Shown here: in pieces, positions 1-64,000 of the stretch
Numbering within the stretch: the stretch's first letter is position 1
How the letters are laid out: each line of letters opens with the position of its first letter
Origin: Perna viridis
Taxonomy: Eukaryota
NCBI GenBank assembly: GCA_037379345.1
Contig: CM074517.1
Coordinates: 43,070,500 to 43,134,499 of the forward strand
DNA: 64,000 bases
Direction of reading: 5' to 3'
Notes under the pieces: model-generated
What the model saw: only the letters and a program-made list of their open reading frames with translations
Told to the model about the DNA's origin: nothing
The model's database searches: none
Program-made: the position numbers and the translations under genes

Positions 1-13754: not shown

Positions 13755-14195
13755 GGTTTGGAGCTGGCATGTCAGTTAAATGCTAGTAGTCCTTAGTTCG
13801 TACATTTGTGTAATTTATATTCGGTTTCTTTATTTCCGTTGTAACATGTAAGATCTTTTTGAACTGATTTTAGGTGTCTTGAATTGTGTAATATTTTTTT
13901 CCACATTGGCCAGATTTTAAAGGGACAGGGTTGTGATCACGCCAAAGTACTTTAACTCCACGGCATTTTCCCGCCTGTCCCAAGTGGCCTCTGTATGTCT
14001 TTTCACATTTTCACCTTTAGTTTATTTTTATTTTTCTTGAGTATACAGGGGAAACTCTTTCGCTGTACCTGTGTATAATGATGTTTTTGGGCCAACTGCA
14101 GCCTGCCCTGTGGTGCGAGGGTTTCCTCGTCGTTCATTGGGCTGACATAGTCATCCAGGTGAGGTCGTCTCTTTGACATATTCACCATAGATATT
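13755..14195 (+). mobile_element. Decayed interspersed repeat containing a twister-ribozyme-like segment
   Basis: GC-richer block gagctggcatgtcag...tgctagtagtcc...taactccacggc...gcctgtcccaagt...gtctctttgacatattc. It resembles, from memory only, a common mussel repeat. Single copy in this window. Confidence 0.45.
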
Positions 14196-15400
14196 CTCGT
14201 TATATTTGCATTGCTGGTATATGCATGTAGAGTTAATATTTTTTCTACGCATCTTTCAAATTTGAGATATCTCTGATGAAAATAATTTTTAAACCACGGT
14301 GTTTTTAGTTTTTTATCAAATCATTATTACTCCAATATTAATTGTGATTTTACATTAGCTATAATTAATTATCAATAGTGCCCATAAGCTCAATAGTTCT
14401 ATATATCTTTACAGAAGTCCGTCAACGTTTGTTAAACGTGGACAGATGGGTCGTGTTCATTTTATTGCCTATTAAGTTTAATTAGTGGTCTTTAAATCGA
14501 CAAAACCATATTTTCCTTTGCTAGATTCCACATACGGTGACAGAAATGTGATTAAAATATGACAAAAAAACACAATAACGGGTCATGCAACTGTACGCAA
14601 TTAAGAGCCTGATTGCCTGACGTTCAGCAGTAGTAGCCTTTTCATGCTGAGACTTATCATTTGATATCCTCCTTGCTTTGTTCTTACGCATCTATATCTT
14701 AAACCACGATAAAATGCAATTTCGATAATTTCCCACAGTAGCATACGTCGCCGAAAATGGTAGTGCTTTAGCGATCTAATCATTCAGATAACTCCCAAAA
14801 GGTTCCAAATTGGTTGTATTAAAAGTCATTCGGAAGATTATAAACGCATTCTAATGATTGTTGTTTATTGTTCGAATCACAATAAGATTAACTATTAATG
14901 TATTATATCAGTTTTCCCATGTGTTCCTACTTCTTTTGATTAAATTTGTAATATTTTTGGTCTTTAATTTGGTCCATGCACGGAATAACACTAAAATAGT
15001 GTACGCAACTTCAACAAATTGTTCTAAGAAGGCCGTTTATATCTATCATTCAATTCCGTTTGTTCTTTGTCATCATCACATAAGTTACGTATTAATTGGT
15101 TCTAATGGCATGAAACAAAGATTACAGAACCCAAGATAAGAAAATTGTTTGGGTATGTCTCATGCATAATGAAAAACCACAATAGAAACTGTGAGAAAAT
15201 GATTCACTTATTACAGAAAGCAGTTTAAAATTGCTGACCTGTTGCGGTGTTTGGTCATCTTTTCTTTTATCTGTAAACATTAGATTTGAATCTTGTTTGA
15301 AAGTTCTTTTTTTATTTAGAGATTTCTGTCCTTCAGAAACCTGTTATATACGGTATTGGTCACCACGGTAATAACTTGACTGCTGTTGCACATTTGCCTG

Positions 15401-15604
15401 TTCAAAGAGTAATCAAGGAAACCAAGGTTATAGCGGTAATCAAAAGAATATAATCCAGGGACAAAGACCAGGCATGGAAAATAGACATACACAACAAAGA
15501 ACATAAAGTAACTAAAATCATACATACAAAGTAACAAAAGTAAATGAGCAACTCGGACTCCACTAAAAACTGGGAGCATGGACCAGGTGCACCGGTAGGG
15601 TAAG
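15401..15604 (-). mobile_element. ~200-bp 3'-terminal fragment of the same Penelope-like family
   Basis: Reverse complement reads cttaccctaccggtgcacctggtccatgctcccagtttttagtggagtccgagttgctc...ttgattactctttgaa, matching 60086-60270. Confidence 0.85.
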
Positions 15605-18600
15605 ATTTTAGATTTGATTGATTGGTTATTTTTCTTCATAAACCTGTAACATACAATACTTTACCGTGAGGATTCTCGTACCACAGTAATAATGTAACTT
15701 TTGCTTACGTTATCTTATAAGGATAAAAACAAAGAATCTGAACCCATTTCTACCATATTTTTCACATTTACTTATTCAATGTACCCAAGCAAGAAAAGAG
15801 GATTTGTTTGTACACCTTGGGCTGCATAGATTAAGTTCATTACCGATTAATATCGGTCTATTTTAAACTACTTGCAGCAATTTTTCCATTAGAAAGCAAC
15901 TTGTTGCAATGTACCACACACGACCGTTAATAGAGCGACTTACTTAGCATTCAAGAAAGAACATCTTCGTTTAAAAATCGTTTATAAGAACAAAGGCGCC
16001 CCATTCACAGTTGCACATGTTCATGAATAAGAGACAGGATTTATTTTTTTTCAATTTTTATTAAAATATATAATTTAATATTTGTTTGAATATAAACATT
16101 GCTGGTATGGAGCGTTTCTGCATCAACTACTGCTGTGTGAAAATATTTGTAAATTTGAACTTTATATTTCGCACAGGTGTCGAAGTTTGAATTGATGTTC
16201 ACGATTTGAAGTTGAAAGAATTCAAAGACGGCTATACAGTGTCGTTTAATCGGCTTGGGATATTAACTTGGATGATAAAGAAGAACTCACCACGAGTTAA
16301 TTTTCACCTCATAAAACGAGAAACATTTTCAAAAAACTTTCACGCTATCGTACAAATCGAATACAAGCCTATTCTATAATAAGATTTAATTTTAAGAAGT
16401 ATGTCCGCCCCTTCATTTCAATAAGTTAGTGGAAAGAAGTTGAGGAACGAATCCGTGACCAAATACATGCTTGTTATATGGAAAGATTAGGGTCAGGCCA
16501 TGTTTTCTTGTAAATCATTGGCAAACATATGGACAGTAGAAAGAAAAATGTGCAAAAGGGAAGGTATTGAAAGGGAAGTGAAACGGGTGGGGTACTTAAT
16601 AATAAGACTCTTAACTTATTGGTTAACAAAAATCATAGTATAAATTACAATACATGACATTTAGACCTTAAATTAATTTAAAATGCATTAAATTATTCAC
16701 CTCTACAATCATGAAAGCACAGCTGTTGGCCTATAGGTGAAAGGTGCCATGTCCAGACCGTCATTTTAGCGGGTTTAACATGGTCGTTTTGAATGGAATC
16801 AAACATGAAAAGCAGCAACGCACCGAGAACTGCAAGTGCTTTTCGGGTTCAGTGTGTTCGTATTTATTTTGTTTAAGTAGAGTTAACTTTTTCAGGATAT
16901 AATTAAAGAATAAACTTTTATTGAAAGCGTAATTTCTTTGTGAGAATCAATATTTCTTGTGTAACGAGTCGTAAATTTCGGTTGTTTTTATTACTGTGGA
17001 TTCTTATTGTTTTGCAATGAGCTATATAAGTTGCTTTTAGACAAGAGCATGCCGTTCTTTGTTGCTAGACGGTGACTTTTTCCCTTATCATTTGTGCATC
17101 ACTGCTGTGGTGGTGGTTGTATGACGTTTCACACCTTCTGTGCTTCACCATGCTGTAGTTCTGCTGAAAATAACAGCTAAATATCAAATAAATTGTTTAC
17201 GTACGATATTAGTGGTCTTTAAAAATATAGCGAACATTTTAGAAGCTTGTGTTTATCAGTCTGAGTTAATACATCATAAGAAGAACAAGGTAAAAACATA
17301 CAGAATTCACTCGTGACAGACTCTTTACAAACATTACATACATACACAAGTTAAAGCTTTGGTGGTCATAAGACATTGGTGCCGTGACGGTGTTCTAGAC
17401 TTGCAATGTAGCTTTTGATAAAATATTGCACTACACTTAACTTGTCTATATCATTGCCAAACTTTACGCGCCTACGAAAGTTTGGAAAGCAAGCTAATAA
17501 ACGTCGATACATAGACGATTAACATAGCAGCAGTTCTGAAAACTCCATAGAGATAGCATTTTTTTTACAAATTACAAAATACTATTCATATTTTGTTAAA
17601 GTAGTCAAGGTTATGTCCACTTAAGCCCTTTTTCGCGAAATTGTACAAGGTGTATATTGAATTTTATTGCTCCAATATATACATATAACCTGTAAATGTT
17701 TTGAAATTAATTTGACGCTTGTGTTGTGATTTTCCCATACAAAATTTGTTTTCGAATTAAGATAACGCTCTTTTAAGATACACATGTCTTTTAAAGTTTT
17801 CAATAATCCTACCTTAATATGAAATATAAGACGGACATGTTTCGTTTTCTCAATTCCTAACCCGACCAACTTAAAAGACGTTGCTTGCCTTAAACATACA
17901 TGTAAAAGCAAGTTCGGATGACCTTAAACTTGCCGAGAATTATTTTAATAGAATTTCAGGAACTATGACTAAAGTTTATAAAAGCAGTTGTAAGAAACCA
18001 TCGATTTTTCATTTGTTAATATTGTTATTTTCTTTTTTGACGTCTGCTCCTTCATGGTCGATTTGAAATTATTGCTTGTGAAGTGCATATGCATGTTCAG
18101 TACAGATCTTTGGTAAGGAAGAAATATAGAAAATTCGCACAGGCTCAAATTACCTTTCTTTCGAGTAAATATGCGTGTATTATTATCAATATGTATGTTG
18201 TGGACTGTGAAAAATTTTCTCCGTAGATCTCATAACCGTTTCCTACTTAACGTTGCATCGTTCCGCTACATCTTTTTTTGCTCTGCTATTCAAAATGGGA
18301 GTTTTTCACAAGCGTAGGCATGAGCGCTTCTCTTAAAGAATCTTTAAATAAAGTTCTCTCTGATTTCTAACTTGCATAAAAGAGTTTAGAATAAATACTT
18401 ATTATGGCAGATGTTTTAAATGTTTGAAATAGGGAATGTATTACCAATACGGGCACTGGATTAATATAGATTTTTTGCACATGTCTGTTTTATTTTACCC
18501 CCTGGGCAAAGCATAAGCATTTTTTAAGACACTTGCACTGCAATACTAAGGTTTCTCAATTAATATTTGTCTTCTCATTTTCGTGTTTTATATTTCTTTA

Positions 18601-19876
18601 TATTATTATTTTCATTGTTGTTTCATCGCAACATTTTTTTTGTCTATTGACTTTCGTGGTTTGAATATCACTTTCATTGTCAATAGTACTGCATAAACGG
18701 GAACATCTTCAATGAAATATGTTTCCACGAAACACCCAGAGCACATTAAAGAGACAATATAATATAGATTACTCCTATCAGGACCCATGACCTTCCATTG
18801 AACCAACAGTAATTGAACATCAGACATTTCAAACGGACGAATTTATTTTGTAATAACATACAAAAATGTACATAATGCAGTCCTTTCCAAACACAAAAAG
18901 GTTCATTACAAAAGCACTACAATGCCGCATAGAATTTTTGTTTAGTGAGCATGCACATGTTTGTTCTAGTAATATATTCGTTTTATTTTTTCTTCAACCT
19001 TTTTTCACCAGTTAATTTTGTACTTATTGCTTTTACGGTCTGGATTGTGTTGATAATTCCAAGGTCTAACATGTGTTTCGTTGGCTATTCTATAGGCAAT
19101 AGGCTTGTCATTCTTTTTCTCTTGGCGAATGATTGTATTCCACTCTTTGCCCACTCACCAACTGTTTGAAGCTTTGTACCAAATACAATACATACGGTTT
19201 GTTGTACTTCTTTTTAAAACTTTGGGATGACGGTCATCAATTTCTCATTCTTTGGCCAACCATCGGCATTATCCTAAGATTTATCTCATGAAATATCCGG
19301 AGACGGTCTTATGACATATCTCGGAGTGTATATCGAAGATATATCCTCAGATTATCTTATCAAACACGTTCTTTCATACGCCTCTGTTTCATTTTTCATT
19401 GTCTTCTGTGTCAAGAGTTTGCAATATTACAGTTTTATTATAATAGTTTTTTTTTCAGTTTCACTGATTGAATGTATCTACAGAGTGTTCAAAACATGTG
19501 GATCTACTTCTAGTATAACATACTTAATACTTTGTCAAAAACTTTCAAAAGAACACAAAAATATCAACTTTAGGGGTGCGGAGCAACGGTTCTATTTTAA
19601 AAAGATGCTGTAGAAATCAAATAATTCTTATGGTGTGTGTTTGTATGTTTCTCGTATATGTTTTTTTTTCGTGCGTTTGATTTTTTTCTTTTGTCATACT
19701 TTTCCACATAAGCATTGTATTACATACAACCTTAAAATGCAACATCTCATAATGTTACTAAAAGGTGTCTATGCTGATTTGTAATGCAATGCTATCATTG
19801 AAAAATTTGTCCTGCTTCGTTATAGTTGCATTTTTTATGTTAGAATTTACTTTCAACTTATGCTGGGCTTCCTTAA

Positions 19877-20085
19877 GGAGTTGGATTAGGGTAGGGGTCA
19901 TAACTCTTGAAATTAGTGATATGTTTGCATCATATTCAATTTCACCAAAGCCAATCAAGCTTTCATTTGAAACAATGAAATCAGTCTATGTTACTTTGAT
20001 GCTTACATGAGATTGATGTAAAATAGTTAATAAAAACGTTCCAATGATTTGTAAGAGTTATGTCCCTTACCCTAGGTCTACCTCC
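19877..20085. mobile_element. MITE with ~30-bp TIRs and TTAA target duplication (Kolobok-like), copy 1
   Basis: ttaa|ggagttggattagggtaggggtcataactctt ... aagagttatgtcccttaccctaggtctacctcc|ttaa. Homologous, in opposite orientation, to 52955-53166. Confidence 0.85.
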
Positions 20086-20559
20086 TTAAAAGTGCCTCAA
20101 TATTAAAAGCTAATTTCGTTTGAGAACGTCTTAAAAAAATTATTCTTCCAATGCTACATCACTATAAAGAATTATTCCATTATTGCATGCAAGCAGAATG
20201 AATATTTAAAAACCAGATGAAAAGAAAATAAACAAATTATTCTATAATGTTATCATTAAATATAAACATAATCATCGTGAAAAAAATGTTGCCTTCTCGC
20301 AATTCTTGAGAGCCTATAGCTTACATGACCTTAAAAATCGTGAATAATTTTATTGACAAGTGTTGAAATAAATTCTGAAGATAGTTTTAATTATTTCCGT
20401 TTTCTCCGACCATTTGTAACATTCGATAACATAGTAATATCATGGTATAAATTAGATTTGATATTGTTTGTTGAATTGTATTATTTTATTGGTAATTCTA
20501 TTATTAAAACCATCGACTTCTAACCCATAACTAGCCAATTTACAGTTATTTTCACGCGA

Positions 20560-20830
20560 TAATCCGGAAGCTCCACCCACATGTAATGAAACAACCAATT
20601 AGCAGCCGTCAGGGTGTAAATTTAAACTTATTGAATACAATTCCGAGGCTGCCTTGGTAGAAAATTAATAGCTAAATCGATTCATAAAAATTCACAATTG
20701 TACACGCATAAAAAGGAAAAATTCACCAATGAAAAGAAAAGTTAACTTGTACAACAAACAATCTATTCTTTTCCTAACTAATCAGTGTTGTTATATAGAT
20801 CTGGATTTGTCACTGATGATATATTTTGAC
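20560..20830 (+). promoter_or_regulatory. Candidate core/proximal promoter of the BarH-like gene
   Basis: ETS-like CCGGAAG (~20564), CCAAT motifs (~20595, ~20726) and TATA-like TTATATAG (~20791), 420-680 bp upstream of the ATG. Motif evidence only; TSS unknown. Confidence 0.4.
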
Positions 20831-21245
20831 GCTCCAGTGAACTAACGTTTTTACCAAATACCCGCTAAGTTTCATATTGACACCCGCTTTTTGGTCTTTA
20901 ATGTTAACTGTCATAAGACGACGCATCAAAATTATCATCTGACTTTTTATTGAAAGCAATCGTCTTTATACTTGCATTGAACCTTTTTTTTTAATTTCTG
21001 GAGGAACCAAATTTAAAAATCTGGACATTAACTAATTGTTAACCATGATGCGAGATCATTCATAAGACTAATTATTTCGTCTTTATCCCACGGGAATAAG
21101 CACTAGTACATTTGGATCTACAAACGACCACGAAAGGACAGCTTTTTCTACACATACAAACATCAAATTTGTATTCTATCTCGATGTGTGAAAGTTAATT
21201 CAACGGTAAAATAATAAAGACTGGTGTTCATAGGACGGACATAAA

Positions 21246-21702
21246 ATGTCACGCAGTGCTAGCCCTCGCTCCCTGGAGGAGGAAGAAGAAGACGCGATAA
21301 ACGTTGACAAATGTGATTCGGATGATGATGAGCCGAAAACAAATAGTGAAGTTCTAAACTCTAGTGCAAAAACTGAGTCAATGAGTGTTCCATCTTCAAT
21401 TTCATCATCTAAAAGTGGTATCCCTGAACCAAGTTTAGGTGGACCACCAAGACGGTCTTTTTTTATTACAGACATTTTATCAGATGCCAACAAAAGCTCT
21501 GGGAGTTTATCAGCATTTAAACCATTACGGGTGCCAACAAAATACTTTTCATCGCAGACATTATCACCAACGGACGACCCATTTCGGCGGGGGCTACAGT
21601 TAGGACAGTATAAAACACACCCTCCAAATGGTCGTGACTTGGGGAAATGTTCTGAAAGTTTAAAGTCAGATTCTGAGGACGACGACGAAGACGACGACGA
21701 AG
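21246..21702 (+). CDS. BARHL: BarH-like homeobox gene, coding exon 1 (acidic/Ser-rich N-terminus with eh1/FIL motif FFITDIL at 21459-21479)
   Basis: ATG in AAAATG context; open frame MSRSASPRSLEEEEED...RRSFFITDILSD...DDDEDDDE; donor GAAG|gtaaat at 21702/21703 in phase 1, which joins in frame to exon 2 (G+AT=Asp). Confidence 0.9.
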
Positions 21703-24256
21703 GTAAATTAAGATAAAAAAAAAATGATATTTAGTCAAATGAAGTGTACAAATGAATGCGTCTAATATTGTTTAAAAACTGCACAAAATAAAGCCCTACT
21801 TTTAAAAGTTTGACAGTAAGCCGGGCATTAGATATTAAACCAAAAAAATGATATTTCTTAACAAGACAAGCAGTAAAAATACCTAAAAAAGGATGCAAAT
21901 TTGTATCAAAAGAAGGCGCTCGTTTTGACCATAATCAATAATCAACAATTGATTGAAAGCAAAATAAACATAATCAATCTAGAAATATTTTATTCACAAT
22001 TATTTTAAATACGAATAGAGAAATTTTCTTAGTTTTATTTTTATTTGTACGCAATTTTTGATAAATATTTTAGAAAATCAGAATTTCCGATAACAGATGA
22101 AAATTTGGACATTAATTATTAAGAATATATATGTCTTATTAGAAATAAAATTCAGAGGCAAATCTCACATTGGAAATTCATGATATTTAAATAAAAAATC
22201 ATATTTCAACGGTGAAGAATGATGCCATTTTGTTCCTGAATTTATTTATACACCTGTATTATCATACCATTATATCTATGAAGGAATAAATGAGTTTTTA
22301 TCATAATTCAATTATACATTTTAGTATTTATCTCCAGTTGTAAAGTGTTTGGACTCACACATACGAGAGAGTCGCAGACTTAAAAAAACAAATACATTAA
22401 CAAAATTGATTTTTTATACATAATAATCGCCTTTGAGTGTTAATTTCTCTATAAGTATAATATATAACGGGTTATTTCTTCTTATTTTGTAAGTGTTATT
22501 ATAAAAACATGGTTAAATCGCCTTTTAAGATATCGATATCGAAATGGATAACCTTGAATTTAAATTTCTCTTTCAAAATTGAGGGATACAGATTTCGTAT
22601 AATTGATATCTTCACTGTAAAAGGCCTGCAGTGGCTATACATGTCGAAAACCCTTTTCATATGGGTTCGTTTAAAGTCACAACGAGCCCAAACTGTGTCT
22701 GTGATCAAATTACGTTGTGAAAATTTATTCTGATAAAAGTAAAAAAATCCTTGGTTATTTATTGCCGAAGCTTTTAGATATCAGGGTATTTTACTTAAAT
22801 GTGCAGTAATTTTTTTGTGCTAAGTTCGGCTACACCAAGAAAATTATACACCCTTTGACACGTTTTTAACTTGCTTTGTAAACTGTATGCTTGCTGATTA
22901 AGTTTTTTTTTAACTTTATATAGAATACTGAGAACTTCATATAACTGAGGGAGTATTAACATCTATCTTCTTTATGTGTATTTTTGGAGAAATAATCATT
23001 AGGTGAAAAGACAATACACGAATTATACTTTTTTTGTTTACAATTAACATTTTTCATGCATTTATTGACTTTATTATGATATTTATTTGAGAGTAGGAAA
23101 ACGAAAATTGATAAACCGTGCGAAAGCGAAAATTGATAAAGAGTACAAAAACAAAAATTAAACACAATTTTAGACAATTAAAAAAGAAACAATTTGTAGC
23201 ATCTACTATTTAATTACATAAACAAGACAAGGGAAATATATTACAATCAGTTTGTTTAATCATGATTATAAAATCACCTAAAATGCTTACTGATACATAT
23301 AGTGGAAATAAAGTTAAAATTTCCATCAAAATTTGAGATAGTATATATTACCAATGCACTTTCTGTAGGTGTTGGGACATAGTTTTCTATATCCTGGTAC
23401 AGCAATATCTGACGCCCTGAATATAGCAATCGAACCCCCCCCCCCCCAAAAAAAAATACAATACCACAACCAGTTTGTGACATTGTATTTCTCGGAAAGT
23501 TAACAGTTTTTAAAACAATTCTTAGGTCTTATTGCCAAATCTTTTAGGTAATTTCCGTTTGTATATGTTTAACTAAATGAAGAAGTCTGGTGCACGATGC
23601 ACCAGACGTATTGTTAGGCTTACAAGTACATGTACTCCATCTCTACACGAAACAGCTGATGTCCAAATACTATAGCAATTGCGTGGGGCTACGTGTCTTT
23701 TTATCTAAAGTCTAAAAAGAATACAAATGCAATACTGATGTAGATTTAGTCACACTTTTTGTTTTTATTTGGTTTTGTCAAAGCTAAAATTGCAAAAAGA
23801 TGTGATACTTTTTTAACCTTAAAACTATATACTGGAATAATTGACGTTTTAAAAAGAAGTTTTGATCAGGAAACTATTTTAAACACTTTACTTAGTGGAA
23901 GTCAAGAGTGAACGACCCACGCCCCCGTGTAACATGTGACCATACCTTAAACCATAGCCTTTTAATTTTCTATTTTGCTTTTCTAATAAGTACCACAATA
24001 TGGCTCTTTTTTTATTGAGAAAAATCATTTGTAATTTGATTTGCCTTTATTAGTTTTTATCACTTTGAGGTAAAAAATGTCAGTTGACGGGTTCACGTGG
24101 TACAAAATAAATGATATCTTAACAACATATACAGTAGATGTTTATTTTTATTGAGAAAAGATCTGTCGAAGTTTTAGCTTGATGTGTCAAATTGCAGTTA
24201 AAACAAAGGGGATTATTGAAAAACTTGTTTCACACAGGACATCATGTTTTCTTGTT

Positions 24257-24757
24257 TGTTTGTTTGTTTGTTTGTTGGGGTTTAACGTCCGAGCAGCAAT
24301 ATTTCAGCTATATTCAGACGATGGACATGAAACTGATGATGAAATGAAAAAAGGATGGGACACCAGGACAATGGGGTCGACAAATTTTGATTGCCACCGG
24401 AAATAGGGAGAGGAAGGTAGGGTCGGGCAATTTGGCCTCCTGTGGCGGAGCCCTATGGTTCCTACTCCGGAAGAATACCATAGTAGGGTTCTTTAACGTG
24501 AGAGGAACGTGGCATCTTTCCCAATACGGTGCACCACTATGGCTTGCGGTCAGGTTTTCCGTATTATAGCCTGACAACCCCAGAATGTAACACGCCAGAG
24601 GTAACCCATTCCACCACCTAGGGCACACATCCCAGTTGCTATGTGGGCAGAGCGCCCTAGCCCCCGGCTAGGGTTCTGTGCACTATTTAGTCGCCTTTTA
24701 CGACAAGATTAGCGCTGCTGCAGGCCTATCCTTTTAACACCCGGACCTGCACGGGGC
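24257..24757 (-). mobile_element. SINE-like retroposon family A, copy 3 (in intron 1 of the BarH-like gene, antisense)
   Basis: Full-length copy with a (tttg)n tail on the + strand and a 12-bp TSD tgttttcttgtt at 24245-24256 and 24758-24769. Confidence 0.93.
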
Positions 24758-40302: not shown

Positions 40303-40420
40303 GCCTAGCTGGCCGAGAAGTCTAGGGCGCTGGACTTTGTGCAGGCGGTGTTACCAGAGATCACAGCGGTACGAGTTCGAGTCCTGCATCGTAAATTTGA
40401 CAGTTCTAACATCGTTGGGA
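40303..40420 (+). mobile_element. tRNA-derived SINE head or tRNA pseudogene (Leu/Ser-like)
   Basis: A-box-like tggccgagaag followed by tctagggcgctggac, and B-box gagttcgagtcc at 40373-40384. No intact acceptor stem or anticodon arm. Confidence 0.65.
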
Positions 40421-43400
40421 ATTTTTCAGACCTTTCTATACGTTTACATGTCTTCCCTGTATCAATTTGATCCGATGGAGCAGTGTAGCGAATAGAGTCG
40501 TCACATTCTGAGACGTTTGTATATATATTCTTTCTTTTCCACATCTATAATGCTGCTTTGATCATTTAAACAATGATTCCAGAATTGTATAAATGATTTA
40601 TATTTACGACAACACAAAACTTAAAATAAAGCTTTGCAGGGGACCTAGTTTGAAAAGTTAGACCTAAAATTTAATTCGAGACGTTTACCCCAAGATCGTA
40701 CCGTCAATAATTTCACCATAAAACGTTTCAAACTAACCGATATCTATAAATGTCTTTATCTGATTAATCACCTCTTTGGGTCAATGTATTCGCTTTTAGG
40801 TACTGTATGTGTATGTATATGTACAACAAGAACAAAGAGAAACTAAATTTACCATTTGTGTTTCGTGATAAAGACGGATAAATAAGCTTTTTTATTCTAC
40901 TTATGATGCGACTTGAAATTTCAAATTATTTTTTTATTTAAAAAGTTTTTTCCGTGTATTTCTGTCAAATTACATTTTTTGTTTATTGTAAACAATTGAA
41001 CCAATACTGTAAGTACAGTTAACTTACAATGTATTATATATTTATTATCATGTATTTGTTTTCTTTTAATTTACTTATTTAGCTACTGATTGCACATATT
41101 TTCTTGGAAAATTCAGCATATAACAATAACCTAATATAAATCTTTTCACTACCTTCATCGATAGTTATTTTAAATGGGCTCTGCATACGACCCACGGAAG
41201 TCATAAATATGGAGGGCTTTTCTTCAACAGATGGAATCAATTGATATGTGTTTAATGCCTTTCCTGATCACTGCTGATGAGGACGATTTATTTATTGGTA
41301 ACGTAAATTACAGGTAATAATTACGTGCCATTAAATTCTTTCTTTTGCGGGTAGCGGTATTTAGGGACGTTATGTGTTAGTAATCGCGCTTATTTAGAAT
41401 ATTTATGGTGTTATTTAGCCTGTATTTATCGCTTTAATATCCTTTAAGGCGTCCTGCTTGTAATATGATAGTGTTATTTACAATGTCAGTAAAGAAAATG
41501 AATAAAAACAAAATAAATATAAATGTCAACGAGTTGTCAAACCAAAATAATCACAGGTTATAAAATGAAATTGAATTTTAATATTCTATTCGAAGGCTAT
41601 TGGGAAAGGAGTATAGTTCGACAAAATGGAGCTGTAATTGAATGCAGACAATCAAATTTAGCATCTATTATTTGATATTAAATCCAAAAAAAAAAGTTCT
41701 TGCAACTTAGTTTGAATTCTGCAATTTAAATATCACAATGATGTAATTGACAAGTTTAATAGATATGCACCAAACATGTCTTGATATAATAAGTTTATAA
41801 ACTACTTTATTTGTTTTACTTCTAACAATTTGTTTCTTTTTTTTTTATTTTTTTATAATTTGAATGTGTAGGGATTGCATGGAAGTCGTTTTGTTATACA
41901 CGATTGTTCGTAACTATTTGAATTGTCATTAATTGTTTTTGTTTTATTTCACTCATGTTACCTTTAGTTTCATTGTCGGTATATAAGTTGATCAGTTTGT
42001 CATAACAAATAAACTAACAAAACAAGCAAATTATTTTTAATTTTTTGTTTAACTCAAATCCACAAATTTAAAACATGTCTCTTTTATGTAGTCATGAAAT
42101 TAATTTGTGAAAATATAAGTTAATCGATACATATTTCAATTTCTATTTCGAGACCGATGGTATAAAATAGATAAGTTTCACACTTACTCTAACGAGTATC
42201 CTACCTAGAATAACCGTGACATTGTCTCGACTAACATACAAAAATATGACATACATTAGTTCCAAAAAGGTCCTACGATTTTTTGTAATGCAAATATGAC
42301 TATTGCATTTATAGATAATTTCGAAAATCAGGCCTGTGGATAAAAACTAATTAAAAATTAAATTTTCTTCCAAAGTCGTTAATGATATGTTTATAGCTTA
42401 TCATTACCACGCGTAGTTCTAATATGTTAATAAAATATAGCATGCACTAGCAGTAGGATTAAACATCCAACGACTCAACATATATAGTATAAAAGGTTTC
42501 GCTAAAATGATCAGACATACAATGTTCAAGATAGATAGATTACAGTAGCGACTGTTTATTCTCGTTTATTTCATTTAGAACAATGACAGTCTTAAAGTGC
42601 GTTCTTTAAATAAAATAAACCTCGAGTGAAATATGATTCAAAATTTTCTAACTACCATTCAGCAAGTCCGAGTCAAACAAAAATTATTGCATGACATAGT
42701 TCAGTTTTCAACAGATGGCAGTTCACAAGTTATTCTCTCTAACGTCATTAATTATTGTGTTATCCGTCTATTTCGTACTAATTGCTATTGTACTTTTTTG
42801 GTCGGTTTCACAAAAACTAATGAAAATTTCTCAGGTGTGACAAAATGTGTTTTTTTTTTAATTTTTTGAATGATGAATTGTCAGTTTCCCTTCGACTGTA
42901 TAGACCAACTAGTTTAATTATGTAAATTGATTAATGAAAATGAGGAGTGTATATATTGTTCAAATGTAATGAGTGTTTACATATGTATCAGTGAATATTT
43001 ACAATGCGTACCTGTTCCAATTTGCATATGCTTTGATAAATCCTACAAATCTATATTTTTTTTTCAAATATATATAGTTTAATGTGGTTTTTTATACAGC
43101 TTTCTTTAGTATCGCTTAAGAATGGCGCTTTCAGTTTTTTCCTGTCAGTATGGCTATCCCTATGTCTCTTTTCAACTTTTCTTGAACAGTTTTTTTTTCT
43201 GATTGCTGTTTATTTGGGTTTGACAGCATAATTATGATATAAAATTTATCACGAAGTTCTTCAGTTCTTAAGATTTTTGTAACTTGGAGGTTTTTATGGC
43301 ATACTCTAAAACATAGGCTGGTCTCGTTAGCCTGGCTTGTCCTGAACATTTTTTTCATCTTTTTGTTTGTCTTCGATAGTGTAAAAAATATTGAAATAGA

Positions 43401-46400
43401 AAATAGAAATACACATTTTCAATTTTATTTTCTTACTTTAATAATATGTGTCATTTTAGATTCAATACCTATGGTAATTTAGCTTTGATTGGTATACACA
43501 AGTTTGTTTCAAATTCAAAAATACTTTAAAAGTTTTTAAACGTGTTTTGATAAAACAAGTTCCTGTTTCATTAAGGGATTGTTTAGGCAGTATTATTTAT
43601 ATCTTTTGAAACAGTGAGTTCTGCAATTTAAATGTCCTGCAGAACCTTTCTGTACTAAGTTCAGTTGCTATCAGTCTCTGCTGTCAACATTCTTCTGACT
43701 ACTGAGTTACATGACCCCATAAATTGAAACATTTTTATGAAGGTATGGGTCATTACAAAACTGACATTAACTACTGCATTTTGAAACCTGTATTGAATGC
43801 AATTTTGTCAGGACATAATGCATTCCTTGCATAGAGGGAATATATTTTCAGCAATGTAGAAAGACACCTTTTTTCACTTATCTGACACAACATGTTGCAT
43901 ATTAATGTTAAGAGCCTCGCAGCAAATTAGCTTGTCAATTTTGTGAATTCTTTCTTCCAGTTTTGTCAATTCATTTCGTGTACAACATTCAATCATTCAA
44001 TTATAAGTATAAGATATAAGATGAAATGACCAACTGTGTTAAATTTTCTTCTTTCTGATCTTCCTTGATGAAATAAAAAAAGTTGCAACCATGTCCTATT
44101 ATACTTGGTGTAAATATGGTTTGTATGGTCTATGGGATATTTTGGAATTACACATCTATTATTTTTTTCATACCATGGAGATTACTACATTTTGTTAGTT
44201 TATATCAGTAGGATTAATCTTCAATTATATAAGCTGACTGCAGTGCTACCCACCCTGGAATCATGACTTTGATGACTGTACAAGTGGTATGTAGTGACAA
44301 TTATATTTTAGCCGTAAAAAATCATTTGTTTCTGAGATAATACAAACTAGTGCTTATATATGAGATATAATGACAGGTTACATGTATACTACGTCTTCTA
44401 GTTATTAGTCAATAGATTTCAACCATTATGCACATTAGTCCTTTTTATAACTCAAACATACTTGTATTAAAATTTTTACACATTGATTTAACACTGACTA
44501 TTTTATCGAAGAAATATAGATTATAGTTTGGTCATTTTATTTTTCGCGTAAAACAAATCAGACCAAAAATGTTCAAGCCAACCTAGGATATTTAAAATTA
44601 TAGGCAAGTCAATTGTGTGTTCTGGCCCGACCAAACCAACATTGAAGCTAGGCTAGGCATGATTTAGAGTATACTGTTTTCTATGCAATCTTGAGAAAAT
44701 AAAATTTTGTAAAGCAAATGTTATTGTATCTCAGTTATGAGTGTTATTATCTATTGTAAATTGTTTAGTAATTATATGACGTAGTTTTCATATGGCTTCA
44801 GCAAATCTTGATAGAGTTAAGTGGTTTACTTTTTGGACATTGTGAATATTGTAATAAAGTTTTTTTTTCTCACAACTTCTTTCTACAAAACGAAGTAAAT
44901 TTACATATATATATATATATATATATAGGTACCATCAGGCAGCCAAATATTTTACCTTTAAATAGTACCACAAAAGTTGCAATAACATTAATGGCTTTGG
45001 AGTAAAATGAAAAATATGTACCCCTAACTCACTGACAATCGATAAATTGACATATTTTTCAATGTCAAAACCCCTAGAGGAATATGCTTTAGCAAAAAAT
45101 ATTATTATCTAAATAAATACTTTGAATGACTTATGGCGATTTTCATAGTCAAAATTCATAAAAAAAAGATTGTAATTAATGGGATTTTCTATTTTCTCAT
45201 AAATAGTCGCATATATTCGACTCTACAAGCTATTGCTCCACCAAAACGTCTTAAATTTTGTATCATTTGATAGATTATTAAATATTGTCTTAGTTCTTAA
45301 ATGAGATCAATGTATTAGAACTTTTCAAAATCAAATTACATGAAAATTTAAAACCCCGAAAAACAAAATACCTCAACATGAACCAAAATTTTAATTGATA
45401 GCAAATAAGCGATGTACAAAATATATGTTGGGTACTATTGTTTAAATTATCGATTTATTCAAGAAATGTTCAGGCGTGTATTTCTCAGTCTCAATTTGAA
45501 AATAATAACCTTTTTATAAAAAGGTAAAATTTCGGAATTTTATATTTTCTTCTATTTCTCATGTAATGGGTATGTTTTTTTAAATAACATTATTTATTTT
45601 TTTACATTGAAAGTTATGTCATTTTCTGTGTCTTTGTGATACACATATAGGCTTATACGTAGAAAAAGAGTACGAGGATATTCTTCGGCGGCAAATTGAT
45701 TCGGTAATGGAGGTATAAAGGTTTAGTAAAATGAAATGATTTTTTTTTCACAGTTAAAACAAGTTTGTATTGACATCGTGTTAAAGTGGATGAAAATGAT
45801 ATTGCAACTTTAAGTGACAGAACAAAGACTTGTCTGACCCCAAATTATATCATATATCTTTATAAAAAAATTCTACAAATTTCAATATCGCTCAAAAGCA
45901 TTAAGGTTTTATTCAATGAATTGTCATCATAGGACTAAAACTCTTAATGCTGAATTCGGCATCCTATTTCGATATTTTTTTGTTTGGAGTTCCTCTTGTG
46001 TATACTTAATTTTTTTATTTCGATTTGCATATGTGATTGATTCTAATGAAATTGAGGACAAAATACTCCTGAAAGCGCATGTACAGAATATTTGAATTTG
46101 CAATATTAATATGATTGGTATTTTAATATAGTATACCGTTAGCTTGCCTAATAGCATTCTTTTGATTATTAAAAAAAAACAGAACATGTTATGTTTAGCC
46201 ATGAAAGTTACTTTTTCACATTATATCTGTATGATATTGCGTCTTGTTCGTGTGCTTATGAATTTTGTCATTGTCTTAAATTCATGTACATTTACGTTTT
46301 TACCTCCTAACTCTTTTCCAAATTATGCAAAACCAACCAGTTTGAACTAGCGCAATGAAATAGTACAAGCGGTTAATACCACGACAATGTAGACCAATGG

Positions 46401-49400
46401 ACGTTAATTCCAATATACTAATATTTTATACAAGTTAAATTAAACATTCTCTTTTTTTAACAAATAAACTAAAATCCAAAATTTTCATTTCAAAACAATT
46501 AAAGTTTATTTATATGTGTTTTATGACATATTAAAAATATTTTACTTTATAAGCGATACCTGATATAATAAGATATGAAAGATTGATTTGGGTAGAAAAT
46601 GCACACATTCTTGTATAAACAGGGTTTTTCTAATCATATATCACAAATAGAGTGTAGTTATTTGCATTCTTATCTTAAACATTTTGATCTCTAATTTAAT
46701 TGCATTGTATTTTATTCTATTTTGTTTCCTTGACAAAGGATCGTTCTAATTATTAAAACAGCACTGCTTCACCGTTAAACATTTAAAAAAAATTTTTTTA
46801 TTAAGTTCATTGTGGGATAAATGAAGTTTCGGTGTCCCTATACAAATGAGTGACACGTGACTACCTGTAAAAATTTAATTCATGTTTTTACAATAACTTC
46901 CATCATATGCCTGACAGACCGTCACCACTTAGTATAGTTCGGACCTTTAGGGCAAAATTCAATTACCGTCAATTAAGATACTAAAACATCTAGTATAATT
47001 GATGGAAATACGGGAACATGTCTTCATTTTGAAGATTAGAAAAAAAATTAAATCGTATAGCATATGGTTAAAGCAATAAATTTATCCTGCAGGTAAAAAT
47101 CAGAGCTATTAACAAACGTAATGCGACAGAGGTCCCACACCTGTTCTAGCATTTATATTAAATAGAATAAAACGTTCCTTCATCTGATTCCAATTTATTT
47201 CGCATCCTTATCTATTTTGCCAATTTGTAATGTCTTGCAATTGACTCTAAGAATATGATAAAATATTGGAATTAAAAAAAAGGCGTGTGATCAAAATAAT
47301 TATATTGTATTAGGCGACTGTATGTCGGTCGGTCAATCTGTTTAACAATTATCTGTTGCATACGTTTAGTACATTTGTAGGTCTTTATCATGGTATTGAA
47401 GTACCTATAAATAGCAAAAAATGAAATTAAAAATAACACAAATACGTAAAATTGTACTTATGAATTTGCATTAGACATCCTCGTACATACGAAGTCACTG
47501 ATAAAAATATGAAGGCGTGTCAAGTTGGCTTCGTTCTACAAATTTAAAATATCATAATATAAGTAATTTTTGGAACAGAAAATTTGAAAACACGGTAATT
47601 AAAACGTACGTAAAATAACAATATGAACCAATTCCGAACTAATTTGTTCTTAATTACCTTAAATCATTTTGTTTGAACAAAACACCAGTTACATAATTGT
47701 ACTCCACAATTCTATTCTAGGAGAACATTTCTTCAAAAGGTTTCAAAAGTCTGCCTCTTGGTAAAATCATCTGCCTCATAAAACGCAATTTGTATCACAA
47801 ATAATAGTTTGCGATTTAGTGGAAGATGTGTTAATTGTATTTGATAATCGTATTCATTGTATAAACTTTAGATAATTGGACTTGGGGTTCATTCGATTCT
47901 CAAGTATCACTATACCTCGTTTGTTTGACGGCTGAGGTAAACAGCCCATGACATTTAGCGTGAATAGCGATGCAAATCGTCTCTTACAAATCACATCCAC
48001 TTTGCAAATGTTACAAAAACTGCATTAAACGACGCATTTTCTCTGTTTTCTGTTTTGTTTCTACGAAACTTGAGATGATTTCATTCCATTATTTTATGGT
48101 CTATCGCTTTCTGAGAATAATCACTTGTTATCTTGTTAATGTGTCTAATAAACAGCCCATCAACCATTGTTTTCCGGCAAATCAATAGCAACCACTTAGA
48201 ATGTTTTCTTAAATGACAAGAACTATCTTGCTTTTCTTAAAATTAAATTGCATGAACAACAAAACTCACATTATGTAAAGATTGCTTTCACTTATAGCGC
48301 AATTATTTTGTAATTCGGTATTAGGAGAACCATCAAAATGTCGCGCTGAAGTATAGCGTTTTATCATGCTTCTGTACAATAAATGAATAGTTCCAATTAT
48401 GGTTATGTCTTTTATTTCTTGTTTGGACGTGAGGAGTAATGTCTGATTATTTTAGGAAGATAAATGTATGTTTGAGCACTTAAACAGTGAAATGGTAAAC
48501 GCAAAGATTCTTAAATGGTGTTCTGTCAGATGTTCATTCACCGTCAAGACAATTGTCATTTAGAACATTTCCACAGCTTTACCGATAAAGTTACCGAAAT
48601 TACTAGTTTCAGACTGTCGTCGAGACAGAAACATTTACAAGAATAAGTTTTGGAAGAAAGTCGACAAGGAGATGAAAATCGTGCTTAACAATATATATTG
48701 CCAAAAGATGTCTAGTACACTTTTAGTTTGCATAATGATATCATTTATTTTTTTTTCTTTTTTTTTTGTCTTCAGGTATAAATATAAATGTACTAATAAA
48801 TGTACTTTGTTGACAGCAATAATTCCTAGTTCTTTGCTCTTTTGTTAAGTGTTGTTTCCTAACACATAAATTTCATGTAGACTTTAAGTCACAAATATCA
48901 ATGATATATTGACGGCGACTTATTGCAATCAAAAGGTGATGATTGCAGCAATTTGGACTGACATCTGACATACATCATTTTTCCAAAGAATAATTTTAGC
49001 CTTTATATCTATACTTCATTAAAAATATCATAGGTATAGCAAATTGTTGAAAAGACATTTGCATGTTCCATGAAATAATTTGGTTAACAACGAAAGAGAA
49101 TGCTTAATTCTAAAACTATAGCCATGTTATACTGCGAAAATTTTATATACATGTAGGTCATAATCACACGAACTGAATCTCCTAGCATTATATACATTTT
49201 TACACATCAGTAGCGCAGTTTGATCCTCATTTTAGAAAATGATATAAGGTTTTGGGCACAAATGAAAAAGTTCATAAATATTCATGCAATAATTTAAATT
49301 TATAGTATATAAGTATTGCTAATAGGTTTTAATGGCAGATACAGGATATGACCAAAATAATATTTTCTTGTCAATGACCGGTTTGAGATAGAATCGTTGC

Positions 49401-50103
49401 GAGTATAAATTTATTTCTAAAGTTTACCCACAAATTTCAGGAAAAGGCGAACCTAATACTATAATTTATATAATGCCTAATATTTATAAGATTAAATTTG
49501 AATAACAATGAATTGGAATGCATGACGGTCTTATAATTTTAAGACTATTCCGGAGTTTTTAATGTTGATAAATCAAATGTTTGAACATATTTGACATGGG
49601 AAACACTTCCTTTCTGTAGTTTAAAGCCTGCTGAGTTGCATCAAAAGGTTGATATTTTCGATCACCCATGGAAAGTTTTCTTTATTCATTTGCCTCACTA
49701 AAGCTGTAAAACAAGAAAAAACTTCACTTATGCGTAATTTCACTTATTAGAGATTCCATTATCAAAACCACTTTTAAAATTAACCTGAAAGTGTCGTGCC
49801 GAAACCATAATTAAACATGAATAATCTGTTTTCAAAATGTTTATATTTATCACATGCAATTTTGCCATCAAAGAATCGTCAGAAATTAATAAATGCTTTT
49901 TCTTCAAATAAGAATTGGCACAACGATTCAATGAACCATGCTTTAGACATCTGTTATCCCATGTCTTTAAGGCAGATTAAATTGTATTGCATTGCGAGTT
50001 TATCAACAAATTATCCATAATTAATCTATTTCTTTATTTCATTCGTTTTTAAGCTTTAGTTATATAAACAACATGTCATAAAATAACATTGTTGCTTTTC
50101 GTA

Positions 50104-50297
50104 TTCAAAGAGTAATCAAGGGAACCAAGGTTATAGGGTAATCAAAAGAATGTAATCCAGGGACAAAGACCAGACATAGAAAACAGACATACACAACAAA
50201 GGACTAAAATCATACATACAAAGTAACAAAAGCAAATGAACAACTCGGACTCCACTAAAAACTGGGAGTATGGACCAGGTGCACCGGTAGGGTTAAG
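50104..50297 (-). mobile_element. ~195-bp 3'-terminal fragment of the same Penelope-like family
   Basis: Closely similar to 15401-15604, with the same two end points. Confidence 0.85.
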
Positions 50298-52954
50298 AAT
50301 ATAAAGGAAATTTGTCTGTGTAAAAATTTATGGAACAGAAACCTGTTCAATCATCTTTCATCCTTCCTGAACAAATGGTCACCATTTGGTCAATAGAGGT
50401 TTTTTTGTCTTAAGTTATTGAAAAATATAAATATATCAATAGCGAATACAAAATTAATTAACAACAAATCAATGATTATAATATCTGTATAAGTCACATT
50501 TAACCATGATTACCCAATACAAAAAAAACTTTATTGTCGGACACTCCATGTCGGAACAAGAACAAACTTATCTGTAAAATCTTCATTTCTTTTTGGACTG
50601 TATTTTAGCTAAGTACGTGTTGCTCCTTCTAGTTAGTAAAAGCTAACCACACAAACACCACGAAATAAATCCAACAAGACATAGCACACCTAAAAACAGA
50701 AATTTTTATTAGTTTCATCAGAACGAAATTAATTCTGTTTTGCTCAAAAACAAAGCCTTCTTAGTGCTTTTACAAGAAAAGTAATCAGATTCGAATTTCC
50801 TACCTGCTTAAATATTCAAGAAAACAAATAAAAGACGAAAAATATTAATTTATCCCAGCTTATCAACAAATGATATTCACCATGTGCGCTGTTATAGTCT
50901 TAAATCAAACCTTGAAATTGCAATAAATACAAAATAAGATACTTATTGAAGGCAAAATTCATGAATTATGTATTTGTAAAACAAGAAACAAATAAAAGCA
51001 AATTAATTCACTAGGATAATCCTAATAAGGTTATAAAGGGCCGTTGTACTTATGTAATTGGTTTGTTCTTTTCAAATTATTTTGTCTTTATGCATATCTC
51101 GTTTTCTCCTTCAAAAAACCATGGTACTCATTTTGAGTTGTCATGAAAGTGATAAAATAAAATCCGCTTAAACTAAACTTAGTATTGTTTTTTTATTTCA
51201 ATTTTATTTTAGTTAAAACAGGTTATAGTTGACATAGTAAAAAAAATGTGTACACGAGTCAGAAGCTCATTTCTTGTTGTTTATGAAATGAACAAAGTTG
51301 TAATGAAACGTGTTTGTTTTTTTTTTCTTTTACGTCTGATACATTATCAAAATTTTGTTCAGTAAACTATCTATGAGAAAATTTCACTTATAATTAAAAC
51401 AAAGTATGCATGCCCTTTATAACTCTTTCTGTAATTTAATTAAAGCAACGATTTTTCTACATAATGTTTTTTGTCGTTATTCCTTTTGTTTTTGGCCCTA
51501 GATTGGTATGATGAGCAATGCGAACTTACAAAGCTTGAATATGGATGACAATATGAAGATAGTACTACCTCAGCCTCTGATCAACCCATAGGAAGCATCG
51601 ATTCCGTTTTTATCGCATCTTGAATAAGAAAAGCACCAGCCGCCGTCATTGATTAGACGGTAAAGCCATGTACATACCATCCAATATCTAATTAATACCT
51701 ATGGCAGTGTTCTTAAAAGAAAAAGATTATAAAAAGATTGTTTCAGGTGAAAAAAGCGTATGACACCTTCCTGATAAGACTTAATACGATTGCGATTCAA
51801 CCATAAGTAGATCTCTTCCTTTTTAGATGAGATAAATCGCGAGCTATTCACGCCCGGAATGACAATTGGCTATCATCAATATCTTTGAAGAACACTTATT
51901 GGAAATATACCGGTAATGGAGTCTTCAACTGCTTCCATTTAACGTCGTTAAGTCTTTTAAATGGGTTCTTAACCAGGTATTAATCGATTTAACTTTCGTT
52001 TACAGAGATTACCGGTGTTTCCAACATCCTTCTCGGCTCGATACACCGGAAACGCTCTTGTGACATGAAGATAAGAAAAGTGCCAATCGACCAGAGCTCA
52101 GAAAGTTAAGCCGATCGTAATATGCATTGATGACTATTAATTATGATTGGTTTATGTGTATCCTTTGACTGTCTGAAGACATCTTTGCGATTTCCGGTAT
52201 TAAAACATTGTCTTTTATGTATGAATCAGTTCATGCAATTGAAAACCTTAATGCATTCTTATAATTGTATATCGACTCCAAGTACACGGGACATAATCTT
52301 CGTGGTCTCTATTCATGCAAAAACAATAAATTAATACCATATAGTAACGGTTTAATTTGATTGAATTTAATTAAAGCCATTCCAGGAGATATTAAAATGC
52401 TATTAGCTTCCAATCGACCTGTCATCTTTCCGTTTTATTTAAATTGAAACATCTTAAGACCGATACAGAAAATTAAGCTGAATGCTAAGTACCCGGATAC
52501 GTTCGACTTATTAGTCGTTTAATTCCGACGAGCTTCGCGCGTACCGGAAAGGTAATAAAGACCACAATAAATACGCTTGCTGATGAAAGAATTGTGTAAA
52601 CTCACTGTCTTCAGTATGCTATTCGAGAATATTTCATTTTAGGTCCAGAACACCAGAAAGTGCTTTTGTGTGCCTTTTTTCTATGCAGTTGAAATTATTG
52701 TATTTATAATACCAGAAACTTTTAAGGCAATTATTTTTATATCAGTTGCAATGTTTTATAGTTACTTAAAATAAACAATTTCCGGGGAAAAAACTTCATA
52801 TCATCTGATAACATTAATTAAAAAAATGACATCAAGATATGATTTTGTCTTTCATACTGACCAATCTGATAAACAGTATGTTGCAATAAATAGTTTTTCA
52901 GTGATATGTTGTCTATGTTAATATTTGACATCTCCATTGGTACGGTAGGCTTAA

Positions 52955-53166
52955 GGAGGTAGACCTAGGGTAAAGGACACAACTCTCGTAAGTCATTGGA
53001 ACGTATGTATTCAGCATTTTATAGCAATCTCATGTAAGCATCAAATCAACTTGGACTGATTTCATTTGATATCAAATGAAAACTTGATATGTTTTAGTGA
53101 AATTGAATATTATACAAACATATCACTGATTTCAAGAGTTATGTCCTTTACCTTAGGTCTACCTCC
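52955..53166. mobile_element. MITE with ~30-bp TIRs and TTAA target duplication (Kolobok-like), copy 2
   Basis: ttaa|ggaggtagacctagggtaaaggacacaactctc ... aagagttatgtcctttaccttaggtctacctcc|ttaa. GG..CC termini with TTAA fit Kolobok better than piggyBac (CCY termini). Confidence 0.88.
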
Positions 53167-53669
53167 TTAACTGGTCTTCATTTATGTAAATGGTAGTTTT
53201 TAAAGGAAGACTTGATTTAAACCAAAAGTGTCAATACATTCTCAATCGTTATTTTTTTACTATACCACTATATGAAACAACCTAACTGATGTGATGTACC
53301 AATTAAGTATATTTTACATGTAAACGAAATCGAGACCAATATGCCATAAAATGTATACATCTACACGAGATGATTATACATAAAGAATAAATTTTGGGAT
53401 AGATACCTCAATTACATACTGGTTTGAAGATCTTCGAGATATCTATTTATTAAAAAAAAAAAAAACAATAAAGGAATTTTTATAACCTTCTCTTTTTCAA
53501 AATTTTCAGAATTCAATTTACGGAAAATAATGTTTTAAGTTATGAATACACATTTTTTAATTGACAGTCTAAACAGTATTTTTTTATTTTATTATCTTCG
53601 AGATGAACCTTGTACAAACAGGTATTTGAAGTATTATGACAACCAATCAATTAGATAGTTTTTGTTGCA

Positions 53670-53704
53670 TGTGTGTGTGTATGTGTGTGTGTGTGTGTGT
53701 GTGT
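53670..53704. repeat. (TG)n microsatellite
   Basis: Interrupted tg run. Confidence 0.95.
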
Positions 53705-56585
53705 ACTTTTTTGTGCATATGTTTTTCTTTTTTCAAAATTTCTGTATTTTAATTATCTAAATTATAAATATAAAGCAACTTCAGAAACCAATTTAAGTGA
53801 GATAAAAAATTAAATTCTTCCACAACTTTATATTTTGTAAAATTAAGTAATTTTTTATGTAATACATACGTGCACGTCTGCTAATAAAGTTAATATTTTT
53901 TTTTTATATTTCACAAGTAGAGGTCATCACCTATAAAGATCTTTGTCATAATAATCGAAACAATCTCATAAGACTCTATCATGGGAATCTAAGAAAGTGA
54001 AAAGGAAATTAAGTCTTATTATCATGATCACCTGTTTTCCATTGAAAGAAAATCTTTTTAGATTAACATATTCGGAGTTACATCATTTTTTATGGACGCA
54101 ATATGCTTTGAACACAATACAGTATTTTTACGAAGGCACATGACACCCCTTATAATCAGGCAATGAGATTAAAAGTCATTATGGGATCTCCTTTGTCAAA
54201 TCTAATGCCAACAAGTTTAAAATCCATCCATGAAGTTGCCAATTTCTTTTTTAATGAAAGTTTGAACTGGCTATGAATTCACCACTTTAAATTAATAAAC
54301 CTTTTCTCTGTAGTTGTAAATATCATTATGATGGCTATTGAAAAAGAAATTTTAATATAGTTTAATCCTGTTTTATGTGGAGAGGTTTCTAAAAAAATTG
54401 TTTTAATCTTTTTGAGATTGAATTTTCTATTACAATGTCTGTTTTAGGGCATTGAAAAGAGAAAGTTATATTTTAAATAGATGTGCATTTTTTGTTAGCT
54501 CTACATACAATCACTGCACTCATATAAATTGCGAATAAATTTAGATTTATTTGATACAAGTAGTAATCTTGTTTCATCTTATTTTCGTGGAATATTTCTT
54601 AAGAAATTTTATCTCTTTGATCTTGTTTAAAAAGTGTAACTATATTTCTGTACATTATGTGTCCACACTTATTTTCTAATCTTCATTTAAAAGTAGTCTG
54701 CATAATTAAAATATCATTCAGAAGTATGTGATGAAAAGGGACGGTTGCCGTTTTGTATGGAGTTTGAAAGCAAACATGATTTCTTGTTTAAGTGTGTAAC
54801 TTTTGTTAGACTTCAACATGTGTTAATGATATTCACTATCAAAGTGGTAAATACAGTATAGACCTGGCATTCCATACAATGTTTCTTATATCTATAAATA
54901 TATTTAATTATTAATTTTATTTACCGCGGTTAAACAATATCGACGTTTAAAGGTAAAAAAGACAAAAACAAAAAAAAACAAACAAAAACAAACAAAAACA
55001 AACAAAAAAAATTAAAAACAAAAAAATCAGAGATGAGAATAGAAAATAATGGAAACAATAAATTAAAAAACAAGTCAAGAAATCTTGAAAAATCAACGCG
55101 TAAAATAAACGACTATCGTTTAGAATATGACAATAGAAATAGATAAAAAAATCAAAACAAGTCAAGAAATCCTGAGAAATCATTGAGTAATACAAAGGAC
55201 TTTGGTAAAAAAGTTGCATAAAATTCATTATCTCTTATATATACTCATAATAAACACTCAATGGTCGTGTTTTCCAATAGTAAAACAATTTACGTATGAT
55301 TTGAAAGTCGGAGTTAAATTAAAATATTCCTACATTAAAAAAATGAAGCTGACAAATTCTTTAAAAAGTGTTACATTTGTTTTCTTCCTGTAAAAAAATC
55401 ATAATCAAATAAAAATTTTAAATTTTGATGTTATTTATTTCCAATTAGATAACACCTTTTAACTTACTTTAAATATTCACGTTTTGAACGCGACATTTTC
55501 ATTCGACCGTTCATATTTTTAAATGTAAACTTTAAATTTTGACTGCATTTGATTTCTTTTCTTGACTGTTTTACCACACAAAGAATTAGGGCTTTAAGAG
55601 CATATATTTCTTATCTCTGCATTATACCTACTCAGATAATCATAAGTAAAGGGCGATAACACGTTCAATAGAGATAAGCGAAGGGAGATAATATGTTCAA
55701 TAGAACTGATATTTGAATATTTTGTCGTTCTCGATTACTTCTGTGGATTTAAATTTACCTTTCTGATGTATTGTTATTAGTCATGAAATAGATTTTCATT
55801 AAATTTCGAACTCAGAATTCAAATGAGGCATACTAAACAGGCATTGAAGAATGAATTTAAATTCACTTTTCTAACATGGAATTAACCTACAACGATTTAG
55901 TGGGGCTCGATCCATGAAAATGTTTTAATGTACACTTGAAAAGTTTTCAATCGGCCACCGTTGAGAATTGTGGTAAACTGTATATAAATATGCAATATCT
56001 CCACTAACTGACCCAGTGTTAAGTTAAAACCAGATCAATTTTTCAATGGCCTTATTCGGCTGGATTGCTGAGGCATTAAATTCGTCAGGTGAACGAAGTG
56101 CAGAAACAGTACATAGAAAAATACAAACATCTGTAGTAGTCTTACCACTATTGAGTTTCGTAAGTGTTTGAATTGGGTAAGTTGGAACCTTGTAGGGAAT
56201 TAAGCTTGACAGCTCTTCGGAAGTATTGGTCATAATTCTAATTAGTTGCTAAGTCTGGGGTCATTATGACGAAACAACGGTTTAAAGCCCTTGATTTGAA
56301 TCTGAAATTGATACAATGTATTATTCAAACTCGAAACAATAAAATATAAAGTAGGCTTTGTTAACCATTAGCATATTTGCAATAAAGAAGCTTATGTGTT
56401 TCCTTAGGACGTCTATAACTTTGTTAAGTGTCAGTTTAAGTTACTTAAATAAACCAGATCGCAAAGTTCAGTTGAACTTAATCAGTTTGCATTATCATTA
56501 AAATGTAGGTTTAAAAGAATTTTTTTGTTTGATTTACACCACAATTGAGAGGAGTCTAGCTTTCAGGGGTCCCCTATAATAATGA

Positions 56586-56749
56586 CAGTGAAACCTGTCT
56601 AAACCGAACCATAAAAAACAGAAAACATGTCTGAAGTCCCTTTACACATTAGTTAAAGTGTATTTTGAACCTGGGTAACCGAACAGCTAGGTGTCGAAAG
56701 TGAACAACTTCTTAGTTCAAACGGGGTTTGGGTTATACAGGTTTCATTG
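56586..56749. mobile_element. Tc1/mariner (pogo/Tigger-like) MITE
   Basis: TIRs cagtgaaacctgtctaaacc / ggttatacaggtttcattg, followed by TA on the right (left flank is GA). There is an internal partial repeat of the terminus (gaacctgggtaaccgaac). Confidence 0.75.
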
Positions 56750-58604
56750 TAATGATAAAACGATAATCTATACTAGCAAGATGAAAATTCCGTTATTCAT
56801 ATGAAATATACTCGACCAAACTTATTGGTTTTCAGATAAAACCAATTTATAACACATTTATATAAACATGATTACTAACTTTTGAATATGAACAGATTTT
56901 GGAAACAATCTGAATACCCATTTTCTTTAGGTTAACGATACTGGAGGGATAATCGATTGATAATATCATTGTTAACTTATCTTAAGAAGTTTTATAGGTG
57001 TTACTTCCCTTTATTTATATCAGTATTATTAAAACTCGGCAAACCGACATATGTTATACGCATTTCCTAAAAAAAATAAATACAAAAAGACATTATAATA
57101 ATAAAATAGGATATTTATTTATGAAATATCTAAATAACATTATATGATTGTATTAGATTTTACATGGTGAAAAAGCTCCCCAAGAGGCGATGTTATTCTC
57201 ATATCAAGGTTAAAGATCACACATGATTCGAGTTGATTTTCCGGGAAAAAAGTTAAAAATCACTAGTTTGCGATGACAGTATAACATTGTCATGTTCGGT
57301 ACCATTGCTATTTTAATAAATACCTAATAATTTGCATTGTAAAATCATTTTATTAGTTGTAAATAGTATTGAAGAAACAACATTATTAGGATTAAGGATA
57401 CGTTGTGATTTATGTATAACTTTTTGTTCAATCAAATTTCTTCTAGATATACAGTTTTATGTTCTATTTTATGGCAATGGATTCATATATTTGAGATACA
57501 TGATGTCAACTAATTTGTTTTTGCTGATAATATTTTTTTGCAAAATAGGATGTTGCTAATCGGAAAAATTTGAAACTACATTATTCATGTTTTTATCAAG
57601 TATAAAGTATAAGTTAAAAAAAGAACGGATAAGATGAAACGCAACAAATACACCAGCTTCCTAAATCCAAAATAGTGAAGTATATAAACACCCTTAAGTA
57701 AGTTCTGAAAGGCCCCGACAGCAAAAGTAATAACATCCACGAATGACAAGTACAATATGTATAATGAATTTAAAAAAAATCAATAGATAATAAACTCGGT
57801 AAAATAAAGAGAGAAAAAAATACAACTGAAATAAAATAATAAAATAGCGCTCTCCATATATTAATATTTAAGTAGATAAACTAATATGCAGTCAAGTTAA
57901 AACTCGGATACAGGAGTTAATAAGATGTTTTAAAAAATGTACCCTTTCTGTCATAAGAAAAATTTCTAACTTTCATTTGAGCAGAAACCTTCCTTATTCA
58001 CGGTTAGTTAAATATAAATATATTCGCAAATGCAATACGTCAAGTTTCCGGAGTGCATTTCTATATTCCTTAAATGTTTTTACTTCAGAATATTGACAGG
58101 CGTGGCGAAATGTACGAGCTCAGCAACGGTTACCTCACAGGACGAAATTAAGAATTTTAACGAATGAATAGAAAACATTCATTCACATTAGTAAATAAGG
58201 GAAATCATTTGTGAATATTCGATACAAAATTATTTTGTACCCAATAAAAACTTTCCTAAACGTTTGATGTTGTTCAGTAAATTGATGTGTACATCGTTTA
58301 AAACCTCGTTTTGGACCTTGTCCTATTCCGCGACCAATATGCATGAGAACACCTAAGTCACTTATACGTTTTGAAGTGTTTGTAATCGTTTATCCATTCT
58401 AATTTCAGTTTTGTTTTCTACTATTCTATGATTGTTTCACACATTATTTGTCAATCAGAATAAATTACCTATTTCTACAGACCTTGTATACTTTGATGAA
58501 AGGTTTTGCTGAATTGCAAAGACTTCTTTTTCGCTCGTGTCGGGAAGTTGAATTATTGTTGCTATACTATTTCCGGATTATACTAATTGCAATATGACAG
58601 ATTC

Positions 58605-58850
58605 CGCTGAGACAGCAGGACATGTTTACCCGTCTGGTGCGGATGATTTCACTCCCGTCTTTTCATAAAGTTCATATTTATAGTGCTTTATAGTTTGTTG
58701 TGTGAAGCCTTATTTTCTTTTCTTCAGTTTTTGTATGTAATATATTTTTTAGATCGTTTTTCCCCTTTTGTTCACGTTTTTGTCATCATTTTAGATTATG
58801 ACGTTTTTGAATTGTCCATTGCTGATGCTTTGGTATTTTTTTTCCGATAT
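58605..58850 (+). mobile_element. Highly degenerate 3' UTR fragment of a related Penelope-like element
   Basis: agcaggacatgtttacccgtctggtgcggatgatttcactcccg followed by a T/G-rich tract has the same layout as the family 3' UTR. Confidence 0.45.
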
Positions 58851-59499
58851 TCTGCAACAAATGGAAAGAAAAGTTCAGTGTCATCAACTTGGGGTAGATC
58901 ATGCCTAAAAATGTAGATTTTTTTTCATCAGATATGATATGAATGATCTTGCTGTAATATTGCCCTACAAAATTCATCGGATAATGAACTTAATTTTGAG
59001 ATTTTTTATATATATATGAAAGTAATTTTTACAATACTTTTTTATGAATTCTGTAGAGAATGTTGAGTATTTCGAAAATTGAAAAACAGGTATTGAATTT
59101 TATAATTTTATAAATAATGAAAAAAAAAACACTATTTCTGACATTCTTTCATATTTCAAAATGGAGTTGAATTTTCAAACATTTTTTCCTGTCATATAAA
59201 ACAAAGCTGAAATTACAACTCATTTCTGTACGCCTCAAATCATTTCCATTTGAAAGAGAATGTAATTTGCGCGACAACGTCTCAGGGATTTTTGTTTTAA
59301 TGCGGTTTGTTTTGTGTGATAATTTTTTTTTATTTTTATTTTTATATTCGTTAGCTATGTTTTCTAATAGCACACTGTGAACATGTCTATACTATATGTT
59401 ATGCAATTTCTCCCTTCAGAGTAATTAAACAGCATGAAAAAGGTATGTCTTTATGTGTTTTTACCTTATTGCCCTTCATTAGTTCATGTTTTCAAAATG

Positions 59500-60270
59500 C
59501 TGGAAATTTTCGATCGACAACAAATGTTAACTAACCGTCGACATTCCAATGGGAACAAATTGTGCTACTCTACTCCTGACTTATTCCTTCACTGTTATGA
59601 CGCTGACGTTATAGCTTATCTTATCCAATGGAAGGAATTCGTTTTGCCGGATCTTTTTATCTCAGTTACAGCAACATATATGATGAATTTTCGTTAAATA
59701 ATCAAAGTTTCGGGAATTTTATTCATCGCACATCTACCCTTAAGAACTTGAAATATAGGATATAACAGACACATCCCTTCAGCACCTGCATATGGAGTTT
59801 TCATATAAGAACTCATACGATATGCCAGAGCTTGCCATAACTACGCAGACTTTTTGTACCGCGCTAGACTTCTTACAATTAGACTTCTGTATCAGGGTTA
59901 TGTTGCTATTAGTTTGAAGTCATCACTACAGAAGTGTTATGGTCGTCATCATAAACTATAGTGTATCGATGGTGTATCCATCTGCACCATGAGAACCGAT
60001 TCGTTCAACGTGTCATAGTTTTCTTTTCCTCTTTCGTCTACCCCGACTTTTGACTCGGCGGGTGTTTCTAGATAAGCAGAGGACGCTTACCATACCGGTG
60101 CACTGGGTCCATGCTCCCAGTTTATAGTGGATTCCAAGTTGCTCATTTACGTTTGTTGATTTGTACGTATTATTTTGGTTTATTAATGTTTTTTTGACGT
60201 GTGTGTCTGTTTCCCTGTCCGGTTTTTGTTTTGTCCTTGCTATAACCTTGATTCCCTTGATTACTATTTG
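59500..60270 (+). mobile_element. Penelope-like retroelement fragment (RT core motifs, C-terminus, 3' UTR), decayed with an internal deletion
   Basis: gacattccaatgggaacaaattgtgct = (G)IPMGTNCA RT motif. A frameshifted YxDD-like segment and IYPKELEI-like residues follow, then IPSAPAYGVFI...RYARAC...DFLYRARLLTIRLLYQGY. Stop TAG at 60016-60018. The 3' UTR is shared with the other copies. Confidence 0.82.
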
Positions 60271-60927
60271 TTGTTTCATTCATCCAAACAGCTACCTATA
60301 GAGTATGTAAATCGGAAACGTGACTCCGTGGTTTCACGAAAATGCATGGAAATTCGTCATTTACCGAGTGTTAAGTTCGACATTGAGAACATAACAACTG
60401 GCTGTGTAAAAATACCGATAAAAATAAAAATGACAGAAATCTATTTCTACATGATACAATAGTTAAGATAATAAATAAATAAATGAATAAATAAATGCGT
60501 TTCGAGATCCCGAAATTAAATAACAAAATGCAGGTCGGTGTTTCGAGTTTCGATACATAGTACATGGAGGAAAATGAAACTATGAAGAGACTTACACACC
60601 CTATTCATCACTCTAGAAATGATACAGAAGTTTATTATACTTATTTTATTTATGTAAGAACTTCACATACTTTTGATATGTCGTTTTTCACAAGAATTTA
60701 AAATAGTGATCGACAAACTCACTGGACCAGGACCACGTCTTACCACTTGACCCATTAATTCTCTATGATTTTTTGTGGTAATTATAGAATTTGGAGAACG
60801 TTTGAGTGGGCGGAACATAAATGAGATGGAACAATATCGACATATGCTTGTCTGTAAGACTGTCACAGGGACCCAAATATTTGTTTTGTTTCCATACATT
60901 GTACTCATCATTTCATGTTGTTATCAG

Positions 60928-61036
60928 GGACATGGGTTAATAAAGCACCCGTAAGAATTAAGTCCATGAAAATCCTTATAGAACCAATGGGACTTACGTG
61001 CACGTAAATCTTACGTAAGCTTTATGATATAATGCC
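60928..61036. mobile_element. Possible PIF/Harbinger-like MITE, degenerate
   Basis: Flanked by CAG on both sides with GG..CC termini. Imperfect TIRs (ataaagc...cgtaag / cttacg...gctttat) and internal ttacgtaa palindromes. Confidence 0.45.
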
Positions 61037-61934
61037 CAGTCCAGTAATTCCTTTAAAAAATGTAAATAAATATATTAAGTTATATTTGTTGAATATTATG
61101 CTAATAAAATGTATTTGCTTTTTCAATCTACAAAAGTTCATCCTTTTATAAGTGTAAATTAATATTTCATTGTTAGAAAATAAATGCATCACATTTCAAG
61201 TTTAACGACCGTTTGAAATAAATATCAGGTTTTGTATCAGCATTAATATCTACTTTATAAAATCAATTAATATTTACCGAGTCAGACGATTTGATTGAAA
61301 TCATGACCACAAAGTAAACAGTTTTTACGGATCAAAAATGCTTTACAAATTGTAGCTAACAGGAAAGATATTAATGTATTGATTGAGCATAAAAATATGC
61401 TGTAAATACGATTCATGATTAACATCTTGAGAAATACCAAAATGATGACGTTTTGTGCAGGGAACTCATACGTCACGGTGATATGATTGCAATTTAAAAT
61501 AATCTCTTTTACGCCCATGATTGAATTCGAATGCAAAATGTGGGAACTTTACCAATCTCATTATGGTAAAAGAGTTTATTTTAACAAGTATAAGAATTGC
61601 TTTTGGGTTCACTTAGTACACTCATACACTGTTAGAGTGAACTGTGAAGTTTACACGGGAAACATTTTTTGCTTGGCTGATGATATTAGGCTTCGACAAA
61701 AGGATAATTTTATAATTCATTAGTGATGTATTGAAGTATCTTTAGCCTCGGTCGTATGTTATTAGATTATATACTTAAAAAGAAAATAATTGTCAACACA
61801 GATGTCGAAATGACTAACCCATATGTACCACACAAGGTTGAAATCAAAACTTGGGTTCACATCTTAAGACCAAACCTGTATTTTCATTTTTTTATTATAA
61901 TTTTGTTATGCTATGTAATTTATATTTACCTTGG

Positions 61935-62059
61935 AAGACACACAAGAAAGAACATGAAATTGAAAATTTCATTAAATGAGTAACTCGCACTCCCATGGAT
62001 AAGGTGCGCCGGTAGTATTAGTATTCTATGCTTTTCTAGAAATATCGGCCGATCGAGTT
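61935..62059 (-). mobile_element. Degenerate 3' UTR fragment of the Penelope-like family
   Basis: Reverse complement has ...tttctagaaaagcatag...ctaccggcgcaccttatccatgggagtgcgagttactcattt, alignable to 60065-60150. Confidence 0.65.
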
Positions 62060-64000
62060 GTTCATAAAGTGTTTCTGAATTGTTGCGAGTATCAAAAACA
62101 TAAAACATCTTTATTGTCTTCCATGCATTACTACCTAATAACAATATATAATAATCATTTTCTCCGTAATATTATCAATTACGTAACTGCTTAACCGATG
62201 ATGTCATGTTGAAGGTATAGACAAAAGTTTTGACCTCATGTATAATTCCTTTTATGCTGTAGCCTGAATATGTTAACGTTATCACTAGGAGTTTAAATAC
62301 AAGACTGGCATCAAACTTCAAACGATCAGTTAATGAGATATTTTTGTAACAATTATCGTTGCCGCCCGGCAGAAATGATATCTTAAAAACGTATCTTACA
62401 AACTAACAGACAATTTGTTTAAAATCCAAACAGTATTAAAACCGTACAACAATGTAGAGATTAAGTTAATAAAAAGGCAATACAAAAGCAGCTTATACAT
62501 TAATGTCCACAATTAGCGAGATTGTTATAAACTTTATATGTCTTAATCTTATCATTCAAATATATTGCAACTTCATAGCATTGTTAAAATTATCTTTAAA
62601 GTTGAGACAAATGTTATTGCAATCGAGTCTTCATTAGTCTGTTAGCAGCCGTAATTTGATAATCTGACTCAAAAAGCCTATTTGGCAATGCATTTATACA
62701 CAACTCTACCATATCTAAACGAATTTGAGTGTTTGCTAACGATTTTGTGATGAAGTTGCATAAATTCGTCATGGCTCTATTGTTCTGTTGTTTTCTTGTC
62801 TTTCAGCTTTTATAACATTTTCTGTGCGATCAGTTTTTGAGGATACCATTAATATCTCTTAATGGTTTGTGTCTATAAAATAGATTTGTATTCAAAACGA
62901 GTTTTACTTTTGCACTCCTTGCTCAATTATCTCCGTAATTGAGGGGAAATAGCGATATTTGTATACGGGCTAGGTTCGAACAGCGGAACCGTGGGCCTGA
63001 ATTAATGAACTTAAAGACAGTAATAAAACATAGCACTGGCTAAAAAGCATAATAAAGGAGGTTTATTGTTAAATTAATGTTGAATATTCCATGTTTCGGT
63101 TCGTCAACTTCTGCGAAAATCTAAACAAGATTAGATTATTAAATTTTCTATAGAAATTTCTTCAAGCACTCTGTTTTTCCCAATCACTTAATTGTGGCAT
63201 CGAAGAAAATCGGAAATAATTTGAGGAATTTTACACGGATTGATATTTAGTTCGAACAGTGTTTTGTTAAATTTTTATGAGGGCAAATAAGTTAGGCAAA
63301 AATTATTTTAACTGAATGCATAATTTCTCAATTATCACTGTTAGGAACATTTACGATCGGAAAAACGATTCAGTAGACATTTTGTGCTTGTAAAACGCTT
63401 TAAAAGTTTTCTAATGTGTTTCTATGATAATCGTTTTGAAATTACTTTTACAAAGCATTATTGTTAAGCCTGAAATAATAAGTCAAATGACGGTAAAATG
63501 ATATTGATTCGCTGTCATGACACAATACAAAATGTTCAGTGAATAAGTGACTAACTGAAAATGTACAAATAATCAGGCGTCTATTGGTACAATGAACGGC
63601 TTAACTTACTATAAATAAATCGTTTATATACGCTGCTACTTTGTCAATAGTAAGACCGAGTGCATTTCAGGTAAAATAAGCCCCATGAAATGGCACAAGC
63701 ACACAATAGCGTCACTTTTTAATAATACTTTTTTTTCAAAATTGTTATGGTTCTTGCCATTTCCAATTTTATGTTTACGTACAAAGTTAAGTCGATGATT
63801 AAAACAATTATAAACTAATGACGTCTAATAGTGTGTTTGTAAGCCTGAGTCATTTCTTTTTCATTATTTTGTGTCCTAAAAATAGTATTTGAACAGAAGA
63901 TAGAAAGCAGAAACATAGATATAAAATGCAGAATCCTGTGAAAAAAATTTAACTACTTACTACTGGAAATCAATAGGTCGCAGTCACTTTTAGTGGCACA

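Follow-up and report, generated by a model that had tools for sequence, protein, structure and literature searches.

A stretch of 64,000 nucleotides of the Perna viridis genome (contig CM074517.1), hereafter the window, holds two pieces of about 200 nt that seem to begin at one and the same nucleotide, inside a domain predicted to be structured as RNA. Does this coincidence point to a place where the RNA is processed or where the reverse transcriptase (RT) stops, does it mark the boundary of a discrete mobile unit, or can it arise among truncated copies of an abundant element? A preliminary description of the window had proposed the first two answers.

Two short pieces of a Naiad family

Judging from their sequence, the two pieces are the 3' ends of a Naiad (Penelope-like) family. 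Long copies carry an open reading frame that stops shortly before the 3' UTR and ends in a presumed C-terminal RT with a YIDD-type motif; a Pfam search of the long-copy frames gave no RT match, and the motifs are taken to be those of an RT. One locus (L163) holds both a CxC motif (PDCSCK) and DKA instead of DKG (VPADKA), and in another (L199) a GIY-YIG region lies N-terminal to the RT, in a frame upstream of the RT frames (Pfam PF01541, E 7.7e-4, 20.2 bits, below the curated cut-off of 22.6). N-terminal GIY-YIG, CxC, DKA and a C-terminal RT are the diagnostics given in section 6 of Craig et al. 2021 (PMC8557442), and we therefore assigned the family to the Naiad clade. As far as the consulted sections of that paper go, the likeness extends to the lack of a canonical hammerhead, to heavy 5' truncation, to partial tandems and to copies in the tens of thousands. 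No hammerhead core was found by Rfam or in L032, in which just the 3'-most 890 nt of the element are present.

Positions are counted along a real long copy (L050), with +1 being the C of CTTACCC (15604 in the window, minus strand) and 0 and negative numbers lying upstream. The 723-Mb genome contains 12,232 exact matches to the 22-mer at +1. A 3' 20-mer with one fixed flank letter gave 3,379 matches, or about 21,000 copies in all by our own scaling, and 34 copies met incidentally in 480 kb scale to about 50,000, a figure that clustering may inflate; we put the family at roughly 20,000-50,000 copies in this genome. Truncation at the 5' end is frequent, and partial tandems occur: each DNA run has 9-18 contigs with a head-to-tail joint from 15604 to 15404. 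Three further loci (L164, L226, L244) belong to another Naiad-like family, which is divergent and has its own type of 3' UTR. Four copies of the first family lie within the window, and these and the associated features are as follows.

2898..3411, plus strand: longer, older Naiad copy with an RT C-terminal remnant; +1 at 3222
15401..15403, minus strand: 'gaa' after the element end, host flank
15404..15604, minus strand: short Naiad copy 1, consisting of the last 201 nt of the 3' UTR and 5'-truncated at +1
15544..15604, minus strand: 3' half (+1..+61) of the structured domain in copy 1, with the 3' strands of P2, the pseudoknot and P1, plus hairpin P3
50107..50297, minus strand: short Naiad copy 2, whose 5' junction is either +1 plus one additional A (50297) or +4 (50293)
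59771..60270, plus strand: longer, older Naiad copy in which a remnant of the RT C-terminal coding sequence is left and the structured domain is degraded; +1 at 60086

Copy 1 starts cleanly at +1 and is 99.5% identical to L032, which runs 690 nt further upstream. Copy 2 has an internal deletion of 10 nt and reads CTTAACCC where the family has CTTACCC, and its start is either +1 with an inserted A or +4. The alignment called +4, in which case the preceding flank would end in TTCTTA, and the CTT in copy 2 may stem from a duplication of the target and not from the element. The shared start nucleotide is thus secure for copy 1 and ambiguous for copy 2, and +1 itself does lie, as first described, within the 3' strand of the predicted AAGC/GCTT hairpin. 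A common end that included 'gaa' did not survive: the 3' end of the family is fixed as GATTACTC plus up to a few T, the element ends ...GATTACTC(TTT) at 15404 and 50107, and TTTGAA follows in only 4/275 copies, so 'gaa' is flank and not element.

Because the copies lie on the same strand of the same window, they might be one local duplication. However, the best local scores between their 300-nt flanks are only 18 and 19, the copies are 87.9% alike over 223 nt with 9 mismatches and 3 gaps between them, and each is closer to copies elsewhere. The unrelated flanks argue that the copies did not arise together, and we regard a single local duplication as refuted; that the two are independent had been correctly seen. 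Copy 1 is also present in DNA runs X3, X6 and X7 and copy 2 in X2, X4 and X7, and no empty-site allele was seen among the matches listed (X3, X6 and X7 for copy 1; X2, X4, X7 and X11 for copy 2).

The absence of a target site duplication (TSD) was not established, as TCTT stands at both junctions of both copies and is indistinguishable from microhomology. Across the family, short junction repeats are in excess (at least 6 nt in 32/253 copies versus 11 in shuffled pairings), and a position-by-position TSD matrix gave no fixed stagger. Naiads are expected to have a (TA)n target bias and a tail of 30-40 bp. The 3' flanks of the copies present a TTT-C-A-N-A signature, a possible difference from the Naiads in the consulted parts of PMC8557442, and by inspection a (TA)n target preference is not obvious in them. 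The last 38 nt of the element (15402-15439 in the window; L035) are tandemly repeated in DNA contigs and in 458 RNA reads, and the joint of this terminal repeat is visible in both DNA and RNA.

Distribution of 5' ends

The 29 other loci that most resemble copy 1 all begin elsewhere than at +1, running on for 3 to more than 1,500 nt beyond it. Starts range from -839 to +178 in a mixed set of 287 distinct copies. A blind sample of 201 copies, chosen without regard to the 5' end (83 via the 3' end, 118 incidental), had no start at +1/+2 and 4 at 0..+4, with a median length of 204 nt, and 106/201 reach +3 or further upstream. Among copies with the exact 22-mer, 0/85 start at +1. On a larger scale, 222 of the 12,232 22-mer matches had both upstream letters changed, and 16 of 30 inspected were truly truncated, so that about 1.2% of the copies reaching +1 would start there, compared with a local mean near 0.5% per nt; our overall estimate of this share is ~0.7-1.2%, and about half of all copies read past +1. 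Related families in other organisms (metagenome records) have scattered starts too, 2 of the 81 matches listed being at +1. The preliminary description had named uniformly scattered 5' ends as evidence against its proposal: the ends are scattered and no start is fixed, though a mild concentration in the domain remains.

It had also argued that random truncation should not give the same junction twice. When four copies are drawn from the observed distribution, however, a pair matches exactly in 1.2% of draws; allowing a difference of 1 nt raises this to 2.9%, and one of 3 nt to 6.7%. Scaled to the genome, these rates correspond to about 140, 330 and 760 such 64-kb windows respectively.

A ~200-bp non-autonomous unit (SINE-like, or a solo pLTR master) mobilised by the Naiad RT would fit the median copy length, and there is a copy, beginning at +2, whose flanks are shared across four contigs (L278:1434-1973, L456:1432-1971, C9:33435489, C11:27591451). 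This stub, however, is a passenger riding in a larger repeat, as L278 and L456 have at least 540 nt in common around it, at 92.8%. A tree built from 53 short, 35 middle-length and 45 long copies is star-like and of low resolution. On it the short label requires 36 changes, and none of 200 bootstrap trees sets the short copies apart from the rest by a single branch; they cluster slightly, with 22/500 shuffles giving a value as low. The distance among short copies (0.091) exceeds that between short and long ones (0.080), and the nearest relative of copy 1 is a long copy at 0.5%. A nearest-neighbour tally (44/53 short copies nearest a short one) was set aside because ties in the star tree went to the first-listed group. 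The short copies are therefore not monophyletic, and with neither a fixed 5' boundary nor a clade we regard the discrete unit as largely refuted and a master of this kind as very improbable.

Could the domain instead be a self-cleaving RNA of an unrecognised type that cuts at +1/+2, the copies starting there being run-off products of cleaved RNA? The conserved, covarying and pseudoknotted fold described below, with its unpaired CUUACCCU common to the families, would suit such a role, and Naiads are without the hammerhead found in other Penelope-like elements (PLEs), according to the consulted parts of PMC8557442. The footprint of a ribozyme here might also be weak, since the Poseidon element has a working hammerhead that needs protein in order to cut and gives rise to no RNA ends at its site in RNA-seq (PMC11167929, in the parts consulted). 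Nevertheless, the 5' ends form no spike at +1: 41 of the 45 positions in -22..+22 carry ends in a targeted sample (n=154, see below), and about half of all copies continue through the putative cut. Rfam gave no match to the domain (-39..+61). In RNA run X21 (12,900 reads), 2,115 reads continue past +1 into element sequence and no pile-up of read beginnings or ends was found, which is a weak test in a fragmented library. A defined processing or self-cleavage site is thus not supported, and we consider self-cleavage very unlikely.

The fixed 3' end, the scattered 5' ends, the median length of 204 nt and a rate of ends in the domain raised 2-2.6x support the reading that we prefer, with a probability of roughly 0.8: each piece is a separate insertion of an abundant Naiad, truncated at its 5' end, and the near-identity of the two starts is likely to be coincidental, both falling in the middle of a continuous length distribution that RNA structure mildly concentrates there.

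A structured 3' UTR domain and a soft excess of ends

The predicted fold covers -39..+61 (MFE z -3.5): a stem of 13 bp closes it, a second stem carries the AAGC/GCTT hairpin at its apex, and there is a third hairpin. A pseudoknot joins -5..-1 to +22..+27. This architecture is kept in related families (metagenome records; at least 81 matches at no fewer than 80 loci). Among the divergent Naiad 3' UTRs of this genome, none with the same fold was found at the loci listed, and a second search gave 10 weak matches without loci. We aligned 26 rows, 3 from this genome and 23 picked by eye and enriched for variants. In this alignment 90.3% of cells are paired, 21/38 pairs change on both sides and 5/5 pseudoknot pairs do so, in rows that are related, under a selection favouring variants and with anchor columns invariant by construction. 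The Penelope-like origin and the pseudoknotted domain of the preliminary description are accordingly confirmed, by the GIY-YIG, CxC and DKA motifs and by the covariation of the pseudoknot. In copy 1 the domain is without its 5' partner strands and is therefore predicted not to fold. Mappings to HDV-, twister- and telomerase-RNA-like folds were rejected because the helix order does not fit.

We found no description of a conserved 3' UTR domain or of Naiad truncation hotspots in the literature searched, with subscription journals, Repbase and supplements outside its scope; the consulted parts of PMC5737381, PMC10085705 and PMC4792442 have nothing on either. The family also differs here from the account in PMC8557442, which in the parts consulted, supplements aside, describes no conserved pseudoknotted 3' UTR domain (its sole 'pseudoknot' relates to a frameshift) and no uneven truncation profile.

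In the blind sample 5' ends occur at a rate of 0.60% per nt in -39..+61, 0.24% downstream and 0.33% upstream. Inside the domain 63 ends fall in 10,423 nt at risk, compared with 33 in 13,963 downstream (RR 2.56, P 5e-6), and the comparison with upstream gives RR 1.84 (P 0.001). The 3'-anchored stratum alone gave RR 2.2 (P 0.007), and simulation found no calling artefact as the source of the step. Ends are also fairly frequent at -150..-81 (0.48% per nt), a stretch that does not belong to the domain. The domain thus measurably shifts where copies end, and this helps to explain why stubs of ~200 bp are the typical copy in this genome.

Four pattern searches for copies truncated between -22 and +22 gave 983 matches, of which 180 were analysed. 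After removal of 2 duplicates, 24 of the 178 distinct rows were dropped, mostly as internal deletions or duplications, leaving 154 true truncations; three of the dropped rows, L290, L375 and L429, may nevertheless be genuinely truncated, at +1, -2 and 0 respectively. Against a null that combined real copies with random flanks, +1 had 10 ends and +2 had 15, versus 5.3 and 5.4 expected (jointly 25/154 versus 10.7, P 1.4e-4). A whole-genome census of +1/+2 patterns gave 95 matches, 13 of which were dropped by eye (about 8 internal rearrangements and 5 duplicated loci). The remaining 82 truncation events, classified by eye, compare with 63 expected (1.3x, P about 0.01), and 23 were judged clear at +1 and 34 at +2. 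We estimate that +1 by itself holds roughly the share expected under the null and that the excess is mostly at +2 after T-rich flanks (18/34 by eye). The bump at +1/+2 is therefore real but soft, 1.3-2.3x over the null.

A specific weak pause or stop at the apical hairpin and pseudoknot, at about -7..+3, could add a true local peak to the broad zone, with the two copies as its products. The targeted sample has 36 ends at 0..+3 versus 17 expected and 30 at -7..-1 versus 21.6, the blind rate over -7..+3 is 0.91-0.97% per nt versus about 0.5 beside it, and the peak falls on the 5' strand of the pseudoknot and the adjoining hairpin strand. On the other hand, the genome-wide excess is only 1.3x and owes little to +1, the blind-sample peak has P of only 0.07-0.08 against its neighbours, and such a pause would cover about 2% of copies. 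We regard it as a serious possibility, at somewhat less than even odds. The earlier idea of an RT stop site is therefore tenable only in a weak form, in which drop-off is raised broadly across the domain with a soft local rise at -7..+3, and not as a sharp site.

Other causes of the bump were considered. General microhomology to TT or CTT is a weak explanation that fails for +2: outside the zone.TT starts are enriched only 1.4x (34 versus 24.1, P 0.02) and CTT starts 1.7x (7 versus 4.2, P 0.13), while TTA is depleted (1 versus 5.3). Weighting the null for microhomology made the fit no better. Only 2/100 long copies have a C-to-T change at +1 that could account for starts at +2.

Under the preferred reading of independent truncated copies, an endonuclease would nick a T-rich target (the copies are followed by TTT-C-A-N-A) and the nicked strand would prime on the CUCUUU at the RNA 3' end. 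The RT would copy from 3' to 5', presumably dropping off more often when unwinding the three-way junction and pseudoknot. The cDNA end would then be joined to the upstream flank, often via 1-4 nt of microhomology or a short duplication, and this end-joining would blur the 5' junction. If the structure blocked or biased RNA decay, the resulting 5' ends would be distributed just as after RT drop-off. R2 templates, in the consulted parts of PMC11331408, offer a precedent, with truncations gathering inside a structured, HDV-like 5' module, and truncated R2 insertions there have 5' junctions made by end-joining with little or no microhomology. The R2 ribozyme, however, sets the true 5' end, whereas the structure here lies in the 3' UTR and sets no boundary.

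Perhaps bivalve-type Naiads have in their 3' UTR a conserved RNA domain of a type not yet described, with a three-way junction, a pseudoknot of 5 bp and two covarying palindromes, that replaces the missing hammerhead, as a dimerisation or RT-binding module or as a slow, protein-assisted self-cleaving RNA, and the +1/+2 excess is its faint footprint. We hold this to be unlikely, if less so than self-cleavage at +1/+2 as such. Two truncated copies among tens of thousands carry little weight by themselves, and the conserved pseudoknotted domain deserves more attention: the consulted parts of PMC8557442 leave unsettled by what means Naiads transpose when they have no hammerhead, and the domain offers a directly testable, covariation-supported RNA of 100 nt.

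The two palindromes, at -24..-15 and +9..+14 (L032:1456-1568), covary between families. Their adjacent central bases are complementary in 24/24 rows, with three pair types, though unable to pair within one strand, which would fit RNA dimerisation or a site acting at the DNA level. The conserved unpaired CTTACCCT (+1..+8) differs in one letter from the C-strand of a TTAGGG-type telomere. One metagenome copy (L498) starts at +1 straight after two such C-strand repeats, which may be chance.

Related elements and other features of the window

Non-LTR retrozymes and MRC1-type non-autonomous PLEs, in the consulted parts of 10.64898/2026.07.22.740005 and PMC8557442, resemble our pieces in being short, non-coding and PLE-derived, a few hundred nt long. 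They are, however, defined units with fixed ends and tandem organisation, the retrozymes with a hammerhead, and the copies here have none of these features. The Poseidon PAc element (PMC11167929, likewise in part) shares cleavage of an AT-rich target and a defined RT start that yields a fixed 3' end, and differs in its C-terminal endonuclease and its hammerhead; the parts consulted do not deal with where 5' ends fall.

Both short copies lie outside the exons of a homeobox gene on the plus strand, at 21234-21716, 27097-27453 and 30027-30335 (PF00046, E 1e-21), a gene that we take to be BarH-like. Another repeat family of ~400-500 nt has four copies, at 8053-8436, 10181-10703, 24257-24758 and 32899-33416, and a MITE-like element of ~220 nt with 41-nt inverted ends has two, at 19887-20089 and 52951-53170. 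Local tandem repeats are found at 1848-1955 (54 nt), 11713-11962 (about 43 nt) and 34370-34600 (159 nt).
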